Part shown: positions 1-64,000 of the stretch, piece after piece
How positions within the stretch are numbered: the stretch's first letter is position 1
Layout: each line of letters begins with the position of its first letter
NCBI GenBank assembly: GCA_937899265.1
Contig: CALBPV010000005.1
Coordinates: 1,041-65,040 of the forward strand
Length of the DNA: 64,000 bases
Direction of reading: 5' to 3'
DNA from: an uncultured Bacteroidales bacterium
Lineage (GTDB): Bacteria > Bacteroidota > Bacteroidia > Bacteroidales > UBA3663
Made by a program: the position numbers and the translations under genes
The notes under the pieces: model-generated
The model's input: the letters and a program-made list of their open reading frames with translations, nothing else
Told to the model about the DNA's origin: nothing
Databases searched by the model: none

Positions 1-3000
1 TGATTTTCGACCACTGTTCCTTCTCTTGGGGTCTCGACGAAACCTTCTCCATCAACCCCGACGGCAAGGGAGACCTGCACGACATCACCCTCCAGAACTG
101 CATTATCGGCCAGGGTCTGATGACCCACTCGGCCGGTGGCCTGATGCAGGCCGATTACATCACCCTCTACCGCAACCTCTACATCGACAATTCGACCCGC
201 AACAACAAGGTGAAGGGCATCAACCAGTACTGCAATAACGTGGTTTACAACTGGAACAACGGTGCCTATATCATGGGCGGCGACTCCGAAGGCAAGAGCT
301 ACGTCAACGTGCAGAGCAACCTCTTCATCAACGGAAACACTACCTCAGGCTCTGCGCAGGCCTTCACCGGTGCCAACGCCGACTTCCACGTCTATGGCGA
401 TGACAACTGGCAGGACAACAACAAAAACGGAATTTTCGACCCATATCTTATCACCAACTACAGTGCCGCCACCCGCGAGACAACTCCATACGACTATCCG
501 GCGCTGGAACTATATCCCGGCAACGAACTTATTGAAAAGAACATCCCCACCGTCGGCGCTTCTCTCCCCTATCGCGACCAGAGCGACTGCTACATGATTG
601 ACGAACTGATGAGCTTCGGCAAACTGGGCAGTCTTATCAGCAACGAAGAGAATCTCCCCATCGGAGCTCCCTCGACTTGGGCCTGGTGGTCGGGCAGCAA
701 GCCCCTCGACACCGACGGCGACGGCATGCCGGATGTCTGGGAAGAGGCCAACGGCACCGACAAGAACAAGGACGATGCTACGGTGAAAGCCGCCAACGGA
801 TACCTCAACATCGAAAACTATATCAATTCCATCACTGCCGACAACCGCCAATATTTCCTCCGTCAACCCATCACCCTCTCTGCGACTTCAACAACAAGTA
901 CGCTGACCCTCTCGTGGCGTGACTACACCTACGGCGAGGACGGATTCGTCGTGGAGTACAGACTTTCGGGCGAAGGCGACTACAAGGAAGCCGGACGTAC
1001 TGTTTCCGATGCCACCTCTTTCACCGTCTCGGGACTCACCGACGGCACAGCCTACGACGTGCGCGTTCGGGCCTTCGGCGACAACGGCGGTACGCAAGCC
1101 TATTCCGACTATGCCGCTGCCTCCTTCAAGACCCGTCCGGTCGAAGTGGGCGTCATCGATATCGACAGCTATGTTCCCACAGTGACCAACAGCACAACGG
1201 TGGCCGAAGGCGATGCCCTGCTGCTCACCACCGACGATGTGCTTGACTACAACCTCTCCTCGGACATCAGCCCCGCCTCCGTAGTGGCTACGGGCAAGGG
1301 CGTCATCACCGTGACAGGAGCCGCCATCGGCGGAACCGGCACGTCGGTGAACAAGGGCGACGAGGGTACTTTGGTGCTCAACAACACCAACACCTACACG
1401 GGAGCCACCGTGCTCCACAACGGTGTGCTCGAGTTCAACAGCATCGCCAACGGAGGTGTCAACTCGGCCATCGGCGCCAGTCAGGAATTTGCACAGAACT
1501 GGGTGATGGACGGCGGTACCTATCGCTACACCGGCGGCAATGCCTCCACCAACCGAAACGCCAAACTCACCCATCCCACCACACTCGAAATATCGGGCGG
1601 CAAGACGCTCACCATGACCGGCACGATAGAGGGCAGCGGTGACGAGCAGGATTTCATCATCGACGGTGACGGACAGGTGACCGTCGGTTCCACTGCCTTC
1701 TTCGGCTACACAGGTACGACAACGCTGAAGGGTGGCACCCTCTATCTTTCGACGATTGATATTGCCAAGAACGGCATCGGCTCGTCGTCTAAACTGATTA
1801 TGGCTGGCGGTACCCTCACCACCAAGGGCGAAACATCGAGTTATGAAACCTATTCGTTCCCGATGGAAGTGGAGGAGAACACAACCAGCGTCTTTGCTCC
1901 GAACAGACTGTGCTACATGAAGAATGTTCTGACCGGAGCCGGAACGCTCGAAGTCAGGATTCCATATCTGCGCGAATATTTCAACTGCAATTTGACAGGT
2001 TTCACCGGCAAACTGGTGGCCAACGGCCTGAATTCGTCCGACGGATCCTTGTTCATTGCCGAGTCGAAGTTCAACATGCCCACCACACAAGTTTATCTGA
2101 AGGGTGCCGGCAAGACCTATATGTGTGCATGGGCCACCAATGCCGAGAACTATGTCGGCGGCATTTCAGGCGAAGCCGGAACGTATCTCATTGGTTCCTC
2201 GAAGAATACCAAGGGCTTTCAGTGCTCGTGGACCGTTGGCGGTTCGAACAGCGACGAGACTTTCGACGGTGTCATTACCAACCTGCCGGCCGGTTTGAAC
2301 AAGGCTTACAACGGAACGGTTACCATCGTCAAAGTGGGAACCGGTTTGTGGCGTCTCAATGGAAAGAACGATTATGTGGGAACCACTTCCGTCAATGCCG
2401 GTACCCTCATCGTGAACGGCAGTCATACCGGTGGCGCCGCCTATACTGTCGCTTCCGATGCCACTTTGAAGGGTACAGGCTCCATTGCCAGCGACATCAC
2501 CTTGCAGAAGGGGGCTAAGCTGGTGGCCGGCGACACACTCATCAACAACAGCACGCTGACCCTGAACGGAACAGTAACGGCCCTGGACGGAGCTGCCATT
2601 GAGGTGCCCGTGAGCTACCACGGTGTGGCCGTGAAGAGCAACAGCTTTGCCGTCAAGAAGCTGACACTTTCCAACGATGTCACCCTGCATATCGACCTCA
2701 CAGAGGTGGATGGCGCGTTGCCGCTCAACAGCTCGTTCACGGTATTCAGCAGCGGAGCCACTTCCGTTACGGGTAAATTCGCTACCATCGAGCCGGCTTC
2801 TCCGGGCGAAGGCTTGAAGTGGGATCTCTCCCGTCTCTACCTCGACGGAAAGGTGTTTGTGCGCGACGAGAATTTCAATGCCGATGATGTGTCCTATCGC
2901 GAGGCGTCATGGTTCGAAGAGGACAAGATTGACGCCGACGGTTATTATTGGTTCAACGAGGAGAATTCCGAAACTACCGATGCAATGATTGCCGACGGAG

Positions 3001-3503
3001 CCATCGCATTCGATGCAGCCGGCAAAGCTTCGTCTGCCCCCTCATACAATGCCGCCGGCTCAGCCCATACGGGAGGTCTGAAAATCAACAACACCTCCGG
3101 TGAAGTGCTCCTCAAGGCATCGGCACGGTTCATGAGCGCCAAGTTCGATTTCTACCGCGCAGGAACGGCCGCCATGAGCGGAAGCCTCTGGGCTTCGACC
3201 GACGGTGAGACCTGGACCAAAATCGGGGATATTCAAGGAGAGGCCAAGACCGAGGTCTATCTCGATTTCTCCGAAGCATTGACCGGCACAGACTATACCT
3301 GGCTGAAAATCACCAACGCCACCGCTTCTCCCCTATACATCCAGGGTGCCGCCATCACATTCGAAAAAATGTTCTCCGGCATCGAAACGGTCTCCGTGGA
3401 CAACAGAACTTCCACCGACCGGTACGACCTGCAAGGACGCAAAGCAGGTGCCGACAGCAAGGGTATCCTGATTGAGAACGGACACCTTCGCTTGCAACGG
3501 TAA
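1..3503 (+). CDS. Pectate-lyase-like beta-helix protein, 5' truncated by the window edge. It carries FN3, PATR (autotransporter-associated beta-strand) repeats and a T9SS C-terminal sorting domain.
   Basis: Frame 3 is open from base 3; the track ORF 120..3503 only marks the first Met. The N-terminal 'IFDHCSFSWGLDE' and 'NLYIDNSTRNNK' resemble the conserved DHxSxSW and Arg region of PL1-type pectate lyases. 'DTDGDGMPDVWE' is a Ca-binding type-3-like motif, and 'LTLSWRDYTYGEDGFVVEYR..YDVRVRAF' looks like FN3. Several 'NTYTGxTxVxxGxL' PATR repeats are present. The C-terminus 'RYDLQGRKAGADSKGILIENGHLRLQR' fits a T9SS type-A CTD. Confidence 0.75.
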   Translation, partial: IFDHCSFSWGLDETFSINPDGKGDLHDITLQNCIIGQGLMTHSAGGLMQADYITLYRNLYIDNSTRNNKVKGINQYCNNVVYNWNNGAYIMGGDSEGKSYVNVQSNLFINGNTTSGSAQAFTGANADFHVYGDDNWQDNNKNGIFDPYLITNYSAATRETTPYDYPALELYPGNELIEKNIPTVGASLPYRDQSDCYMIDELMSFGKLGSLISNEENLPIGAPSTWAWWSGSKPLDTDGDGMPDVWEEANGTDKNKDDATVKAANGYLNIENYINSITADNRQYFLRQPITLSATSTTSTLTLSWRDYTYGEDGFVVEYRLSGEGDYKEAGRTVSDATSFTVSGLTDGTAYDVRVRAFGDNGGTQAYSDYAAASFKTRPVEVGVIDIDSYVPTVTNSTTVAEGDALLLTTDDVLDYNLSSDISPASVVATGKGVITVTGAAIGGTGTSVNKGDEGTLVLNNTNTYTGATVLHNGVLEFNSIANGGVNSAIGASQEFAQNWVMDGGTYRYTGGNASTNRNAKLTHPTTLEISGGKTLTMTGTIEGSGDEQDFIIDGDGQVTVGSTAFFGYTGTTTLKGGTLYLSTIDIAKNGIGSSSKLIMAGGTLTTKGETSSYETYSFPMEVEENTTSVFAPNRLCYMKNVLTGAGTLEVRIPYLREYFNCNLTGFTGKLVANGLNSSDGSLFIAESKFNMPTTQVYLKGAGKTYMCAWATNAENYVGGISGEAGTYLIGSSKNTKGFQCSWTVGGSNSDETFDGVITNLPAGLNKAYNGTVTIVKVGTGLWRLNGKNDYVGTTSVNAGTLIVNGSHTGGAAYTVASDATLKGTGSIASDITLQKGAKLVAGDTLINNSTLTLNGTVTALDGAAIEVPVSYHGVAVKSNSFAVKKLTLSNDVTLHIDLTEVDGALPLNSSFTVFSSGATSVTGKFATIEPASPGEGLKWDLSRLYLDGKVFVRDENFNADDVSYREASWFEEDKIDADGYYWFNEENSETTDAMIADGAIAFDAAGKASSAPSYNAAGSAHTGGLKINNTSGEVLLKASARFMSAKFDFYRAGTAAMSGSLWASTDGETWTKIGDIQGEAKTEVYLDFSEALTGTDYTWLKITNATASPLYIQGAAITFEKMFSGIETVSVDNRTSTDRYDLQGRKAGADSKGILIENGHLRLQR

Positions 3504-3537
3504 CGCTCTCTTTTCTACACATTATATATATATATTA

Positions 3538-3670
3538 TGTCCCCGTTTTCCACCCCGTTAATATATATGTCCCCGTTTTCCACCCCAGCCCCTACTCCCC
3601 TCTCCCCTCTCCCCTCCCTTCAGGGAGGGGCTGGGGGTAGGCTGTCCGTTTTCCTCCCCGTTAATATATA
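3538..3670 (+). repeat. Three copies of a ~30-bp unit, TGTCCCCGTTTTCCACCCCGTTAATATATA, interrupted by a GC-rich element.
   Basis: Copy 1 is full length (3538-3567). Copy 2 is the first 19 nt and is identical (3568-3586). Copy 3 is full length but diverged, with a 2-nt deletion and one substitution (3643-3670). The GC-rich palindrome lies between copies 2 and 3. Confidence 0.85.
3586..3644. repeat. C-rich/G-rich imperfect palindromic element (family member 1) with G-quadruplex/i-motif potential.
   Basis: The core stem CCCCTCCC-TTCA-GGGAGGGG (3611-3630) is 8 bp and perfect, extended imperfectly. The left arm is CCCC-tact-CCCC-tct-CCCC-tct-CCCC-t-CCC. The ends CAGCCCCTAC...GTAGGCTG are roughly inverted. 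It resembles the elements at 18136-18196 and 30128-30176. Confidence 0.8.
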
Positions 3671-3708
3671 GTTCGAGAAAATTTTAACTCTCCAAAAAAT
3701 AAACATTC

Positions 3709-6090
3709 ATGTACAACAAATCACTACTGCCCAAATGCGGGAAGTTTCTGGTCGCTCTGTCCGCTGTCGTGCTCACAATGACGGCTTGTCAGGACGACTT
3801 GGGAGATGACAGCCATTACAAAGCTCCCTCCTTCCTGGCCGGAAACGCCCTGCAGGTGCTTGAGAAGTCGTATGAAGGTCATACTTTCAACACCTTCCTA
3901 CGCGGCATCGAACTCGTAGGTTACAACGATGTGGTTGACAGTCAGATTCTCACGGTGCTGGCTCCGACCGACGAGGCTTTTGCCGCTTTCCTGAGGGAAA
4001 AAGGCTATGCCGGCATCGAAGATCTCTACTATGCCAATCCAACCTATGCAACACAACTGATTACCTATCACCTCCTCTACTATGCGATGGATTGGGACAA
4101 GATGACCAATTTCCGTCCTTCCGAGGGCGATGCCGCCACCGAGAGCCAACGGGCCCGGATGGCAGGCATGTACAACAGGTACAGAACACGTTGTGCGGTG
4201 GAGGAAACCGTCGAATTCAACAGCGAAGCTTCCGTCAACGCCAACGTGCGAGTGGTTCACTACGACCGCTACCTGACAGTCTTCTCTGAGAAACTCTTTG
4301 CCACCTTGGGAATCGATGCTGCTTCCAACTACAATTATTTCTTCCCCAACACGGAGTGGAATCCCAAACATCTGGACAACGGCTTCAATGTCATGAACGC
4401 AGCCGTGCTCGACACTGCCGCTGTGGTCACCGACAACGGATATCTCTACCACATCGACCACGTCATTGAGCCCGTGGGAACCATCTACGACGAGATTTCT
4501 TCCAACCAGGACTACTCGCTCGTCAAGAACCTCTTCGACCAATACGGCTATTACCTCATAGACAATGACGAATCGGACAACCGAGGATACACCGTCTATT
4601 CCCATCGTTTCAGTTCTCTGCCCGACATCGCCTCCGAATGGGCCGTTTCGGACTATCTGGCTTTTGCAACCAACAGTTTCGCTTCCTACAACCTCTTCAT
4701 TCCCACCGACCGGGCTCTCAACAAGATGTTCTCGGAATATTGGGAAGAAGGTTGCGGCTACTCTTCGGTGGCCGACCTCAACCCCGCCATCCAGGGAATC
4801 CTCCTCCAGGAGTGCGTGGGTTACATTGACGTGGACGGCGTACGCACGACACAGTATATGTGCTATCCCGACTATATACGTGAGGGCAAGGTGCAGTCGA
4901 GCTTCGGCACGACCATCGAGAACGATCCCTCTTCGTTCGACGAGAACCTCTTCTGCAATAACGGCGTCATTTACGGTTCGTCGCAGATGGAGGTGCCCGG
5001 AGTGTTCTCGTCGGTCGCCGGCCCCGCTTTCAAGGACGTGAAATACCTGCCTTATCTCTATGCTCTCTACGGTGCCGACCTCCTCCTTTCTCTGTCTTCC
5101 AAGGAGTCGGACTATATCGCCCTCATTCCCGACACCGCCCAGTTCGCCCACAACGACCCCGCCATGCGCCTCTTCCGAAGCACTGCCTCCGGAACGACAA
5201 CCTACACCCTCCAACAGTGGAACGACGAGGTTTCCGACTACGTCAACATGGGTACTTCCACCATGCGCGACATCGCCAATATGCACACCTCCACCGATGC
5301 CACCGAGCTCAAGACCGAGGGAACGCAGGTTATCGAGACCAACGTGTCGTTCAACTACTGGTTTGTCGATAACGGCATGATTACGACCAATGCACTCTTC
5401 AACCAGCAGCTCAACCCCACTTTCAACGAGGAAATCTGGTATCCATTCACCGAAATCAAACGAACCGCTGCGGGCCAAAACTGGAGCAACGGCAAGGCTT
5501 ACGCCTACGCCTACCCCGGTGTCTATCAGTCGGCTTCGGGAAGCAGTCTGGAAGCCGAGCTCTCTCAGAACAACGACCGCAACTATCCATACTACTGTTT
5601 CGTGCAACTGCTCCAAAAAGCCGGATTGGCTGCGGGCGGAAAATTCTCGGGTATGCTCACCCTTGACCCCGAGTCTCCCCGTTTCTTCGCCATCGTGCCC
5701 ACCAACGATGCCGTCAAGGATGCCCTCAAGAGTCTGCCCGGTTGCAGTGCACTCAATATCAATGCATCGACATACGCCATCACAGGTACCGTCTCGACAG
5801 CCAACAAAACCGTGCTCGCCAACTACCTGCTCAGCTATTTCGTCACTGCCGACCGCAACGCCTTCACCTCCTATCCCTACCTCGGTTCCACCTGCAAAGG
5901 ACGATTCGAGACCTCCGGCAACTATGCGCTCAACATCGCCGACACCGGCGACGCCATCACCGTCAACTTCGCCCCTCAAGGCTCCGCAACTCCCGAGGGT
6001 AATGTCGTCACCCTCGTCGATACCTACCATTTCCTGCCCTTCGCTTTCTCCGACGGTGCTTTCCAAATGATTGATACAGTATTACAGTAG
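3709..6090 (+). CDS. Fasciclin (FAS1) repeat surface lipoprotein.
   Basis: The signal peptide with lipobox is 'VVLTMTAC'. Four FAS1-like H1/H2 motifs are present: 'ILTVLAPTDEAFAAFL', 'NLFIPTDRALNKMF', 'YIALIPDTAQFA' and 'FFAIVPTNDAVKDAL'. It sits immediately upstream of SusC. Confidence 0.8.
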   Translation: MYNKSLLPKCGKFLVALSAVVLTMTACQDDLGDDSHYKAPSFLAGNALQVLEKSYEGHTFNTFLRGIELVGYNDVVDSQILTVLAPTDEAFAAFLREKGYAGIEDLYYANPTYATQLITYHLLYYAMDWDKMTNFRPSEGDAATESQRARMAGMYNRYRTRCAVEETVEFNSEASVNANVRVVHYDRYLTVFSEKLFATLGIDAASNYNYFFPNTEWNPKHLDNGFNVMNAAVLDTAAVVTDNGYLYHIDHVIEPVGTIYDEISSNQDYSLVKNLFDQYGYYLIDNDESDNRGYTVYSHRFSSLPDIASEWAVSDYLAFATNSFASYNLFIPTDRALNKMFSEYWEEGCGYSSVADLNPAIQGILLQECVGYIDVDGVRTTQYMCYPDYIREGKVQSSFGTTIENDPSSFDENLFCNNGVIYGSSQMEVPGVFSSVAGPAFKDVKYLPYLYALYGADLLLSLSSKESDYIALIPDTAQFAHNDPAMRLFRSTASGTTTYTLQQWNDEVSDYVNMGTSTMRDIANMHTSTDATELKTEGTQVIETNVSFNYWFVDNGMITTNALFNQQLNPTFNEEIWYPFTEIKRTAAGQNWSNGKAYAYAYPGVYQSASGSSLEAELSQNNDRNYPYYCFVQLLQKAGLAAGGKFSGMLTLDPESPRFFAIVPTNDAVKDALKSLPGCSALNINASTYAITGTVSTANKTVLANYLLSYFVTADRNAFTSYPYLGSTCKGRFETSGNYALNIADTGDAITVNFAPQGSATPEGNVVTLVDTYHFLPFAFSDGAFQMIDTVLQ

Positions 6091-6099
6091 TCTCAAAAC

Positions 6100-6155
6100 G
6101 AAACTTGAAACTTGAAACTTGAAACTTGAAACTTGAAACTTGAAACTTGAAACTT
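6100..6155 (+). repeat. Tandem heptamer array, 8 perfect copies of GAAACTT.
   Basis: Direct reading gives units starting at 6100, 6107, 6114, 6121, 6128, 6135, 6142 and 6149. The array lies between the fasciclin stop (6088-6090) and the ATG at 6159. Confidence 0.97.
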
Positions 6156-6158
6156 TTT

Positions 6159-9100
6159 ATGATGAATCGATTAGCGGACAAGGCCGTAAGCCTTAGACCT
6201 TTGACTTTTGTCTTTAGACTGAGAAAATTAGCGGACAAGGCCGTAAGCCTTAGACCTTTGACTTTTGTCTTTATTTTCTTCATGCTGTTCTGTTTCGGGG
6301 CTGCCGTGGCACTGGCACAGAACAAGACCATGACAGGTACCGTCATCGAGGAGGGTGTCAACGAGCCCATCTACGGCGCCAACGTCGTCGTCATTAATCA
6401 GCAGAACCGAACCCTCGGCGGTACAATTACCGACCTCGACGGCAATTTCGTGCTCAACGTGCCCGAGGGCAAGAATCTGAGAATCCAGATTTCTTTCATC
6501 GGTCTCAAGACGCAGACTTTCAACTACACCGGGCAGAGCAAACTCAACGTCACCCTTGCCAGCGACTCCAAGTTGCTGGGCGATGTCGAGGTCGTCACCA
6601 AAGCCGTCACCCGTTCCGAACTCGGTATCACCGACATCCAACAGACCTCTTCCACCCAGCGTGTCCAGATGGCAGAGCTCACCGAGGTCGCTCCCGTGGC
6701 CTCCATCGAAGAGGCGCTCCAGGGTCAGATGGCCGGCGTGGACATCGTGTTGGGCGGTGACCCCGGCGCCAAGTCCTCCATCCGCATCCGAGGCGTCAGC
6801 ACCCTCTCCTCTTCCGCCGAACCTCTCGTCGTCGTCGATGGTATTCCCACCACCGTTTCTTTCGGCGACGACTTCTCGTTCTCCGATGCCAACGAGGATG
6901 ACTTCGGTGCCCTCCTCAACATCTCGCCCGCCGACATCGAAAGCATCGAGGTGCTCAAGGATGCCGCCGCAACCTCTATCTACGGCACCGCCGGTTCCAA
7001 CGGTGTGCTCCTCATCAACACCAAGCAGGGCAAGACCGGCAAGACTCGCTTCAACTTCCAGTCCAAGTTCTCCTACAAGGAAGAGCCCGCAACCATCCCC
7101 CTGCTCAACGGCAAACAGTACATCTCCATGATTGAGGATGCCATCTGGAATGCCGCCAATGCCAAGGGGCTCGCCTCCGCCGCCTCCGAACTCAACCTCC
7201 TCTTCAATACCAAGGAGTTGCTTCGCGACCCCTCCTACCGCTACTACAACGAATATAATGTCGATACCGACTGGCTCGACCAAGTGCGCCAGAACGCTTG
7301 GCAGTGGGACAACTCCTTCAGCATGACCGGCGGCGGCGAAAAAGCCACCTACCGCCTGTCGTTCGGATATCTCGACGATATCGGCACAACCATCGGTACC
7401 GAGGCCCGCCGTATCACTGCCGGTGCCAAGATTACCTATAAGTTCTCCGACCGTTTCCGCATCTACACCGACCTCTCCTACACCGACTACGACAAAGATG
7501 CCAACGCCGTCGAGAACGTGCGTTCCCGCGCTCAGGCCATGATGCCAAACCAGAGCCCCTACCTCATGAACGACGACGGAACCCCCAGTGCGTCCTATTT
7601 CACGCCCGAGGAAAACTTCCAGGGCTCGTTCTCCGGTGTGAGCAGCAGCAATAACGGACTGGGCAACTTCAACCCCGTGGCCATGGCTAAGGAGTCATAC
7701 AAGAACACACGCGAGCGCACCGAGAAGATTACCATCGACTGGGAGTACAAGTTCCCGCTCAAGCAAGAGTGGCAGCACCTCACCTACGAGGGATACGTCA
7801 ACATGAACATGAAGACCTCCGCCACCAAGACCTTCCTGCCCCAAGTGGCCACCGGCGTGCTGTGGACCAACACCTACGCCAACCGCTCCACCGAGGCCGC
7901 CAGCGATGCCTTCTCCCTCCAGTTCTACAACAAGATACTTTATGTGGCAACCATTGCCGAGAAACACAACATCGTCTTCACCGGCATCGCCAATACCACC
8001 ACAACCCATTCCGCCTCTGCCTCCAACAGCACCTACGCCAACGTCTCCATCAACCTCAGCGACCCCATCGTCGGATCCACCGTCGGCGGCGCCTCATCCG
8101 GCGACAGCGAGAACCGTAAGGTGCGTTTCACCGAGAGCCTCAACTACGCCTACGACAACCGATATGTCCTCTCCGCCGTCGTGACCGAGGAAGGAAACTC
8201 CGCAATGGGCAAGAACCAGCGATTCGGCGTCTTCCCCGCTTTCGGCGCCTCGTGGAACCTCGAGAAGGAGCATTTCATGGAAAATCATGAGTGGCTCACC
8301 CAGGGCAAGCTCCGCGCCTCGCTCGGTTGGTCCGGCAACGCGCCCTCATCAGGCTACAGCTACCTCGGCGCTTACTCCTCGTTGGGCACCTACGGCTCGA
8401 TGAGCGCCATCTCGCCCAGCCGGATGCAGCTCGACAAACTCAAATGGGAAAGCAGTCGCGAATGGGATCTCGGTCTCGACCTCCGCATCCTCGACCGCTA
8501 CGGCCTCACCATCGACTACTACGACAAATACACCGAAGACTGTCTGATGTCAAGTGTCGCCATCCCCTCCACCTCCGGCTACACCTCCCTCAAGTACATG
8601 AACTCGGGAGAAATGTCCAACAAGGGTTACGAAATACGTCTCGACGTGGATATCTTCAAGAGCAAGATGTGGTCCGCAAAAATCAGCGTCAACGCTGCCC
8701 GCAACATCAACAAGGTGGAACAGATTCCCACCAACTGGACGGCCGAGAACTACTCGTTCGGCAACGGCAACTACGCCGTGCGCATCGTGGAAGGCGACCC
8801 CATCGGCTCCTTCTACGGGTACAGGTATCTCGGTGTATATCGTGACAGCGAGGACACCTACGCACGGGATGCCAGCGGCAACGTGATGCGTGACTTCAAC
8901 GGCGATGTTGTCACCATGAAGAACGGTACCACTCAGGTCTATGCCGGTGATGCCAAGTACGAGGACATCAACCACGACGGTGTAATCAACGAACAGGACA
9001 TTGTCTATCTCGGCAACTCCAACCCGACCCTCACCGGCGGCGGTAACTTCAACCTCAAATACGGCAACACGAAGACCTCGTTCGGACAGTTCTCGCTCAC

Positions 9101-9539
9101 CGTGAACTGCAACTTCCGTATCGGTCAGAAAGTGATTAACTCGGCCCGTATGAACCTCGAGTCAATGTACGGAACGGCCAACCAAAGCACCGCCGTTCTG
9201 CAGCGCTGGCGCAAGGTGGGCGACGACACCGATATTCCCCGCGCCCTCTACGGCATGGGCTACAATTATTTGGGTTCCGACCGCTTTGTGGAGGATGCTT
9301 CCTATCTGCGCATCAAGACCATGTCCCTCTCCTGGGCCATGCCCAAGAAGTGGATGGACCGTGCAGGCTTGCAGTCATGCTCCATCTTCCTCACAGGCTA
9401 CGACCTCTTCACCTTCACGAGCTACTCGGGACAGAACCCCGAAGTAAGCCTTCCTTCCAAACCCACCAAGCTGGTTACCGACGGCAACACAACGCCCGTC
9501 AGCAAGCGTTTTGCCTGCGGTGTTAACCTGACTTTCTAA
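6159..9539 (+). CDS. SusC/RagA-family TonB-dependent outer-membrane transporter (pair 1).
   Basis: It has a carboxypeptidase-regulatory-like N-domain ('[21 protein letters not shown]') and a plug region ('[30 protein letters not shown]'). It is ~1100 aa, ends in a C-terminal aromatic ('VNLTF') and is followed by SusD. The start is uncertain: TTG 6147, ATG 6159/6162, TTG 6258 and ATG 6282 are all in frame. Confidence 0.9.
   Translation: [1126 protein letters not shown]
6171..6273 (+). repeat. 46-bp perfect direct repeat (6171-6216 and 6228-6273) separated by 11 bp.
   Basis: TTAGCGGACAAGGCCGTAAGCCTTAGACCTTTGACTTTTGTCTTTA occurs twice with a 57-nt period, in frame. If translated it gives [15 protein letters not shown] twice. 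Each copy contains a small AAGGC-cgtaa-GCCTT hairpin. Confidence 0.95.
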
Positions 9540-9549
9540 CGATTAACGA

Positions 9550-11235
9550 ATGCTAGAACTTATGAAAATCAAGAATATTTCGAAAGTGATTCTGTTTTCG
9601 TTGGCACTGCCCTTGTCACTCTCAAGCTGCAACGACTGGCTCAACCTCCTGCCCGACAATGAGCAGGTGACCGAAGACTACTGGCAGAGCAAGGAGGACG
9701 TGGAGAACGTGGTAGCCTCCGGCTATTACTACATGCGCAGTTTCGTCCCCACAGCCATCAAGTGGGGCGAGTTGCGCGGTGCCGACTTCTATAATGCGGG
9801 AACTGGCGAGGCTTCCAAAATGCAAGACTTCGACATGCTGCCCACCAACAGCCTCTGCAAATACGCCACCGTCTATCAGATTATCTCCATGGCCAACTCC
9901 GTGCTGAAATATGCACCCGAGGTACAGGCCAAAGACAACACCTATTATAAGTCGATGATGCAGTCCCACCTCTGTGAGGCTTACTTCCAGAGGGCCTGGG
10001 CCTACAGCATCCTTGTGAAGAACTACAAAGAGGTGCCCCTCATCGTCGATGCTTACGTGAACGACGATGCGGAGATGAACCTTCCCAAGGCCAGCGAAAG
10101 CATGATTATCGCCCAGATAAAGGCCGATGTGGAAGCAGCCATCGCCACCGGTGCAGCCAAGGGAACTTACGAGGTCGATTGGCAGACCAAGGGTCGTGCA
10201 ACCAAGTGGGCTCTCTATGCCCTCATGGCCGACATCTGTCTCTGGAACCACGACTACGACGAGTGCATCGCTTATGCCAACCGCATTCTCGAAGCCTCCG
10301 ATGCCATCCGTCCCGCCTTCATCACCGACATGAACAGCTGGTACGAAATCTTCTATCCCGGGCTGTCCAACGAATCCATCTTCGAGCTATATTGGGACTA
10401 CAACACAGAAGGCTCCAACAACAATTTCTCCTCGCTCTTCCCAGAGTTGGGATTAACTATGATAGGCGGCTGCAACCTGACCGAATCCGTCAAAGAAAAG
10501 ATGATTCAGGAGACGGGCAATGTGTTGGCCAACCATTCCGACCTCACGCTCGACCAGCGTGTGGGACGCATGTATCTGGCATCCTACATCAGCAACAGCG
10601 CCAGTTGGAACGGTACGCAGTTTAACTGCGGCAACTCGCTTGCCATTTGGAAATACCGTGGCACCGATGTGGTCGATATGAACACCGTGCGCACCCACAT
10701 GGATGCCAATTTCATCCTCTACCGCGTGGCCGATATCATGCTGATGAAAGCCGAAGCCCTCGTTATGAAGGGACAGTCATCGTGGAAAGCAGCCGTCGAA
10801 ATGCTCAACCAAATCCGCAACCGTGCAGGTCTGCCTGATTTCGTGGATGCCAACGACCAGGATGCCATCAACGCCCTCGACCAATATACCCTGCTCTCCG
10901 AGGTTCTCGACCAGCGCGAGATGGAGTTCCTGGGCGAGGCTCACCGCTGGTACGACATCCTGCGTCTGGCACGCTACGATGCCAATTTCGCTCCCGAAGG
11001 AACCGTGGAGGCCAATACAGGCGAAAGCTACGAGACCTACAAGACCTCCGGCTTCGGCGACAACGTGTTCGCCTACAAGAACAAGGCTATCGAGCTGATA
11101 ACCACCTACAACCAGACCACCTCGCCCATGCAGCTGCAGTCCGTGCTCCAGAATTCCTGGGCCTGGTACCTGCCCCTGCCCGAGTCCGATATAACCACCA
11201 ACAGTAACCTGAAACAGAACCCTTATTATGAATAA
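9550..11235 (+). CDS. SusD/RagB-family nutrient-binding outer-membrane lipoprotein (pair 1).
   Basis: The lipobox is 'LSLSSC'. It lies directly after SusC. SusD-like helical motifs are present ('RAWAYSILVKNY', 'EMEFLGEAHRWYDILR'). An alternative start is the ATG at 9562. Confidence 0.85.
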   Translation: MLELMKIKNISKVILFSLALPLSLSSCNDWLNLLPDNEQVTEDYWQSKEDVENVVASGYYYMRSFVPTAIKWGELRGADFYNAGTGEASKMQDFDMLPTNSLCKYATVYQIISMANSVLKYAPEVQAKDNTYYKSMMQSHLCEAYFQRAWAYSILVKNYKEVPLIVDAYVNDDAEMNLPKASESMIIAQIKADVEAAIATGAAKGTYEVDWQTKGRATKWALYALMADICLWNHDYDECIAYANRILEASDAIRPAFITDMNSWYEIFYPGLSNESIFELYWDYNTEGSNNNFSSLFPELGLTMIGGCNLTESVKEKMIQETGNVLANHSDLTLDQRVGRMYLASYISNSASWNGTQFNCGNSLAIWKYRGTDVVDMNTVRTHMDANFILYRVADIMLMKAEALVMKGQSSWKAAVEMLNQIRNRAGLPDFVDANDQDAINALDQYTLLSEVLDQREMEFLGEAHRWYDILRLARYDANFAPEGTVEANTGESYETYKTSGFGDNVFAYKNKAIELITTYNQTTSPMQLQSVLQNSWAWYLPLPESDITTNSNLKQNPYYE

Positions 11236-13051
11236 GTTGTTATATATCCTTCTGGCAGTCTCTCTCTCCCTGTCATTCACGTCCTGCGACAAGGACCTTT
11301 GGAAGTTCGAAGACGAGAGCGAAGGCTCCTACAAGCCTGTTGAGGGCGACCCCATCTCGACAACGCTTGACAACAGCGGCGAGTTTTCCGAGTGGATCAA
11401 GGTACTCAACTACACCGATACCTACTCCATCCTGAACGCCCTCTACGACGGTTCGAACTCGGCCCACAAATACACGTTGTTTGCGCCTACCGACGAGGCT
11501 TTGAAGCGTTTCTACGCTGAAAAAGGCATCAGCGGCATTGAAGACTTGAGCGTGGAGTATGCCACAGCCCTTGTCAAGACGATGACCTACGACGGAGACT
11601 CGCTCAAACTCACCGAGAAGTTTGCAGCCGATATCACAAGCCTCGCCTACGTCAGCGAGGCCGGTGAGACACTTTATCTCCGTGTCAATACCGAGGGCGA
11701 AGGATTCACACTGCACAGCCAGTCGATTCAAGAAGCCATCGTCATCTCCCGCAACTATATCACCTGCGCCAACGGATTCGTCTATACCGCCGAGGGTGTG
11801 CTCTCGCCTCTGGTCGAGACAGTGTTCGACCGCATCAACGACGGCAGTTCCGACATCATGGTCGAGGCCCTCAAGGCAACCGGACTGGACAAGACTCTCT
11901 CGTTGGTGGCCGATACCACCTACACGCTGGGTATCCGTTCGTTCCACCAATATCGCTTCACTTTTCTGAATGTGACCGATGACGACTTCTCGCGCAACGG
12001 CATTTACAGCCTCTCCGACCTCAAAAAACAATTGGCCGCTACGGCAAGCGATGCCTCGGTGGGTCAGGACTCGCTTCTGAAACAATACCTGCAGTATCAC
12101 CTCTTCGAGGCTTCATACACTGCCTCCGACCTCGCCGAGATGGTGGGCAGCGACAGCGTACGCATCTGGGGAACCTCTGCTCCCAACCAGATTCTGATGA
12201 TACACCGTCACTCTCTGGCCGAGGTGCAGACAGTTCTCGATGACGGCACCGTCGAAACGGACACCATCTACTACGTCTCCTTCAATGACGACAACGACAG
12301 CTACGAGAAGGCCACTCTCAATTGGGAGGTTCCCGAGTACGGTCTCTCGGTGAATATCGGAGAGGCAACTTGCCTTTGGCGCACAGGACAAAATATTTTG
12401 GCCAAGAACGGCTATGTGCACAACATCTCCGACTGGATGCCCGTCTATGAGCCCAAACAGAGCACTGTAGTCTGGGATTTGGCCGACTACACCGAGGTTC
12501 GCAACGCGTTGGGTTTGCTCTACCACCCCGAAACAGTCGTTTCGAGCGAAAGCAAGACCGACCTCTCCCGGTTGGCTTGTTATACGGTGGAAAGCGGTCC
12601 CGACGGCACGTCCAACAACTCCTACTCGAGCCTGTGCTACGTGACCTGCAAATCGAATCTCAAGGACTGCCTCTACCACGACCGCGTGGTATTCAACGTG
12701 GGTTATCAGGGTTCTGTGACAATGCAGACCCCCACTCTGGTGAAGGGCAAATACAAGGTCACCATTTCGATGGCCTACCTGACGGAGCATTCTTTCATCC
12801 GTACTTCCAACGGCTGTAAGGGCGGCATGATGCGTCTCACGGTCGATGGGGAGAATCAGATTCTCACAGCCCCCTACACCTCCATCACCAAATCACTGGC
12901 CGGTGTCTATGAGGCTACGCTCTACGATGAGTTGGAGTTCGACGAGACTGCCAGCCACACTTTCAAATTTGTCGTTATGGATCCTGCTGCTTCCACCAAC
13001 TCGAAGTTCAGCCTCCAGTTCGATGCGATTACATTCACCCCAATTGAATAA
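11228..13051 (+). CDS. Fasciclin (FAS1) domain lipoprotein with a C-terminal beta-sandwich-like module.
   Basis: The lipobox is 'LSFTSC', and the FAS1 motif is 'YTLFAPTDEALKRFYAEKGISGIEDL'. It overlaps the SusD stop by 8 nt (ATGAATAA). Confidence 0.75.
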   Translation: MNKLLYILLAVSLSLSFTSCDKDLWKFEDESEGSYKPVEGDPISTTLDNSGEFSEWIKVLNYTDTYSILNALYDGSNSAHKYTLFAPTDEALKRFYAEKGISGIEDLSVEYATALVKTMTYDGDSLKLTEKFAADITSLAYVSEAGETLYLRVNTEGEGFTLHSQSIQEAIVISRNYITCANGFVYTAEGVLSPLVETVFDRINDGSSDIMVEALKATGLDKTLSLVADTTYTLGIRSFHQYRFTFLNVTDDDFSRNGIYSLSDLKKQLAATASDASVGQDSLLKQYLQYHLFEASYTASDLAEMVGSDSVRIWGTSAPNQILMIHRHSLAEVQTVLDDGTVETDTIYYVSFNDDNDSYEKATLNWEVPEYGLSVNIGEATCLWRTGQNILAKNGYVHNISDWMPVYEPKQSTVVWDLADYTEVRNALGLLYHPETVVSSESKTDLSRLACYTVESGPDGTSNNSYSSLCYVTCKSNLKDCLYHDRVVFNVGYQGSVTMQTPTLVKGKYKVTISMAYLTEHSFIRTSNGCKGGMMRLTVDGENQILTAPYTSITKSLAGVYEATLYDELEFDETASHTFKFVVMDPAASTNSKFSLQFDAITFTPIE

Positions 13052-13065
13052 GCAAACATTGTCCT

Positions 13066-14895
13066 ATGAAAAAATATCTTTATCAAGCATCATTGCTGGC
13101 GATGACCCTGTCGGCCGTTGTACTGACGGGTTGCAACAATCTGTCTGACGATGATTATTTCAAAGACACCGATGTGGATAATACGAATGTCGAGGTGCTT
13201 TCGACCAACCAAACGGTGGCCGAATACATTCAGGGACGTTCTGATTTCTCGCAGATGTCTGCCCTCTTTGAGAAGGAAGGCATCTACGAGGAGATGCCAT
13301 CGTCGGGCGAGCTCCACACCGTGCTCGTGGTCAGCAATCTCAACTTCCAAAGTCCCGAGGACGAAGATGCCAACGTCGTGGCTCGCAGTCATGTGACCAA
13401 TATCTCGGTAGCTCCCTCCAAGCTCAACTCGGGAGACCGTCTGCTCATGTGGCACAACAAATATGTGACCGTCACCCTCGACGAACAGGCCGCTGCAGGC
13501 AACCTCATCGGCCACGCCCTCTTCAACAGCAGCACACTCACCGAAGTCATCAAAGCAGAAGACGGCTACATCTACGTCATCTCCTCCCTCATTGAGACAC
13601 CCACGTCCCTCCAGGACTACATCAACGAGCTCGACGATGCCCGCTACAGCATCTTCAAGGACATGGTGCTCTCTTCCGGCGGCAAGGAGTTCGACAGAGC
13701 CAACTCGAAAGTGGTAGGCGTCGATGCCAACGGCAACACCATCTACGACTCTGTCTTCATCTACACCAACGAGTTCTTCGACGCCAAGAACTTCAACCTC
13801 TCGAGCGAAGCCCTCAAGGCCACCATGTTCGTGTTCAGCAACGATGTGATTAACGAGGCTCTCAAAGAGGCACGCCAGACACTCCATGAGTGGGACTACG
13901 ACCACAAAACGGTGCTCTTACGCAACGGTTCGCTCGACAGCGTCTATGTGGGCTATTCGTCCGACAAGGACCTCGAGGATTGGATTCTCAAAGCCGCCTT
14001 CTTCAACAAGGTATATAGTGCGGCCGATTTGACGCCTAACCTCAGTGCCGAAGATCCCACCGACAACGACATCAAGTCCATCTACAACATCCAATGGCGC
14101 ACCTCCGTCCAGGAGCTCGACCTCGACAATCCCGTCACGCTTTCCAACGGTGTGGCCTACGAGGTCAAGTCGTTCAAGATTCCCAACAACCGCCTCATCT
14201 ATCGTCTGCATGAGGAGTTCCGCTACTACGAGCAGTGCGATGCCGACCAAAAGGGACTCTTCTTCAAGACCGACAACCTCGCCAACTTCAAGGTTTCGAC
14301 CAACGAGGTGGCTCCCTGGACTCCCCTCTCGGGCGTATGGCCCGAACACGGCGACAGTCCGCTCACCTGCAAAGTGGCCGATGCTACGGTGGCACATTTC
14401 CAGATGGACTTCACGCCGCTCTACAGCCGAGCCAACAGCGAAGGAGGATTCGACGTGGGTGCCATGATGGTACCTCCCGGAACCTATCGTATGGCAATGG
14501 GCTTCAAACAGGGCATGACCGGCATAAGCGTACAGTTGTTCGCCGTGGCCGAAGGCGGTGAAGAGGAAGAGTGCGGCAACAAGGTCGATTTGACTTTGGC
14601 CGACGGCTCCACTACCTACCACTACGACCGAGGTGCCACGCTTTCGAACGCTTTGCCCGAATATTACGACAAAAACGACGAACGTCTCACCGCCGGCAGC
14701 AAGAATCCGTACTACTGGACCGACGGCGGACCCGTCTATACTGAAGTCACCATTCCCGCTGTGAACGGTCAGAATGCCGCAGGACGCGACAGAGCTGTCC
14801 AGCTGCTCATCCGCATGACCAGTGAAAACGGAACGACCGCCGGCACGCTCACCTTCAACCATTGGTGTCTGCGCCCCACAGCCAATAACTATTGA
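13066..14895 (+). CDS. Surface lipoprotein, degenerate FAS1-like N-terminus, function unknown.
   Basis: The lipobox is 'VVLTGC'. The N-terminal region ('VAEYIQGRSDFSQMSALFEKEGIYEE...LHTVLVVSNLNF') has only weak FAS1 resemblance. Coding quality is good and the gene lies inside the PUL. Confidence 0.5.
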   Translation: MKKYLYQASLLAMTLSAVVLTGCNNLSDDDYFKDTDVDNTNVEVLSTNQTVAEYIQGRSDFSQMSALFEKEGIYEEMPSSGELHTVLVVSNLNFQSPEDEDANVVARSHVTNISVAPSKLNSGDRLLMWHNKYVTVTLDEQAAAGNLIGHALFNSSTLTEVIKAEDGYIYVISSLIETPTSLQDYINELDDARYSIFKDMVLSSGGKEFDRANSKVVGVDANGNTIYDSVFIYTNEFFDAKNFNLSSEALKATMFVFSNDVINEALKEARQTLHEWDYDHKTVLLRNGSLDSVYVGYSSDKDLEDWILKAAFFNKVYSAADLTPNLSAEDPTDNDIKSIYNIQWRTSVQELDLDNPVTLSNGVAYEVKSFKIPNNRLIYRLHEEFRYYEQCDADQKGLFFKTDNLANFKVSTNEVAPWTPLSGVWPEHGDSPLTCKVADATVAHFQMDFTPLYSRANSEGGFDVGAMMVPPGTYRMAMGFKQGMTGISVQLFAVAEGGEEEECGNKVDLTLADGSTTYHYDRGATLSNALPEYYDKNDERLTAGSKNPYYWTDGGPVYTEVTIPAVNGQNAAGRDRAVQLLIRMTSENGTTAGTLTFNHWCLRPTANNY

Positions 14896-14918
14896 ACATA
14901 TAAACAGGTATAACAGAT

Positions 14919-17900
14919 ATGAATGTCTTAAAATCTATCCTTTGCAGCGCTGCACTCTGCTCGAGCTTGGCTTTGGCCCAGACATCGGAAACATATACGG
15001 TGAGCGGCGTGATTCTCAACGATCAGTTGCAACCGGTGGCTGACGCTATCGTCTCATGCCCCGGTCACGGACTGGTGCGCACCGAGGCTGACGGCAAGTT
15101 CGAGCTGAAGGATGTCGGAAAATGGAGCGCTGTGCGTGTCCAGGCTCAGGGATTCTACAACAAAGAGTTCCATGTGGTGGAGAACGCCGACAACCTCAAC
15201 GTTTATCTCATCGGAAAGGATAAGCGTCAGTACAACCAGACTGTCCTTAACGGCATGGCCGAAAACAGCGAAGGCGTTGAAAGCTCATTCGGCACCCAGA
15301 ATATCGCCAAAAAGGACCTCAGCCTCGGTGCAGTAGGTCTGGACAAAGCCCTTCAAGGACAGTTCACAGGTCTGCAGATAACACAGAAGTCAGGCATGAC
15401 GGGTGAAGGTTCAAATCTCCAGTGGCGAGGCATCCGCAGTTTCGTCGCCGAGACCAATCCCCTCATCGTCATCAACGGCGTGCCCTATATGCCCGACCTC
15501 CAGGAGTCATCGCTCATTCAGGGCTACTCGCGCAGCATCTTCCAGTCCATCAATCCTCAGGATATCGCCAACGTGACACTCCTCTCCGGTGCTGAAGCTT
15601 CGGCATGGGGTTCTCTCGGTTCCAACGGCGTGCTCCTCATTGAGACGGACGGTGCCAAGAGCGATGACCTCAACACTCGCGTCAGCTTCACGGGCAGTTT
15701 CGGCCTCAATTGGCAGACCAACAAACTGCCCCTCATGAACGCGTCGGCCTACAAGTCCTACCTCTCCGACATCGCGATGGACTACTACAAGAACGACATG
15801 GGCGCCTTCTTCTCCGACTTCGGATTTATGTCGTCGGCTTCGGCCAACATGGCCCACCTCTATGCGTTCAACACCGACTGGCAGGATGAAATCTTTGACA
15901 ATTCCATGACCCACGACTATCTCTTCCGTGTGGAAGGTGGAGACGCTATTGCCAAGTACGACATCGCCCTCGGCTACACAGGCGACCAGGGAACGCTCAC
16001 CGACACCAAGTCAGACCGCTTCCACGCCCAGATCAACGCCAACGTCCTGATAAGCAAGAAATGGGAGATGAACGCCAACATCAATCTGGCCTACCTCACC
16101 GGCAGCTATCAGGAACAGGGCTACAGCCTCGAGACCAATCCTCTCCTTGCTGCCTACCGGCGTTCGCCGCTCCTCTCGCCCTATCAGTCGAGCACCATTC
16201 CTTCCGAGGACGGCACCTATGCCCTCATCAACAAGTACTCGAGCTACTACCTCGGTTCGGTACAGAACACTGACTTCATCGTTTCCAACCCCGTCTCTCT
16301 CGTCAATACGGTCGATGGTTCCGTGCGCCAATATGATATGAACTCACGCATACAGGCTGTCTATAAGCCCACCAACGACTGGACGCTGGCTGCTACCATA
16401 GGTCTCTACACCAACTTCGACAAGGAGAAACTCTTCGTGCCGGGCAAGGACAACAGCGACATCGTGCCGCGTTTCGACAACTACGGCAAGTCCGAAAACA
16501 CCGTCAAGGTCGGCGAGGCTACTGTCTTCAACCTCTACTACGGCGCAAATGCCCGCTACCAGCACACATGGAACCGCCGTCACAGCCTCGATGCGCGCGC
16601 CGGATTCCAGGTACTCCGCACCAAGACGGAATACGATATGGCTACGGGACGCAACACGGCCAACGACTACTATCAGACCATGGGCGACACTCAGTCTGTC
16701 GGCAAATACATCGACGGATACAACAACAAGTGGAACTGGCTCAACGGATATGTGCAGGCCCAATACACCTTCGGCAACCTTGTGCGTGCCGGTTTGGTGG
16801 CTTCTGTGGACGGTGCCAGCTCCGTGGGTTCCGATGCCACACGTGTTGCAGTCTATCCCGGTGCCAACGTCGGACTCATGCTCGCCAACTGGAAAGGCAT
16901 CCGTACCGCCGACTGGCTCGACCGCCTCGATGTCTTTGCCGACTACGACGTAACGGGCAACAGCCGCTACTCGTCCAAGTTCGGAAAGTATTACTACACG
17001 TCTCAGCCCTATCAGACCATCGCCGGTATCGTACGTGCCAACGTACCCAACACCGAACTGAAGACCGAGACGGACTATTCCTTCCAGGCCGGCATTGATA
17101 TGGCCTGGCTCCAGAACCGTTTCGGAATCCGCGCAGCATGGTTCAACACCCGCGCCAAGGATGTTCTCATGCTGGGACGAAACTCCTCGGCACTCGGTAC
17201 CTCGCCCTACTACTGCAACGACGGCGAGATTGTGAGCAAAGGACTCGAACTGCGTTTCAGCGTCGTACCTGTCCGTACTCGCGACTGGACATGGACGCTC
17301 AACGTCCAGACCACACACGTGAAGAACTCTGTCGAGAACCTCGGCTCTCTGTCTCAGTTCATCACCTCGCTCAGCGACGGCGGTGAGATTATTTCCAAAG
17401 TCGGCGAGAATCCATACGCTTTCTATGGCTACCGCACACGGGGTGTCTATAGCACCTCCGCGGATGCCGCTGCCACCGGTCTTGTCAACCGCAACGGTGT
17501 GGCCTACAAGGCAGGCGATGTGATTTATGTCGATCAGAACAACGACGGCATCATCAACGATGCCGACAAAGTGGTGCTCGGAAGCTCCACGCCCGATGTC
17601 TTCGGCTCCGTCTTCACGAGCCTGCAATACAAGGGTTGGACGCTCGACCTCAACTTCGTCTTCAGCGACGGTAACGAGGCCTACAATGCCACCCGCCGCA
17701 TCACCGAGTCATCGTCCGATTTTGCCAACCAGTCCAAGTCGGTTATGCGCCGCTGGCAGAACGAAGGCGATGTCACCGACATGCCGCGTGCCAACTACCG
17801 AGACATCATCGGCAACAACGAAATGAGTGACCGCTTTGTCGAGGACGCTTCCTACATCAAGCTTCGCGATGTAACCCTCTCTTACTCCTGGAACAAGAAA

Positions 17901-18083
17901 CTCTGGAATTTCATCCGCGGCGGCAGCATCTATCTCTCCGGCCAGAATCTCTTGTGTATCACCAAGTATCTCGGAACCGACCCCGAATTCGCCTACAGCA
18001 ACGCCTCCTCTATGATGGGCGTCGATTATGGCAAGGTCGCTCTCCCCAAGAGTGTGAAAATCGGTGTGAATTTGCAATTCTGA
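14919..18083 (+). CDS. SusC/RagA-family TonB-dependent outer-membrane transporter (pair 2).
   Basis: The signal peptide ends 'SLALAQ'. It has a carboxypeptidase-regulatory-like domain ('[20 protein letters not shown]') and a plug motif ('[27 protein letters not shown]'). The C-terminus is 'VNLQF' and SusD follows. Confidence 0.9.
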   Translation: [1054 protein letters not shown]

Positions 18084-18086
18084 TGC

Positions 18087-18135
18087 GAAACTTGAAACCT
18101 GAAACTTGAAACCTGAAACCTGAAACTTGAAACCC
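18087..18135 (+). repeat. Tandem heptamer array, 7 units of GAAACTT/GAAACCT.
   Basis: Units start at 18087, 18094, 18101, 18108, 18115, 18122 and 18129, with the pattern T,C,T,C,C,T,(CC). The array begins 4 nt after the SusC stop (18081-18083). Confidence 0.95.
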
Positions 18136-18196
18136 TTCCCCCTTCCCCCTCCCCCTTCCCTTCAGGGGAGGGCTGGGGAGAGGCCGGGGGTAGGCT
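18136..18196. repeat. C-rich/G-rich imperfect palindromic element (family member 2) with a canonical G4 motif.
   Basis: The stem is CCCTTCCC-TTCA-GGGGAGGG (18153-18172). The right arm, GGGG-a-GGG-ct-GGGG-agaggcc-GGGGG, meets the (G3+N1-7)4 rule, and the left arm is C-tract rich. It ends in GGTAGGCT like member 1. Confidence 0.8.
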
Positions 18197-18210
18197 GAAA
18201 CTTGAAACTC
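18197..18210 (+). repeat. Two further heptamer units (GAAACTT GAAACTC) on the far side of the GC element.
   Basis: Read directly. They end 3 nt before the ATG at 18214. Confidence 0.85.
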
Positions 18211-18213
18211 ATT

Positions 18214-19995
18214 ATGAATATGAAAAATATTTTCTATAGTGTGAAGACGTGGTGCATGCTTTTCCTCATGGGAGGCGTGGCCTGCGGTTTGACTTCCTGC
18301 AACGACTTCTTCGAACCCCAAACGGACGATGCCCTCTCGGGCGATGACTACATGTCGTCCATCACCGAGATGGCTACAGGTTATCTCGGCATTCTCACCA
18401 AGATGCAGGCTGTCGGCGACAAGGAGATTTATCTCACCGACACTCGCGGCGAAATGCTGGAGCCCACCGACCAGTCCATCGCCGAACTCATTGCCCTCTA
18501 TAATTACGAAGACGATCTCACCGGCAATTCATACGCCGACCCCTCGGGCTACTACGATGTGGTTATCGCCTGCAACGACTACCTCCAGAACATGCTCGAC
18601 TTCAAGAAGAACTATCCCGAGATAGTGGCCGAGACAGACTACTTCGAAGGTCTCTTCGCCTCTGCCATCCGTGTCAAGGTCTGGGCCTACATGACTCTCG
18701 CCGAGATTTACGGACAGGCCCTCTGGTTCGACGACCCCATCACCTCTATCAAGGATGTCCGCGATGCAACCATCTTCACTCGTCTCACCACTGCGCAGAT
18801 TGTCTCTCGGTGCCTCTCCTTGCTCACCGGCGGATGGCAGGGCTACTCGGCGGCTGAGGACTTCTCATGGATTGCCTGGATCGACCCGTCCAACGTCAAT
18901 TCCATCGCCTCGTCTTCCTACCGCTATTGGGATCAGATGACTCCGCCCTACGATGCCCTGCTCGTCAAACTAACCCTTTGGGATGCCGCTTTCCAAGATG
19001 CTGCAGGCAACACCTCCGGAGCTCAGACCGACTACGAAACCGTGGCCGACCAGATTCTCAAGATGCTCAACGACAAGTTCATCTCCAACATCACTTACTG
19101 GAAGCGCGGCGCTCGTACCTCGGGCGTATATAGCAATATGTGGAACTACGCCTCCCCCAACCAGGAGGAGTCCGTCAGCGCCATTATCTACGACTACACC
19201 AAGAACCAGACAAACCGGCTGCTCTATCATTTCTCCAACGAATACCCCAACGCCTATCTGCTCACTTCCAGCGAGGTGGGACGAGCACGTTTCTCCGATA
19301 CCACCATTGACCCTCTCGGAACCTCCACCGAGGACAGCCGTCTGGGACGCACCACACGGGAGAACAGCTCGGTGTGGTATATCTCGAAATTCCGTCCCGT
19401 GGGCTCCACCGTGCGCGTTGAGGCCTACCAGGATGACGTGCATGTCTATACCTTCCGCGCAGCCGAACTTTATCTCTGGCTCGCCGAGGCTCTCAACCAC
19501 CTCGGCAGATACGACGCCCTCAACCACATCATCAACGAGGGTTTCAACTCCACCTGGTCCGACCTCTTCACCCAAATCGAAGAGGGCGACGAGACAGTGT
19601 CCGAGGCCAATCTGTTCCAGTGGAAGGGCTTTACAAGCTATTGGATTAACTCCAAGACCGGCGGCACCTACAACGGGTTCCGCAACTGCATGGGTGTGGG
19701 CAACGTTGCCATTTGGGACGAAACAACCCATACTGCTGCCGAGGCGCAGCGCCACAACGACGAACTGCTGGCCAACGAATGGATGTTCGAGTGCGCCTGC
19801 GAGGGAAAGGTATATCCCAACCTCATTCGTTTCGCCGAGCGCTACAACGACGCCTCCATCGTCTCCGACCGTGTGACGCCCAAGTACGCCACCTCCAAAA
19901 CCGGTGCAACCGAAGCCTCCGTTGCCACCAAAATTCAGAGCGTCAACACCAATTCCGGTGTAATGGGCTATTACGTGCCCTGGAACTTGTATTAA
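18214..19995 (+). CDS. SusD/RagB-family nutrient-binding lipoprotein (pair 2).
   Basis: The lipobox is 'CGLTSC'. It follows SusC and has a SusD-like helical core ('AAELYLWLAEALNHLGRY'). The track start 18202 is a TTG inside the heptamer repeat, so the ATGs at 18214 or 18220 are more likely. Confidence 0.8.
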   Translation: MNMKNIFYSVKTWCMLFLMGGVACGLTSCNDFFEPQTDDALSGDDYMSSITEMATGYLGILTKMQAVGDKEIYLTDTRGEMLEPTDQSIAELIALYNYEDDLTGNSYADPSGYYDVVIACNDYLQNMLDFKKNYPEIVAETDYFEGLFASAIRVKVWAYMTLAEIYGQALWFDDPITSIKDVRDATIFTRLTTAQIVSRCLSLLTGGWQGYSAAEDFSWIAWIDPSNVNSIASSSYRYWDQMTPPYDALLVKLTLWDAAFQDAAGNTSGAQTDYETVADQILKMLNDKFISNITYWKRGARTSGVYSNMWNYASPNQEESVSAIIYDYTKNQTNRLLYHFSNEYPNAYLLTSSEVGRARFSDTTIDPLGTSTEDSRLGRTTRENSSVWYISKFRPVGSTVRVEAYQDDVHVYTFRAAELYLWLAEALNHLGRYDALNHIINEGFNSTWSDLFTQIEEGDETVSEANLFQWKGFTSYWINSKTGGTYNGFRNCMGVGNVAIWDETTHTAAEAQRHNDELLANEWMFECACEGKVYPNLIRFAERYNDASIVSDRVTPKYATSKTGATEASVATKIQSVNTNSGVMGYYVPWNLY

Positions 19996-20001
19996 CCCTC
20001 T

Positions 20002-20028
20002 GTGCCTCGCGGTTCTGCCGCGGGGCAC
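20002..20028 (+). terminator. Strong GC hairpin downstream of SusD2, either an attenuator or an RNA-stabilising stem. It has no U-tract.
   Basis: GTGCCTCGCGG-ttctg-CCGCGGGGCAC forms an 11-bp stem with one G.U pair. It lies 7 nt after the stop at 19995. Confidence 0.4.
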
Positions 20029-20073
20029 CCATCGAGAAAACAAATATAGAAACCTAATACATTTTAAATTTAA

Positions 20074-22767
20074 ATGCGTATGAAGAAAACTTTACTGCTT
20101 TTGACAGCTGCCCTTCTGGGCTCTGCCGCTGTCAATGCTCAGGTTAAAAAATCCTGGGATTTCACCAAAGGTCTTAGCGACGAGACGATTGCCAACCTCA
20201 ATGCCGACAATGCCAATTGGGCTTCGAACGGTACCGATGCCGAAGGCAATACCAACAATTGGCAGAATTCCACCAAGCCTTCCACCACCGAGTATCTGAA
20301 GGCCAACGGACAGGTGATTCCCGAATTGGAAGGTCTGTTGTTCGACATCGGTAGCAACAAAGCCAATTCCATCCATGTCGCCACAACCAAACTGCGTCTC
20401 ACACGCAAGAACACAAAAATCACCTTCCCCAAACTGGCCAACGGACAGAAGGTGACCATCGTGGGGCGCTCAGCCAACGGAACCGCCACTAACCGCGGTA
20501 TTGCACCCGTGCAGGACTATCTGAAACTGGTAGAAGGTGAAACAACAGGCGGTGCCTGCATCTTCGTGGGCAACGGCGTGGACGGTTCGCTCGGCACATA
20601 TTCCTTCACCTGGGAGGTGCAGACCGATGCCACCGACTCCGTGGATGTCGCTTTCACGCTGACACCCGATGGAGGTATCGACTTTACGCTCTTCCAGATT
20701 GACAACGGCGACGTTCCCGCCATTGAGGAAGATCCCAACGTAGTCTATATCTACAGCGGTGACATCGATGAGGATGCCTTCCGCCAGTATGCCGGCCTCG
20801 ACGACTATTCCACCGTCACCAATATCCCCGTGAGCGAACTGCTCGACGGCACGGTTACTCCCGACAGCCTGATGACATACGATGTGGCTATTCTCGCCAA
20901 GTCGGGCTTCGAAGTGGAAGGGGCTGTCGATTTCCTGAAGGAAGGCCTCAACTATGTGCCCATGCTCAACCTCTGGCCTGCCGAAGCCCTCGGCTACATC
21001 CCTGCCAATGTTGCTACGCCCATCCTGACCGTCGGTGAGGACTATCTCGATGCCGACATTTTCGCCGAACTTGAGATGGGTGGTGACAACGGCGACGAAC
21101 TCGTTATGTTCAACGGCGAATCGGGCGTTCTGGGCTACACGCTCGCCGAAGGTTCCGAATTTGCCGATGACGAAGTTTACGCCAAGGCCGGCGAAGCCGA
21201 TGCCATCCATCTGCACGCCAAGCGCAATACCTACATGCTCCTCCCCATTGATCCCGAACAGATGCTCGCCGACGGCGACCTCAACATGACGGATGCCGGT
21301 ATCGCTCTCGTCAGCAATGCCGTCAAGTATCTCCGCTCCACCAAGGTCAATGTGGTCGATGCTCCCAAGCCCGCCGTCTCCTATCTCTACGAGGACGGCA
21401 AGACCACCGTCACTCTCTCCAGCAACCTGGCCGGAGCCAAGATTTACTACACCGTTGACGGCACACGTCCCACGGTGGAGAACAGCCCCGTCTATAAGGA
21501 GCCCCTCGTCTTCACCGAACCCGCCACTCTCATGGCCAAGGTGAAGGCTCCCTCATATAACTCCTCCCCCGTCATTGAGGAACAGGTCATTGTCAAGACC
21601 CAACTCGGCACTCCCTCCATTTCTGTAGCCCAGGGCGAGGGTTCCAGCACCATCACGCTCTCCTCTTCGTCGGCTGATGCCAGCCTCTACTACAGCTTCA
21701 ACGGACAGAAGCAGGCCGACCGTGCCACGCTCTACAGCGAGCCCATCGTCATCACCGAACCCGGCACCATTACCGCCTTCGCATACGCCGACGGCTATCT
21801 CACTTCCGAAGTCGCTGTTTCCGATGTCTTTGTAGCCGGTATTCCCGCCGTCAAGGACACCTTGGCTCACTTCAATGCCGGCACAACCGACTGGTTCGAC
21901 AACGCCCTTCTCTACGACGCCGAGGGCAACGAGATTCCCACGCCCACAGAGAACTGGACAGCCAAGACAGCCTACTACTTCGGCAAGAACGCTTGGGAAT
22001 ACTATTCCACCGAGGTGGATCGCGTAGAAACCGTAACCGATGCCGAGGGCAATGTGATTAAGTCACAGATTCCCGGCCAGGAAAATCGGGATTCCACTGT
22101 CACATACTACAAGCCCGACCCCGCAGCCTTCCGCTCCATCAAGTCGGCCACCGACACAAAGTGGGTCATCTCTACGCAAGGACAGCTGCTCACCGGCGAG
22201 ACCAACATTGACCAACTCGGCTACGTCAAGACTGAGGGCGCCAGCGATGGACGCTATCATGACGAGGCCATCGACCTCATAGGCGGTCCCGCCACCAAGG
22301 GCTGTCTCACCATGGGCGGCAAGAACAGCGGCAATCCTTACACCGCTGCTGTTACCACCCTCGACAAGTATGCTGCTCCCTTCGACGTGGTCGTTTATGC
22401 CAATCAGGGCAACAGCGACGGAGCCACCGTCAACGTCGAGATTCAGGTTTCTGCCGACGGCGAGACTTGGACATCCATCGGCGATGTGAAGATGGCCTAC
22501 ACCATGCGCCACATCAAGAAGACCCGCCTCCACTACAGCACTGCCGGCGAGGTATATGTTCGTCTCGCTCAGGTGGGCGGCAAACCCAAGGCTCAGATTT
22601 GCGACATCTACGTCATCTCTACCGACGGCCTGACCGGCATTCGCGCCATCGAGGAGACCGCTCCTGTCCGCAAGAGCGATGTCATCTACAACATCCTCGG
22701 CCAGAAGGTCGGCAAGGACTACAAGGGTCTCATCATCCGGGACGGCAAGAAGATTATCAACAAATAA
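20074..22767 (+). CDS. T9SS-secreted protein of unknown function, with two chitobiase/FN3-like (CHB_HEX_C-type) domains and a C-terminal sorting domain.
   Basis: The signal peptide ends 'SAAVNAQ'. The repeats 'AKIYYTVDGTRPTVENSPVYKEPLVF' and 'ASLYYSFNGQKQADRATLYSEPIVI' are typical of the chitobiase C-terminal/FN3-associated fold. The C-terminus 'DVIYNILGQKVGKDYKGLIIRDGKKIINK' fits a T9SS CTD. No catalytic domain was recognised. Confidence 0.7.
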   Translation: MRMKKTLLLLTAALLGSAAVNAQVKKSWDFTKGLSDETIANLNADNANWASNGTDAEGNTNNWQNSTKPSTTEYLKANGQVIPELEGLLFDIGSNKANSIHVATTKLRLTRKNTKITFPKLANGQKVTIVGRSANGTATNRGIAPVQDYLKLVEGETTGGACIFVGNGVDGSLGTYSFTWEVQTDATDSVDVAFTLTPDGGIDFTLFQIDNGDVPAIEEDPNVVYIYSGDIDEDAFRQYAGLDDYSTVTNIPVSELLDGTVTPDSLMTYDVAILAKSGFEVEGAVDFLKEGLNYVPMLNLWPAEALGYIPANVATPILTVGEDYLDADIFAELEMGGDNGDELVMFNGESGVLGYTLAEGSEFADDEVYAKAGEADAIHLHAKRNTYMLLPIDPEQMLADGDLNMTDAGIALVSNAVKYLRSTKVNVVDAPKPAVSYLYEDGKTTVTLSSNLAGAKIYYTVDGTRPTVENSPVYKEPLVFTEPATLMAKVKAPSYNSSPVIEEQVIVKTQLGTPSISVAQGEGSSTITLSSSSADASLYYSFNGQKQADRATLYSEPIVITEPGTITAFAYADGYLTSEVAVSDVFVAGIPAVKDTLAHFNAGTTDWFDNALLYDAEGNEIPTPTENWTAKTAYYFGKNAWEYYSTEVDRVETVTDAEGNVIKSQIPGQENRDSTVTYYKPDPAAFRSIKSATDTKWVISTQGQLLTGETNIDQLGYVKTEGASDGRYHDEAIDLIGGPATKGCLTMGGKNSGNPYTAAVTTLDKYAAPFDVVVYANQGNSDGATVNVEIQVSADGETWTSIGDVKMAYTMRHIKKTRLHYSTAGEVYVRLAQVGGKPKAQICDIYVISTDGLTGIRAIEETAPVRKSDVIYNILGQKVGKDYKGLIIRDGKKIINK

Positions 22768-22797
22768 TCCAACCCCTCCCCCCTTTTATACAATTCA

Positions 22798-22833
22798 CCC
22801 CGGGTCATCCGCAAGGACGGCTCGGGGTTTCTT
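22798..22833 (+). terminator. Rho-independent terminator of the PUL transcript.
   Basis: CCCCGGGTCATCC-GCAA-GGACGGCTCGGGG forms a 13-bp stem with one mismatch, two G.U pairs and a GNRA loop, followed by TTTCTT. It starts 31 nt after the stop at 22767. Confidence 0.65.
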
Positions 22834-22873
22834 ATGGTTGGAGTTCAGCCCGGGGTGGCTGTTCGTTTGCAAT

Positions 22874-24154
22874 TCAATAGGCGAAGAGGGGATAGTTCTT
22901 CATCTTCTCGTTGACGCGGGCACGAACCTTGGCGATTACAGTTTCGTCCTCGGGACTGTTGAGCACTTCTTCTATCATCTCTGCAATTTCGACCATGAGG
23001 TCTTCCTTGGCACCTCGCGTGGTGATGGCGGGCGTACCGAGACGGATGCCTGAGGTCTGGAAAGCAGAACGCGTGTCGAAGGGAACCATGTTCTTGTTGC
23101 AGGTGATATCGGCGGCAACCAAAGCGGTCTCGGCCACCTTGCCGGTCAGTTCGGGATACTTGAGCCGGAGGTCAACGAGCATGGAGTGGTTGTCTGTGCC
23201 GCCGGAAACAATCTTGAATCCGCGCTTTACCAGTTCCTCGGCCAAAACGGCAGCATTCTTCTTCACCTGGGTCTGATACTCCTTGAACTCGGGTTTCAAA
23301 GCCTCGCCGAAAGCCACAGCCTTGGCTGCAATGACATGTTCGAGAGGGCCGCCCTGTGTGCCGGGGAAGACACTGGAGTCGAGACAGGCCGACATCATCT
23401 TGACTACTCCCTTGGGAGTCTTGATGCCCTTGGGATTGGGGAAATCCTGACCCATCATAATCACGCCGCCTCGGGGACCGCGCAGCGTCTTGTGGGTCGT
23501 GGAGGTCACGATGTGGGCATACTTCACGGGATTGTCGAGCAAACCGGCTGCAATCAGACCGGCAGGGTGAGCCATGTCAATCATGAGAAGGGCACCCACC
23601 TCGTCGGCAATCTTGCGCATACGGGCATAGTCCCACTCACGGGAATAGGCCGAGCCGCCGCCGATGATGAGCTTGGGCTTGTTCTCCTTGGCCAGACGCT
23701 CCATCTCGTCATAATCGACACGTCCGGTCTCCTCATTGAGGTTGTAGGCAACGGGACGGTAAAGCAGGCCGGAAGAGTTGACTGCAGAGCCGTGCGAAAG
23801 ATGACCGCCGTGGGCGAGGTTCAGACCCATGAAGGTATCTCCGGGGTCGAGCACGGCAGCCAGTACGGCCTGATTGGCCTGGGCTCCCGAGTGGGGCTGT
23901 ACGTTGGCCCAGCAGGCTCCGAAGAGCTCCTTGAGCCGTTCGATGGCCAATGTCTCGATTTTATCGACCACCTGGCAACCGCCGTAGTAACGATGGCCGG
24001 AATATCCCTCGGCGTATTTGTTGGTGAGCACTGAACCCATTGCCTCCATCACCTCGTCCGATACGAAGTTCTCTGACGCAATCAGTTCGATACCTTTCAT
24101 TTGGCGCTGACGTTCCTCGTCGATATAGCCAAATACAAGTGAATCTTTTTCCAT
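22874..24154 (-). CDS. glyA: Serine hydroxymethyltransferase.
   Basis: The full-length match of hallmark motifs includes '[11 protein letters not shown]', '[14 protein letters not shown]' and the PLP-lysine segment '[14 protein letters not shown]'. Confidence 0.97.
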
Positions 24155-24193
24155 TTTGTTTGATACAGTTGTTATGTTGTTATGTGAATCTTT

Positions 24194-25027
24194 CTATTCG
24201 TCCTGACCGATGATGACTGCCATTCCGACGCGAACCAGCGTCTTGAGGCTGTCAAGGTTCTCGTTGCGGAGACGGATGCATCCCTCTGTGGCCCGTGTTC
24301 CGATGCTCCCGGGGTCATGCGTTCCGTGAATGCCTATTCCGCTGAATCCTGTGCGCAGACGGATGAACCAGTTGCCGTAAGCGTAGGGGATATATCCTTT
24401 CCCGTCGCCGAAATCGTGGCCCCATGTCTCGGACGGCTGAATCTGCTGGATGGTGAACGACCCCTCTGGAGTGCGATTGTCGCCCTTGCGTTTCTTGTTG
24501 CCTTTGTTGCGGGCGGCAGCGCACCGGTAGCTCACCACTTGACTGCCCTGCGCGTCATAGAGCGTGAGGGTCAGCTCCTTCTTGTTGATATAGATGAGTC
24601 CTTGGGACCAGTCGGGATTGAATCTCTTGACATCCGCCTGCACCTCAGCCGGCAGAAGAGCCAAATTCTCGGGAGTTGTTCCGCCTCGGGTGACCTTCGG
24701 TTTCTCCGGCGCGGGTCGGGTTTTCGGCTTGGCGGGAACGGCAGGCTTCGGTTCAGGTTCAGGAATCTGCACCCTGTGCAATGCCCCTACAGGCACCTCG
24801 GGGAGTTCCGGAAGCAAAAAGAACGGGTCATTGCTTAAATCCAACGTCGGACGGGGAATACGCAAAGGAACATTGGCCGGCTTCACCTCAACGGGTTTCG
24901 ATGGGGCAGACACAGTGTAGCTGAAACGTCTCTCCCCCGAATCGGTCCATATATCGGCATGGAGAAGAGCGGGAAATGCTGCAAACCAAAGGGCTGCCAA
25001 CAGCCTGTGATTCTTTCCTTTCATCAT
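24194..25027 (-). CDS. L,D-transpeptidase (YkuD-domain) family protein with a Pro/Lys-rich linker.
   Basis: It has a signal peptide and the catalytic motif 'GIGIHGTHDPGSIGTRATEGCIRLRNENL' (His...Cys-x-Arg). Confidence 0.85.
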   Translation of the reverse strand: MMKGKNHRLLAALWFAAFPALLHADIWTDSGERRFSYTVSAPSKPVEVKPANVPLRIPRPTLDLSNDPFFLLPELPEVPVGALHRVQIPEPEPKPAVPAKPKTRPAPEKPKVTRGGTTPENLALLPAEVQADVKRFNPDWSQGLIYINKKELTLTLYDAQGSQVVSYRCAAARNKGNKKRKGDNRTPEGSFTIQQIQPSETWGHDFGDGKGYIPYAYGNWFIRLRTGFSGIGIHGTHDPGSIGTRATEGCIRLRNENLDSLKTLVRVGMAVIIGQDE

Positions 25028-25038
25028 AATTCAGGATG

Positions 25039-25046
25039 CAAATATA
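25039..25046 (-). promoter_or_regulatory. Candidate Bacteroidota -7 promoter box (TATATTTG on the - strand) for the L,D-transpeptidase/glyA unit.
   Basis: The + strand CAAATATA is the reverse complement of TAnnTTTG. It lies only 12 nt from the start codon, which implies a very short leader. Confidence 0.4.
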
Positions 25047-25141
25047 AGACAAAAAAAATAAAAACGGGCTGAAATCGGGCAAAAAATGCGAGGTTTGCAT
25101 AAATTCTCGGAATTTATAGCCGTTTTGTCAGATAAAAATGC

Positions 25142-25149
25142 TATCTTTG
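25142..25149 (+). promoter_or_regulatory. Bacteroidota -7 promoter box TATCTTTG for the helicase-mfd unit.
   Basis: The context is 'GCTATCTTTGCAGCC', a perfect TAnnTTTG, 17 nt upstream of the ATG at 25166. Confidence 0.7.
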
Positions 25150-25165
25150 CAGCCCGATTGATGAA

Positions 25166-26539
25166 ATGAAAAACAAAGAAACAATAATTTTGAACAACGA
25201 CATAGTGAATCGGACGCTTCAGGCAACGGGATTCCCGAAGCTCAACGATATGCAAAAGCAAATGCTCGAAACAGCCGTTTCGGGCCCAGACTGTTTACTG
25301 CTCTCCCCCACCGGCAGCGGCAAGACATTGGCATTTCTGCTCCCGCTGTGGCAAATGATAGAGACCCGTCCCGAGACGGAACGCATCCTGGTGGTCGTTC
25401 CTGCCCGCGAGTTGGCCGAACAGATTGCCGATGTGTGGCAGCGTCTCCATACCGACCGCAGGGTGATTTGTTGCTACGGCGGTCACGACCTCCGCACAGA
25501 GGCCCGCGACCTGGACAGCCCGCCGGCCTGGTCCCTGCTTGTGGGCACGCCCGGACGACTGCTCGACCACGCGGAGCGCGGACACTTCAGTCCGGAAGCC
25601 ATCACCCGGCTGGTGCTCGACGAATACGACAAAATCTTGGAACTCGGCTTCGAGGAAGAGATGAAAGCCCTCGTCGGGAAACTCTCTTCCGTCCGGCAGC
25701 GCATTCTCACTTCCGCCACCCACAATATGCCCATCGCCCCTTGGCTGGGCATGAAGAACTGGAAGCAAATCGAATACGGGATGCGCGACACCGACAGCGA
25801 AGCTCCCGACACCGTCCGTCCCAAGTTCACCTTCCGCCTCGTCAAAAGCCCGGTGGCAGACAAACTCGAGACTCTCCGGGACCTGCTCTGCACCCTGGAA
25901 GACGGAGCCAAGGCCATCGTCTTCAGCAACTATCGCGAGAGTTCCGAGCGTATCGCCCATTTCCTGACAGACCACGGCATCGCCTGTGCTCTCTATCACG
26001 GAGGACTCGAACAGCCCCAGCGCGACAAGGCGATGATAAGGTTCCGCAACCAAAGCATCCGGGTGCTCGTCTCGACCGATTTGGCCTCGCGCGGCCTCGA
26101 CATTCCCGAGGTGGATTACATCATCCACTATCATCTTCCCTCCAGCGAGGAAGCATATACCCACCGCAACGGACGTACCGCCCGTGCCGGTGCCGAGGGC
26201 AGTGTCTGCTTCATTCTCGGACCGGACGAAGAGCTCCCCGCCTATGTGGACGAAAAGCCCATTTGGTTCAATCTCCGTCCCCGCAAGTGGCAGGGAGCCG
26301 AATGGGAAACCATCTATATCGGACGCGGCAAACGCGAGAAAATCTCACGCGCAGACGTGCTGGGATTCTTCACCCGCAACGGTGGCATCGACGGCAGCAT
26401 GATAGGCCGCATCGATGTACTCGACCACTGCGCTTTCTGCGCCATGCGGGCCGAGGTGGCCGACGAAGTGCTGTCCAAGGTGCGCGGCCTCAAAATCAAA
26501 GGCGAAAAGACACACTACCTCAAAATCACCGAAAGCTGA
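25166..26539 (+). CDS. DEAD-box ATP-dependent RNA helicase with a DbpA-type C-terminal RNA-binding domain.
   Basis: Motifs present: I 'SPTGSGKTLAF', II 'VLDEYD' (a DEYD variant), III 'SAT' and VI 'HRNGRTARAG'. The C-terminal 'IYIGRGKREKISRADVLGFF' is DbpA-like. Confidence 0.9.
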   Translation: MKNKETIILNNDIVNRTLQATGFPKLNDMQKQMLETAVSGPDCLLLSPTGSGKTLAFLLPLWQMIETRPETERILVVVPARELAEQIADVWQRLHTDRRVICCYGGHDLRTEARDLDSPPAWSLLVGTPGRLLDHAERGHFSPEAITRLVLDEYDKILELGFEEEMKALVGKLSSVRQRILTSATHNMPIAPWLGMKNWKQIEYGMRDTDSEAPDTVRPKFTFRLVKSPVADKLETLRDLLCTLEDGAKAIVFSNYRESSERIAHFLTDHGIACALYHGGLEQPQRDKAMIRFRNQSIRVLVSTDLASRGLDIPEVDYIIHYHLPSSEEAYTHRNGRTARAGAEGSVCFILGPDEELPAYVDEKPIWFNLRPRKWQGAEWETIYIGRGKREKISRADVLGFFTRNGGIDGSMIGRIDVLDHCAFCAMRAEVADEVLSKVRGLKIKGEKTHYLKITES

Positions 26540-29500
26540 TGGAAATCAAGGATTTGGTCATTCAGAAACCCCGCTTCAACGCCCTCGCCAAGAAGCTGAG
26601 AAACCTCCGCCTCAACGACGAAGGACGGCAGCAGGTGATTCACCTCCCGGGCTTGTGCTGCTCGTCGGCAGCTACGTTTCTGGCTCCGCTCAAAAATGCT
26701 GTGACCGGCATCTTCCTCTTTGTGCTCAACGACGAGGAAGAAGCCGCCTACTTCTATCACGACCTCTGCCGCATCACCGATGAGGAACGCGTGCTCTTCT
26801 TCCCCTCGGCCTACAAACGTTCCATTCGCTACGGACAGATTGACTCTGCCAACGAAATTCTGCGCACCGAAGTGGTCGGTACGGTACGCAACCTGACCTC
26901 CGACTCCTGTCTGCTCCTGGTCTCCTACCCCGAGGCCTTGGCCGAGAAGGTGGCGATGCCGGAAGATGTGTCGGACAAACTGCTCCACCTCACCGCCGGC
27001 CAGACGATAGAGTCGAAAGCCGTGGTTGCCAAACTCAACGACCTGGGCTTCGAGCGTGTCGATTATGTTTATGAACCGGGACAGTTTGCCATTCGCGGCT
27101 CCATTCTCGATGTCTTTTCCTTCTCGTGCGAATATCCTTTCCGCATCGACTTCTTCGGCAATGAGATAGACTCGCTGCGCACCTTTGAGGTCGATACACA
27201 GCTCTCCAAGGACGTGCTCAAGGAGCTGACCATCGCTCCGTCGCTCTCCCAGAGTGCCACCAAGGGCATTTCCCTGCCCGAATTTCTGGGGAGTGACACG
27301 ATTACGGTGGTCAAGGATTTGCCCTGGGTGCTCGACCAGGTGGAGCATGTATGCAACACCGAACTTTCGACCCAATTGTTGGCTTCGGAAGAGGGCGACC
27401 TCACGGCTGTGGAAAAACTGGTGGGCTACGAAGCGTTCCGCCAGGCTTTTATGGCCTGTCACCGCATCGAAATCGGAGTCAGGTGCAGCCTCGATACCGC
27501 TGTATATAATAAGGTGTCCCGCAAAGAGATGCCCTCCCGTTCGGTCATCGAGTTCCACACAACACCCCAACCCCAATGGCACAAAAACTTCGACCTCATC
27601 GCGAAAGATTTGCGTCAGTATGTGACCGACGGATATACCATCCACATCCTGAGCGAAAGCCCCAAACAACTGGACCGCATCGAAGCCATCTTCAGCGACA
27701 GGGGCGACAATTTCCGGTTCGTGCGCGTGCTCAGAGCCATCCATGAGGGGTTTGTCGATGACGACACCCGCAACTGCTACTTTACGGACCACGAAATCTT
27801 CGACCGCTACCACAAGTACAGCCTCAAGTCGGAACGCGCCCGCAGCGGCAAACTGGCTCTCTCGCTCAAGGAACTGCAGGAATTCAATGTCGGCGACTAC
27901 ATCGTGCATGTCGATCACGGCATCGGACAGTTCGGAGGTCTCGTCGAGATGCCCATGACACTGCCCGACGGAACAACCCGCCGACAGGAAGTGGTCAAAC
28001 TCATCTACAAGAACCAAGACCAGCTCTACGTCTCCATCCACCAGCTCGACAAACTCTCCAAATACCGCGGCAAGGATGCCAATCCGCCCGTACTCTCCCG
28101 ATTGGGCGGCGGAACCTGGGAGAAACTCAAGGACAAGACGACCACGAAGATGAAAGACATGGCGCGCGAACTCATCACGCTCTATGCCAAGCGCAAAAAA
28201 GAGAAGGGTTTCAAATTTTCGCCCGACTCCAATATGCAGCAGAAACTGGAAGCATCGTTCATCTACGAGGATACACCCGACCAGCTGAAGGCCACCAACG
28301 ACGTGAAACGCGACATGGAATCCTCGAAGCCGATGGACCGTCTCGTCTGCGGCGATGTGGGCTTCGGCAAGACCGAGGTGGCGATACGTGCTGCCCTAAA
28401 GGCATGTGCCGACTGCAAACAAGTGGCCGTGCTGGTGCCCACCACCGTGCTCGCTTTCCAGCACTACAAAACCTTCAGCGAACGCCTGCAGGGCTTTCCC
28501 GTCCGCGTCGATTACCTCAGTCGCGCCCGTTCGGCCAGACAGACCACCCAGATTCTGAAGGACCTCAAGAGCGGCGACATCAACATCATTGTGGGCACCC
28601 ACAAACTGATAGGCAAGAATGTGGAGTTCTGCGACTTGGGACTGCTCGTCATCGACGAGGAACAGAAATTCGGAGTCAAGACCAAGGAGGCTCTCAAGAA
28701 ACTGCGCATCAGCGTCGATACGCTCACCATGACAGCCACCCCCATCCCGCGCACCCTGCAATTCTCGCTCATGGGAGCACGCGACCTTTCCATCATCGCC
28801 ACCCCTCCCGCCAACCGCTATCCCATCCAGACGGAGGTGCACCGCGATGAAGACTCTCTGGTGGCCGAAGCCATCAACTTCGAACTCTCGCGCAACGGAC
28901 AGGTCTTCTTCATCAACAACCGCATCTCCCAGTTGCCCGACATCGTCGAGCGAATCCACCGCCTCGTGCCCGATGCCCGTGTATGTTCGGCCCACGGACA
29001 AATGGCTCCGGAGAAAGTCGAGGAAATCATTCTCGACTTCGCCAACTGCGAATACGACGTGCTCGTCTGCACCACCATCATCGAAGCCGGCCTCGACATG
29101 CCCAATGCCAACACCATGATAGTGTCCAATGCCCAGAACTTCGGCCTTTCGGAACTCCACCAACTGCGCGGACGGGTAGGCCGCACCAACAAGAAAGCCT
29201 TCTGCTACCTGCTGTGTCCTCCCCTCTCGACCCTTACGCCCGATGCGCGCCGCAGGTTGCAGGCCATCGAGAACTTCTCGGGCCTCGGCTCGGGCATCCA
29301 TCTGGCCATGCAGGACCTCGACATACGCGGCGCCGGCAATATCTTCGGCGGGGAACAGAGCGGATTCATCACCGACCTCGGCTATGAAGCTTATCAGAAA
29401 ATCCTGCGCAAAGCCATCAACGACCTCAAGAGCGAGGAGTTTGCCGACCTCTACCAGGAAGAACTCCAAACGCACAAAACCGACATTGTGGAGGATGCCA

Positions 29501-29988
29501 ACCTCGAGACCGACCTGGACATACAGTTCGGCGAAGCATACGTGCCCGAGAGCGGCGAACGCATAGCTCTCTATCAGGAACTCGACAACCTCTCCCGGCC
29601 CGAAGAAATCGAAGCCTATCGCAAACGGCTCATCGACCGTTTCGGTCCTATTCCCGAGAACGGCGAAGAGCTGATACGCGTGGTGACCCTGCGCAGTCTG
29701 GCCAAACGGCTGGGATTCGAACGCATGGTGCTCAGACAAGGACTCTATCCCCATCCCCAAATCAAGAAGAACCAGGAACAAATGCGCTGTTTCTTCCCCG
29801 CCGACGAAAACAAACTCAACGTTTTCCTCAAGAGCGATGCCTACGCCCACATCATGAACTTCATGTCGAAATATCCCCGCGACTTCCAGTTCGAACAGCG
29901 CAGCAACGGACGCTACAGCATCGTCCTCCTGCGTGTCAACAGCGTGCGCGAGGCCATCGAATGGTTCGAAAAGATTTTGGAAGCATAA
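26539..29988 (+). CDS. mfd: Transcription-repair coupling factor.
   Basis: The true start is the ATG at 26539 ('MEIKDLVIQKP'), which overlaps the helicase stop (TGATG). Helicase motifs are 'GDVGFGKTEVA', 'LVIDEEQKFG', 'TATPIPRTL' and 'QLRGRVGR'. The track ORF 25348..29988 is an out-of-gene upstream extension. Confidence 0.95.
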   Translation: MEIKDLVIQKPRFNALAKKLRNLRLNDEGRQQVIHLPGLCCSSAATFLAPLKNAVTGIFLFVLNDEEEAAYFYHDLCRITDEERVLFFPSAYKRSIRYGQIDSANEILRTEVVGTVRNLTSDSCLLLVSYPEALAEKVAMPEDVSDKLLHLTAGQTIESKAVVAKLNDLGFERVDYVYEPGQFAIRGSILDVFSFSCEYPFRIDFFGNEIDSLRTFEVDTQLSKDVLKELTIAPSLSQSATKGISLPEFLGSDTITVVKDLPWVLDQVEHVCNTELSTQLLASEEGDLTAVEKLVGYEAFRQAFMACHRIEIGVRCSLDTAVYNKVSRKEMPSRSVIEFHTTPQPQWHKNFDLIAKDLRQYVTDGYTIHILSESPKQLDRIEAIFSDRGDNFRFVRVLRAIHEGFVDDDTRNCYFTDHEIFDRYHKYSLKSERARSGKLALSLKELQEFNVGDYIVHVDHGIGQFGGLVEMPMTLPDGTTRRQEVVKLIYKNQDQLYVSIHQLDKLSKYRGKDANPPVLSRLGGGTWEKLKDKTTTKMKDMARELITLYAKRKKEKGFKFSPDSNMQQKLEASFIYEDTPDQLKATNDVKRDMESSKPMDRLVCGDVGFGKTEVAIRAALKACADCKQVAVLVPTTVLAFQHYKTFSERLQGFPVRVDYLSRARSARQTTQILKDLKSGDINIIVGTHKLIGKNVEFCDLGLLVIDEEQKFGVKTKEALKKLRISVDTLTMTATPIPRTLQFSLMGARDLSIIATPPANRYPIQTEVHRDEDSLVAEAINFELSRNGQVFFINNRISQLPDIVERIHRLVPDARVCSAHGQMAPEKVEEIILDFANCEYDVLVCTTIIEAGLDMPNANTMIVSNAQNFGLSELHQLRGRVGRTNKKAFCYLLCPPLSTLTPDARRRLQAIENFSGLGSGIHLAMQDLDIRGAGNIFGGEQSGFITDLGYEAYQKILRKAINDLKSEEFADLYQEELQTHKTDIVEDANLETDLDIQFGEAYVPESGERIALYQELDNLSRPEEIEAYRKRLIDRFGPIPENGEELIRVVTLRSLAKRLGFERMVLRQGLYPHPQIKKNQEQMRCFFPADENKLNVFLKSDAYAHIMNFMSKYPRDFQFEQRSNGRYSIVLLRVNSVREAIEWFEKILEA

Positions 29989-30127
29989 CATTGCCTCAGA
30001 CATCTTCCATCGAATCCCTTGGCGAGGAGAAGCACAAATGCCTTGTGGGCGGATATTTTTGGGGAGGACATGCGGACAGGTTCCTGTCACAGATTGCCCG
30101 AGGCATCCTCACTGACAACTCGGGGAA

Positions 30128-30176
30128 AGCCTCTCCCCGGCCTCGCCTAAAGGAAAGGGAGCAAGGGGGAGAGGCT
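30128..30176. repeat. GC-rich inverted repeat (family member 3), a probable bidirectional terminator between convergent genes.
   Basis: AGCCTCTCCCC (30128-30138) and GGGGAGAGGCT (30166-30176) form a perfect 11-bp inverted repeat with a 27-nt spacer. It shares GGGGAGAGGC and GGCCGGGG strings with the element at 18136-18196. Confidence 0.7.
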
Positions 30177-30315
30177 GTCTGTCGGGGTCATATAACATGA
30201 CATAAGGGCCTTGACGAATAAATGCCTTTTCAGGAGATAGAGATGTCCCCGTCGGGATTCACATCCTGGCGGGGACTGTTGTTATGGAATAAATCCGATA
30301 TGGATACTGAAATGC

Positions 30316-31671
30316 TTATTTCTTGAATTCGGGAAGACCGTATGCACGGCTCACCTCGTTGTACTGGTCGATGAGTTCCTGCTTGTTGGGGCAAGAGGGC
30401 TTCTGGAACTTCTTGTAGAGGATGGTGCGCATGGCGTTGGCGATGGTGTTGTCGCTACGCTCGGAATCGAAAGCAAAAGCCTTCTCGTAGTAAGGAAGTG
30501 CGGCATCATAGAGAGGGCCGGCCACCTTATCTACGGCATCATACTGCTTCTTGTCATAAAGTTCGTTCTCCTTGTCGGTTGCCTTGTTGAAAGCAATACG
30601 GCCCAGGTTCGACCAGCTCTGGTAGTTGGTTGCGTCGAGTTCGGTAGCTTTCTTGTAGCATTCCTCGGCAGCGGCGTTGTCGCCCTGCATTTCGAGGAGA
30701 CGTCCCTTGAGATCGATGAAACGGGCGTTGTTGGGGTCGGTCTGGATGATGTTGTCGATGTAGTTGGCAGCCTCGGCATAGTTCTTCTGCTCGAGATAGA
30801 CATTCATCAGACTTGTGGCATACCAAGGCTCCTCGGGCATCTTCTGGACGCCCTCCTTGAGGATTTCGACGAACTTGGCCGTGTCCTGAAGGGTGAGATA
30901 CTCCTTGGCGAGAGACTGATAGATGAGGTTGGTCTCATAGTTCTTGTCCTTCATAGCCTCGAGAGCGGTGACGGCGAGGTTATGGTCCTCGGAGTAGATG
31001 GCAACGACGGCACGGTTGAACATGGTCTGGTTGATGGTGGAGTCGGCAGCGAGGGGAGCATACACAGATTCCTGGAGGATGGGATTGAGGGCAGCGCCGT
31101 CCTTGATAAGGTCGCTACGGGTAGCGTCGATGGATTTGGAGAATGCGTCGTAGGCTTTCTTCCACTCCTTGGCATTGTACCAGTAGCCGGCATTGGCACG
31201 GAGACCTCCGGTAATCTGATAGCACTCGAAAGCATGGGCTTTGACGGTCTCGAGGTTTTTGGCCTTGGGGTCGGTAGCCTTGTAGAGTTCGTAAGCCTTG
31301 GTGTAGTAGTCATAAGCGGCGTCGGTGCAGTCGTAGATGACCTTCTCGTCCATTGTACCTCCCAAAGCGGGCTTGTTGCGCTCGTTGTTCATCTGAGCGT
31401 ATTCCACTTCGCCGGCAGCAAAGTAGAATTCGGGGTTATCCTTGCTGTTGCTGTTGGCCTGAGCCTCGGCAATGGCAGCACGGGCGGCAGCGAAATCGGG
31501 TGTAGTGGCCTCTGAAGCCTTCTTGGCATCCTTAATTGACTTGTTGAATGCCTTGAGTTCTTCCTTGGCGGCCTTTTTGGCGGCTTTTTCGGCGTCATCG
31601 CCACCCGCATAAGCTGTGAAAGAGCCGAGCGTGAGAGCAGCGGCCAAAGCGGTAAGAATGATGCGTTTCAT
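30316..31671 (-). CDS. Tetratricopeptide-repeat (TPR) protein, secreted or periplasmic.
   Basis: It has a signal peptide ('ALTLGSFTAYA') and many TPR-like helical pairs ('AEECYKKATELDATNYQSWSNLGRIAF'). It lies downstream of gyrA on the same strand. Confidence 0.7.
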   Translation of the reverse strand: MKRIILTALAAALTLGSFTAYAGGDDAEKAAKKAAKEELKAFNKSIKDAKKASEATTPDFAAARAAIAEAQANSNSKDNPEFYFAAGEVEYAQMNNERNKPALGGTMDEKVIYDCTDAAYDYYTKAYELYKATDPKAKNLETVKAHAFECYQITGGLRANAGYWYNAKEWKKAYDAFSKSIDATRSDLIKDGAALNPILQESVYAPLAADSTINQTMFNRAVVAIYSEDHNLAVTALEAMKDKNYETNLIYQSLAKEYLTLQDTAKFVEILKEGVQKMPEEPWYATSLMNVYLEQKNYAEAANYIDNIIQTDPNNARFIDLKGRLLEMQGDNAAAEECYKKATELDATNYQSWSNLGRIAFNKATDKENELYDKKQYDAVDKVAGPLYDAALPYYEKAFAFDSERSDNTIANAMRTILYKKFQKPSCPNKQELIDQYNEVSRAYGLPEFKK

Positions 31672-31730
31672 TGTGAATGATGTTTTAAAGGGTGAATATT
31701 GAATTGGTAATTATTGTCACTTATCCCCGA

Positions 31731-31758
31731 GCGGTTGACATTAAGACCTGTCAACCGC
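31731..31758 (-). terminator. Hairpin 9 nt downstream of the gyrA stop.
   Basis: GCGGTTGACA-ttaagacc-TGTCAACCGC is a perfect 10-bp stem. There is no clear U-tract. Confidence 0.5.
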
Positions 31759-31766
31759 CCGAAGGT

Positions 31767-34457
31767 TTAATCATTAGTTTCTGTATCGGGCTGTTGGGGA
31801 GTTTGGTCCGTTGCGCCTTCTTCGGCAACAGGTTCCTCTTCCTCGGGATCCACTCGGCATACCGAAGCGATGTGGTCGCCTTTCTTCTCGAGATTGATGA
31901 GACGCACTCCCTGGGTAGCACGTCCCATGACACGAACGTCGTTGAGGTGGAGACGAATGACGATACCGGACTTGTTGATAATCATGAGGTCGTCGTTGTC
32001 GGTCACTACCTTGATGGCAGTGAGAGGACCGGTCTTGGCCGTGATTTGGAGGGTTCTTACACCCTTGCCTCCCCGGTTGGTGATTCGGTAATCGGTAATC
32101 TCGGAACGTTTTCCGTAGCCGTTTTCGGAGACAACCAGGATGGTGGGTTCGTCGGCCGTATGCTCAAGGTTCTCTTCTCCGCCGGTCTCTTCGGGCTCGA
32201 AGTCCTTGTCGGCAAAGAGCTCGCCGGCGGCAGCTTCCGTCTCAATGTCGTCAGCGTCGTCCGGCACGGCGGGATCGACTTCGATGCCGGGATAATCGAC
32301 AGCCACCATACCGATGAGTTCGTCCTGACCGTCATCGTCGAGATGCATGCCTCTCACGCCCGTTGCGACACGGCCCATGGTGCGTACTTTGTTCTCGGGG
32401 AAGGTGATGGCACGCCCGTTGCGGTTGGCGAGGACGATGTGTTTCCTGCCGTCGGTCAGAACCACACGAATCACCTCGTCGCCCTCGTTGATGCCGATGG
32501 CGTTGATACCGTTGCTGCGGGGACGGCTGTATGCCTCGAGTTTGGTTTTCTTGACAATGCCCTTCTTGGTGGCAAATACGAGATAGTGGGTCTCGTTGAA
32601 CTCAGCATCGTCGAGCGTATCGAGGCGGATGAACGCCGTAATCTTGTCGTCCGGGTCGATGTTGAGCATATTCTGGATGGCACGGCCCTTCTGCTGTTTG
32701 GTTGCTTCGGGCAGGTCGTAAACCTTGGTCCAAAAACAACGTCCCTTGCGGGTGAAGAACAGCAACCAATTGTGGTTGGAGGCCATGTACATATATTCGA
32801 TGAAATCGCTGTCGCGCGTACCGCTTCCTTTGGAGCCGACACCTCCTCGCGACTGGGCGCGGAAGTCGGAGAGCTGGGTGCGCTTGATGTAGCCCATGTG
32901 GCTGATGGTAATCATCACCTCGTCGTTGGGGATGAAGTCTTCGGCATTGAACTGCTCGCCGCGATAGTCGATGGCGGTGCGGCGCTCGTCACCGTACTTT
33001 TCCTTGATTTCGATGAGCTCGTCCTTGACCACCTTCATGCAGAGCACGTCGTCGGCGAGAATCTGCTTATAGTAGGCAATGAGACGTTCGAGTTCGTCGT
33101 ACTGGGCATGCAACTCGTCGATGCGGAGACCCGTCAACTGGGAAAGACGCATATCGACGATGGCCTTCGACTGGAGTTCGTCGATTTCGAAGCGCTGCTC
33201 GAGAGCCCGCTGTGCGTCGGCAGGAGTGCGGGAAGCACGGATGATGCGCACCACCTCGTCGATGTTGTCGCAGGCGATAATCAAGCCTTCGAGGATGTGG
33301 GCTTTCTTCTCGGCCTCGGCCAAGTCGTAGCGCGTGCGGCGAATCACCACCTCGTGGCGATGCTGCACGAAATAGGAAACCAGCTGCTTGAGATTGAGCA
33401 ACTCGGGACGGCCCAATGCTTCGGGATGTTCCGGGATGGGCACCAGGGCGATATTGTTGACCGAGAAGTTGGTCTGCATCTCGGTCATCTTGTAGAGTTT
33501 GTTGAGGATGACGTTGGAGTTGACGTCCTTCTTCAGCTCGATACAGATACGCATGCCCTGACGGTCGGTCTCGTCGTTCACATTGGCGATGCCTTCGATT
33601 TTCTTGTCGTCGGCCAACTGGGCGATGTGTTTGATGAGTTCGGCTTTGTTCACGCCGTATGGAATCTCGGACACAATAATGTTTTCGTGGAGACCCTGAG
33701 CTTCAATCTCGGCTTTGGCCCTCACCACCACACGTCCGCGTCCGGTCTCGTAGGCTTCCTTGACACCGTCGTAACCGTATATGATGCCGCCGCCGGGGAA
33801 ATCGGGCGCTTTGATGTACTGCATGAGGCCTTCGACCGTTATCTCGGGATTGTCGATGTAGGCACAAATACCGTCGATACATTCCGTCAGGTTGTGGGTA
33901 GGCATATTCGTTGCCATACCGACGGCGATGCCGTTGGCACCGTTGACGAGAAGGGTGGGAATGCGTGTGGGGAGCACTTTGGGCTCCAGGAGCGTGCCGT
34001 CGAAGTTGGGCATCATATCCACGGTGTCCTTGTCGATGTCGCGGAGCATCTCTTCGGAAATCTTCGACAGACGGGCCTCCGTGTAACGCATGGCAGCCGG
34101 CGAGTCGCCGTCCACCGAACCGAAGTTACCCTGTCCGTCCACTTGCGGATAACGCAAGTTCCAATCCTGGGCCATACGGGCCAAGGCTCCATAAACAGAA
34201 GAGTCACCGTGGGGGTGATACTTACCGAGCACCTCACCTACAATACGCGCACATTTCTTGGTGGGCTTGTCGTAGGTGTTGCCAATCTGTTCCATACCAT
34301 AGAGCACACGACGGTGCACGGGCTTGAAACCATCGCGCACATCAGGGAGGGCACGGGCCACGATGACCGACATAGAGTAGTCGATGTAGGACGAACGCAT
34401 CTCTTCTTCGATGTTCACGTTCACAATCCGACTGCTGTTCAAATTGCTGTCAACCAT
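31767..34457 (-). CDS. gyrA: DNA gyrase subunit A.
   Basis: Hallmarks are 'ARALPDVRDGFKPVHRRVLY', the active-site 'AAMRYTEARL', and 'GNFGS'. It carries an acidic ~51-aa insertion in the C-terminal domain and an acidic tail. Confidence 0.97.
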   Translation of the reverse strand: MVDSNLNSSRIVNVNIEEEMRSSYIDYSMSVIVARALPDVRDGFKPVHRRVLYGMEQIGNTYDKPTKKCARIVGEVLGKYHPHGDSSVYGALARMAQDWNLRYPQVDGQGNFGSVDGDSPAAMRYTEARLSKISEEMLRDIDKDTVDMMPNFDGTLLEPKVLPTRIPTLLVNGANGIAVGMATNMPTHNLTECIDGICAYIDNPEITVEGLMQYIKAPDFPGGGIIYGYDGVKEAYETGRGRVVVRAKAEIEAQGLHENIIVSEIPYGVNKAELIKHIAQLADDKKIEGIANVNDETDRQGMRICIELKKDVNSNVILNKLYKMTEMQTNFSVNNIALVPIPEHPEALGRPELLNLKQLVSYFVQHRHEVVIRRTRYDLAEAEKKAHILEGLIIACDNIDEVVRIIRASRTPADAQRALEQRFEIDELQSKAIVDMRLSQLTGLRIDELHAQYDELERLIAYYKQILADDVLCMKVVKDELIEIKEKYGDERRTAIDYRGEQFNAEDFIPNDEVMITISHMGYIKRTQLSDFRAQSRGGVGSKGSGTRDSDFIEYMYMASNHNWLLFFTRKGRCFWTKVYDLPEATKQQKGRAIQNMLNIDPDDKITAFIRLDTLDDAEFNETHYLVFATKKGIVKKTKLEAYSRPRSNGINAIGINEGDEVIRVVLTDGRKHIVLANRNGRAITFPENKVRTMGRVATGVRGMHLDDDGQDELIGMVAVDYPGIEVDPAVPDDADDIETEAAAGELFADKDFEPEETGGEENLEHTADEPTILVVSENGYGKRSEITDYRITNRGGKGVRTLQITAKTGPLTAIKVVTDNDDLMIINKSGIVIRLHLNDVRVMGRATQGVRLINLEKKGDHIASVCRVDPEEEEPVAEEGATDQTPQQPDTETND

Positions 34458-34511
34458 TTATTTGTCGTTTGAGTATATATTTATATATAATGTATTGAAA
34501 TTATTTGGCTG

Positions 34512-34519
34512 CAAAGATA
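34512..34519 (-). promoter_or_regulatory. Bacteroidota -7 box (TATCTTTG on the - strand) for gyrA.
   Basis: The + strand 'GGCTGCAAAGATAGTG' is the reverse complement of CACTATCTTTGCAGCC. It lies 55 nt upstream of the gyrA ATG. Confidence 0.65.
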
Positions 34520-34624
34520 GTGATTTTTATTGACAAAAACAAACAAAAAAGGCAAAATTCGCATTTTAAGGGGTCAAATTTCGATTTTATTTGCATTTTC
34601 GACCCCCTATCGAAAACTATTTCT

Positions 34625-34632
34625 TATCTTTG
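34625..34632 (+). promoter_or_regulatory. Bacteroidota -7 box TATCTTTG for folC.
   Basis: The context is 'TTCTTATCTTTGCAGAC', 27 nt upstream of the ATG at 34659. Confidence 0.7.
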
Positions 34633-34658
34633 CAGACGCAAAAAGAAACATATCTGCG

Positions 34659-35981
34659 ATGAATTACGAAGAAACGCTTCAATTTTTATACTCACAGCTC
34701 CCCGTTTTCGAATCGGTCGGAGCCCATGCCTACAAACCCGGACTGGAACGCGTCCGCGAGATGGACGAACTGATGGGACATCCTCACCGGTCGTTCCGGT
34801 CGATCCATGTGGCAGGAACCAACGGCAAAGGTACCACCTGCCACACGCTGGCCTCGGTGCTCCAATGTTCCGGCCACAAAACGGGACTCTTCACGTCGCC
34901 CCACCTCATCGACTTTGACGAACGCATCCGTGTGGACGGCGTGCCGGTGAGTCACGACTACGTAGTGGCATGGGTAGCCGAATGGTACGACCGCATCAGC
35001 CACCTCCGGCCATCGTTCTTCGAGCTGGCCACCATGATGGCCTTCTGCTGGTTCAGGGAGCAGCACTGCGACTGGGCAGTCATCGAAGTGGGTCTCGGCG
35101 GTCGTCTCGATTCGACCAACATCATCACCCCCGCCCTCAGCGTCATCACCAACGTGAGCTTCGACCATACACAGTTTCTCGGCGACACCCTTCCGCAGAT
35201 AGCCGGCGAGAAAGCCGGCATCATGAAGCGGGGCGTGCCCTGCGTGGTAGGCGAAGTAAACGGCTATGACAATCCGCTCCACCCCGAACGGCGGTGCGAG
35301 GCGGATGCGGTAAGAAAAGCCTACGTACTGGCGGCACAACGGGCCGGCGCTCCCCTGTTCTTTGCCTGCGACAATCCACAGGTGCTGTGGGTTACGCACG
35401 AGGGCGAACAAATGGTCTATCGGACAGTGATGGAAGGAGAACTCACTTCGCCGCTTACCGGCGACTGCCAGCCCCGCAACGCCAATACGGTACTCACGGC
35501 GCTGCACCTCCTCGACATCGCCACAGAGGAACAAATCCGGGAGGGATTTGCAGAAGTAATCGGTCGCACAAGCCTGACAGGACGCTGGCAGACCTTGCAG
35601 AGCCGTCCGCGCATCATAGCCGACACCGGGCACAACGAAGGCTGTTTCACTTACCTTGGCCCACAACTGCAGGCCTTCATCGACCGTGGCCAGACGCTCC
35701 GCATTGTCTTCGGCATGGTGGCCGACAAGGATGTCTGCACGGTCCTCGCCCTTCTACCCAAGCGGGCCGAATACTACTGGTGCAACGCTCCGACTCCCCG
35801 CGCCCTCCCTGCCGACGAACTGAGCCGAATGGCGGCAGAACAGGGATTGCACGGCAAGGTTTATGCCTCCGCCATCGAGGCCTACAGCGCAGCCCTCCGA
35901 CAGACGCGACCCGAAGACATTTTATACATCGGCGGCAGCAATTTCATCGTCTCGGAAGTACTGAAGTCATTTTTTCGGTAA
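34659..35981 (+). CDS. folC: Bifunctional folylpolyglutamate synthase / dihydrofolate synthase.
   Basis: It starts 'MNYEETLQFLYSQLPVF'; the track start 34530 lies upstream of the promoter box. It has the Mur-ligase P-loop 'VAGTNGKGTT' and 'TSPHLIDFDERI'. Confidence 0.9.
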   Translation: MNYEETLQFLYSQLPVFESVGAHAYKPGLERVREMDELMGHPHRSFRSIHVAGTNGKGTTCHTLASVLQCSGHKTGLFTSPHLIDFDERIRVDGVPVSHDYVVAWVAEWYDRISHLRPSFFELATMMAFCWFREQHCDWAVIEVGLGGRLDSTNIITPALSVITNVSFDHTQFLGDTLPQIAGEKAGIMKRGVPCVVGEVNGYDNPLHPERRCEADAVRKAYVLAAQRAGAPLFFACDNPQVLWVTHEGEQMVYRTVMEGELTSPLTGDCQPRNANTVLTALHLLDIATEEQIREGFAEVIGRTSLTGRWQTLQSRPRIIADTGHNEGCFTYLGPQLQAFIDRGQTLRIVFGMVADKDVCTVLALLPKRAEYYWCNAPTPRALPADELSRMAAEQGLHGKVYASAIEAYSAALRQTRPEDILYIGGSNFIVSEVLKSFFR

Positions 35982-36009
35982 AAAATTTGGCAGTTTGGAA
36001 AAAAAACAC

Positions 36010-36017
36010 TATTTTTG
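36010..36017 (+). promoter_or_regulatory. Bacteroidota -7 box TATTTTTG for fbp-holB.
   Basis: The context is 'CACTATTTTTGCAGCG', 24 nt upstream of the ATG at 36041. Confidence 0.65.
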
Positions 36018-36040
36018 CAGCGATATTTCAGCAACTCCCT

Positions 36041-38014
36041 ATGGCAACATTAGAAGAAGTCAAAGCAGACTTACGATATTTAGAGCTCCTGGCCAACAAT
36101 TTTCCCACCGTCACGGCAGCGACTACAGAGATTATCAATCTCGAAGCAATCATGAACTTGCCCAAAGGCACAGAGCATTTCCTCAGTGACCTTCACGGCG
36201 AGGTCAGTGCATTCCAGCATGTGCTCAACAACGCTTCGGGTGTCATCCGCCGCAAAGTGGACGACATCTTCGGCATGTCGATGCGCGAGCAGGACAAACG
36301 GGCACTGTGCGCCCTCATCTACTATCCTGAGGAACGTCTCCGCCTCGTGCGTGAACAGGAGATGGACGTGAAGGACTGGTATCGCATCACGCTCCATCAA
36401 GTGGTGGCTGTGGCTCGCATGGTCTCCTCGAAATACACGCGCTCTAAAGTGCGCAAGCTTCTGCCTACTGACTTTGCTTACGTCATCGAAGAATTGCTCC
36501 ACGAAGACCAAAGCGAACCGGACAAACAGAACTACTATGCGGGAATCATCAACTCGATAGTCGATGTGAACCGTGCCGAGCAGTTCATCATCGCCATCTG
36601 CGAACTCATCCACCGTCTCGTCATCGACACACTCCACATCGTGGGCGACGTTTACGACCGTGGCCCCGGAGCGTGCCGAATCATGGAGATTCTGTCGAAA
36701 TATCACGACTACGACATCCAATGGGGCAACCACGACATCTCATGGATGGGAGCCGCCTCGGGCAACCGCGCCCTGATGGCCAACGTTCTGCGCATCTCGA
36801 TTCGCTATGCCAATGTGGAGACGCTCGAAGAAGGTTATTCCATCAACCTCCTTCCGCTGGCCACTTTTGCCATCGACACCTACGGCAATGACCCCTGCAC
36901 CGTATTCCAGTCGAAAGACTTCGAAAACAACCAGCGCATGAAACGTTCGCTCCAACTCATGTCGAGGATGCACAAAGCCATCTCCATCATCCAATTCAAA
37001 CTCGAAGGACAGACCATTCTCCGTCATCCCGAGTACGGCATGAACGACCGTCTGCTGCTCGACAAGATAGACTACGAGCGCGGGGTGCTCTGTCTCAACG
37101 GCAAAGAATATCCCCTCACCGACACCAACTTCCCCACCATAGACCCCCAAAATCCCTATAAGCTGAGTGCCGAAGAAGAAGCTCTCATGGACCAGATAGC
37201 CCATTCCTTCTTCACCAGCGAGAAACTCCAGCAACATCTGCGCATCTTCTACCAACACGGAGCCTTGTATCTCACCCGCAACAACTGTCTGCTCTATCAC
37301 GCCGCCATTCCGCTCAATCCGGACGGCACCTTCGAGGAGGTTTTGGTGGACGGCACGCTTTGGAAGGGCAAAGAACTGATGAAAAAGTGCGACTCCATGA
37401 TACGCAAAGCATACTTTGCCCCGTGGGGTTCCGGCGAACGAGCCCAGGCTCTCGATTTCATGTGGTATCTCTGGTGCGGTCCCAAGTCGCCGCTTTATAA
37501 CAAAGACAAGATGACGACCCTGGAACGGTATTTCACCACCGACAAGGAATTGTATCGCGAAGTGAAGGGAGCCTATTACGAGCTGGCCAACACACGCGAA
37601 ACCTGCGAAAACATCCTCCGGGAGTTCGGTCTCGATCCTTCCAAGAGCCGCATCATCAACGGTCACATACCCGTGCGCACCCAATTGGGAGAGTCTCCCA
37701 TGCGAGCCGAAGGCATGCGTCTCGTCATCGACGGCGGTTTCTCCAAGGCTTACCACAAGACGACAGGCATCGCCGGCTACACGCTCATCTACAACAGTCA
37801 CGGCATCCAGCTCATCCAACACGAAGCGTTCAATTCGATAGACGATGCCGTGTCGAAGGGTATAGACATCCACTCCCGCTTCGAACTGGAGAAATTCAAT
37901 CACCGCATGTCGGTGCGCGAAACAGACCACGGGCGGGAACTCACCCAGCAGGTGCAACTGCTCGAAAAACTGCTGTATGCCTACCGCAACGGCCTGATTA
38001 AAGAGAAGAAATGA
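36041..38014 (+). CDS. fbp: Class 3 (Firmicutes/Bacteroidota-type) fructose-1,6-bisphosphatase.
   Basis: At ~657 aa, it starts 'MATLEEVKADLRYLELLANNFPT' and carries the metallophosphoesterase signature 'EHFLSDLHGE' and 'IVGDVYDRGP'. The track ORF start 35294 lies inside folC. Confidence 0.9.
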   Translation: MATLEEVKADLRYLELLANNFPTVTAATTEIINLEAIMNLPKGTEHFLSDLHGEVSAFQHVLNNASGVIRRKVDDIFGMSMREQDKRALCALIYYPEERLRLVREQEMDVKDWYRITLHQVVAVARMVSSKYTRSKVRKLLPTDFAYVIEELLHEDQSEPDKQNYYAGIINSIVDVNRAEQFIIAICELIHRLVIDTLHIVGDVYDRGPGACRIMEILSKYHDYDIQWGNHDISWMGAASGNRALMANVLRISIRYANVETLEEGYSINLLPLATFAIDTYGNDPCTVFQSKDFENNQRMKRSLQLMSRMHKAISIIQFKLEGQTILRHPEYGMNDRLLLDKIDYERGVLCLNGKEYPLTDTNFPTIDPQNPYKLSAEEEALMDQIAHSFFTSEKLQQHLRIFYQHGALYLTRNNCLLYHAAIPLNPDGTFEEVLVDGTLWKGKELMKKCDSMIRKAYFAPWGSGERAQALDFMWYLWCGPKSPLYNKDKMTTLERYFTTDKELYREVKGAYYELANTRETCENILREFGLDPSKSRIINGHIPVRTQLGESPMRAEGMRLVIDGGFSKAYHKTTGIAGYTLIYNSHGIQLIQHEAFNSIDDAVSKGIDIHSRFELEKFNHRMSVRETDHGRELTQQVQLLEKLLYAYRNGLIKEKK

Positions 38015-39162
38015 CATTCGACGACATCATAGGACAATCGGAGGCCATCCGAAGCCTTCGTGCCGCCATCGACAACAACCGTCTGCCCCACGCCCTGCTC
38101 ATCGCCGGTCACGAAGGCACGGGCGGTCTGCCCTTGGCCTGGGCTGCTGCCCAATACATACTCTGCACCCACAAAAACGAAAAGGGAGAAATCTGCGGAG
38201 ACTGTCCCGACTGCGTACAGGCGGCCAAAGCGGCTCATCCGGATCTCCATTGGGTCTATCCTGTCATTAACAAAGGAAGCGGTTCTTCATCGGTCAGCAC
38301 CGACTATGCCCGGGAGTGGCGTCAGGCTCTTATCGCCAATCCGTGGATGAGCCTCTCCCAGTGGGTTCGGGCGATGAGCAACGACGAGAATGCCAACAAA
38401 CAGGCCAAAATCTTCGTGACGGAGGCTGCCGAAATCGTGCGGAAACTCTCCACCAAACCGCTCCAAAACGATTGGCGTGTGCTGATTCTATGGATGCCGG
38501 AACTGCTCAACGAAGATGCAGCCAACAAACTGCTCAAAATCATCGAAGAACCATACGACCATACCTGCCTCATGCTTGTGTCGGCCAATCCGGAGAGAAT
38601 CATCGGCACGATACGCAGCCGTGTGCAAAGACTCAATCTCCCGCTGCTGCCCGAAGAGGTGATTGCCGAAGCTTTGAACCAACGGTTCGGAACCTCACCG
38701 GCCAAAGCTTCCGAGATAGCGCACCTCAGTCACGGCTCGTGGATTACGGCACAGGAACTCCTCGCCAACGACGAGACACGAGCCTATTTCCTCGAGAAAT
38801 TCACGGCCATGATGCGCCTCAGCTATGCACGCCGTCTCTTCGACATGAAAACCTGGAGCGAGGAGATGGCCTCGCTCACCCGCGAAAAACAATGTGCATA
38901 CCTTCAGTTTGCCCAGTCTCAAATCAGAGAAAACTTCATCCTCAACTTCCAACAGCCCGACATCATCTACCAGTCCGAAGAGGAGGCTCAGTTCTCGACC
39001 CGGTTCCATCCCTTCGTGAACCACAAAAACGTGGTGGGTATCATGAACGAACTCAGTCTCGCCGAACGTGATGTCAACCAGAACGTCAATTCAAAAATGG
39101 TGTTCTTCGACCTTGCCCTGCGGCTCATTATGCTCCTCAAAGCCCAAGAGAAATCCGGCTGA
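38011..39162 (+). CDS. holB: DNA polymerase III subunit delta'.
   Basis: Motifs are 'LPHALLIAGHEGTGGLPLA' and the zinc module 'CGDCPDC', followed by 'RSRVQRLNL'. Its start overlaps the fbp stop (ATGA). Confidence 0.85.
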   Translation: MTFDDIIGQSEAIRSLRAAIDNNRLPHALLIAGHEGTGGLPLAWAAAQYILCTHKNEKGEICGDCPDCVQAAKAAHPDLHWVYPVINKGSGSSSVSTDYAREWRQALIANPWMSLSQWVRAMSNDENANKQAKIFVTEAAEIVRKLSTKPLQNDWRVLILWMPELLNEDAANKLLKIIEEPYDHTCLMLVSANPERIIGTIRSRVQRLNLPLLPEEVIAEALNQRFGTSPAKASEIAHLSHGSWITAQELLANDETRAYFLEKFTAMMRLSYARRLFDMKTWSEEMASLTREKQCAYLQFAQSQIRENFILNFQQPDIIYQSEEEAQFSTRFHPFVNHKNVVGIMNELSLAERDVNQNVNSKMVFFDLALRLIMLLKAQEKSG

Positions 39163-39297
39163 AGAATACTGCCGCCCAGCCTCCCCGCAAAAGAAAGAAG
39201 AAGACCATCTCCCGATGCCCTTCTTCACTAATCTTAAATCTAATACCATGAAAAACACGGGACAAATATAATCTTTTTTTCACAAAAACAACAACAG

Positions 39298-39343
39298 AGA
39301 TGAAAGAAATCGGGAATGATTTTAAATGATTTAACTTTCATCT
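39298..39343. terminator. AT-rich hairpin between convergent holB and pgeF, a possible bidirectional terminator.
   Basis: AGATGAAAG (39298-39306) and CTTTCATCT (39335-39343) form a 9-bp perfect inverted repeat with a 28-nt loop, followed by TTGTT. Confidence 0.35.
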
Positions 39344-39383
39344 TTGTTCAGAAGAGCATCTAAAGATTTTTTAAGGAAAAAAA

Positions 39384-40172
39384 TCAAGTCTGCTTCATCA
39401 TAATACAAGAAGCCATCCTGCCGGACTTGACACCAATGCGCCGGGCGGAGAACAGACGGTCGGGATTTTGCCATGTACAGAAGGGAGTACAATCCATCCG
39501 GTCGAGTTCGAGACCGGCCTCCAGAAGATCCTCGACATTCGACTGCCAAAGATCGACGTGCGGCTTGACATAGCCCTCACGGGAGACACAATCCCCGCGT
39601 CCTGCTGCTGCAAAAGCCTCGGCGACCTCCTCTCCCACCTCAAAAGCGGCAGGAGAAATGGACGGCCCTATCGCCGCGTATATATCCGAGGGCTTGCTGC
39701 CTGAAAGAGCCTGCATACGCGAAACGGCTTTTTTTACAATATGTTTCACCGTGCCGCGCCATCCTGCATGAACAGCCGCAACGGTTTCTGTAGCAGCATC
39801 ATACAACAACACCGGCACACAGTCGGCTGTGGATATGCCTATGAGAAAGTTTTTCTCCCGCGTTATCACCCCGTCCGCCTCCAAAGCCTGCGGCGTGCCG
39901 GCCTCCACGACAGCTATCTCGTCGCCGTGCACCTGACGGGGAAACCACATCCGCGAAACGGGAATGCCGACGGCATCGGCCACAGCCTGACGGCAAGCCG
40001 CCACGTGGGCGGAAGTGTCGCCGCTATAGTCGCAGAGATTCCATTCAGAATAGGGATTGCCGTCGGCAACCTCGCCCCGCAAGGTGAAAAAATGAGCCAA
40101 AGCGGACTGTCCGAGGAGCAGTTCGCTTTGAAGTACGGGAATATTCTGAATCCGGGATTCTTTCATCACCAA
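39384..40172 (-). CDS. pgeF: YfiH/PgeF-family (DUF152) peptidoglycan editing factor / purine nucleoside phosphorylase.
   Basis: Family motifs are '[11 protein letters not shown]', 'AVHAGWRGT' and 'CTFC...FSARR'. Confidence 0.85.
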
Positions 40173-41299
40173 TCCACTTCAATGTCACCGGACTCTTCGG
40201 CCACCGGTCCTTCATGTCCGAAGGGGTCGTATTCCTCATAGTTGTCCTCGTCGGATGGCCGGGAAACATCCAGATTGCGATGTGTGAAAGTCTGAATACG
40301 ATTGGACTCATCATTGAGGATGTTCCAAAGGGCATCCTTCAACTCCGAAAGACCCAAGCCGGAGACCGCAGAAATAAAGACGGCAGGAATTCCGTCGGGC
40401 AATTCGGCACGCATCTGCTCAATGAGTTCGTCATCCAGCATATCACATTTGGTGATGGCCAACAGACGCTGTTTGTCCATCAGCTCGGGATTGTATTTGG
40501 TGAGTTCCCCGAGCAGGATTTCATAATCTTTGCGAATATCGGCGGTATCGGCGGGAATCATGAAGAGGAGTACCGAGTTGCGTTCGATATGTCGCAAGAA
40601 ACGGAGTCCGATGCCTTTTCCTTCAGAAGCTCCCTCGATGATGCCGGGAATATCAGCCATCACAAACGAACGGTTGTCGCGATAGGGAACGAGCCCCAAC
40701 ATGGGTTCGAGGGTGGTGAAGGGATAGTCGGCAATCTTGGGTTTGGCCTTAGACAAGGCGGAAACAAGGGTGGATTTTCCGGCATTGGGGAACCCCACCA
40801 AACCCACATCGGCCAAAAGCTTCAGTTCAAGAATGACAGTACGCTCCACCGAAGGTTCGCCGGGCTGCGCATAGCGGGGAGTCTGGTTGGTCGCCGAGCG
40901 GAACTGCCAGTTGCCCAAACCTCCTCGGCCTCCCTTGAGCAGGGTGAGTGTCTGTCCGTCCTCGGTAATCTCTGCCAGATACTCTCCGGTCTCGGCATCG
41001 TAGGCCACCGTGCCGCACGGCACTTCGACGGTCACCGACTCGCCGTCCTTTCCGTGACTTTTGTTTTCGCCGCCCCGCTGTCCGTCGCCGGCAAAGATAT
41101 GCCGCTGATAGCGAAGATGAAGGAGCGTCCAAAAGTTACGGTTGCCGTGCAGGATGACATCGCCGCCCTTACCGCCATCGCCGCCGTCGGGGCCTCCCTT
41201 GGGTAGATATTTGGCTGTGTGAAGGTGCATACACCCTGCTCCGCCCTTTCCGGAACGGCAGTAAATCTTGACGTAATCGACGAAATTGGTTTCTGCCAT
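40166..41299 (-). CDS. obg: GTPase Obg/CgtA.
   Basis: The Obg fold is '[18 protein letters not shown]...[14 protein letters not shown]'. The G-domain motifs are 'GFPNAGKST' and 'DIPG'. Confidence 0.95.
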
Positions 41300-41302
41300 G
41301 AG

Positions 41303-41884
41303 TTATTTGACGGCTTCGATAGCGGCCTTGATATCGCTGTAGATGCGGTCGATGGAGCCTACGCCTTCTATGCGTGCGTACTTGCCCTGCCGGATGTAGA
41401 ACTCACGCAGGGGCTGAGTCTGTGCGTGATAGGTCTCAAGACGCTTCCGGGCTGTCTCCTCATTGTCATCGCTGCGGCCGGAGGTCTGTCCGCGCAGGAT
41501 GATACGCTTGACGAGCTCGGCATCATCGACCTCGAGTCCTATGACTGTCGATACCTTTTCGCCGCGTTCCGCCAGCATCTTGTCGAGGATTTTGGCCTGT
41601 TCGATGTCGCGGGGGAATCCGTCGAAAATCACACCGGGAACAGACTTGCCCAAGCTGTCGAGCACAGAGGCAAGAATGCCCACCACAAGTTCATCGGGCA
41701 CAAGCTGTCCCTTCTCGATGTAGCCTTTGGCGGTCTTTCCGAGTTCTGTCTCCTTCTTGATTTCATTGCGAAGCGCATCGCCGGTAGAGATGTGCGCCAC
41801 GCCGTATTCGGCGATAATCTTGTCGCTCTGGGTGCCTTTGCCGGAACCGGGGGCACCGAAAATTACGATATTCAGCATTTTCAA
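41303..41884 (-). CDS. adk: Adenylate kinase.
   Basis: The P-loop is 'IFGAPGSGKGTQ', with 'FDGFPR' also present. It is ~190 aa, the short type without a zinc lid. Confidence 0.95.
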   Translation of the reverse strand: MKMLNIVIFGAPGSGKGTQSDKIIAEYGVAHISTGDALRNEIKKETELGKTAKGYIEKGQLVPDELVVGILASVLDSLGKSVPGVIFDGFPRDIEQAKILDKMLAERGEKVSTVIGLEVDDAELVKRIILRGQTSGRSDDNEETARKRLETYHAQTQPLREFYIRQGKYARIEGVGSIDRIYSDIKAAIEAVK

Positions 41885-41930
41885 TTAAGTGATTGCAGTT
41901 TGTTGTTGTTAAATATGAAATGTTTGGAAC

Positions 41931-42473
41931 TTATTCGTTGAGCACGTAAATGTCGGGCAGATTGCGTCCCTCCTCGTCGTAGTCGAGGCCGTAACCCACG
42001 ATGAAGTCGTTGGGAATCTCGAGGGCACAGTAGTCGATGTGGAGCGTGGGCACCTTGAGGGCGGCAGGCTTGCGCAAGAGGGTTGAAACATAGACATGGG
42101 CGGCACCGAGGTCATAGAGCTGCGCAATCATGCGATCCATCGTGTAACCGGAATCGACAATATCCTCGACCACCACAACCGTGCGACCCACCATCGACTC
42201 GTGGAGAGAGGCGATGGTCTTGACTTTGCCGGAGGTGTTCATACCCTCGTAGGACTTCATGCGCATGAAGGTAATCTGCGAGGGAATGGTGATGCGCCGA
42301 TAGAGATCGGCAGCAAAGATAAAGGCTCCGTTGAGGACAGCCACAAAGATGGGATTTTTGTTGGCAAGATCGGCATTGATGCGGGCAGCAACCCGATCCA
42401 CGGCTTCCAGAATCTCCGCCTGTGTGAGATAGAGACGGAATTCACGGTCTTTGACTTTGACTATATTTTCCAT
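41931..42473 (-). CDS. hpt: Hypoxanthine(-guanine) phosphoribosyltransferase.
   Basis: The PRPP-binding motif is 'VVVVEDIVDSGYTM'. It is 180 aa. Confidence 0.9.
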   Translation of the reverse strand: MENIVKVKDREFRLYLTQAEILEAVDRVAARINADLANKNPIFVAVLNGAFIFAADLYRRITIPSQITFMRMKSYEGMNTSGKVKTIASLHESMVGRTVVVVEDIVDSGYTMDRMIAQLYDLGAAHVYVSTLLRKPAALKVPTLHIDYCALEIPNDFIVGYGLDYDEEGRNLPDIYVLNE

Positions 42474-42476
42474 AAT

Positions 42477-44072
42477 TCATTTATAGTATTGGAGGGAACG
42501 GAATTCAACCTTTTTACAGTAACCTTGGGCATCATAAGTATTGCGGCGTGTCCAGTTTCCGTAAGAGTCGTATTCGTAATCATAGGTTTCCTCGACTTCG
42601 CCTTTGCTGACATGGACAGAGTCGTCGTTCTGATGATTGTAAATATAATCGGTGAGGACGGTATCGCCGTTTTGGATATAAAGAGACTGCACCAGATGTC
42701 CGTCGCTGATGGTGGATACGTTGTCGTAGGAATTGCCGTATGCCGTAACATCGAAATGGGTTCGAGACACATAGTCTCTGTTGCCCTCTCCTTCGTAGGT
42801 GATTGCAATCGAATAGAAGGGAGTGTCATCTTCAGTCTTACGTGTCTCATAGTGGGTTGTGCGTCCGTAAGTGTCGCGCGTCTCCGTGATGTTGAGCAGG
42901 CCGTACATCGTATTGACATTGTCGCGGCTGACCGTACCGAACCCGTCGGCATCGTATTCGAAGCGAGCCACTACGCTGTCCTTTTCGTTACGATAGGCAA
43001 TGTCGCGTCCCTTTTTGTCACGTTCATGCAACTCGGCATTCATCTTCCTCGACTTGAAAAGGTGAGTCCGAATATAACGTGCTCCGTTTTCGAAGTTCTG
43101 TACTTTGAGGGTTCCGAGATCGTCATCGTTGTAGAGAGTGGCGATGAGAACCGTATCCCCCTTGGCATCCAGACGGTATTTATAGCTGTAATGAAAGGTC
43201 GAACCGTTCTCGTAGATGATGTCTTCGGCAGCGGGAGCCGTGCCGTTATCACCATACATACAAGTTGTTCGCTTAACGAGATGCGCAGTGTCGTTCCTGA
43301 ATTTGTAACGTTCTGTCTGTGTCATCCTTCCGGAAGTGTCATATTCATAAACGAGGTGGATGCTGTCTCCGCTCTCAGTACCCTCAGAGCGCAAGAGAAG
43401 ACCGTCTGCACTGTAAGTATTCCGAGTCGATTCTCCCACGCGCCAAGTGCCGGATTTATAATTCTGATAACGCCTCGTCAGAATGCGTCCGGCCGCATCA
43501 TAAGTATAGTCATAGCGATGAAGGCCGTTGTCGGCTGATACCACATGTCCGTTGTCGTCGGTCACAACTTCCATCTTACCCCCGTGATATTCCGGAGGAT
43601 CGCTGAATACCGACCAAAGACCCAAGGTCAGGAGATTGAATAAGAAATCCTCCTCTTCCCCGTTTGTGTTGACCATTTCATCAATGGGATAGCCATACTC
43701 ATCGTAGTTGGTCTGCAGAATAATCTTTCCGTTCTCCTCCATGCGATAACGAAGGCTCTTTGCCCCGTTTGCCTGATAGGATTCGTACCAAAAGCCGTCG
43801 GGATCCATGAAATAATCGCGCCGGTCGGTAAAGCGTCCATCACAGTCGAAACGCATCAAGTTGGATCCGGATGCGGAAGGATGCAGATTGGCAAGTGTAT
43901 AGTCGGCATCCGGATTCTTCTTGAGAGGAACGCGAATGTCGAACGAAACGGTGAGTACCTCCTTCACATTGCCGCGCAATTCCTTTTTCTCACGGTCGGA
44001 GAGATTGGACTTGGAGCAAGAAACTACAGACAGACCCACAGCAAGCAGGACGAGAAGAGAATAAGGTTTCAT
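42477..44072 (-). CDS. YD/RHS-repeat lipoprotein with no recognisable toxin domain.
   Basis: The likely start is 'MKPYSLLVLLAVGLSVVSC', which includes a lipobox; the track start 44108 is 12 codons upstream. Repeated YD motifs are 'YDYTYDAAGRILTRRY', 'YEYDTSGRMTQTERY', 'FEYDADGFG' and 'YDYEYDSYGNWTRR'. Confidence 0.6.
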   Translation of the reverse strand: MKPYSLLVLLAVGLSVVSCSKSNLSDREKKELRGNVKEVLTVSFDIRVPLKKNPDADYTLANLHPSASGSNLMRFDCDGRFTDRRDYFMDPDGFWYESYQANGAKSLRYRMEENGKIILQTNYDEYGYPIDEMVNTNGEEEDFLFNLLTLGLWSVFSDPPEYHGGKMEVVTDDNGHVVSADNGLHRYDYTYDAAGRILTRRYQNYKSGTWRVGESTRNTYSADGLLLRSEGTESGDSIHLVYEYDTSGRMTQTERYKFRNDTAHLVKRTTCMYGDNGTAPAAEDIIYENGSTFHYSYKYRLDAKGDTVLIATLYNDDDLGTLKVQNFENGARYIRTHLFKSRKMNAELHERDKKGRDIAYRNEKDSVVARFEYDADGFGTVSRDNVNTMYGLLNITETRDTYGRTTHYETRKTEDDTPFYSIAITYEGEGNRDYVSRTHFDVTAYGNSYDNVSTISDGHLVQSLYIQNGDTVLTDYIYNHQNDDSVHVSKGEVEETYDYEYDSYGNWTRRNTYDAQGYCKKVEFRSLQYYK

Positions 44073-44115
44073 ACTGATTCTTGTTTGGGGGAATTTGGCA
44101 TGTAACAAAGAATGA

Positions 44116-45720
44116 TTATTCGATGCCCTTCATCATCTTCTTCAGCAGCGGGCAGAGGCAGAACAGCAGGATGGCTGCCACACCGGCCATAACGGCGAAG
44201 AGCATGAAGAACTGGTCAAGGGTGCCAATCTCGAAACCGAGGAACGACTTGGCAGGCTGACCCTCGACGGGGAGCAGTGTAGCCAGGTTGCCTGCCAGGA
44301 TGTTGGATGCCGCATTGGACATGAACCAAACACCCATGAGAAGAGAAGCCAAGTGGGCAGGAGACAGCTTGTTGACCATAGAGAGACCGATGGGCGAAAG
44401 CGAGAGTTCGCCGAGCGTGTGGATGAAATAGAGAGCCAAAAGCCAGAACATCGAAACCTTCACACCGGGCTCAAGTCCCTTGGTGGCAAAAGCGATGACG
44501 AAATAGCCGATGGAAAGCAGGGAGAGACCGATGGCCTGCTTGACAGGCGAAGCGGGTTCAAGATTCCGCTTGCCGAGGAAACTCCACAGGGAAGCCATAA
44601 TGGGCGCGAACGACACAACCACGATGGGGTTGATGCTCTGGAACCAAGTGGTCTTGAACTCCAGGGAACCCAACATGCGGTCCACCTGCTTGTCGGCAAA
44701 GATGGTGAGCGAAGAACCGGCCTGCTCGAAGGCACTCCAGAAGAATATCACAAAGACGGCGATGATGTAAATCACACCGATGCGGCTCTTCTCCACACCC
44801 GTCAGCGTGCGGTCGGTGATGATGAACACGGGCAGCGCGATAGAGAGGGCATAGATGGCAGCCGAGATATAATCATTGAAAGATTCCGTGTTCCAGGCGA
44901 ACAGGCAGAAAAGTGCCACGGCACCTGTAATGCACCCCCAAAGGCGGAAGGGAGAGTTCTTGCGGGCACGGCGTTCAGCCTCGGCATCATTATCCTCGAC
45001 AGCTTCCTTTTGGTGAAGAAGTTCGCTCTTGGCAGGCGGCAGGCCGATGCCCAATCCTTCAGGCGTGACAAGATATTTGTCCTTGAGGGCGACAAAGACC
45101 ACAACCGAGAGAATCATGGCGATGCATGCCGCTAGGAAGCCCCACTTGAAGGGTGAAAGGTCGTTCCAGGAGCCTTCGCCCAACGTACCGCAGACAAACG
45201 GAGCGATGAAAGCGCCCACATTGATGCCCATGTAGAAAATGGTGAAGGCAGCATCTTTGCGCTTGTCGGTCGGCGTGTAGAGGTCACCCACCATCGTCGA
45301 GATATTGGGTTTGAAGAAGCCGTTGCCCATAATCAGACATCCCAGACCGAGGAAGAGGAAGACGAGGGAAAGGGAGTTGTCCACACCCGGGTCGATGGCT
45401 CCGTTGGCCGAGAAGATGGATTGATGAACGAAACATGCGCTGAGGAACATGAAGAACTGACCGAGAGCCATCGTCAACCCGCCGACGACGATACTCCTGC
45501 GATTGCCCCAATAGCGGTCGGAAATCCATCCGCCAAGGAGAGGAGTCAGATAAACGAGGCCCGTATAGGAGCCGTAAATTTGGGAAGACATGCTGCTGTC
45601 GAAAAACGCAGCCACGAGATAAAGCACAAAGAGTGCACGCATGCCGTAGTAGCTGAAACGTTCAGCCATCTCGGTCACAAACAAAAGATACAATCCTTTG
45701 GGGTGTCCTGAATTTGCCAT
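44116..45720 (-). CDS. POT/PTR2-family proton-dependent di/tripeptide transporter (MFS).
   Basis: The N-terminal signature is 'GHPKGLYLLFVTEMAERFSYYGMRALFVLYL'. It has ~14 hydrophobic segments and 'GGWISDRYWG'. Confidence 0.9.
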   Translation of the reverse strand: MANSGHPKGLYLLFVTEMAERFSYYGMRALFVLYLVAAFFDSSMSSQIYGSYTGLVYLTPLLGGWISDRYWGNRRSIVVGGLTMALGQFFMFLSACFVHQSIFSANGAIDPGVDNSLSLVFLFLGLGCLIMGNGFFKPNISTMVGDLYTPTDKRKDAAFTIFYMGINVGAFIAPFVCGTLGEGSWNDLSPFKWGFLAACIAMILSVVVFVALKDKYLVTPEGLGIGLPPAKSELLHQKEAVEDNDAEAERRARKNSPFRLWGCITGAVALFCLFAWNTESFNDYISAAIYALSIALPVFIITDRTLTGVEKSRIGVIYIIAVFVIFFWSAFEQAGSSLTIFADKQVDRMLGSLEFKTTWFQSINPIVVVSFAPIMASLWSFLGKRNLEPASPVKQAIGLSLLSIGYFVIAFATKGLEPGVKVSMFWLLALYFIHTLGELSLSPIGLSMVNKLSPAHLASLLMGVWFMSNAASNILAGNLATLLPVEGQPAKSFLGFEIGTLDQFFMLFAVMAGVAAILLFCLCPLLKKMMKGIE

Positions 45721-45764
45721 TTTTGCTATGTATTGTTTCCTAATTTGTAATTTAAAATTTGGCG

Positions 45765-45772
45765 CGAAGATA
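45765..45772 (-). promoter_or_regulatory. Imperfect -7 box (TATCTTCG on the - strand). It may drive the POT / YD / hpt / adk / obg / pgeF gene string.
   Basis: The + strand CGAAGATA has one mismatch to TAnnTTTG. It lies 45 nt upstream of the start at 45720. The downstream genes are separated by gaps of at most 46 nt or overlap. Confidence 0.4.
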
Positions 45773-45904
45773 CAAAAAAAAATTCATTTCAGCGGTATGA
45801 AAGTCCAAAATTCATGCATTTTGGAAATCAAAAACGCATTTTTCGGTTCATTTTGTAATGTGCACGATGATTTTTGGTTCCCTTTTTCCGTTCCCCGAAC
45901 AGAA

Positions 45905-46426
45905 TCAGGAAGGCTGCCGAATCGGATTTGCGGGCAGGGCTCCCAACTCGATGACTTCCATGTCGCGAATCTGTCCGGCGTCGAGTGTGAAACGAATCAT
46001 TGTACGGACCACTTGCTGCCCGTAAGTTCCGGCAGCACCGGGATTGACGACCAGCATATTGAGTCTGTGGTCGAACATCACTTTACAGATATGGGAATGA
46101 CCGCAAACGAAAAGACGGGGAGGATTCTGACGGAGGCGCGCATAGACATCGGCAGAATAATGTCCCGGATAACCGCCTATGTGCGTCATCCACACAGAAA
46201 CGCCTTCGAGGGTAAAACGCAGGTCGCCGGGATATCTCAGACGAAGTTCCCGGGAATCGATGTTGCCACAGACCATCCTGCAGGGTTTCAGAGCTTCCAA
46301 ACGGTCGGCCACCGAAGTGCTTCCCACGTCTCCGGCATGCCAGATTTCGTCGCATTCACTGAAATACGTTTCATAACGGTCGTCCCAGCATCCGTGGGTG
46401 TCGGAAAGGAGTCCAATGCGTAGCAT
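45905..46426 (-). CDS. YfcE/MJ0936-family metallophosphoesterase.
   Basis: Motifs are 'IGLLSDTHG', 'HAGDV', 'GNID' and 'GHSH'. It is 173 aa. Confidence 0.8.
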   Translation of the reverse strand: MLRIGLLSDTHGCWDDRYETYFSECDEIWHAGDVGSTSVADRLEALKPCRMVCGNIDSRELRLRYPGDLRFTLEGVSVWMTHIGGYPGHYSADVYARLRQNPPRLFVCGHSHICKVMFDHRLNMLVVNPGAAGTYGQQVVRTMIRFTLDAGQIRDMEVIELGALPANPIRQPS

Positions 46427-46516
46427 AGAATTGACAAAAAAGGGTTAAAGACAATTAAATTCGCAAAGTTTGGCAGATTTTACACCAAAAACGAGGCAGA
46501 TCTCGAAAATAATTCG

Positions 46517-46524
46517 TATCTTTG
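46517..46524 (+). promoter_or_regulatory. Bacteroidota -7 box TATCTTTG for pepT-aroA.
   Basis: The context is 'TTCGTATCTTTGCGCG', 41 nt upstream of the ATG at 46565. Confidence 0.7.
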
Positions 46525-46564
46525 CGCGTTATTATAACGTACAAACTGACAAAAAATTGTAAAA

Positions 46565-47788
46565 ATGGATCTGATTTCACGTTTTCTCGGTTATGTGAAG
46601 GCCAATACGCAGAGCGACGAGACCACAGGGGTAACTCCCAGCACGCCCGGTCAAATGACTTTCGCACTCCGGCTCAAAGAAGAGCTCGCGCAGCTTGGAC
46701 TTGAGGACATTTATCTCGATGACCACGCCTACCTTTATGCGACGCTGCCCGCCAACACGGACAAAACCGTGCCCACGATAGGCTTCATTTCCCATATTGA
46801 CACTTCGCCCGACATGAGCGGTGAGGGTGTCAATCCCCGTATTGTGGAGAAATATGACGGCAAAGACATTGTGCTCAATGCCGAGAAAAACATCGTACTC
46901 AAGACGGACGTGTATCCCGAGATTCTCAACCACAAAGGCGAGGACATCATCGTGACGGACGGCACCACGTTGCTCGGAGCCGACGACAAAGCCGGCATAG
47001 CCGAAATCATCACGGCCATGGAGTACCTCATGGCCCATTCGGAAATCAAACACGGCAAGATACGCATTGCTTTCAATCCGGATGAAGAAATCGGCCTGGG
47101 AGCTCATAAATTCGACGTGGAACGTTTCGGCTGTGACTTCGGCTACACCATGGACGGTGGCGAAGCGGGCGAATTGGAATATGAGAACTTCAATGCGGCT
47201 TCGGCCAAATTCGTCTTCCACGGAGTGAACGTCCATCCCGGTTCGGCCAAACACAAGATGGTGAACGCCAACCGTCAGGCACTGACGTTTGCCCAGATGC
47301 TGCCCCGTTGGGAAACACCCGAGCACACCGAAGGCTACGAAGGGTTCTACCACCTGACAGCCATGAACGGAACGGTCGAAGAAGCTACGCTCCACTATAT
47401 CGTACGCGACCACGACCGCGACCGCTTTGAGAGCCGCAAGGAGGAACTGGAACACCTGGTGCGCCTTATGAATGAACGCCATCCCGGCCTCATCACCTAC
47501 GAAATCAAAGACCAATATTACAACATGCTGGAGAAAATCGAACCCTGCATGCACATCATCGACTTGGCGAAAGAGGCCATGAAGGAAGCCGGCGTGACCC
47601 CCAAAGTACAGCCCATACGCGGCGGCACAGACGGAGCCCAGCTTTCGTTCAAGGGTCTGCCGTGTCCCAATATCTTTGCCGGCGGCATGAACATGCACGG
47701 ACGGTTCGAATATGTGCCGATTCCCTCTATGGAAAAAGCCATGATGACTGTTGTGAACATCTGCCGCCTGGCAGCAGAACAAGCCTGA
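46565..47788 (+). CDS. pepT: Peptidase T (tripeptide aminopeptidase, M20B).
   Basis: Motifs are '[14 protein letters not shown]', 'SHIDTSPD', '[11 protein letters not shown]' and 'PDEEIG'. It is 407 aa. Confidence 0.92.
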
Positions 47789-47801
47789 GACTGTCTTCTA
47801 C

Positions 47802-49049
47802 ATGCGTTACATCCTCTCCCCCTCGGTTTTGGCCACAGACTTCGCTGTGAGTCTCCCTGCTTCGAAAAGCATCAGCAACCGCGCCCTCATCCTTCGGGCA
47901 TTGTCCGGCAGTCCGGCTATCGGGCATCTCTCCGACAGCGACGACACGGCGGTACTGATACGTGCACTGCACGGCGACTTGCGGGGAACGATTGACATCG
48001 GTGCTGCCGGCACCTCAATGCGATTTCTGACGGCCTATTTGGCTTCCTTTCCGGGAGCCGACGTCACATTGACGGGGTCGGAACGCATGCTACAGCGTCC
48101 CATCGGCATCCTGGTCGATTCGCTTCGCAGGCTCGGAGCCGATATCGCATACCTCGGCGCTGAAGGATTTCCTCCGCTTCGCATTCGCGGAAAACGCCTT
48201 CGGGGAGGCAGCCAGACTATGGCCGGCAATGTTTCGTCACAGTTCATCTCGGCCCTGCTGATGGTAGCTCCAACGTTTGAAGAGGGGTTGGAACTTCACC
48301 TCTCGGGCAAAGTGACCTCCATACCCTACATTGAGATGACGCTCTCCATGATGAGTAGTTTCGGGGTGGAATCCCGTTGGGACCGCGCATCGCAAGTCAT
48401 CGTCATTCCCTCCGAAGCTGAATACAAAGCCTTGGAGCAAAGTTATGCAGTGGAATCCGATTGGAGCGGAGCGTCCTACTGGTACGAGATAGCGGCTCTC
48501 TCGGGCAGGACCGTCCAGCTTCTCAATCTCCCGGAAAAGAGTTTGCAAGGCGATGCCCGCATCCGCGACTATTTCCACGACCTTGGAGTGGTCACCGACT
48601 TCAGCGACAACGATGCCCGGTTGCGTCCGGATCCTGCACTCCGCAGAGAGAGCCTCTCGCTCGACCTCGCCTCCCAGCCGGACATGGCCCAAACCTTTGT
48701 GGCGACCTGCTGTGCGTTGGGCATTCGGTTCAACATCACAGGTCTCCATACCCTCCGTATCAAAGAGACCGACCGCATAGCAGCTCTTGAGACCGAGCTC
48801 CGCAAATTGGGCTACGTTGTCACCGACCGCGACAACGACATCATGAGCTGGGACGGCACACGCTGTCAACCGATGAAGCAACCGGTCATCGACACCTACA
48901 AAGACCACCGCATGGCCTTGGCGCTTGCCCCGTTGTGTCTGTGTTCAGCACAGCCGCTCGCCATTAACAATCCGGCAGTTGTCACCAAATCCTATCCCGA
49001 ATACTGGAATCATCTCCGGGCTTTCGGCATTAACATCCGTCAAGAATGA
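47802..49049 (+). CDS. aroA: 3-phosphoshikimate 1-carboxyvinyltransferase (EPSP synthase).
   Basis: Motifs are 'LPASKSISNRALIL', 'GAAGTSMRFL', 'LQRPIGILVDSL' and 'DHRMALA'. Confidence 0.92.
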   Translation: MRYILSPSVLATDFAVSLPASKSISNRALILRALSGSPAIGHLSDSDDTAVLIRALHGDLRGTIDIGAAGTSMRFLTAYLASFPGADVTLTGSERMLQRPIGILVDSLRRLGADIAYLGAEGFPPLRIRGKRLRGGSQTMAGNVSSQFISALLMVAPTFEEGLELHLSGKVTSIPYIEMTLSMMSSFGVESRWDRASQVIVIPSEAEYKALEQSYAVESDWSGASYWYEIAALSGRTVQLLNLPEKSLQGDARIRDYFHDLGVVTDFSDNDARLRPDPALRRESLSLDLASQPDMAQTFVATCCALGIRFNITGLHTLRIKETDRIAALETELRKLGYVVTDRDNDIMSWDGTRCQPMKQPVIDTYKDHRMALALAPLCLCSAQPLAINNPAVVTKSYPEYWNHLRAFGINIRQE

Positions 49050-49543
49050 ACGCATTTATACAAGGTCTGATTATTTTGGTGGGTGCCCTCGTCCTGTTGG
49101 GCGCTGTGGTGGGCATCACGGCCCTCTTTGGACACAAACGGTTCAAGCGCCGCGAAGCCAAAGGCATATTGGAGCCCGGCGAAACATCGCCTCTCGACAC
49201 GGTAAACGTCCCCGTGGAATGTTGCGGACAACACGCGACCTGCGAACGCGACTCTCTGCTGGCAGCCGTGTCGAAAGAAATCATTTACTACAGCGATGAG
49301 GAGTTGGACACCTATCAAGGCATTCCCTCCGACAAATATACTGACGAGCAGGCCGAAGAATTTGCCGACATCTTCTACGAACTGCGTGAGATTGAGGTTG
49401 CCGGTTGGGTCAGAAGTCTCCAACTGCGAGGCATCGAAATCCCCGACCAAATCAAGGACGAAGTTCTTTTGGTGGTTCGCGAACGACGTTTCGAGCCCGT
49501 CAGCAACGGTGTAGATCACTCCAACGACAAAGTCGCTTCCTGA
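49046..49543 (+). CDS. Small membrane-anchored protein with a CCGxHxxCE cysteine motif, function unknown.
   Basis: It has an N-terminal TM helix ('GLIILVGALVLLGAVVGITALF'), the motif 'ECCGQHATCERD' and an acidic C-terminal half. Its start overlaps the aroA stop (ATGA). Confidence 0.5.
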   Translation: MNAFIQGLIILVGALVLLGAVVGITALFGHKRFKRREAKGILEPGETSPLDTVNVPVECCGQHATCERDSLLAAVSKEIIYYSDEELDTYQGIPSDKYTDEQAEEFADIFYELREIEVAGWVRSLQLRGIEIPDQIKDEVLLVVRERRFEPVSNGVDHSNDKVAS

Positions 49544-49565
49544 AAATCTTGTTTTTCCCGCAAAA

Positions 49566-52500
49566 ATGTTGCTCGAATACCTTTTTTTCCGTCATGCGCT
49601 CCTCGGAGCATTGCTCGTCAGCTTGTGCTGCGGCATCATCGGCACCTACGTGGTGACGCGACGCCGTGTGTTCATTGCCGGCGGCATCACTCATGCTTCT
49701 TTGGGCGGTCTCGGCTTGGGCATCTTTGCGGGACTCAATCCGACATGGGTGGCTGTTGTCTTTGCCATTGTGGCGGCATGGGCGGTACAGTGGCTTTCGT
49801 CGCGCCGCAACATACGCGAGGATTCGGCCATTGCCGTATGCTGGTCGTTTGGCATGGCGCTGGGCATCATTTTCATATTCCTGACACCGGGGTATGCACC
49901 TTCGCTCACGGAATACCTTTTCGGCAACATCCTGACCATCACTGCGGGTGACCTGTGGACAATGGGCATTTTTACGGCCGTACTGCTGGCTTTCCAAATC
50001 ATCTGCCAACGCGCCATTCTCTATGTGGCCTTCGATGCGTCTTTTGCGCGTATCCAACGGTTCCGTTCGGGATTGGTTGATTATACGATGACTGCACTCA
50101 CCGCCGTGGCCATCGTGCTTTCCATCCGCATGATTGGCATCGTGCTTTTGCTGTCGGTGCTCACGCTGCCCCAAATGATGGCATCTCTTTTCTGCAACGA
50201 ATACCGCCGTCTTGTGATTCTTTCGAGTTTACTCTGTTTTGCAGGATGCGTCGGCGGTCTTTTGGTCTCTGTGGCGCTGAACGTTCCCGCAGGAGCCTGT
50301 ATCGTTGCCCTCATGGTAGTTGTCTATTTTGTAATGCGCGGAGTGCTGCATCTTGTGCGCCGTCGCAGCAGTGCCGCTGTGATTGTCATCATGGTGCTTT
50401 CGGCCCTGACGCTTTCCGGCTGCAAGTCCAACACGGCCCTCAATCGCGGCATGCGCGCTTTCACCACGAAATTCAATCCCTATTTCAACGGCGAAGAAGC
50501 CTATAAGAAAGGACTGATTACGATGGAATCCCGGCAAGATGACGAATATTCCGAACGCATCTTCCTCCATCCCGTCCACAAATATGTGGGACAGGAGCCG
50601 GGCTCTGACGCCAACTTCCAGCGTGCTGTCGAGAAATGCAAGATTTGCGTCCAGACCAAGAGCATGAATACTCCGCCCAAATCACGTCCGGACAATCCGT
50701 CGAAGGAATACCGAGAATGGTTGAAACATTCGGAGTTCAATCCCTTCCTCCACAATGCCTGGTTCCTGAGCGGGAAGGCTCAGTTCATGATGGGCAACTT
50801 CGATGCGGCCGAGGCCACTTTCCGCTATACAGCGCGCAAGTTCTATTGGAAGGAACTTCTTTTGCAGGAGTGCCACATTTGGCTGGCCCGCTGTGCCGTG
50901 ATGAAAAAAGACTACTATCAGGCCGAGGCGGAACTCGAACAGGTCATTCCTGCCAAGAACTACAGTTCACAAAACTCGCTTGGACAGAATGCAGTCTATA
51001 AAAACCTCCCTGCGAGAGTACAGAACGAGTTTTCTCTCGTCAAAGCCGAGATGTTGCTCCTGCAGCCTGGCAACGAAGCGGCTGTGCTCGACTACCTGAC
51101 CAAGGGACGGAAAGCCTTCCTGAGCAAGGATCAGCGTGTGAGGACACGGTTCTTCATGGCCCAGCTCCATGAAGAATTGTCCCATAGCGCAGCATCTTCT
51201 GCCGAACGGGAGGTTCATCGGAAACAGGCTTACAAGTTGTACAGGAACATCACCCACAGCGCCAGCAATTACAAGACGCAATTCAATGCCCGCATTGCAG
51301 CCACCCGCGTAATGCCGACCGACAATCTCGACAAGGTGGAGAAAAAACTGCGTCACCTCTCCTGGCAAGCCCGCAATAAAGAGTACCTCGACCAGATTTG
51401 CTATGCCCTCGGCAACGTCGAACTGGCCCGCAAGGACACGGCCAAAGCCGTCGAATGGTACGAACGTGCCGTAGAGAAGAGCACCCGCAACGGTCTCGAC
51501 AAAGCCGTGGCAGCCCTGCGTTTGGGAGAACTGACTTTCGAACAGGCCGACTATGTGCGGGCACAAAAGGGTTATTCTGCCGCCATGGGCATCATCAAAG
51601 ACACCTATCCGGGATACGATTCCATCCGGCATATCTCCCAAGTGCTCGATGCTTTGCAGACGCATGCCGAATCAGTCCACCTTCAGGACAGCCTGCTCAC
51701 GTTGGCGGCTCTGCCCGAAGATTCGCTCAACGAAGCCATCGACCGCATCATCAAAGAATTGACACGTCAGGAGAAGGAAGCCGAGGATGCTCAGAAAATG
51801 CAGGCCTACAACGACAAACAATCCTCCCGTGTGGATCCCCTTGCCCAAGTTGCGCCCAACATTCCGCAAGTCGGGACACAGGACAAATCGTGGTATTTCT
51901 ACAATCCGTCGGTCATCACGCGCGGCAAACAGGAGTTCCAGCGTCGTTGGGGTGCCCGCAAGCCTGAGGACGATTGGAGACGCAAGGACAAAACGGCCAG
52001 CCTATTGGCTGCTGCCGAGGAAATGCAGGACACCATTGTGGAAACTGCCGACAACATTTCTCCTGAAATCCCGGCAGACACACCTTCCGACATTTCGTCA
52101 GGGGACATTGCTCCCGCCGAAACGGCAGAAGCGGCTCCCGTCGATTCGGTCTTCCTCGAGAAGGCTCAGGATCCCCACAACCGCGAATACTATCTCGCAC
52201 AGCTGCCCTTCACGCCCGAACAGAAAGATGCCTGCCACGCCATCATCGAAGAAGGTCTCTATAACGAAGGCGTCATCATCAACGAACAGTTGGAGAACTT
52301 CCCGCTGGCCATCAAAACATTCACCGAGGTCGAGAACCGCTATCCCGAATCGGCCCGCCGCCTCGACATGTGGTATGCCATCTATCTGATGTACATGCGC
52401 ATGAATCAGCCCGAGAAGGCCGAAATCTACCGTCAGAAGCTGATGGAAGGCTTCCCCGAGGCAGCCTACACCAAAGCTGTGGCCGACCCGAACTACATCC

Positions 52501-53441
52501 AGAACCTCCGGGCAATGGCTGCCGGACAGGATTCGCTTTACATACGGACTTACGAAGACTACCTTGCCGGACATTCTCGGCAGGTGCACGAGGCATATTT
52601 CTGGGTACACGACAACTGGCCGCTCTCGAAGCTAATGCCCAAATTCATCTTCCTCCACGCTCTCTCCTATATACAGGAAGGTGACGTAAAGAGTTTCCAG
52701 GAAGCCCTCGAACAACTCACGGCCACTTATCCCGAGAGTGATGTTTCTCCGTTGGCCGGCATGATGGTCAAAGGCATCCACGAAGGACGCAACGTACAGA
52801 CCGGTTCCACCAACAGAGGCATGATGTGGGGCAGTTCACTCCATCGCGAGGGGGACAGCATTGCCGTAGATTCCTCCATGATGTTTGTCAACGACCTCAA
52901 GGCTCCCTTTGTCCTGCTTTTGGCCTATCCTACCGACTCGCTCAATCAGAACGACCTGCTCTTCGAAATTGCCAAATTCAACTTCGAGAGCTTCCTCGTG
53001 AAAGACTTCGACCTCGAAATCATAAATACGGGCGGCGGTCTCAGCGTGTTGGTCATCAGCCAGTTCGCCGACATCAACGAGCTCCTCGACTACCACAACA
53101 AGATGGATGTTTCCGAGACGCTCTGGTTGCCCGACAACATTACAATGATTGATATCTCGGTGCCCAACTTCCGTGCCCTCCTCGCCGGACGCACCTTCGA
53201 AGAATACTTCCAATGGGTAGAGAAGACATACGGTGGCGGAGAAGAAGGAGATTCCGAGAAATCAGACAACTCTGACAATTCCGAGAAATCAGACAATTCC
53301 GACAATTCCGACAATTCCGAGAAATCAGACAACTCCGACAACTCTGACAACTCCGACAATTCCGACAATTCCGACAACTCCGACAACTCCGAGAAATCAG
53401 ACAATTCTGACAACTCCGACAACTCCGACAACTCCTTTTAA
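49566..53441 (+). CDS. Single 1291-codon ORF. It joins an ABC-3 (ZnuB/MntB-type) metal-transporter permease (~aa 1-256) in frame to a PorW/SprE-like TPR lipoprotein (aa 257 to the end).
   Basis: The permease part carries 'VFIAGGITHASLGGLGLG' and multiple TM segments. No stop intervenes before 'MRGVLHLVRRRSSAAVIVIMVLSALTLSGC' (ATG 50334), a complete lipoprotein signal peptide. Then follow 'FTTKFNPYFNGEEAYKKG', many TPR-like helices and an SDN/SEK repeat tail. The PorW assignment comes from remembered family features and adjacency to porX. Confidence 0.7.
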   Translation: MLLEYLFFRHALLGALLVSLCCGIIGTYVVTRRRVFIAGGITHASLGGLGLGIFAGLNPTWVAVVFAIVAAWAVQWLSSRRNIREDSAIAVCWSFGMALGIIFIFLTPGYAPSLTEYLFGNILTITAGDLWTMGIFTAVLLAFQIICQRAILYVAFDASFARIQRFRSGLVDYTMTALTAVAIVLSIRMIGIVLLLSVLTLPQMMASLFCNEYRRLVILSSLLCFAGCVGGLLVSVALNVPAGACIVALMVVVYFVMRGVLHLVRRRSSAAVIVIMVLSALTLSGCKSNTALNRGMRAFTTKFNPYFNGEEAYKKGLITMESRQDDEYSERIFLHPVHKYVGQEPGSDANFQRAVEKCKICVQTKSMNTPPKSRPDNPSKEYREWLKHSEFNPFLHNAWFLSGKAQFMMGNFDAAEATFRYTARKFYWKELLLQECHIWLARCAVMKKDYYQAEAELEQVIPAKNYSSQNSLGQNAVYKNLPARVQNEFSLVKAEMLLLQPGNEAAVLDYLTKGRKAFLSKDQRVRTRFFMAQLHEELSHSAASSAEREVHRKQAYKLYRNITHSASNYKTQFNARIAATRVMPTDNLDKVEKKLRHLSWQARNKEYLDQICYALGNVELARKDTAKAVEWYERAVEKSTRNGLDKAVAALRLGELTFEQADYVRAQKGYSAAMGIIKDTYPGYDSIRHISQVLDALQTHAESVHLQDSLLTLAALPEDSLNEAIDRIIKELTRQEKEAEDAQKMQAYNDKQSSRVDPLAQVAPNIPQVGTQDKSWYFYNPSVITRGKQEFQRRWGARKPEDDWRRKDKTASLLAAAEEMQDTIVETADNISPEIPADTPSDISSGDIAPAETAEAAPVDSVFLEKAQDPHNREYYLAQLPFTPEQKDACHAIIEEGLYNEGVIINEQLENFPLAIKTFTEVENRYPESARRLDMWYAIYLMYMRMNQPEKAEIYRQKLMEGFPEAAYTKAVADPNYIQNLRAMAAGQDSLYIRTYEDYLAGHSRQVHEAYFWVHDNWPLSKLMPKFIFLHALSYIQEGDVKSFQEALEQLTATYPESDVSPLAGMMVKGIHEGRNVQTGSTNRGMMWGSSLHREGDSIAVDSSMMFVNDLKAPFVLLLAYPTDSLNQNDLLFEIAKFNFESFLVKDFDLEIINTGGGLSVLVISQFADINELLDYHNKMDVSETLWLPDNITMIDISVPNFRALLAGRTFEEYFQWVEKTYGGGEEGDSEKSDNSDNSEKSDNSDNSDNSEKSDNSDNSDNSDNSDNSDNSDNSEKSDNSDNSDNSDNSF
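53250..53435 (+). repeat. Coding 9-nt tandem repeat, ~20 units (TCC GAC AAY = SDN, with interspersed TCC GAG AAA = SEK).
   Basis: It reads directly as D-(SEK)(SDN)2(SEK)(SDN)3(SEK)(SDN)7(SEK)(SDN)4-SF-stop at the C-terminus of the PorW-like ORF. Confidence 0.95.
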
Positions 53442-53457
53442 ATAATACACGCGCGAT

Positions 53458-55011
53458 ATGAGCAATCCCAAGATACTGTGGGCCGACGATGAAATCGACC
53501 TCTTGAAACCCCACATCCTCTTCCTTTCCAACAAAGGATACGACATAACCCCCGTAACCAACGGTCAGGATGCCATTGATCAAGTCAAGTCCGAAACCTT
53601 CGACTTGGTCTTCCTCGACGAGAACATGCCCGGCCTCACGGGCCTCGAGGCCTTGACGCGCATCAAGGAACTCGACCCCTCACTCCCCGTCATCATGGTG
53701 ACCAAGAGCGAGGAGGAAGACATCATGGAGCAGGCCATCGGCAGCAAGATAGCCGACTACCTCATCAAGCCCGTCCTACCCACCCAAATGCTGATGTCCA
53801 TCAAGAAGAATCTGCACGCCCGCGAAATCACGCAGCAGCAGAACACTTCCGGCTACCAGCAGGAATTCGGCAAGCTGTCGATGCAAATCAATATGGCCCA
53901 GACCTTCGACGAGTGGGTCGAGATATATAAACGTCTCGTCTGGTGGGAGATAGAACTCTCGGCCAGCGATGCGAGCCTCGACAGCATGCTCCTGATGCAG
54001 AAAGAGGAAGCCAATGCGGCCTTTGCCAAGTTCGTACGCCGCAACTACGAGACCTGGATCAAGAGCAGCTATCCCGACCGCCCGCTCATGAGTCCCGACC
54101 TTTTCAAGACCCACATCTTTCCCGCCCTCGATGCCGGTGAGAAAGTTTTCCTCGTCGTCATCGACAATTTCCGTCTGGACCAGTGGCGCATACTCCAGCC
54201 CCTGCTGTCCGAATGGTTCACCGCCAAGGAGGAGGTCTATAGTGCCATCCTCCCCACAGCAACGCAATACGCGCGCAATGCCATCTTCTCGGGCCTCCTG
54301 CCCGACAAGATTGCCAAGATGTTTCCCGACCTCTGGGTCGATGAGGACGAAGAGGAAGGCAAGAACCTCAACGAAGCGCCCCTCATTCAGACACAGCTTG
54401 ACCGATATCGCAAGCACTATGACTTCTCTTACAACAAAGTGAACGAAAACAGCTACGGCGAACGTCTCGTGGGAAAACTCAAAGACCTCTCCCACAACGA
54501 CCTCAACGTCATAGTACTCAATTTCATCGACATGTTGAGCCATGCCCGCACAGAGTCCAAAACCGTACGCGAATTGGCTTCCGACGAGGCTGCCTATCGC
54601 GCTCTTACCAAGACCTGGCTCGAACACAGCGCCACACTCGACCTCTTCCGCCGCATAGCGGAAATGGGCTACAAAGTGGTGCTCACAACCGACCACGGCA
54701 CCGTGCGCGTCGAGAATCCCATCCGCGTTGTGGGTGACAAGAATGTCAATACCAACCTGCGCTACAAGTTGGGCAAGAATCTCAACTATCCGGCCAAACA
54801 GGTCTATGAAATCAAGAAACCCGAGGAGTTCGGTCTGCCCCGCCTTGACCTCTCCACGGCTTACATCTTCGCCACCGGCAAAGACTTTTTCGCCTACCCC
54901 AACAACTACAACGTCTATGTGCCCTATTATCGCGGCACCTTCCAGCACGGAGGCATCTCTATGGAAGAAATGCTCATCCCCCTCATCACGCTGGAACCCA
55001 AGAAAAGATAA
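53458..55011 (+). CDS. porX: T9SS response regulator PorX (CheY-like receiver plus PglZ/alkaline-phosphatase-superfamily domain).
   Basis: The receiver domain is 'ILWADDEIDLLKPHILFL...FLDENMPGLTGLE...VIMVTKSEEE..IGSKIADYLIKPV'. The C-terminal ~390 aa PglZ-like part contains 'VIDNFRLDQW' and 'TDHGT'. Length (517 aa) and architecture match PorX. Confidence 0.85.
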   Translation: MSNPKILWADDEIDLLKPHILFLSNKGYDITPVTNGQDAIDQVKSETFDLVFLDENMPGLTGLEALTRIKELDPSLPVIMVTKSEEEDIMEQAIGSKIADYLIKPVLPTQMLMSIKKNLHAREITQQQNTSGYQQEFGKLSMQINMAQTFDEWVEIYKRLVWWEIELSASDASLDSMLLMQKEEANAAFAKFVRRNYETWIKSSYPDRPLMSPDLFKTHIFPALDAGEKVFLVVIDNFRLDQWRILQPLLSEWFTAKEEVYSAILPTATQYARNAIFSGLLPDKIAKMFPDLWVDEDEEEGKNLNEAPLIQTQLDRYRKHYDFSYNKVNENSYGERLVGKLKDLSHNDLNVIVLNFIDMLSHARTESKTVRELASDEAAYRALTKTWLEHSATLDLFRRIAEMGYKVVLTTDHGTVRVENPIRVVGDKNVNTNLRYKLGKNLNYPAKQVYEIKKPEEFGLPRLDLSTAYIFATGKDFFAYPNNYNVYVPYYRGTFQHGGISMEEMLIPLITLEPKKR

Positions 55012-55039
55012 GTAATCAGAATGAAAACAAGATAATACA

Positions 55040-55876
55040 ATGGACATCTTTCCTCACCGCAGATTTGCTGCAAAATTCGCCTCCCCCGTGGAGGACAAAG
55101 AACACATCCTCCAAATAGCCATCGACATGGCTATGGAGGCCGGTCGCATCCAACTTCGCAAATTCCGCTCCCGTCACCTCGAAATGGAGACCAAAAGTTC
55201 CATCCACGATGTTGTGACCGAAGTCGATAAAGAATGTGAAGCCTTTCTCATCGCCCAGATTCACGAAGCCTATCCTACCCACTCGGTATTGGGCGAAGAA
55301 ACGGGACTCCATCAGAAGGAGAGCGATTGGGAATGGGTGATTGACCCCCTCGACGGTACGAACAACTACAGCCAGGGGCTTCCCGTCTTCAGCGTCAGCA
55401 TCGGCGTGAAGTACAAAGGCGAGACTCTGGTGGGCGTAGTCTATGCACCCTATCTCGACGAGCTCTTCACAGCCTCCAAGGACGGCGGTGCCGCCATGAA
55501 CGGCCGCGCCATCCACGTGAGCCGCAAGACAAACTTCGGGGCTTGTGTGCTGGGCACCGGCTTCCCCTACGACAAAGGCTCAGTGACGAGTTACGACAAC
55601 AACCTCGACAACGTGTGTGCCCTTCTGCCCAAGCTCCGCGGCCTTCGCCGCATGGGTTCTGCGGCATACGACCTTTGCTGTGTGGCCGCAGGCATCCTCG
55701 ATGGCTATTGGGAGTTGGGACTTAAGCCCTGGGATTTATGCGCCGGAGCCCTCATCGTCGAGGAAGCCGGTGGCAAGATTGTTCCTTTCCGTCAAGACCG
55801 CCCCATCGCCATCGTCGCAGGCAACCAAGCCCTTGTCAACCGGATTCTCTCCTTGCTCGGCAAAGACAAAGCCTGA
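55040..55876 (+). CDS. Inositol monophosphatase (SuhB/IMPase) family protein.
   Basis: Motifs are 'VLGEETG', 'WVIDPLDGTNNY' and 'GSAAYDLC'. Confidence 0.85.
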   Translation: MDIFPHRRFAAKFASPVEDKEHILQIAIDMAMEAGRIQLRKFRSRHLEMETKSSIHDVVTEVDKECEAFLIAQIHEAYPTHSVLGEETGLHQKESDWEWVIDPLDGTNNYSQGLPVFSVSIGVKYKGETLVGVVYAPYLDELFTASKDGGAAMNGRAIHVSRKTNFGACVLGTGFPYDKGSVTSYDNNLDNVCALLPKLRGLRRMGSAAYDLCCVAAGILDGYWELGLKPWDLCAGALIVEEAGGKIVPFRQDRPIAIVAGNQALVNRILSLLGKDKA

Positions 55877-55923
55877 AACTTGAAACTTGAAACTTGAAAC
55901 TTGAAACTTGAAACTTGAAACTT
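55875..55923 (+). repeat. Tandem heptamer array, 7 perfect copies of GAAACTT.
   Basis: Units start at 55875, 55882, 55889, 55896, 55903, 55910 and 55917. The IMPase stop TGA (55874-55876) overlaps the first unit. The array ends 11 nt before the trpS ATG. Confidence 0.97.
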
Positions 55924-55934
55924 AATTGACTCCT

Positions 55935-56936
55935 ATGGATAACGAAAAGAAAATCGTCCTCTCGGGCATCCGCTCCACGGGACACCTCCATCTGGGCAAC
56001 TACTACGGTGCCCTCCGCAATTTCGTCGAGATGCAGAACGACTATAAGTGTTTCTTCTTCATCGCCGACTACCACTCGCTCACCACACAGCCCGATCCCT
56101 CGCTCCTCAATCCTTCGGTACGTTCGATTCTGGCTGAATATCTCGCTGCCGGCCTCGATCCCGAGAAGGCCAACATCTACATCCAGAGCGATGTGCCCGA
56201 GACCTGTGAGTTCTACACTTTGCTGAATATGCACGCCTATGTGGGCGAACTTGAGAAAACCGTTTCTTTCAAGGACAAAGTGCGCAAGAACCCCAACAAT
56301 GTCAACGCCGGCCTGCTCACCTATCCCGTCCTCATGGCTGCCGACATTCTCCAGCATCGCGCCGACTACGTTCCTGTGGGCAAGGACCAGATGCAGCACC
56401 TCGAGATGGCACGCAACTACGCCGTCCGCTTCAACCATTTCTACCACACCGACCTCCTCAAGGAGCCTCAGCCTTTCGCAACTTCGAGAGAACCCATCAA
56501 GGTGCCCGGTCTCGACGGCAGCGGCAAGATGGGCAAGAGTGAAGGCAACTGCATCTACATCAACGACGACGACAAGACCGTCATCAAGAAAGTCAAGAAG
56601 GCTGTCACCGACATGACACCCACCGAGCAGAACTCTCCCATGTCCGACCCCATCAAGAATCTCTTCTACTTCCTTCAGCTCGTTTCCACTCAGGAAATCT
56701 ACAATCAGTATCTTGCTGCCTGGAACGATTGTTCCATCCGCTACGGCGATCTCAAGATGCAGATTGCAACCGACATCCTCAAAGTGACAACGCCTATTCG
56801 CGAACGGTATAACGAGATTTACACCGACAGCGACTACCTCAACCGCGTAGCAGCCAAGGGAGCCGAAGCAGCCCGAGAGAGCTGTCGCAAGACACTCGCT
56901 GCCATGCGCGAAATCATGGGCTTCAAACACTTCTGA
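55935..56936 (+). CDS. trpS: Tryptophan--tRNA ligase.
   Basis: It has 'SGIRSTGHLHLGNYYGA' (a HIGH-type motif) and 'GKMGKSEGN' (a KMSKS-type motif). The ATG at 55935 is preferred over the TTG at 55926. Confidence 0.95.
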   Translation: MDNEKKIVLSGIRSTGHLHLGNYYGALRNFVEMQNDYKCFFFIADYHSLTTQPDPSLLNPSVRSILAEYLAAGLDPEKANIYIQSDVPETCEFYTLLNMHAYVGELEKTVSFKDKVRKNPNNVNAGLLTYPVLMAADILQHRADYVPVGKDQMQHLEMARNYAVRFNHFYHTDLLKEPQPFATSREPIKVPGLDGSGKMGKSEGNCIYINDDDKTVIKKVKKAVTDMTPTEQNSPMSDPIKNLFYFLQLVSTQEIYNQYLAAWNDCSIRYGDLKMQIATDILKVTTPIRERYNEIYTDSDYLNRVAAKGAEAARESCRKTLAAMREIMGFKHF

Positions 56937-56990
56937 AACTTGAAACCTGAAACCTGAAACTTGAAACCTGAAACTTGAAACTTTGAACTT
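56935..56990 (+). repeat. Tandem heptamer array, 7 units of GAAACTT/GAAACCT plus one degenerate unit (TGAACTT).
   Basis: Units start at 56935, 56942, 56949, 56956, 56963, 56970 and 56977, with the degenerate unit at 56984-56990. The trpS stop TGA (56934-56936) overlaps the first unit. The array abuts the ATG at 56991. Confidence 0.95.
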
Positions 56991-58286
56991 ATGGTAAGCA
57001 AGGAACAACTCAACGCCGCCCTCGCCCGCCAAGGGCTGCAAAGCGTGGCTCAGGCCAACATCCGCGACATACAGACACTCTCCAAAGCGCTCGAACAGGA
57101 GAGCGGTGAGCCTTTCATCCATCTCGAAATGGGTGTGCCCGGTCTCAAACCTTCCGACATTGCCTTCGAGGCCGAAGTCGAAGCCCTCAAGGGCGGTTGT
57201 GCTGCCGTCTATCCTCCCAATGCCGGCATTGCCCGTCTCCACGAGGCTGCATCGCGGTTTGTGAAAGCCTTTATCGATGTCGATGTCGCGCCCGCCCACA
57301 TCTGCGCTACGACAGGCTCGATGCAAGGCACATTCTCAGTCATGATGACGATGCATCATGCCAATCCCGCGAAGGACACTGTCCTCTTCATCGATCCGGG
57401 CTTCAATGTCCAGAAGACGCAGGCTCAGATTATCGGTCTCAAGGGCGAACACTTCGATGTCCATCACTGTCGCGGACAGCAGCTTCTCGACCGTATGGAA
57501 GATATCCTCCGAACGGGAAAGGTTTGTCTCATCGTTTATTCCAATCCCAACAATCCCTCTTGGATTTGTCTTTCGGACGAAGAACTGCAGGGCATCGGTG
57601 CCTTGGCTACCCGATACGACGTTGTGGTACTTGAGGACCTCGCCTATTTCGCAATGGACTTCCGCAAGGACCTCTCGCGACCCTACGAAGCACCCTTCCA
57701 GCCTTCCGTGGCCAAATATACCGACAATTACGTGATGGCCATTTCCGGCTCCAAGGCTTTCAGCTATGCCGGACAACGCATCGGCACCCTCGCCATCAGC
57801 GACCGGCTCTATGTGCGAGAGTATGCTCCCCTTGGAGCTTTCGGGGTGAAGAGCTGGGGCGACTTCCTCTCAGGCCGCGTGCTCTACACCATGTCGTCCG
57901 GCACGGCTCATGCACCCCAGCATGCCCTTGCCGCCATGATGGAGGCCGCCGTCGAAGGACGCTTCGATTTTGTGGCCGAGATTCGCGAATACGGCCGTCG
58001 TGCCAAGTTCATGAAAGATGTGCTGCTCCGCCACGGCTTCTATCTGGTCTATGACAACGACTTGGGAGCCCCTCTTGCCGACGGCTTCTATTTCACGACG
58101 CAGTATCCGGGCATGACCGACATTGAGCTCACTGCCGAACTCATGCGCTATGGTATCGCTGTCTTCCCACTTGAGAGCATGGGCTCCGACGAACAGGGCG
58201 TGCGCATCTGCACCTCGTTCATCACCGATGCCCAGTTCCCCCTCTTCGAGCAGCGCATCTCAGCCTTCGCCGCCGACCACCGTTAA
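56991..58286 (+). CDS. Class I/II pyridoxal-phosphate-dependent aminotransferase.
   Basis: It is 431 aa, with 'SNPNNPSW' and the PLP-lysine segment 'SGSKAFSYAGQRIG'. Substrate specificity cannot be determined from sequence alone. Confidence 0.8.
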   Translation: MVSKEQLNAALARQGLQSVAQANIRDIQTLSKALEQESGEPFIHLEMGVPGLKPSDIAFEAEVEALKGGCAAVYPPNAGIARLHEAASRFVKAFIDVDVAPAHICATTGSMQGTFSVMMTMHHANPAKDTVLFIDPGFNVQKTQAQIIGLKGEHFDVHHCRGQQLLDRMEDILRTGKVCLIVYSNPNNPSWICLSDEELQGIGALATRYDVVVLEDLAYFAMDFRKDLSRPYEAPFQPSVAKYTDNYVMAISGSKAFSYAGQRIGTLAISDRLYVREYAPLGAFGVKSWGDFLSGRVLYTMSSGTAHAPQHALAAMMEAAVEGRFDFVAEIREYGRRAKFMKDVLLRHGFYLVYDNDLGAPLADGFYFTTQYPGMTDIELTAELMRYGIAVFPLESMGSDEQGVRICTSFITDAQFPLFEQRISAFAADHR

Positions 58287-58343
58287 TCTAAAGGGAAAAA
58301 ATTCCCGTAAAACTGAAGATAAATTGCAGACAGAAAATGCATC

Positions 58344-58407
58344 AAATCCAAAAAAGTCAGGATTTTTTCGGATTATAATCCAAAATTTCGCTCACTTTTT
58401 TGGATTT
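58344..58407. repeat. Nested inverted repeats upstream of the AAA-ATPase promoter.
   Basis: The outer 13-bp perfect inverted repeat is AAATCCAAAAAAG (58344-58356) / CTTTTTTGGATTT (58395-58407). The inner perfect 12-bp palindrome is GGATTATAATCC (58370-58381). GGATT/AATCC occurs five times in 64 bp. Confidence 0.85.
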
Positions 58408-58422
58408 GTCAAAAATAATGCT

Positions 58423-58430
58423 TATCTTTG
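58423..58430 (+). promoter_or_regulatory. Bacteroidota -7 box TATCTTTG for the AAA ATPase gene.
   Basis: The context is 'GCTTATCTTTGCCCC', 25 nt upstream of the ATG at 58455. Confidence 0.7.
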
Positions 58431-58454
58431 CCCCGCAAAATATTCCAAGAAACT

Positions 58455-59582
58455 ATGATAACCCGTGAGTTGAAATCCATCATTGAAGAGAAACTTTTCA
58501 AGGGAAAAGCCATCATTGTAGTGGGAGCGCGGCAGGTGGGCAAGACAACCCTCTGCAACGAAATTCTTGACAGCCGTTCGGAGAAAGCGCTTCGCCTGAA
58601 CCTTGACGAGGCAGAGGTACGCCACTTGTTGGACGAGCCGACAATGGGAGACTTGGAACGCCTGATAGCCGGCAACGAGATACTTATGATTGACGAAGCC
58701 CAAAGAGCCGGCAACATAGGGCTGACGCTAAAACGCATTCATGACAATTTCCCCAAGTTACAACTGATAGTGACGGGATCCTCATCACTCGACCTGCGTG
58801 CCGGCATCTCGGAGGCGATGACGGGTCGGAAGTGGGAATATACGATGTATCCCATTTCTACAGCGGAACTGCTGACCGACAGGGGCGAACTGGCCGTGCG
58901 ACAGCATCTGGAAAACCGCATGATATACGGTTCCTATCCGGACGTACTGAACTATGAGACCGACGCGCGCGAGACGTTGATGAATCTGGCTGGCAGCTAC
59001 CTCTACAAAGACCTGCTGGAGATGGAAGGGGTGCGCCGTCCGGCTCTCATTGAGAAACTGCTGGTGGCTCTCGCCCTGCAGACAGGCAGCGAGGTGTCGT
59101 ACAATGAGGTTGCCCAGACTATAGGCACCGATAGCAAGACCGTGGAGAAATACATCAAGTTGCTCGAGAAATGCTATATCGTCGTGACCCTGCCTGCCTT
59201 CAGCCGCAACCTGCGCAACGAACTCCGCAAAAGCCGTAAGATATACTTTTGGGACAACGGCATCCGCAATGCCATACTCCAAAATTTCACGCCCCTGGCA
59301 CTACGTAATGACACGGGAGCCCTATGGGAGAACTTCTTCATCACCGAGCGGCTCAAGGCCAACCATTACCGTCGCCGCTATGCTCACAGTTACTTCTGGC
59401 GTACCAAGTCGCAGCAGGAAATAGACTACATCGAGGAGGCCGACGGCGCATTCACGGCCTTCGAACTGAAGTGGAATCCCAGAAAAGCGGGAGCCACGCT
59501 GCCTGCTGCGTTCTCCGCAGCCTATCCCATTGCCCAATCAGCAATAGTGACACCGGAAAACTGGATAGACTTTGTCTCGTGA
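58455..59582 (+). CDS. AAA+ ATPase with a DUF4143-type C-terminal domain (annotated generically as 'ATP-binding protein').
   Basis: It starts 'MITRELKSIIEEKLFKGKAIIVVGARQVGKTTL' with a Walker A motif, and has Walker B 'LMIDEAQ'. The C-terminal 'YFWRT..QEIDYIEE' is typical of the DUF4143, PD-(D/E)xK-like module. Confidence 0.8.
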   Translation: MITRELKSIIEEKLFKGKAIIVVGARQVGKTTLCNEILDSRSEKALRLNLDEAEVRHLLDEPTMGDLERLIAGNEILMIDEAQRAGNIGLTLKRIHDNFPKLQLIVTGSSSLDLRAGISEAMTGRKWEYTMYPISTAELLTDRGELAVRQHLENRMIYGSYPDVLNYETDARETLMNLAGSYLYKDLLEMEGVRRPALIEKLLVALALQTGSEVSYNEVAQTIGTDSKTVEKYIKLLEKCYIVVTLPAFSRNLRNELRKSRKIYFWDNGIRNAILQNFTPLALRNDTGALWENFFITERLKANHYRRRYAHSYFWRTKSQQEIDYIEEADGAFTAFELKWNPRKAGATLPAAFSAAYPIAQSAIVTPENWIDFVS

Positions 59583-59663
59583 GTCTTCTTATGATATGTG
59601 CAGTTATAATTCAAGTTTCGAAAGCTCAGTTGGACGAGCCTTGAAGGGGCGGCATATTATAGG

Positions 59664-59823
59664 CGGGGGCGGAAGCCCCCGTATGAGGGTCGGCACACAA
59701 CCCAAGCCCTAAAAGGGCGACATACGCTTGCGACTGTTATTTCGCCCATACAGGGCAAGAACGGGTACATCTCGTAACATAGGGGCAAGCCCCTGTGCTG
59801 GGGGTCTTTCGCCCCTACGGGGC
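59664..59823 (+). repeat. Cluster of at least 6 short GC hairpins built from GGGC/GCCC motifs.
   Basis: The hairpins are:
- CGGGGGC-ggaa-GCCCCCG (59664-59681)
- GGGT..ACCC (59687-59703)
- GCCCT-aaa-AGGGC (59706-59718)
- GCCC-ataca-GGGC (59744-59756)
- AGGGG-caag-CCCCT (59781-59794)
- GCCCC-tac-GGGGC (59811-59823), followed by TTGTTTT and therefore terminator-like. Confidence 0.75.
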
Positions 59824-60079
59824 TTGTTTTCAGCATGTTCATTACTTGCGAAAGTTGAATAAATAATTTATACCATCACGGAGGGAGAATTCGGCAAGAC
59901 GTGCGGGAACGGAAGTATCGGAGCCCGTCAGTAGGCACATACCTACAGAATTGCATTTTTATACCGTATTTTTTTTGTATTTTTTTTCATTTTGTTTAGA
60001 AAAGCTTACAAAATGGCATTTTTTTCAAAAAAAAGCAAAAGATTTCAAAAAAATATTTGAAAAATTAAAAAAAATGGTT

Positions 60080-60087
60080 TATCTTTG
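60080..60087 (+). promoter_or_regulatory. Bacteroidota -7 box TATCTTTG far upstream of SusC3, implying a ~240-nt leader.
   Basis: The context is 'GGTTTATCTTTGCAGGC' within a very AT-rich region. The ATG is at 60337. Confidence 0.6.
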
Positions 60088-60336
60088 CAGGCGCATTTCG
60101 GATGTAGAGAGCCGATATGAAAGAAACCAAGGTACAAACAAGGTACAAACAAACAAGATGTTACATGTTACTCTTTATTATTATATCATATTAATAATGT
60201 GTAAATTTGCTGTAATATCATGCGTTGTTTTTACCAGAGTTATTCTTTCGCCCATGGCGCAAGCTACGGGTTGCGTTTCTGACAGAAAAAAAGTATTTTA
60301 AATTATTTCTAATTGTTTCATTTTTACATTTCAAGT

Positions 60337-63300
60337 ATGAGAAAACTCCTTTCAGTCATCGTATGTCTCTTAGCAGGCGTAACGATGTTGATGGCTCAGA
60401 ACCGTACTATCACGGGTACAGTCATCTCCAATGAGGACGGAGAACCCATCATCGGCGCCAGCGTCCGTGTCACGGGCACGAACATCGGTACCATCACCGA
60501 TGCCAATGGTAAATTCTCCCTCACAGTTCCTGCAAGTGCCAAGACGCTTACCTTCTCTTATGTAGGTATGGAAAACGTGGAGGCATCCATCCACAACAAG
60601 ATGAACATTGCTCTTCACTCCAGCGAAGAGGTACTCGACGACGTTCTCGTCGTTGCTTATGGTACCGCCAAGAAGAGCGCGTTCACGGGTTCTGCTGCCG
60701 TCATCGACGAAAACAGCATTGCCAAGATTCAGGCTTCAAACCCTGTTGATGCCCTTAAGGGCAAGGTTGCCGGTGTGACAATCACCCAGGCTTCCGGCAA
60801 ACCCGGTTCCACATCGCAGACGATTCGCGTGCGTGGCATAAGCTCCATCAATGCAGGCAACGCTCCTCTGATTATCCTCGACGGCTCCCCATACGACGGC
60901 GATATGAACAACATCAACCCCGCCGATATCGAAAGCATGACCATCCTCAAGGATGCCGCTTCCAACGCCCTCTACGGTGCACGTGGTGCCAATGGTGTCA
61001 TTATGATAACCACGAAGCACGCCAAGGTAGGCGATGCCAAGGTGACAGTAGATGCCAAGTGGGGTGTCAACAGCCGCGGCAACCGTCGTTACGACATCAT
61101 CACCGACAAGAAGGGTTACTATGAGGCTTACTACACCGCCCTCAACAACTATGCCCTTGCCAGCGGCATGGATGCCAATGCAGCTTGGATTTGGGCCAAC
61201 CAGAAACTCACCTCCAACGAGTCATACGGCTTGGGCGTGAACATCTACAACATTCCCGAGGGTCAGTACCTCATCGGTCAGAACGGCAAGCTTAATCCCA
61301 ACGCTACCGAGGGTCGCATCGTTACCTATCAGGGCGATGAGTATCTGATGCAGGGAGATGACTGGTTCGACGCAGCATACGGCACGGGCGTTCGTCAGGA
61401 ATACAACGCTACCGTCAGCAACGCCACTGAGAAATCTACGTTCTACGCTTCTGTAGGCTACCTCAACAACAAGGGTATCACCGACAAGTCCGGCTACAAG
61501 CGTTTCGCAGCCCGTTTGAAAGCTGACACACAGGCCAAGTCGTGGTTGAAATTCGGCGGCAACTTCAGCTATACGCACTACAACGCCGAGTCTTCCATCT
61601 CCTCTGACATTGAAGGTGAGTCCGGTTCGTCCGGCAACATTCTGGCATTCGCCAACAGCGTTCCTTCCATCTATCCCATCTATATGCGCAATGCCGACGG
61701 AACTGTCAAGTATGATGCCAACGGTCTCAAGCGTTACGACTATGGTGACGGAAAGAACGGTGGTGCCACGCGTCCCTTCCTTGGCACGACCAACGCCTTC
61801 GATGCTCTTAACCTTGACGAGGACAGCTACGAAGGCAACGCTTTCTCGGCTTCGGGTACGGCTGAGGTTAAGTTCCTCAAGGATTTCACCTTCACCACAA
61901 CCAACAGCATGACACTCGACGAAACTCGCTCCAAGGACGTTACGAACCCCTACTATGGCCAGTACGCTTCTTCGAACGGTATCCTCTATGTTTACCACAC
62001 ACGTCGTGTCAACTATAATTTCGACCAGATATTGAACTGGCACCGCATCTTCGACGAGAAGCATGACGTACAACTCATGTTGGGTCACGAAAGCTCTCGC
62101 TCGATGTACTACTACCTCTATGGACACAAGACCAACGTCTTCGATCCCTCCAACACCGAATTGGCCGGTGCCATCACCGAGGGTTCTTCGAATTCCTATA
62201 CTACAGACTACAACGTGGAAGGATACTTTACACGCGCTCAGTACAACTACAACGAGAAGTACTTCGCTTCAGCCTCATTCCGTCGCGACGCTTCTTCCCG
62301 CTTCCATCCCGACAACCGCTGGGGTAACTTCTGGTCTATCGGCGGTGCATGGTTGATGCACAAGGAGAATTGGTTCAACGTAAGTTGGATTGACCTCTTG
62401 AAGGTGAAAGCATCTTACGGTGAGAACGGTAACGACAACATCGGCAACTACCGCTACACCACCACTTACAATATCGTAAACTCCAATGGTACTCCCGGCG
62501 CACAGCCCAACATCCTTGGCAACCCCGACATCTCTTGGGAAACTGTAGGCAATTTCAACGCCGGTATCGAATTTGAGATGTTCAAGAGCCGCTTGCGCGG
62601 TCAGGTTGAGTTCTTCACCCGCAAGACCACCGACATGCTCTATTGGTTCTCACTCCCCGTTTCGTTCGGTTACACCGGTTACTACGACAACATCGGTGAC
62701 ATGAAGAACACCGGTATTGAAGTTGAGTTGAGCGGCGAGATTATACGCAAGCGCGACTTCAACTGGAGCGTGAACCTCAACTTGACGCACTATAAGAACA
62801 AGATTTCTTACATTGCTGCCGAGAACAAGACCATCGATATGGAAGGTCACGGAGGTTTCGTCTCTGGCAACTACTTCATCGGTGAGGACCTCTCCCTGTA
62901 CACCTGGCGCTTGAAGAAATACGCCGGCGTGGCCGACGATGGCCAGTCGATGTGGTACATGTACGAACTCGATGACGAGGGCAACAAGACAGGCAACGTC
63001 GTAACGACGAAGACCTACTCCGAGGCAGACTACTTCCTCTGCGACACCTCACTTCCCGACCTCACGGGTGGTTTCGGCACGCAGTTGAATTGGAAGGGCA
63101 TCGATTTCTCTGTCGATTTCGCTTACCAGATTGGCGGCAAGGTTTACGATTGGGACTATGCCGACCTCATGGGCTCGCCTACCGCAAGCTCCCGTGGCAC
63201 CAACATCCACTCTGACCTCTTGAACGCGTGGACTCCTGATAACATTGATTCCAGCATTCCTCGCTTCCAGTTCAACGACAACTACTCCAACGCTGCCAGC

Positions 63301-63549
63301 GACCGTTTCTTGACCGATGGTTCCTACCTCTCTCTCCAGAACGTAACGATTGGCTACACGCTGCCCTCCAAGTGGACGCGCAAGGCTCAGATTGGCTCGG
63401 TACGTTTCTACTGCTCGGCAGACAATGTGTTCCTCGTCTCGAAGCGTCAGGGTCTCGACCCCAGCCAGTCCATTAACGGCAACATCAACGGTTCTGCTTA
63501 CTATGCTAAGATGCGCACTGTTTCTGGCGGTGTAAACATCACTTTCTAA
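60337..63549 (+). CDS. SusC/RagA-family TonB-dependent outer-membrane transporter (pair 3).
   Basis: It starts 'MRKLLSVIVCLLAGVTMLMAQ' and has a carboxypeptidase-regulatory-like domain ('ITGTVISNEDGEPIIGASVRV') and a plug motif ('IESMTILKDAASNALYGARGANGVIMITTK'). The C-terminus is 'VNITF'. Confidence 0.9.
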   Translation: MRKLLSVIVCLLAGVTMLMAQNRTITGTVISNEDGEPIIGASVRVTGTNIGTITDANGKFSLTVPASAKTLTFSYVGMENVEASIHNKMNIALHSSEEVLDDVLVVAYGTAKKSAFTGSAAVIDENSIAKIQASNPVDALKGKVAGVTITQASGKPGSTSQTIRVRGISSINAGNAPLIILDGSPYDGDMNNINPADIESMTILKDAASNALYGARGANGVIMITTKHAKVGDAKVTVDAKWGVNSRGNRRYDIITDKKGYYEAYYTALNNYALASGMDANAAWIWANQKLTSNESYGLGVNIYNIPEGQYLIGQNGKLNPNATEGRIVTYQGDEYLMQGDDWFDAAYGTGVRQEYNATVSNATEKSTFYASVGYLNNKGITDKSGYKRFAARLKADTQAKSWLKFGGNFSYTHYNAESSISSDIEGESGSSGNILAFANSVPSIYPIYMRNADGTVKYDANGLKRYDYGDGKNGGATRPFLGTTNAFDALNLDEDSYEGNAFSASGTAEVKFLKDFTFTTTNSMTLDETRSKDVTNPYYGQYASSNGILYVYHTRRVNYNFDQILNWHRIFDEKHDVQLMLGHESSRSMYYYLYGHKTNVFDPSNTELAGAITEGSSNSYTTDYNVEGYFTRAQYNYNEKYFASASFRRDASSRFHPDNRWGNFWSIGGAWLMHKENWFNVSWIDLLKVKASYGENGNDNIGNYRYTTTYNIVNSNGTPGAQPNILGNPDISWETVGNFNAGIEFEMFKSRLRGQVEFFTRKTTDMLYWFSLPVSFGYTGYYDNIGDMKNTGIEVELSGEIIRKRDFNWSVNLNLTHYKNKISYIAAENKTIDMEGHGGFVSGNYFIGEDLSLYTWRLKKYAGVADDGQSMWYMYELDDEGNKTGNVVTTKTYSEADYFLCDTSLPDLTGGFGTQLNWKGIDFSVDFAYQIGGKVYDWDYADLMGSPTASSRGTNIHSDLLNAWTPDNIDSSIPRFQFNDNYSNAASDRFLTDGSYLSLQNVTIGYTLPSKWTRKAQIGSVRFYCSADNVFLVSKRQGLDPSQSINGNINGSAYYAKMRTVSGGVNITF

Positions 63550-63571
63550 TATTAAACAAGAGATTTACATT

Positions 63572-64000
63572 ATGAAGAATATTGCTAAATATTTCATTCT
63601 GGCAGCTACGGCCTCGACGATGTTCGCCACCTCCTGCATCGAAGAAACCGAGCCTACAACTTTGGCCACTGAGGAACAGCTCGGCAGTAGCGCCAAGGCT
63701 ACGGAAGCTTTGCTCGCAGCCATGCCCTCGTTCTTCAATGTCTATGACAACCTCGGTACCTCACGTCACAATGACTTTGGCTACAGTTCCGTCATGCACG
63801 TCCGCGACGTGATGACAGCAGATATGACCATTGTCGAGAGCGACTACGACTGGTTTCAACGATGGGAGACCAATACATATCAGGGCGACAGCTACTATTT
63901 CACCCGTTTGGTTTACAACTACTACTTCAAGTTCATCCAGACGACCAACAATATCGCAGGCGCAGTAGATGAAGAAACGGCTACAGACCTCCAGAAGTTC
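63572..64000 (+). CDS. SusD/RagB-family lipoprotein, 3' truncated by the window edge.
   Basis: The ATG at 63572 opens a frame that runs to the window end, so it is absent from the ORF track. It reads 'MKNIAKYFILAATASTMFATSC' with a lipobox and lies 22 nt after SusC3. Confidence 0.7.
   Translation, partial: MKNIAKYFILAATASTMFATSCIEETEPTTLATEEQLGSSAKATEALLAAMPSFFNVYDNLGTSRHNDFGYSSVMHVRDVMTADMTIVESDYDWFQRWETNTYQGDSYYFTRLVYNYYFKFIQTTNNIAGAVDEETATDLQKF

Follow-up and report, generated by a model that had tools for sequence, protein, structure and literature searches.

The 64-kb window, a term used here for the whole stretch of Bacteroidales DNA that was analysed, carries tandem arrays of the heptanucleotide GAAACYT at four loci of one genome (Table 1). 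All four arrays are intergenic and lie between co-directional called genes with Pfam support. Junction A leads from a fasciclin gene to a SusC-like gene (Plug, CarboxypepD_reg) and junction B from a SusC-like gene to a SusD gene; along J1 and J2 the order is inositol monophosphatase, TrpS, aminotransferase. Direct reading and TRF bear out the four plus-strand arrays that the original prediction had placed at these positions, and the gene labels it had assigned (fasciclin, SusC and others) hold by Pfam. The arrays also fill the gene-to-gene gaps in sense orientation just upstream of the start codons, as it had proposed, with 0-11 nt left before the downstream ATG.

Table 1. Heptanucleotide arrays of the 64-kb window and the hairpin element embedded in one of them
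Feature	Position	Strand	Flanking genes	Basis
Junction A array, (GAAACTT)8, perfect	6100-6155	+	fasciclin-domain gene to SusC-like gene	TRF, Pfam
Junction B array, 5' part, six GAAACYT units and GAAACCC	18087-18135	+		TRF, direct reading
GC-rich hairpin element inside array B, not a repeat	18136-18195 (ends approximate)	+		fold
Junction B array, 3' part, TGAAACTTGAAACT	18196-18209	+		direct reading
Junction J1 array, (GAAACTT)7, perfect	55875-55923	+	inositol monophosphatase gene to trpS	TRF, Pfam
Junction J2 array, seven GAAACYT units and degenerate TGAACTT	56935-56990	+	trpS to aminotransferase gene	TRF, Pfam

The boundaries of the arrays are set closely by the codons on either side. At junction A, the TAG stop (6088-6090) is followed by 9 nt, the array, TTT and the ATG at 6159. 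At junction B, the TGA stop of the SusC-like gene (18081-18083) is separated by 3 nt from the array, which runs from 18087; beyond the hairpin of ~60 nt the two units of TGAAACTTGAAACT are followed by CATT and the SusD-like ATG at 18214. At J1 and J2, the upstream stop overlaps the first unit of the array. The inositol monophosphatase gene ends in TGA at 55874-55876, and the trpS ATG at 55935 comes 11 nt after the array; trpS itself ends in TGA at 56934-56936, and the aminotransferase ATG at 56991 lies directly 3' of the last unit. The gaps from array end to ATG amount to 3, 4, 11 and 0 nt at junctions A, B, J1 and J2, respectively.

In the window, TRF reports 7-8 copies with a match of 87-100% across units: 8.0 copies at 6100-6155 and 7.1 at 55874-55923, both with 100% match, 6.9 at 18087-18134 and 7.1 at 56934-56983. 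A three-unit GAAACYT pattern with up to 2 mismatches (<=2) is matched 23 times in the window, against an expectation of 0.00 from 100 shuffles, and the only exact two-unit seed found outside the arrays in a scan of the window lies at 18197, where array B resumes. Direct reading of the four arrays shows that they have neither conserved flanks nor target-site duplications nor terminal repeats. The codons ahead of the J1 array, AAAGCCT, are already similar to the unit. The other short junctions of the window, those lacking an array, share no GAAACTT-like consensus, and a common junction consensus that would have seeded one unit throughout was rejected on this ground.

The heptamer places TGA in all three forward frames of the arrays and leaves the reverse strand without stops. 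Both properties had been predicted and are confirmed, and the open reverse strand gives rise to a spurious 496-codon antisense ORF (55836-57326) which passes through the J1 and J2 arrays. The unit had also been described as not self-complementary, and the GAAACYT arrays indeed fold less well than shuffled sequences (z = +1.1 to +1.9). The region 18080-18225, which contains the GC hairpin, folds at -39 kcal/mol. Rfam 15 returns no match on the arrays at the gathering threshold in a scan of the window, nor any at E <= 1 in the regions 55700-57200 and 5900-6400, and a known RNA family was rejected accordingly. A promoter or terminator role was rejected as well: promoter-like matches at the arrays are at background level in a sigma-70-type scan, which does not model Bacteroidota promoters, and no plus-strand terminator occurs at the array junctions. 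By eye, no TA of the kind that a TAnnTTTG motif requires is present in the arrays. FopS, a Bacteroidetes sRNA family, accounts for the single Rfam hit of the window, on the minus strand at 39191-39258, with 56.2 bits against a gathering threshold of 56. Pairing of FopS with the arrays was considered and dropped, as FopS has neither AAGUUUC nor complementarity to the heptamer.

Several established repeat and regulatory classes differ from the arrays in their basic design. The 7-nt units are contiguous and without spacers, as opposed to the ~23-50 nt repeats and unique spacers of CRISPR arrays. They have no inverted repeat or hairpin and no conserved ends of the kind that define REP and MITE elements, the GC element in array B being the only hairpin. 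Their location from stop to start is neither within an ORF nor within a promoter spacer, the locations relevant to phase variation. With respect to TRAP/HutP-type sites, neither a hairpin nor a terminator accompanies the arrays, and orthologous junctions do not retain the unit.

Comparison with closely related strains reveals that the arrays change in length by whole units. The J1 array has 6 units in L121 and 7 in both L122 and the window, with identical TrpS. L133, whose proteins are 98-99.8% identical to those of the window, has at junction A 6 units, an insertion of ~75 nt and 3 more units, against 8 in the window, and at junction B 3+2 units around a shorter GC element, against 7+2. Near-identical strains are thus polymorphic in copy number in steps of 7 nt. 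The uniform 7-8 copies, which had been taken as a departure from neutral drift, prove to be an accident of one assembly. Exact-protein look-ups with genes at the edges of the window, meant to extend it, found no match. The relatives of the Bacteroidales of the window come from metagenome assemblies, and the same arrays are present in independent assemblies from ENA, NCBI and the metagenome set (L121, L122 and L133), with identical flanks and length differences of 7 nt. Tandem repeats can in principle be mis-assembled, but an assembly artefact is refuted by these sensible differences within identical surroundings, and its probability is practically nil.

Other repeats of the window vary among the same relatives. 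The GC-rich hairpin element of array B (CCCTTCCCCC...GGGGTAGGC) has a second copy at ~3583-3645, between the first gene and the fasciclin gene; a shorter version occupies the same site in L133 (18560-18600), and none is present in L135 of the sister lineage. In appearance it resembles a small hairpin repeat that is mobile or able to expand. The motif TCCCCGTTTTCCACCCCGTTAATATAT recurs around the GC element in the window (3543-3680), and the ~75-nt insertion splitting the junction A array of L133 (6545-6620) carries CCCCGTATTCCCCGTTATTATAAT, which is related to it. With the GC hairpin in array B and the 75-nt insertion in array A of L133, the heptamer arrays seem to attract small insertions. 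Within coding sequence, the 5' end of the SusC-like gene contains a perfect 47-nt direct repeat with 57-nt spacing (6170-6216 and 6227-6273), by which 19 codons are duplicated in frame; the sequence is single-copy in L133. A coding nonamer, (TCCGACAAC)20, at 53253-53435 lies at the C-terminus of a 1291-residue protein and is present in 15.6 copies in L121, 5.3 in L123 and 3.3 in L124.

At greater distance, the arrays are replaced altogether. In a sister lineage, TrpS is 96% identical and the other proteins are 79-93% identical to those of the window. Its J2 junction (L123-L132) has no array and consists only of TAAGCGATG, a 3-nt spacer. Its J1 junction carries an unrelated decamer, (NNCCTAGGAT)5-10, followed by an A-rich tract, and its junction A, represented by L135, contains degenerate octamers. 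Junction B of L135 alone has the unit of the window, in a proto-array of 3-4 GAAACYT units (caacttggaacttgaaacttgaaac) devoid of the GC element. Among other relatives, L134 has (GGTYKTRA)7 starting from the stop codon at junction A and a similar octamer at another junction, and L136 has no repeat at junction A. Further lineages have a unique 69-nt spacer, and in others inverted octamer arrays, with 6 or 8 copies, end 2 nt before the next ATG; 7-, 8-, 9- and 12-nt arrays are found at other junctions in relatives. In all, GAAACYT is replaced at the same junctions of close relatives by CCTAGGATNN, TCAAATAG, GGTTGTAA and TCAGATTAC, and the ends of the flanking proteins are preserved exactly in all of them.

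Of the four arrays of the window, three were gained after the split from the sister lineage, and all three have the unit of the older proto-array at junction B. The arrays turn over between lineages, and it is the presence of some short tandem repeat that recurs at these junctions, and not GAAACYT itself. The original prediction had treated the heptamer as an RNA-level element at the ribosome-loading position; the arrays are not conserved, as the 3-nt spacer at J2, the decamer at J1 and the octamers at A in the sister lineage show. Nor is the lack of structure retained: the decamer array at the sister J1 is strongly structured (z = -5.2), and decamer and octamer arrays of relatives at the same or analogous junctions have z values of -5.2 and -5.4. 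An unstructured leader is thus not a general requirement, and the unrelated or structured repeats of the sister lineage imply that neither the sequence of the unit nor the absence of structure is required at the junctions.

The repeats of the sister lineage (L123, 2870-3040 and 3877-3995; also L124 and L129) are variable in their own right. An array of (TCAGATTAC)5-16 separates a PglZ response-regulator gene from the inositol phosphatase gene, and (NNCCTAGGAT)5-10 together with (AAAAAAATC)3 is located upstream of trpS. The copy number of both TCAGATTAC and NNCCTAGGAT differs between contigs.

We surveyed Bacteroidota SusD loci chosen without regard to repeats. The sample comprises 80 metagenome loci found by SusD homology, which together with the relatives fetched earlier make 91 loci and 1.27 Mb; after removal of duplicate and relative loci, 78 distinct loci are left. 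Arrays were defined as intergenic repeats with a 5-12 nt unit and at least 3.5 copies. Heptamers prevail among them: across the 91 loci, period 7 is counted 28 times, period 8 ten times, period 9 three times and period 12 twice, and periods 5, 6, 10 and 11 are not represented. With duplicates and relatives removed, 24 of 29 arrays, mostly heptamers, are located in short co-directional junctions. These junctions make up 10% of native intergenic bases, and the excess of arrays in them has p = 1e-19 per base and only p = 0.07 when counted per intergenic region. Relative to the stop codon, the typical array starts at -7 to +6 nt, and relative to the start codon it ends at -2 to +9 nt, as in the junction ...AACTAATTGAG(AATTGAN)6AATT ATG; the few arrays of long intergenic regions still abut a stop or start codon. 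Arrays of this kind are general in Bacteroidota PUL junctions.

The units of the surveyed arrays are biased between strands and related in sequence. On the sense strand they are purine-rich, with A exceeding T in 20 units against 1 and G exceeding C in 20 against 2. A stop codon is carried by all 26 sense units, against 23.9 expected from composition. The closure of all frames, which the original prediction had offered as a possible function, is therefore present in the arrays and almost fully predicted by their composition, and we rejected it as a sign of selection. In several loci (L134, L165, L175, L199 and L212) one unit is found at two or three junctions. A TTGA core is common to many units, such as AATTGAA, ATTGAAA and CATTGAA, and the unit of the window, rotated to CTTGAAA, is one mismatch from ATTGAAA. 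These observations suggest that in Bacteroidota PULs such arrays sit exactly from stop to start, have a purine-rich sense strand and often use a unit that recurs within the genome.

Locus L212 has, in addition, arrays of (CACTATT)4-5 at 8725-8754 and 16049-16080, ~46 nt inside two ORFs which both begin with ATGATTACCAAA. Misplaced start codons, or the location of the array in a short leader, would account for this.

The heptamer itself is widespread outside the window. In species-representative genomes from many phyla, at least 120 stretches contain (GAAACYT)4; the matches listed include Flavobacterium, with cultured species, Bacteroidales MAGs, Pyrinomonadaceae, Desulfonema, Pirellulaceae, Kiritimatiellae, Oscillochloris, Leptolyngbya and others. 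As a heptamer, GAAACYT is nonetheless not exceptional. In viral contigs used as a control, four copies of GAAACYT are found in 22 stretches, against 20, 3, 18 and 41 for four permuted heptamers of matched composition, and the view of GAAACYT as a special motif of universal occurrence was rejected. In the loci retrieved with the pattern, among the matches listed, TRF reports 311 rows with period 7, 8 with period 6 and 22 with period 8, and 135 of the 311 period-7 rows have other heptamers.

Orientation outside the window was counted with one array per locus among the matches listed, using longest-ORF-first gene calls which are crude and introduce some error in the distances to start codons. Between two genes of the same direction, 40 arrays are in sense and 20 in antisense orientation (p = 0.013, among the matches listed); 18 further arrays lie between convergent and 7 between divergent genes. 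Antisense arrays adjoin the preceding stop, at a median of 10% of the free spacer, and sense arrays are found at a median of 59% (p = 8e-5, among the matches listed). Array placement thus depends on the strand, and both orientations exist outside the window. The original prediction had noted the forward orientation at all four junctions of the window; among the matches listed, the excess of sense arrays and the distance of antisense arrays from start codons agree with such a preference, and the exclusive use of one orientation does not extend beyond the window.

In Pyrinomonadaceae and other loci (L008, L021, L030, L035, L074, L082 and L115), inverted pairs of the type (AAGTTTC)n ... (GAAACTT)n are found, which would form long hairpins; other heptamers of L074 are paired likewise. 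A phage-like viral contig of 55% GC (L237, IMGVR_UViG_3300044490_000384) contains three long sense GAAACYT arrays between co-directional genes. Two of them are followed by AGAAAGG, a Shine-Dalgarno-like motif ~5-7 nt before the ATG, so the host of this contig is probably not a member of Bacteroidota.

The best explanation of the arrays, which we hold with confidence and doubt in about equal measure, is a hypermutable heptamer simple sequence repeat, born by slippage and anchored at gene boundaries, which serves at most as a spacer without sequence specificity. We infer that slipped-strand mispairing would expand a heptamer inside a very short operon spacer, the expansion being nucleated at the gene boundary, and that the polycistronic mRNA would include the array. 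Within this transcript it would close all three frames immediately after the upstream gene and could place 50-60 nt of unstructured, A-rich RNA ahead of the next start codon, a leader of the kind used by the Shine-Dalgarno-independent ribosomes of Bacteroidota. Gains and losses of 7 nt would change the length of the spacer and may tune downstream expression. Such arrays would be tolerated and might bring a slight benefit. Since the units differ between close lineages and are in some cases structured, a conserved element with sequence-specific function is unlikely.

A purely neutral account, by which the arrays are junk microsatellites kept where they are harmless and have no effect on the expression of neighbouring genes, appears somewhat unlikely. 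It shares with the slippage-born spacer the rapid turnover of the arrays, seen in the empty J2 of the sister lineage next to unchanged flanking proteins, and the polymorphism of copy number between strains; it is also consistent with GAAACYT being no commoner than its permuted controls and with a stop property predicted by composition. What it accommodates poorly is the anchoring of arrays to gene boundaries, given the much greater amount of intergenic DNA outside junctions (p = 1e-19 per base), the strand asymmetry of the units, with a purine-rich sense strand (A over T, 20 against 1), and the avoidance of start-proximal positions by antisense GAAACYT arrays (p = 8e-5, among the matches listed). 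The biases in anchoring and strand might nevertheless be inherited from the local seed sequence of each array. Local seeds have a limit of their own: independent slippage from them fails to explain one unit at four junctions, because the junctions lacking an array have no GAAACTT-like consensus. The dispersal of the unit by a copying mechanism would fill this gap, explaining origin and not function. Templated insertion, microhomology-mediated template switching, ectopic gene conversion or a mobile or reverse-transcriptase-type activity could each be responsible, and such dispersal would suit the gain of three of the four arrays after the sister split with the unit of the junction B proto-array, the exact start of J1 and J2 at a TGA stop, which is a possible microhomology, and the other insertions the arrays attract (the GC hairpin in B, 75 nt in A of L133). 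For TAACTGA heptamer arrays, too, it was noted of their spread that 'no mechanism is evident' (PMC4679880). Conserved flanks, target-site duplications and terminal repeats are absent from the arrays and a linked enzyme gene was not found; moreover, the unit-like AAAGCCT ahead of J1 makes a local seed possible, and we regard the copying mechanism as improbable.

The recurrence of one unit at four junctions, with similar same-unit families in L134, L165, L175, L199 and L212, could alternatively point to a multimeric or cooperative RNA- or ssDNA-binding protein with a footprint of ~7 nt, such as a cold-shock, S1 or RRM protein, which would recognise the array as a periodic platform and control downstream translation. 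The related core of many units (AATTGAA, ATTGAAA and CATTGAA, with CTTGAAA one position off ATTGAAA) and the proposal of S1, Csp or CsrA binding for TAACTGA arrays (PMC4679880) lend this some plausibility. The binder, however, would have to change with each of the units CCTAGGATNN, TCAAATAG, GGTTGTAA and TCAGATTAC at the same junctions of close relatives, some of whose arrays are strongly structured; GAAACYT is not over-represented against permuted heptamers, and the window has no candidate protein gene linked to the arrays. A sequence-specific platform accordingly has little probability. Still less can be expected of a phase-variation switch, in which changes of copy number would turn the downstream SusC/SusD genes or trpS on and off. 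The copy number does differ between strains and two of the arrays precede surface-exposed SusC/SusD-type proteins, yet the arrays lie neither in ORFs nor between promoter hexamers, promoter-like hits being at background, two of them flank the housekeeping genes trpS and aminotransferase, and a change of 7 nt in an untranslated spacer has no consequence for the reading frame; such a switch is highly improbable. A last reading extends the slippage-born spacer towards selection. The anchored arrays could be a selected and repeatedly re-invented module of the operons of Shine-Dalgarno-less Bacteroidota, a purine-rich, C-poor spacer with closed frames whose length tunes initiation, its unit being spread by an undescribed templated insertion or conversion or held by a protein with a 7-nt footprint. 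We consider this unlikely, and put it forward as speculation.

With the slippage-born spacer as the preferred explanation, the arrays are best annotated as variable simple repeats and not as conserved regulatory RNA, and long antisense ORFs through them are to be regarded as spurious. The window offers a clean case: comparison with the close strains and the sister lineage makes the gain, loss and resizing of arrays directly visible at four operon junctions. If the GAAACYT arrays of cultured Flavobacterium behave alike, the idea of a translational spacer is within reach of simple reporters.

The record of intergenic heptamer repeats in bacteria goes back to the STRRs of cyanobacteria, and the closest precedent for the arrays of the window is the TAACTGA heptamer of Beggiatoaceae, Cyanobacteria and five Bacteroidetes (MacGregor 2015, PMC4679880). 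The arrays had been put forward as an element not previously described; MacGregor reported heptamer arrays of the same position and orientation and arrived at the same hypothesis of a translational role, through S1, Csp or CsrA binding. TAACTGA arrays are mostly forward; in their largest class the array stops 1 nt short of a start codon, and some run into the 3' end of the preceding ORF. They have stops in the forward frames, an open reverse strand and no predicted RNA structure; close strains differ by 7-nt indels, and the arrays are missing from close relatives that share the gene order (PMC4679880). The arrays of the window are likewise forward, end 0-11 nt before the ATG and overlap the upstream stop at J1 and J2, where the stop falls in unit 1 and the overlap stays within the limit of about two units seen for TAACTGA. 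They likewise have all forward frames stopped, an open reverse strand and no structure, differ by 7-nt indels between strains and are absent in close relatives. The likeness is one of architecture only: the unit is GAAACYT (rotated, AACTTGA as opposed to AACTGAT), the arrays have 7-9 copies where TAACTGA mostly has 2-6, and they fill whole stop-to-start gaps inside operons of an uncultured rumen-type member of Bacteroidales. A literature search for the GAAACTT array string found only an unrelated primer.

Among simple repeats with long units (5-11 nt), heptamers are the commonest in bacteria, and polymerase slippage on a footprint of ~7 nt has been proposed as the cause of their excess (Mrazek 2007, as summarised in PMC4679880 and PMC4692102). 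The arrays described here resemble these LSSRs in the excess of heptamers over other unit lengths, in their intergenic location and in their variability between relatives; as far as those summaries go, anchoring to stop and start codons and same-unit families at Bacteroidota junctions were not reported for the LSSRs. The STRR, GGGAATC and GGGGAYT heptamer families occupy many intergenic sites in cyanobacteria, Xanthomonas and Nostoc (Rehm 2015, PMC4692102). The GAAACYT arrays share with them one heptamer at many sites, variation in length and sequence among close relatives and, in some cases, inverted pairs, and differ from these G-rich, quadruplex-capable units in being A-rich and unstructured. 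TRAP and HutP sites resemble the arrays in logic alone, as periodic platforms of single-stranded RNA. The period of HutP sites is 7 nt, made up of UAG and 4 spacer nucleotides; in the arrays there is no register of GAG or UAG triplets, no attenuator hairpin and no gene for a cognate protein, and the unit is not conserved between lineages. In being tandem, intergenic, polymorphic in whole units and present at multiple loci, the arrays of the window belong to the heptanucleotide repeats of the LSSR/STRR type. The class itself has already been described; what is new here is the unit and its host.

Follow-up and report, generated by a model that had tools for sequence, protein, structure and literature searches.

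A SusC-SusD junction of an uncultured Bacteroidales bacterium as a probable heptamer microsatellite with an inserted BoxC-like repeat

The spacer between a SusC-like and a SusD-like gene of an uncultured Bacteroidales bacterium probably consists of a heptanucleotide microsatellite into which a BoxC-like GC-rich repeat has been inserted, two repeat classes that are common in this lineage, and is probably not a dedicated quadruplex switch. None of its parts is specific to the locus. In the window, the whole 64-kb stretch of DNA analysed here, heptamer arrays occupy three other spacers and two other copies of the GC element are present. For the locus itself the outcome is deflationary, as two kinds of repetitive DNA that are already known account for its striking appearance.

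Results

The SusC-like TonB-dependent receptor gene (14919..18083, + strand; ORF list and Pfam Plug domain) encodes a protein with the C-terminus ...GVNLQF* and its TGA stop (18081-18083) lies 3 nt before the left heptanucleotide array (18087..18135, + strand). Based on direct reading, tandem-repeat analysis and alignment, this array comprises six full GAAACYT units and GAAACC(C), reading GAAACTT GAAACCT GAAACTT GAAACCT GAAACCT GAAACTT GAAACC(C). The GC element (18133..18196, + strand), delimited by nhmmer with a family model, alignment with family and TMECO copies and RNA folding, is a C-rich and then G-rich imperfect palindrome between the two heptamer blocks. Its family-defined core (18150-18196, nhmmer E=1e-7) is made up of the subfamily-2 unit CCCCCTTCCCTTCAGGGGAGGGCTGGGGAGAGGC and, behind it, a second purine tail, GGGGGTAGGCT, while 18133-18149 represents an additional C-rich extension outside the core. 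The right heptamer remnant GAAACTT GAAACTC (18197..18210, + strand) is followed by ATT and the ATG at 18214, so stopping 3 nt short of the SusD-like lipoprotein gene (18214..19995, + strand; Pfam SusD_RagB and homologues). Tandem Repeats Finder returned a period-7 array of 6.9 copies as well as period-11 and period-13 repeats within the two arms.

The layout and coordinates of the initial annotation were borne out by direct reading, and the pattern is far beyond chance. Block order and positions stand, with the qualifications that the seventh heptamer unit overlaps the C-rich arm and that only 18150-18196 forms the core of the GC family. The assignment of the neighboring genes is likewise upheld by Pfam (Plug upstream, SusD_RagB downstream). 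Gene calls in public assemblies place the SusD start 42 nt later than 18214. The lipoprotein-type signal peptide MNMKNIFYSVKTWCMLFLMGGVACGLTSC favours a start at 18214 or 18220.

An empty site was found in a sister species (contig L005; SusD 89% identical) whose uninterrupted 34-nt spacer holds approximately four degenerate heptamers without the GC element. The flanks in the window align to the two halves of this spacer, the right remnant corresponding to GAAACTTGAAACAA. Further, four same-species contigs (L001-L004) carry a shorter allele of the GC element (38-40 nt) and a left array of only 3.4 units. These alleles stem from short-read metagenome assemblies where repeat collapse below 130 nt is unlikely at k=127. 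The element is missing from relatives with SusD proteins that are 89%, 73% and 70% identical and spacers of 14-36 nt, and other relatives show heptamer-periodic spacers that also lack it. Together, the empty site with its roughly four heptamers and the shorter same-species alleles support the proposal that the GC element was inserted into a pre-existing heptamer array. At 7 units, the left array of the window allele is longer than in the other strains and in the empty site, so that some of its growth may be owed to the GC element and not precede it. Both hairpin arms of the window allele are also enlarged by similar amounts, ca. 12 and 11 nt, which independent slippage does not obviously explain.

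The element belongs to a dispersed family of 35-36-nt repeats with the consensus CTCCCTTCCCTTYAGGGAGGGGNYGGGGGTAGGCT, and its reading as an inserted member of a miniature repeat family is supported. Using nhmmer, three copies were detected in the window. The second one, which is canonical (3589..3643, core 3608-3643, + strand; E=1.6e-12), is located in the spacer before the gene at 3709 and has an expanded C-rich arm (CCCCTCT x3.9). On both sides of it, a repeat search located direct repeats of TATGTCCCCGTTTTCCACCCC... (3536..3670, + strand; ca. 30 nt, 2.6 copies), so its flanks are locally duplicated as at the junction. The third, diverged copy (30127..30162, - strand; E=0.047) lies in the spacer between convergent mfd-like and TPR genes and is identical in four same-species contigs, one of which terminates inside it. 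A pattern scan of the metagenome collection yielded at least 133 copies, and a profile search of those loci at least 171. These numbers are lower bounds, and as all three scans of public collections were pattern-based, both copy numbers and apparent conservation at the pattern positions are biased. In case of viral sequences, a pattern scan of 2.9 million contigs gave only 4 matches, and carriage by phages was rejected as an explanation. A position-specific profile built from 102 copies showed a conserved 35-nt unit with conserved boundaries and one biased flanking position. In this unit a loop separates a pyrimidine block from a purine block, and a 2-nt linker connects the latter to a second purine block. 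The alternative suggestion that a heptamer had been duplicated as a target site was not sustained, as no target-site duplication of 2-6 nt was enriched at any tested boundary over the 102 family copies. For the same reason we rejected the identity of the GC element as a MITE. Nothing relevant on the sequence of the element or its encoded peptides was found in the literature.

With respect to known repeats, the closest match is provided by the BoxC/PIT/TMECO intrastrand-triplex repeats of E. coli (Bergler 1992 and Hoyne/Maher 2000, both as cited in PMC4666352). These share a length of 34-37 nt and the order of pyrimidine block, 3-4-nt loop, purine block, 2-3-nt linker and second purine block with the GC family, as well as a frequent stem mismatch, very high conservation among dispersed copies, occasional inverted or tandem pairs and hypervariable flanks. 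In alignment, the columns of the GC-family profile correspond one to one to those of published TMECO copies, and TMECO no.10, CCCTCGCCCTTTCAGGGAGAGGGCCGGGGTGAGGGT, closely resembles the family sequence CTCCCTTCCCTTCAGGGAGGGGCCGGGGGTAGGCT. The mirror symmetry between the second and third blocks is weaker than in TMECO. By hand alignment only, GGGGTAGG and reversed GGGAGGGG form 7/8 allowed triads after a 1-nt shift, the misfitting triad falling on the T.G position of the stem. Intrastrand triplex formation by single-stranded DNA in vitro is a feature of TMECO and putative for the GC family. The hosts differ, Bacteroidales here and enterobacteria for BoxC/PIT/TMECO, and about half of the sampled GC-family copies lie in ORF-like context whereas all BoxC copies in E. 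coli (23/23) are intergenic. Judged by this block organization, the GC element is a "BoxC-like" repeat, the putative Bacteroidales counterpart of the enterobacterial BoxC/PIT/TMECO repeats, which newly extends the BoxC/intrastrand-triplex kind of repeat to uncultured Bacteroidales.

Two further systems resemble the family in part. REP sequences are likewise short, GC-rich imperfect palindromes of high copy number, mostly found in co-directional or convergent spacers, while a few copies lie inside genes, especially those for replication and repair. GTAG-tagged REPs together with RAYT transposases form REPtrons (Di Nocera et al. 2013, PMC3733652). In the GC family, however, the conserved GTAG belongs to the tail, where NY and GGGG separate it by 6-7 nt from the 3' side of the stem, and is not placed against the stem. 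REPtrons and the GC family also share a nuclease-type gene bracketed by inverted repeat copies, but in our case this gene encodes a DUF559 protein with a Vsr-like PD-(D/E)xK fold and not a Y1 HUH transposase. No transposase domain was found by Pfam among the genes of the window, and a tblastn search of 1.9 Mb of loci with an approximate YafM query gave no credible RAYT, with spurious matches in loci L154 and L040. L154 contains a CotH-like ORF with an in-frame GC element, and the L040 match is a phosphoesterase-like ORF. The RPE of Rickettsia are selfish palindromes that have entered functional protein-coding genes without breaking the frame (Ogata et al. 2000, as cited in PMC3733652), a behavior shared by the GC family. 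Unlike RPE, which are 100-150 bp long and confined to Rickettsia, the GC element measures 36 nt, is read in four frames and both orientations and has free-living anaerobic Bacteroidales as its hosts.

Among the matches listed, 66 of 131 GC elements are located in frames that stay open for 150 nt or more on each side, compared with 71% of random windows, and their orientation within ORFs is balanced (33 vs 33). Intragenic copies constitute in-frame inserts of 12 codons (36 nt net), for example in TrxB, DnaE and LigA. In LigA, DnaE, Dus and a sodium:solute symporter of the SSF family, the insert lies within or next to a Pfam domain. TrxB orthologues are known with and without the 12-residue insert. 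The insert sites in TrxB are hypervariable, and GC elements and heptamer-encoded 7-residue repeats occur at the same two codon positions. The nearest named relatives of the TrxB-bearing contigs are Paludibacteraceae MAGs. Such inserts in essential proteins matter for gene calling, homology-based annotation and strain typing.

The two-unit heptamer pattern was matched 26 times in the 64-kb window compared with an expected 0.04. Arrays were located at 4 loci, all on the sense strand and with gaps of 3, 3, 11 and 0-7 nt to the following ATG. Apart from the junction, 8 perfect GAAACYT units (6100..6155, + strand) separate a fasciclin-domain gene (stop 6090) from a SusC-like gene (ATG 6159), and 7 units (55875..55923, + strand) begin within the stop codon (TGA) of an inositol monophosphatase gene and end 11 nt from the ATG of a tryptophanyl-tRNA synthetase gene. 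An array with T/C variants (56935..56990, + strand) extends from the TGA stop of the latter to the ATG of an aminotransferase gene, a spacer that is 3 nt long in the sister lineage. Based on Pfam, the arrays adjoin housekeeping genes as well as polysaccharide-utilisation genes. Copy number differs between strains in 7-nt steps, with 7 vs 3.4 units at the junction and 7 units in the window vs 6 in one same-species contig at the inositol monophosphatase/tryptophanyl-tRNA synthetase spacer. In sister lineages, the arrays are replaced or missing and the unit sequence is not kept at orthologous spacers. Related genomes use other units, namely GACCTTW and ACCAATC, and also carry intragenic period-7 arrays in multiples of 21 nt that encode 7-residue repeats. 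Among strict tandem repeats in related contigs, 50/56 had period 7. No preference in array orientation was seen across other phyla with ORF calls that are crude (stop-to-stop and noisy in GC-rich DNA). At gathering thresholds, the single Rfam match in the window was the FopS small RNA, away from the junction, and no complement of the heptamer was found in its sequence.

The GAAACYT arrays are comparable to the heptanucleotide repeats known as STRR in cyanobacteria. They also resemble TAACTGA-type and long simple sequence repeat (LSSR) arrays where one heptamer is found at many loci of one genome, in intergenic regions, in forward orientation, few nucleotides from start codons and with strain differences in 7-nt steps. 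For the former, translational regulation was proposed (MacGregor 2015, PMC4679880). Heptanucleotide LSSR were surveyed by Mrazek et al. 2007 (as cited in PMC4679880), and period 7 is the dominant class, as among the related contigs here. The differences to TAACTGA repeats lie in the unit, GAAACYT, and in the other units and intragenic arrays of relatives.

Discussion

We propose that GAAACYT is a slippage-prone microsatellite that is reused at several operon spacers in sense direction, from the upstream stop to near the next ATG. As the empty site shows, one solo copy of the GC element was inserted within an ancestral array of ca. 4 units, and both array and GC-element blocks would subsequently have changed in length by local tandem duplication. 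Hairpin and triplex repeats of this kind are documented to destabilise their flanks. Hypervariable flanks were described around BoxC-type elements (Holder et al. 2015, NAR, PMC4666352), and for the GC family flank variability is seen in the junction alleles, at the duplicated flanks of the second copy and at the TrxB sites. In mRNA, the GC element would act only as a strong hairpin, with the two remaining A-rich heptamers probably leaving the start region unstructured. Any effects on the susC/susD message, such as a barrier to 3' decay or weaker translational coupling, would be incidental and not a conserved design.

The order of events could also be different, with the heptamer flanks being largely produced by the GC element through replication stalling and tandem duplication, or with one mechanism producing both. 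An association does exist, as 7 of 65 non-ORF GC elements lie within 25 nt of an array compared with 2.8% of random non-ORF windows (3.8x, p=0.002), although copies on one contig are non-independent in this test. The duplicated 30-mers around the second copy, the two codon positions shared in TrxB, the raised flank variability reported for BoxC-type elements (PMC4666352) and the greater number of heptamer units in the window allele than in alleles with the shorter element point in the same direction. However, the empty-site relative already possesses its ca. 4 heptamers, 3 of the 4 arrays in the window and ca. 90% of GC elements lack the respective partner, and in one locus (L264) about 12 period-7 arrays within 21 kb contrast with one GC-element match, and we thus regard this order as unlikely. 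The hot spots that GC repeats have in common with heptanucleotide microsatellites, whose units differ from genome to genome, offer a concrete handle on the dominance of period 7 in bacteria. An assembly artefact caused by repeats is hardly credible, both for the composite and for its polymorphism. Contigs do often end within GC elements (e.g. L263), as do many scan matches lie at contig ends, and the elements are abundant enough in uncultured Bacteroidales to break assemblies. Nevertheless, the composite was recovered with identical flanks in the window and four contigs, from three samples and three assemblers, and reading frames are kept around intragenic GC elements.

The initial annotation had further considered a module controlling the SusC:SusD ratio. 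In its most explicit form, the composite would be a selected cis-regulatory module where the hairpin shields the susC message or attenuates read-through and heptamer number sets the distance to susD. Consistent with this, a sense-strand RNA hairpin of -26 to -38 kcal/mol is predicted with its end 17 nt upstream of the susD ATG, the array runs up to the start codon like the TAACTGA repeats (PMC4679880), and heptamer copy number varies between strains. Folding z-scores of the junction are uninformative because any shuffle of a C-rich and a G-rich block folds well too. A permissive Rfam search at the junction gave only sub-threshold generic-hairpin matches, with no family reaching threshold, a terminator scan detected no intrinsic terminator at the GC element (the post-stem sequence GAAACTTGAAAC has no T-run) and no promoter was found there using a sigma-70 model, which is ill suited to Bacteroidota. 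The E. coli PIT elements, too, have neither promoter nor terminator activity according to Maher and colleagues (as cited in PMC4666352). The element is absent from the sister lineages and their short spacers, polymorphic in length within the species and repeated by the hundreds in unrelated surroundings, among them coding sequence and convergent spacers, in both orientations and without orientation bias in ORFs; GAAACYT arrays also separate housekeeping genes and their unit is not conserved at orthologous spacers. A dedicated SusC:SusD regulator is therefore unsupported, and we consider selection for such a module quite improbable. In E. coli, the REP between malE and malF forms an intercistronic hairpin that could shield the upstream mRNA from 3' to 5' decay. 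The junction shares a stable sense-strand hairpin in an intercistronic spacer with this REP as a functional analogy only, but its GC element is not conserved in place. A REP-like incidental effect of the RNA hairpin on the operon mRNA is possible, and the element may have an adaptive effect at this junction. A K+-dependent switch on susD translation, in which the G-rich arm would form a G-quadruplex, as RNA or DNA, that competes with the hairpin, appears extremely improbable. The arm (18165-18190) does read GGGG A GGG CT GGGG AGAGGCC GGGGG, runs and spacers which satisfy the (G3+N1-7)4 rule on the sense strand as had been noted. Yet with the quadruplex option allowed, the predicted minimum-free-energy fold remains the hairpin at -38 kcal/mol compared with -12.8 for the isolated G arm folded as a quadruplex. 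Further, four G-runs occur in only 2/130 family copies among the matches listed and in 0/4 same-species contigs, which have three. Alignment with the family derives the fourth run from the duplicated purine block of the tail, making the quadruplex potential an accident. Modeled folding energy and the absence of conservation among alleles and relatives disfavour a G-quadruplex regulatory element. The junction should consequently not be labeled by annotators as a SusC/SusD riboregulator or G4 switch.

Returning to a microsatellite that received a BoxC-like repeat, the best lead for the spread of the family is a DUF559 (Vsr-like) nuclease, as DUF559 genes were found bracketed by inverted copies of the GC element. 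We tentatively suggest, while holding it to be rather doubtful, that BoxC/TMECO-type repeats have DUF559 nucleases as their cognate enzymes for processing or mobilisation and jointly form REPtron-like selfish units with them, a reading that extends to in-frame copies in host genes, the solo copy at the junction and the hot spots shared with heptamers. Under these assumptions, the units could lie in frame within host genes in Bacteroidales of rumen, gut and bioreactor, where the 36-nt repeats would provide linkers free of stop codons, the GC element at the junction would be a solo, non-autonomous copy, and heptamer arrays would be either preferred targets or a by-product of GC-element instability. 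Such a partnership, if real, would assign a function to the large uncharacterised family that includes E. coli YcjD, and a mechanism of mobility to repeats that have been without one since 1992. With DUF559 nucleases as the suggested missing partner of BoxC-type repeats, E. coli K-12 represents a direct test system. In E. coli, ycjD (DUF559) lies 168 nt from the BoxC copy TMECO no.9.

Results and discussion

The spacer between the SusC-like gene (assigned by its Pfam Plug domain; stop TGA at 18081-18083) and the SusD_RagB gene (ATG at 18214) is composite, with the layout read from the sequence agreeing with the initial annotation. Seven GAAACYT units start at 18087, the seventh merging into the C-rich run of an imperfect palindrome, C-rich and then G-rich, that extends to 18196 and is followed by two further heptamers (18197-18210) ending 3 nt before the ATG. 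Besides the heptamer array, Tandem Repeats Finder reports period-11 and period-13 repeats within the two palindrome arms, and the G arm does fit the four-G-run rule. The two-unit heptamer pattern has 26 matches in the window against 0.04 expected. Neither the array nor the GC element is unique to the junction. The junction is made of two known kinds of repetitive DNA and the locus itself is ordinary. Positions 1-22767 form a large polysaccharide-utilisation-type cluster with two SusC/SusD pairs and fasciclin/DUF5108-, Fn3- and CHB_HEX_C-domain proteins, beyond which lies core chromosome (gyrA, obg, glyA, mfd, trpS).

Junction contigs of relatives were retrieved via SusD homologues. Four contigs of the same species (L001-L004, SusD 100%), representing three samples and three assemblers, carry 3.4 heptamers, a canonical 38-40-nt element and the same two right-hand heptamers, with flanks all identical to the window. 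In the sister species (L005, SusD 89%), the element is absent from a 34-nt spacer, TAATCAGCAACTTGGAACTTGAAACTTGAAACAAAATATG, whose halves align to the left and right flanks of the element in the window. Short heptamer-periodic spacers without the element are found at 73% SusD identity (L007-L009; GATAGTT GATAATT GAAAATT) and at 70% (L010; TTGACAA TTGAAAT). These junctions indicate that the heptamer-periodic spacer is ancestral and that the GC element was inserted into it, so that the proposed insertion into a pre-existing array is borne out by the empty site in L005 and the element-free spacers of L007-L010. The site is an insertion hot spot, since the L006 spacer (SusD 77%) holds an unrelated 157-nt insert (978-1133) containing GTCATCCTGAGAGAAACGAAGAATCTCA.

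The GC element is a dispersed miniature repeat, one of the two possibilities first raised. Apart from the junction copy (18133-18196), the window holds a second copy at 3608-3643 and, on the minus strand at 30127-30162, a third that has diverged, and a metagenome scan with the pattern CCCTTYAGGG-N(5-30)-GGGGGTAGGCT returned at least 133 copies in at least 120 loci. Many of the loci listed stem from the bioreactor metagenome project of the window's species; the others mostly bear no label of origin, although one contig name points to a koala sample. A profile search raised the number to at least 171 copies in the loci of the scan, and found none in 0.85 Mb of unrelated genomes or in sister-species contigs with the orthologous SusD gene. 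Among 2.9 million viral contigs, only 4 matched the element. The conserved unit, CTCCCTT CCCTTYAGGGAGGGG NY GGGGGTAGGCT, comprises 35 nt plus one biased flanking base. Its 8-bp stem pairs CCCTTCCC with GGGAGGGG, includes a T.G position and carries a TTYA loop; 3' of the stem lie a linker of 2 nt and a G-rich, conserved tail. Positions of the search pattern are conserved by construction, while the left block and the boundaries are free of that bias. Target-site duplication, raised earlier as an alternative origin of the flanking heptamers, was not detectable around the copies. The junction copy consists of a subfamily-2 unit (...AGGGGAGGGCTGGGGAGAGGC) and, after it, a second tail block (GGGGGTAGGCT); its C-rich side is extended correspondingly, and the duplicated purine block is the source of its four G-runs. 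The second copy is flanked on either side (3536-3670) by direct repeats of about 30 nt (TATGTCCCCGTTTTCCACCCCGTTAATATA, 2.6 copies), adjoined by an (AT)n run. Tandem clusters with 36-42-nt spacing occur in three metagenome loci (L144, 1-3693; L184, 772-877; L215), that of L144 being flanked by inverted-orientation heptamer arrays, (GGTCTAA)n and (GACCTTT)n. Four contigs carry the third window copy unchanged, and one contig (L263) ends inside it. Ends inside or beside GC elements are frequent among the metagenome loci listed, and the repeat therefore appears to break short-read assemblies.

Three further GAAACYT arrays are present in the window: eight perfect units at 6100-6155, between a fasciclin-domain gene and a SusC-like gene, and arrays at 55875-55923, between the inositol monophosphatase and tryptophanyl-tRNA synthetase (TrpRS) genes, and at 56935-56990, between the TrpRS gene and an aminotransferase gene. 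All four arrays lie on the sense strand, fill short spacers of co-directional genes, start at or directly past the upstream stop codon and end 0-11 nt ahead of the next ATG. Since unit and layout are the same at all four spacers, the arrays reflect a genome-wide habit and not a polysaccharide-utilisation feature. They are labile. One same-species contig has six units in the monophosphatase-TrpRS spacer compared with seven in the window. In a sister lineage (L253-L255), whose TrpRS shares 90% identity or more, unrelated 9-mer arrays of GATTACTCA and TTCTATAGY occupy spacers near the TrpRS gene where the window has a heptamer array or none. The GATTACTCA array counts 9 copies in one contig and 3 in another, and the TrpRS-aminotransferase spacer of this lineage is only 3 nt long. 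Because GAAACUU is G-poor and without self-complementarity, and the array presents TGA in all three frames every 21 nt, the array is an unstructured, stop-rich spacer. Such a spacer is compatible with the Shine-Dalgarno-independent translation initiation of Bacteroidota, though it need not have been selected for this.

In about 0.75 Mb of related Bacteroidales contigs, 50 of 56 strict tandem repeats with at least four copies have period 7, and the favoured heptamer differs by contig (GACCTTW, TTGAAAG, ACCAATC and others). (GAAACYT)4 occurs in many phyla, often several times per genome, among the matches listed for species-representative genomes; no orientation preference was seen there with crude gene calls. 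The arrays thus match long simple sequence repeats, of which heptanucleotides are the commonest class, attributed to slippage of the polymerase (Mrazek 2007, as cited in PMC4679880). They resemble in particular the TAACTGA repeats known from Beggiatoaceae, cyanobacteria and some Bacteroidetes, which lie in forward orientation directly upstream of start codons and vary in 7-nt steps between strains (PMC4679880). A Paludibacteraceae-like MAG contig (L264, 1-21068) has about a dozen period-7 arrays, mostly of ACCAATN type, located both in spacers directly next to start codons and within ftsK, trxB and a giant gene of 2658 residues. Further repeats in the window include a perfect 47-nt direct repeat with 57-nt spacing at 6170-6273, at the 5' end of a SusC-like ORF, which duplicates LADKAVSLRPLTFVF in the predicted signal region and holds heptamers of a degenerate GACCTTT type; translation of this ORF may in fact start further downstream. 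At 53253-53435, about 20 copies of a 9-nt repeat with a 36-nt super-period encode the C-terminal (SDN)n/SEK repeats of an ABC-3/TPR fusion protein with 1291 residues.

The closest known kind to the GC element is the E. coli BoxC repeat (PIT, TMECO), with which the Bacteroidales unit aligns block for block. BoxC has 23 copies in MG1655, is 34-37 nt long (mostly 36 nt), consists of three blocks (pyrimidine, loop, purine, linker, purine) and forms an intrastrand triplex in vitro; its flanks vary between strains far more than control spacers, and mobility genes were never found nearby (Holder et al. 2015, PMC4666352). Whereas E. coli BoxC is always intergenic and without strand bias (PMC4666352), GC elements also lie inside ORFs. 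Among the matches listed, 66 of 131 distinct copies (33 sense, 33 antisense) sit in a reading frame that stays open for 150 nt or more on each side, compared with 71% of random 36-nt windows, so that they are only mildly depleted from ORFs. The net insert of 36 nt is read in four frames, yielding SLPFREGxGVG and LPSLQGGxGGRL from one strand and AYPxPLPKGKG and PTPxPSLKGRE from the other. Such 12-residue in-frame inserts (L204, L156, L194, L237 and L178; proteins P0151-P0263) were found, based on Pfam, in NAD-dependent DNA ligase (LigA, between OB fold and zinc finger), DNA polymerase III alpha (DnaE, inside the PHP domain), dihydrouridine synthase (Dus) and a sodium:solute symporter and, based on matches to solved structures, in thioredoxin reductase (TrxB). 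Nested inserts occur in P0187 and P0188. TrxB orthologues (87-95% identity) are hypervariable at two sites. They come in insert-free form (309-310 residues), with the 12-residue insert at one of these sites or at both, or with 7-residue repeats (QSPITNN and similar) at the same positions; in the DNA, these repeats are (ACCAATC)n arrays read across all three frames. Rickettsia likewise has in-frame palindromic repeats (RPE), and intragenic REPs often lie in replication and repair genes (PMC3733652). Within limited literature coverage, we found no report of such inserts in Bacteroidales or by BoxC-type repeats, and in-frame BoxC-like inserts in essential genes are a family-level lead worth pursuing.

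The two repeat classes are associated beyond the junction. Seven of 65 non-ORF GC elements lie within 25 nt of a heptamer array, compared with 2.8% of random non-ORF windows (3.8-fold, p=0.002, with same-contig copies not being independent). The TrxB sites are hot spots common to both classes, and the duplicated flanks of the second window copy point in the same direction. Based on these observations, the composite is an instance of a recurrent association, and the shared hot spots merit further study. Slipped microsatellite DNA may be the preferred target of the element. Alternatively, its hairpin or triplex may provoke duplication nearby, which would be expected from the instability reported for TMECO, or both classes may merely survive at the same permissive sites.

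With respect to function, the folding energy of the RNA hairpin is -38 kcal/mol for the window allele and -26.5 kcal/mol for the short one. G-quadruplex-aware folding retains the hairpin as the minimum, with a quadruplex in the G arm by itself attaining no more than -12.8 kcal/mol. Of the 130 family copies among the matches listed, 2 have four G-runs, and the four same-species contigs all lack them. Both results argue against the quadruplex first proposed. Since purine-motif triplexes do not form in RNA (PMC4666352), the element in mRNA is no more than a strong hairpin, whose end lies 17 nt ahead of the start codon. By analogy with REPs, it may stabilise or decouple the susC-susD message. However, relatives lack the element, which also varies within the species and occurs in many kinds of context, and we therefore regard any influence on the SusC:SusD ratio as incidental. 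The original interpretation thus stands for an inserted miniature repeat and a pre-existing array but not for a quadruplex or dedicated SusC:SusD control. An intrinsic terminator was rejected, as no T-run follows the stem, and no Rfam family reached its threshold at the element. Elsewhere in the window (39191-39258, minus strand), the Bacteroidetes small-RNA family FopS matches at 56.2 bits (gathering threshold 56), without complementarity to the heptamer.

A conserved ORF of about 120 residues, identified as DUF559 (PF04480, E=1e-28 to 1e-33), lies between inverted GC element pairs in L180, L181, L193, L196 and L205. Four of these ORFs have an element on each side, the left one reversed and the right one forward, so that the tails face outward. 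This is the geometry of REPtrons (REP repeats bracketing a RAYT transposase gene), but with a Vsr-like nuclease fold in place of RAYT. The unit is stop-free throughout and in frame with its host gene on both sides. Hosts are a GAF-type gene (L180), whose L163 counterpart has a solo element at the same site, a DegT-type aminotransferase (L205) and a FemAB-like gene (L193 and L196, same site). The nearest database relatives of the protein are fused to unrelated host-protein fragments via element-encoded linkers; more distant ones are ordinary, free-standing proteins of about 122 residues. Other GC-rich hairpin-type repeats flank DUF559 genes in L148, L164 and L121, that of L121 being a hairpin with a G-rich tail. 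Most DUF559 loci were selected for element content; L121 was fetched for its heptamer array and is thus unbiased in this respect. The window has no DUF559 gene. DUF559 has been grouped with Vsr and a group I intron homing endonuclease (PMC3424549), and the surveyed papers that mention it apparently do not link it to such repeats. Judged from sequence, the nuclease is a candidate partner enzyme of GC elements, a lead rather than a proven link, and worth pursuing with E. coli included. There, the K-12 DUF559 gene ycjD (NC_000913, 1351407-1351760, minus strand) is followed downstream by TMECO no. 9 (1351204-1351239), at a distance of 168 nt and in matching relative orientation. By our own arithmetic, based on 23 copies in 4.6 Mb, the chance of such proximity is about 0.004. 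An 81-nt stretch at this site matches a median of 16 places per genome across 5,426 E. coli genomes.

What the first reader, a model, noticed from the sequence alone, without database searches (positions are those of the whole stretch)
49566..53441. An ABC-3 metal-transporter permease reads without a stop codon into a PorW/SprE-like T9SS lipoprotein that keeps its own signal peptide
Seen directly:
- One open frame of 1291 codons spans the region.
- Codons 1-256 form a complete-looking ZnuB/MntB-type permease ('FIAGGITHASLGG', hydrophobic to '...MVVVYFV').
- Codon 257 (ATG 50334) begins MRGVLHLVRRRSSAAVIVIMVLSALTLSGC|KSN. This is a textbook lipoprotein signal peptide with a basic n-region, a hydrophobic core and an LSGC lipobox. 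About 1000 aa of TPR-rich sequence follow.
- The junction reads GTAATGCGC. Stops exist just upstream in the +1 frame (TAG 50317, TAA 50332 in a TAATG arrangement).
- No ATPase or substrate-binding partner gene flanks the permease.

Inference, three possibilities:
(a) a 1-nt indel, genuine or a sequencing error, near the permease 3' end destroyed its stop;
(b) the two proteins are made separately, with internal initiation at 50334, while the permease carries a huge C-terminal extension;
(c) it is a genuine fusion tethering a T9SS periplasmic component to an inner-membrane permease.

Options (b) and (c) would be novel for T9SS biology.
Basis: partly seen in the sequence, partly recalled or inferred. 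Interest (0 to 1): 0.6.

Follow-up and report, generated by a model that had tools for sequence, protein, structure and literature searches.

The report
Permease and PorW genes fused
Two neighbouring genes, a membrane transporter subunit and the PorW lipoprotein of the type IX secretion system, have lost the stop codon between them, so PorW's export signal now sits in the middle of one long protein; this is real, has arisen several times in gut Bacteroidales, and is probably undone after translation by the normal lipoprotein-processing enzymes.

Summary
One 1291-codon ORF (49566-53441) joins a complete ABC-3/PsaC-type permease (aa 1-256) to a bona fide PorW/SprE (NCBIfam equivalog, 561 bits against a cutoff of 250), which keeps its lipobox (L-S-G-C286).

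It is not a sequencing error. The window's own ≥90% cluster has 15 fused members on independent assemblies. Fused ORFs occur in at least four PorW clades, and some are very abundant (one Prevotella cluster has 1802 members).

The ancestral state is two genes. In 36 of 80 reference loci the permease sits directly upstream of porW with a stop between them, inside a conserved block aroA - 165-aa membrane protein - permease - porW - porX. Eight of those loci are one point mutation away from fusion. A sister lineage has lost the permease altogether.

Both halves are under strong purifying selection (dN/dS 0.05 and 0.07), whereas the linker evolves quickly (0.53) yet always keeps the lipobox Cys.

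Best reading: a stop-loss fusion whose product is a precursor. PorW's signal peptide acts as a tenth membrane helix, and Lgt/LspA release normal lipidated PorW. Processing is inferred, not shown. Internal initiation at ATG 50334 cannot be excluded. A permanent tether is unlikely.

The parts
49046..49543 (+). Conserved 165-aa upstream neighbour: N-terminal membrane helix, then ECCGQHxxCE, YYDDEELD and EVAGWxRSLQLRG motifs. Function unknown.
   Evidence: No Pfam, NCBIfam or PDB hit. Found between aroA and the permease, or directly before porW, in most of the 88 fetched loci (L001-L088). Alignment A2.
49566..50333 (+). ABC-3 / PsaC-type permease domain (aa 1-256), nine membrane helices. The Asp of the metal coordination site is replaced by Gly39; His43 is kept.
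   Evidence: PF00950 211.6 bits. PsaC 7KYP E=1.6e-25. AF2 model pLDDT 80; Foldseek to 7KYP TM-score 0.82, rmsd 2.9 A. Motif GG[IV]THA in all relatives. dN/dS 0.052.
50334..50363 (+). Basic cytoplasmic tail (M257-R266, MRGVLHLVRR; R266 begins the next segment in the model). It is homologous to the permease's own C-terminal tail (...KAIKxxxRR*) in separate-gene relatives. It contains the candidate internal start ATG 50334.
   Evidence: Positive-inside pattern. The context of the ATG resembles background internal ATGs.
50364..50420 (+). Hydrophobic core of the PorW signal peptide (aa 267-285), which serves as a tenth membrane helix in the fusion.
   Evidence: Hydropathy. AF2 helix 269-287 at lower confidence. 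Present in all fused and separate relatives.
50412..50423 (+). Lipobox L-S-G-C (aa 283-286). Cys286 is the predicted lipidation and LspA cleavage site.
   Evidence: Cys286 is invariant in alignments A1 and A3. The lipobox Cys is present in 172 of 172 fused proteins on file.
50421..53441 (+). Mature PorW/SprE (aa 286-1291 plus stop), TPR-rich.
   Evidence: NF052312 561.5 bits against a cutoff of 250, aa 281-1067. TPR families. dN/dS 0.07.
53253..53435 (+). C-terminal low-complexity tail: 9-nt tandem repeat, about 20 copies, encoding (SDN)n with SEK interruptions.
   Evidence: Homologues carry non-homologous acidic tails.
53458..55011 (+). porX (T9SS response regulator with PglZ domain), 16 nt downstream of the fused ORF.
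   Evidence: NF052313 816.6 bits against a cutoff of 300. Adjacent to porW in most loci.

Best explanation
This is a genuine, heritable gene fusion created by loss of the stop codon between two ancestrally adjacent, tightly packed genes: an atypical ABC-3 permease and porW.

Because the permease no longer has a stop, it can only be made with PorW attached. The join is topologically harmless. The permease ends in the cytoplasm with a basic tail. The former PorW signal peptide then crosses the membrane as a tenth helix, and the PorW domain is exported by Sec.

The retained lipobox is then used by Lgt and signal peptidase II (LspA). This cuts the precursor before Cys286 and releases normal lipidated PorW for transport to the outer membrane. 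The permease keeps a roughly 30-residue C-terminal extension. The end products are therefore the same two proteins as in relatives with separate genes, which explains why the fusion arises repeatedly and persists. Some PorW may also come from internal initiation at ATG 50334.

Shown here: the ORF, the domain identities, the ancestral two-gene state, recurrence, purifying selection on both halves, lipobox retention and a consistent topology. Inferred: translocation, lipidation and cleavage.
For: - Real and heritable. Fused homologues run from 85% down to 32% identity. The P0001 cluster has 15 members of 1247-1265 aa on independent contigs up to 149 kb. Abundant Prevotella-type clusters have 1802, 785, 337 and 238 members.
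- Ancestral two-gene state. Of 80 reference loci, 36 have the permease and porW adjacent but separate, 4 are fused and 36 have no co-oriented permease directly upstream of porW. In the separate loci the stop lies 0-50 nt before the porW start. P. distasonis reads TAA + 7 nt + ATG.
- Easy to make. In 8 of the 36 separate loci the permease stop is the only in-frame stop between the two ORFs.
- Recurrent. Fused ORFs fall in at least 4 clades of a PorW tree, interleaved with separate and permease-less loci.
- Both halves are functional. Window vs L088 dN/dS is 0.052 for the permease, 0.072 for PorW and 0.53 for the linker.
- The lipobox is kept although the linker evolves quickly. Cys286 is invariant and the lipobox Cys is present in 172 of 172 fused proteins.
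- Topology fits. K+R counts are 3, 3, 3, 2, 3 in alternate (inside) loops and 1, 0, 0, 0, 0 in the others. PsaC has nine helices and was purified with a C-terminal GFP fusion (PMC8346216). The AF2 model gives nine helices plus a separate helix at 269-287.
- An internal start is not conserved. Residue 257 is Met, Leu (CTG in L081) or Ala among relatives. L083 has no ATG, GTG or TTG in the 40 codons before the Cys. Only 53 of 172 fused proteins have a Met in the tail or n-region. The context of ATG 50334 resembles background internal ATGs.
- PorW must reach the outer membrane as a lipoprotein (PMC8754138).
- Precedent: internalised prolipoprotein signal sequences were reported to be modified and processed in E. 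coli and B. subtilis (Hayashi et al. 1985, PMID 2985611; title confirmed, content from memory).
Against: - No direct evidence exists for translocation, lipidation or cleavage of this precursor. I know of no natural bacterial case in which LspA cleaves behind a nine-helix membrane protein.
- Every fused locus except L083 has at least one ATG, GTG or TTG that could start a usable signal peptide, and porW often uses GTG or TTG starts in separate-gene relatives. Internal initiation could therefore be the real source of PorW.
- The start-free stretch in L083 is not statistically unusual (P about 0.07-0.11), and an ATG inside the last permease helix (-42) could in principle start a long signal peptide.
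- The NJ tree is rough, so the number of independent events is approximate.
Confidence: 0.58

Rival explanations
1. Two proteins by internal initiation. Functional PorW is translated independently from ATG 50334 (or a nearby GTG) with its own signal peptide. The read-through permease-PorW polypeptide is a tolerated by-product that is degraded, or happens to be processed as well.
For: - The window has ATG at -29 and GTG at -26 and -22 relative to Cys286. Each would give a signal peptide with 3-4 basic residues.
- Most fused loci keep some start-like codon in the n-region.
- porW in separate-gene relatives commonly starts at GTG or TTG right after the permease stop, so it may be used to weak or coupled initiation.
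Against: - M257 is not conserved: it is Leu (CTG) or Ala in fused relatives.
- L083 lacks any ATG, GTG or TTG in the last 40 codons before the Cys.
- Upstream of 50334 the A fraction is 0.15 and the fold energy -6.8 kcal/mol. That matches background internal ATGs (0.20, -6.9) and not genuine starts in this window (0.39 +/- 0.14, -2.4).
- The permease is under strong purifying selection and has no stop, so the fusion polypeptide is made in any case and still needs a fate.
Confidence: 0.27
2. Stable functional fusion. PorW stays covalently tethered to the inner-membrane permease, physically linking a transporter to the T9SS.
For: - Deep conservation of permease-porW adjacency, together with repeated fusion, is the classic 'Rosetta stone' hint of a functional link.
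- The permease is atypical: it lacks the coordination-site Asp and has no ATPase or binding protein nearby.
Against: - The lipobox Cys is maintained in all 172 fused proteins although the linker evolves quickly. An uncleaved tether would not need it.
- PorW is an outer-membrane lipoprotein bridging PorN and Sov (PMC8754138).
- Most PorW genes are unfused: about 3% of the 150 best representatives and 4 of 80 reference loci are fused.
- Sister lineages with the same synteny have lost the permease from this locus entirely (L082, L001, L002, L075, L080).
Confidence: 0.08
3. Artefact or decay: a sequencing or assembly error removed the stop, or the permease part is a pseudogene remnant ahead of a normal porW.
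For: TAG and TAA lie in the +1 frame just before ATG 50334, in a TAATG arrangement that resembles an overlapping stop/start.
Against: - The zero frame matches homologues residue by residue through the junction (YFVMRGV in the window, YLAMRGV in P0001 and P0008).
- The fused ORF is found in many independent assemblies.
- The permease domain is complete: profile positions 2-253 of 258, a confident PsaC-like model, and dN/dS 0.05.
Confidence: 0.02

Closest known systems
Separate permease + porW gene pair of other Bacteroidales (e.g. Parabacteroides distasonis, locus L053)
   Same: Same two proteins, in the same order and within the same block aroA - small membrane protein - permease - porW. The permease has the same basic tail, and PorW has the same hydrophobic core and lipobox.
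   Different: In P. distasonis a TAA stop and a 7-nt spacer separate the genes and porW has its own ATG-KK n-region. In the window the stop is gone and the permease tail has taken the place of the n-region.
PorW (P. gingivalis) / SprE (F. johnsoniae), T9SS outer-membrane lipoprotein
   Same: Passes the NCBIfam equivalog model. TPR-rich, with a type II signal peptide and a conserved Cys. Lies next to porX (PMC8754138).
   Different: The signal peptide is internal, preceded by a 256-residue polytopic membrane domain. The protein also carries a species-specific (SDN)n tail.
PsaC / ZnuB / MntB-type ABC-3 permeases (type II metal ABC importers; PDB 7KYP, 9OKO)
   Same: Sequence family PF00950, nine-helix fold (TM-score 0.82 to 7KYP), conserved His of the coordination site.
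   Different: The coordination-site Asp is Gly in the whole porW-adjacent subfamily. Scores fall below every NCBIfam equivalog cutoff. No ATPase or binding-protein gene lies nearby.
Bradyrhizobium FbcH cytochrome b/c1 precursor (from memory; no paper retrieved)
   Same: One ORF encodes a polytopic inner-membrane protein followed by an internal signal sequence and a periplasm-facing protein. The precursor is split post-translationally into two functional proteins.
   Different: Cleavage there is by a type I-like signal peptidase and the two products stay in one complex. Here a lipobox implies Lgt and LspA, and the released protein goes to the outer membrane.
Engineered internalised prolipoprotein signal sequences (Hayashi et al. 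1985, J Biol Chem 260:5753, PMID 2985611)
   Same: A lipoprotein signal peptide placed behind extra N-terminal sequence was still lipid-modified and processed (title confirmed; result from memory).
   Different: Those were artificial constructs with short soluble extensions, not a natural nine-helix membrane protein.
ABC importers with the binding domain fused to the permease (e.g. OpuA, GlnPQ of Lactococcus; from memory)
   Same: An extracytoplasmic domain is joined to an ABC permease through an extra membrane-spanning segment.
   Different: In those cases the fused domain is the transporter's own substrate receptor and stays attached. Here it is an unrelated secretion-system lipoprotein with a cleavage motif.

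Membership tests
PorW/SprE (T9SS periplasm-facing outer-membrane lipoprotein) | Matches the curated equivalog model NF052312 above its cutoff | tested here: met
   561.5 bits against a cutoff of 250; aa 281-1067 cover profile positions 3-716 of 716.
PorW/SprE (T9SS periplasm-facing outer-membrane lipoprotein) | Type II signal peptide with a lipobox and conserved +1 Cys | tested here: met
   L-S-G-C286 preceded by a basic stretch and 19 hydrophobic residues. The Cys is invariant in A1 and A3 and present in 172 of 172 fused proteins. The signal is internal, not N-terminal.
PorW/SprE (T9SS periplasm-facing outer-membrane lipoprotein) | Genomic association with other T9SS genes | tested here: met
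   porX (NF052313, 816.6 bits) lies 16 nt downstream. porW-porX adjacency is seen in most loci.
PorW/SprE (T9SS periplasm-facing outer-membrane lipoprotein) | Outer-membrane location; bridges PorN and Sov; required for secretion | not testable with these tools
   Known for P. gingivalis PorW (PMC8754138). Needs fractionation, interaction studies and genetics in a carrier strain.
ABC-3 metal ABC importer permease (ZnuB/MntB/PsaC) | Pfam PF00950 above the gathering score, full length | tested here: met
   211.6 bits against 20.1; profile positions 2-253 of 258.
ABC-3 metal ABC importer permease (ZnuB/MntB/PsaC) | Nine-helix type II importer fold | tested here: met
   AF2 model pLDDT 80, pTM 0.73. 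Foldseek to PsaC 7KYP: E=2.7e-14, TM-score 0.82, rmsd 2.9 A over 256 columns.
ABC-3 metal ABC importer permease (ZnuB/MntB/PsaC) | Asp + His metal coordination site in TM2 (PsaC Asp46/His50), essential for import | tested here: not met
   Asp46 aligns to Gly39; His50 aligns to His43. The site's definition and conservation come from PMC8346216. Gly is universal in the porW-adjacent subfamily.
ABC-3 metal ABC importer permease (ZnuB/MntB/PsaC) | Meets an NCBIfam equivalog cutoff (ZnuB, AztB, SloB and others) | tested here: not met
   AztB 144 against 280; anchored-repeat permease 124 against 297; SloB 100 against 460; ZnuB 74 against 284.
ABC-3 metal ABC importer permease (ZnuB/MntB/PsaC) | Encoded with its ATPase and substrate-binding protein | tested here: not met
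   No ABC_tran or ZnuA-type neighbour in the window flanks. No LSGGQ or Walker-A motif in the 64-kb window. None in seven annotated contexts. Partners elsewhere in the genome are not excluded.
Bacterial precursor polyprotein split at an internal signal peptide | Single ORF: membrane protein ending in the cytoplasm, then a signal-like segment, then an exported protein | tested here: met
   Topology and charge pattern, AF2 helices, junction alignment.
Bacterial precursor polyprotein split at an internal signal peptide | Demonstrated post-translational cleavage into two proteins | not testable with these tools
   Needs proteomics or immunoblots, with and without globomycin or a Cys286 mutant.

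The most novel reading that the evidence does not exclude
The fusion is translated as one precursor and split by the lipoprotein pathway (Lgt/LspA) at an internal lipobox. That would be a natural bacterial polyprotein made of a polytopic inner-membrane protein and an outer-membrane lipoprotein. In addition, the deep synteny and repeated fusion would reflect a real functional partnership between the T9SS and an ATPase-less, Asp-less ABC-3-type permease together with its conserved Cys-motif membrane neighbour.
Probability: 0.15. Interest if true: 0.8.

Novelty: new variant of a known kind. Interest (0 to 1): 0.5.

Why it matters
- Annotation. PorW is annotated under generic names in many abundant gut Prevotella and other Bacteroidales ("metal ABC transporter permease", "tetratricopeptide repeat protein"). 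Surveys of T9SS gene content can therefore miss it or mis-size it.
- Cell biology. If the precursor model holds, these organisms offer a natural, widespread test of whether Lgt and LspA can act on a lipobox placed behind a nine-helix membrane protein. That question bears on lipoprotein biogenesis and on the design of membrane-protein fusions.
- A possible functional link. The conserved block aroA - Cys-motif membrane protein - atypical permease - porW - porX suggests an unexplored connection between a non-canonical ABC-3 permease and type IX secretion. This is worth a knockout in a tractable species such as Parabacteroides distasonis, where the genes are separate.

Tried and rejected
- Sequencing error or recent 1-nt indel: rejected. 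The zero frame matches homologues through the junction, and many independent assemblies show the same ORF.
- Pseudogenised permease: rejected. The domain is full length, the model is confident and dN/dS is 0.05.
- Exact look-up of the window's protein in the assembly collection: nothing on record.
- Literature searches for a described permease-PorW fusion or for porW neighbours: nothing relevant found. A search for the FbcH precedent returned only viral papers, so that comparison rests on memory.
- Use of start-codon presence or absence to decide between precursor and internal initiation: only suggestive. Most fused loci keep some start-like codon, and the start-free stretch in L083 is not statistically unusual.
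- Identification of the 165-aa neighbour with Pfam, NCBIfam and a PDB profile search: no hits.
- The sigma-70 promoter/terminator scanner was not used, because Bacteroidota promoters differ from that consensus.
- The source organism was not identified beyond Bacteroidales. The closest reference-genome PorW is only 56% identical.

Full report
**1. The observation**

The window has a single open frame from 49566 to 53441 on the + strand, 1291 codons long.
- Residues 5-256 match Pfam ABC-3 (PF00950) over profile positions 2-253 of 258, at 211.6 bits.
- Residues 281-1067 match the curated NCBIfam equivalog for the T9SS lipoprotein PorW/SprE (NF052312) over its whole length, at 561.5 bits against a cutoff of 250.
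- Codon 257 is ATG at 50334. The following sequence, MRGVLHLVRRRSSAAVIVIMVLSALTLSGC|KSN, has a basic stretch, a hydrophobic core and an L-S-G-C lipobox.
- The gene 16 nt downstream is porX (NF052313, 816.6 bits). Upstream lie a 165-aa protein with no family match, then aroA and pepT.
- No ABC ATPase signature occurs anywhere in the 64-kb window.

The rest of the window is ordinary Bacteroidota chromosome: SusC/SusD loci, gyrA, glyA and others.

**2. Not an artefact**

- A search with the whole protein returned about 22 full-length fusions (1214-1363 aa, ABC-3 plus TPR) at 85% down to 32% identity.
- The window's own ≥90% identity cluster (P0001) has 15 members of 1247-1265 aa. They come from ENA, Logan, NCBI and JGI, on contigs up to 149 kb.
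- A more distant Prevotella-type group holds very abundant fused clusters with 1802, 785, 337 and 238 member sequences.
- Public records name these proteins "tetratricopeptide repeat protein [Prevotella sp. CAG:474]" (1395 aa) or "metal ABC transporter permease [Prevotella sp.]" (1233 aa).
- The zero reading frame matches homologues residue by residue across the junction. The +1-frame TAATG is therefore coincidental, and a recent 1-nt indel is excluded.

**3. The ancestral state is two genes**

I scanned one genome per species and classified 80 porW loci by tblastn and in-frame stop codons.
- 36 loci have the same permease immediately upstream of porW but separated by a stop.
- 4 loci are fused.
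- 36 loci have no co-oriented permease directly upstream of porW (one of them, L043, carries it inverted alongside; see item 4).
- 4 loci lack upstream sequence.

The separate class includes cultured Parabacteroides distasonis, other Tannerellaceae, Paraprevotella, Dysgonomonadaceae, some Muribaculaceae and some Prevotella.

In the separate loci the permease stop lies 0-50 nt before the porW start, which is often GTG or TTG directly before two lysines. P. distasonis reads ...CGG CGT TAA ttaaaga ATG AAA AAA....

In 8 of the 36 separate loci the permease stop is the only in-frame stop between the two ORFs. A single substitution there would recreate the window's architecture.

The permease tail in separate genes (...LKAIKPLLRR*) aligns with the window's VMRGVLHLVRRR. 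M257 therefore sits in the permease's own cytoplasmic tail, and the original PorW n-region has been replaced by that tail.

**4. Recurrence and context**

A neighbour-joining tree of the PorW parts places fused ORFs in at least four clades:
- the window's clade;
- a Paramuribaculum-like clade;
- a large Prevotella clade;
- a clade next to Paraprevotella.

These clades are interleaved with separate and permease-less loci, so there were several independent state changes. The tree is rough and the count is approximate.

An unbiased search with the PorW part alone against 1.84 billion representatives found 3020 relatives. Only 4 of the best 150 were fused, about 3%. That agrees with 4 fused of 80 reference loci.

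The surrounding block aroA - 165-aa protein - permease - porW - porX is conserved across these families. Several lineages have the same block with the permease cleanly missing. One of them is a sister of the window's clade (L082; also L001, L002, L075, L080). One locus has the upstream genes inverted (L043). PorW therefore does not need the permease next to it.

**5. Both halves are functional; the linker is free to change except for the lipobox**

Nei-Gojobori estimates between the window and its 85% identical relative L088:

| Segment | dN/dS |
|---|---|
| Permease | 0.052 |
| Tail plus signal peptide | 0.53 |
| PorW | 0.072 |
| PorW C-terminal domain | 0.059 |

The permease is thus not a decaying remnant. 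Because it has no stop codon, it can only be synthesised with PorW attached.

Among 172 fused proteins on file (many of them cluster mates), all keep the lipobox Cys. The distance from the last permease helix to the Cys is 18-35 residues. Cys286 is invariant in both alignments.

**6. Topology**

The permease aligns with PsaC (7KYP, E=1.6e-25) and ZnuB (9OKO).

An AlphaFold2 model of residues 1-330, built on 49 fused homologues, has mean pLDDT 80.
- It shows nine long helices plus the short gate and coupling helices.
- A separate helix spans 269-287 at lower confidence.
- The model superposes on PsaC with TM-score 0.82 and rmsd 2.9 Å over 256 columns, which is the permease only.

PsaC has nine helices per protomer and was purified with a C-terminal GFP fusion (PMC8346216). 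I take that as consistent with a cytoplasmic C-terminus; this step is an inference.

Lys+Arg counts are 3, 3, 3, 2, 3 in alternate loops and 1, 0, 0, 0, 0 in the others. That places the RGVLHLVRRR tail in the cytoplasm and Cys286 at the periplasmic face. The signal peptide can therefore act as a tenth helix that carries PorW across the membrane.

**7. How PorW is made**

P. gingivalis PorW is an outer-membrane lipoprotein that faces the periplasm and bridges PorN and Sov (PMC8754138). A permanent inner-membrane tether does not fit that role, and it would not need the strictly retained lipobox.

That leaves two routes, which are not exclusive: cleavage of the precursor by Lgt and LspA, or independent initiation inside the ORF.

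Evidence against a dedicated internal start:
- Residue 257 is Met, Leu (CTG in L081) or Ala among fused relatives.
- Only 53 of 172 fused proteins have any Met in the tail or n-region.
- L083, the 63% identical relative in the same clade, has no ATG, GTG or TTG in the 40 codons before the Cys.
- The 20 nt upstream of ATG 50334 have an A fraction of 0.15 and a local fold energy of -6.8 kcal/mol. In-frame internal ATGs of the same ORF give 0.20 and -6.9. Twenty-one gene starts in this window give 0.39 ± 0.14 and -2.4.

Evidence for an internal start:
- Most fused loci retain some start-like codon in a usable position.
- porW often uses GTG or TTG starts in separate-gene relatives.
- The start-free stretch in L083 is not statistically remarkable (P about 0.07-0.11).

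I favour the precursor route (about 0.58) over internal initiation as the main source (about 0.27). Processing has not been shown.

As precedent, internalised prolipoprotein signal sequences were reported to be modified and processed in E. coli and B. subtilis (Hayashi et al. 1985, PMID 2985611). The title is confirmed; the content is from memory. The Bradyrhizobium FbcH cytochrome b/c1 precursor is another precedent, cited from memory only.

**8. The permease is atypical**

- PsaC Asp46 and His50 form a coordination site that is essential for import and highly conserved in 52 characterised Mn/Zn importers (PMC8346216).
- Here Asp46 aligns to Gly39 and His50 to His43. The motif GG[IV]THA is universal in the porW-adjacent subfamily, whether fused or separate.
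- The protein falls below every NCBIfam equivalog cutoff.
- No ATPase or binding-protein gene appears in the window or in seven annotated contexts.

It is a member of the ABC-3 fold family, but I would not call it a ZnuB or MntB.

Its conserved partner may be the upstream 165-aa membrane protein, which carries an ECCGQHxxCE motif and has no known family. Whether this pair has anything to do with type IX secretion is open. The synteny and repeated fusion hint at a link. The clean losses of the permease argue that any link is not obligatory.

**9. Novelty and verdict**

The components are known. I found no paper describing the fusion, although such proteins sit in public databases under generic names.

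I rate it a new variant of a known kind: a recurrent, stably inherited stop-loss fusion that places a lipoprotein signal peptide inside a polytopic membrane protein. Most likely it is functionally neutral, because the lipoprotein pathway separates the products again.

Interest is moderate (0.5). A specialist would find it a neat natural experiment in lipoprotein biogenesis and a useful annotation warning, rather than a new principle of T9SS function. That assessment would change if the permease proved to be a T9SS partner.

Noticed in passing
window 49046-49543 (+); also L053 5558-5977, L081 7491-7967, L082 5512-6000: A conserved, uncharacterised small membrane protein (139-165 aa). It has an N-terminal helix followed by invariant ECCGQHxxCE, YYDDEELD and EVAGWxRSLQLRG motifs, and sits between aroA and the permease (or directly before porW) across Bacteroidales. 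No Pfam, NCBIfam or PDB match. It is a possible partner of the atypical permease.
   Followed up: partly
window 49680-49697 (aa 39-44, GGITHA): The whole porW-adjacent permease subfamily has Gly where characterised Mn/Zn ABC-3 importers have the essential coordination-site Asp (PsaC Asp46); the His is kept. Together with the absence of nearby ATPase and binding-protein genes, this suggests a non-canonical function.
   Followed up: partly
window 53253-53435: The PorW C-terminus is a 9-nt tandem repeat of about 20 copies (36-nt super-unit, 4.6 copies) encoding (SDN)n with SEK interruptions. Homologues have unrelated acidic low-complexity tails of variable length.
   Followed up: partly
protein P0030 (879 aa): The same type of permease is fused to a different downstream protein: TPR repeats, a membrane segment and an apparent C-terminal helix-turn-helix region (judged by eye from the sequence; the precomputed Pfam hits list only TPR families and ABC-3). 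The junction is again a basic stretch, a hydrophobic stretch and G-A-C, which suggests this permease fuses readily to whatever lipoprotein-like gene follows it.
   Followed up: no
protein P0031 (770 aa): An ABC-3 permease N-terminus runs, through an Arg/His/Pro-rich stretch that looks frameshifted, into an LptF/LptG-type permease (PF03739). This is probably an assembly or frameshift artefact rather than a true fusion.
   Followed up: no
loci L003, L004, L005, L008, L009, L011, L019, L024, L031, L032, L040, L062 (junction regions): In many separate-gene relatives, porW has no ATG before its signal peptide and seems to start at GTG or TTG immediately before KK, within 50 nt of the permease stop. 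This suggests that porW translation depends on coupling to the upstream permease.
   Followed up: partly
locus L043 3349-5834 versus 6043-8718: In one Muribaculaceae MAG the aroA - small protein - permease segment is inverted relative to porW, so the genes are divergent rather than tandem.
   Followed up: no
window 120-22767: Two SusC/SusD-type pairs are interleaved with fasciclin-domain and DUF5108 proteins, a PATR/fn3 protein and a protein with chitobiase C-terminal domains. This is a polysaccharide-utilisation-type region with unusual fasciclin-domain accessory proteins.
   Followed up: no
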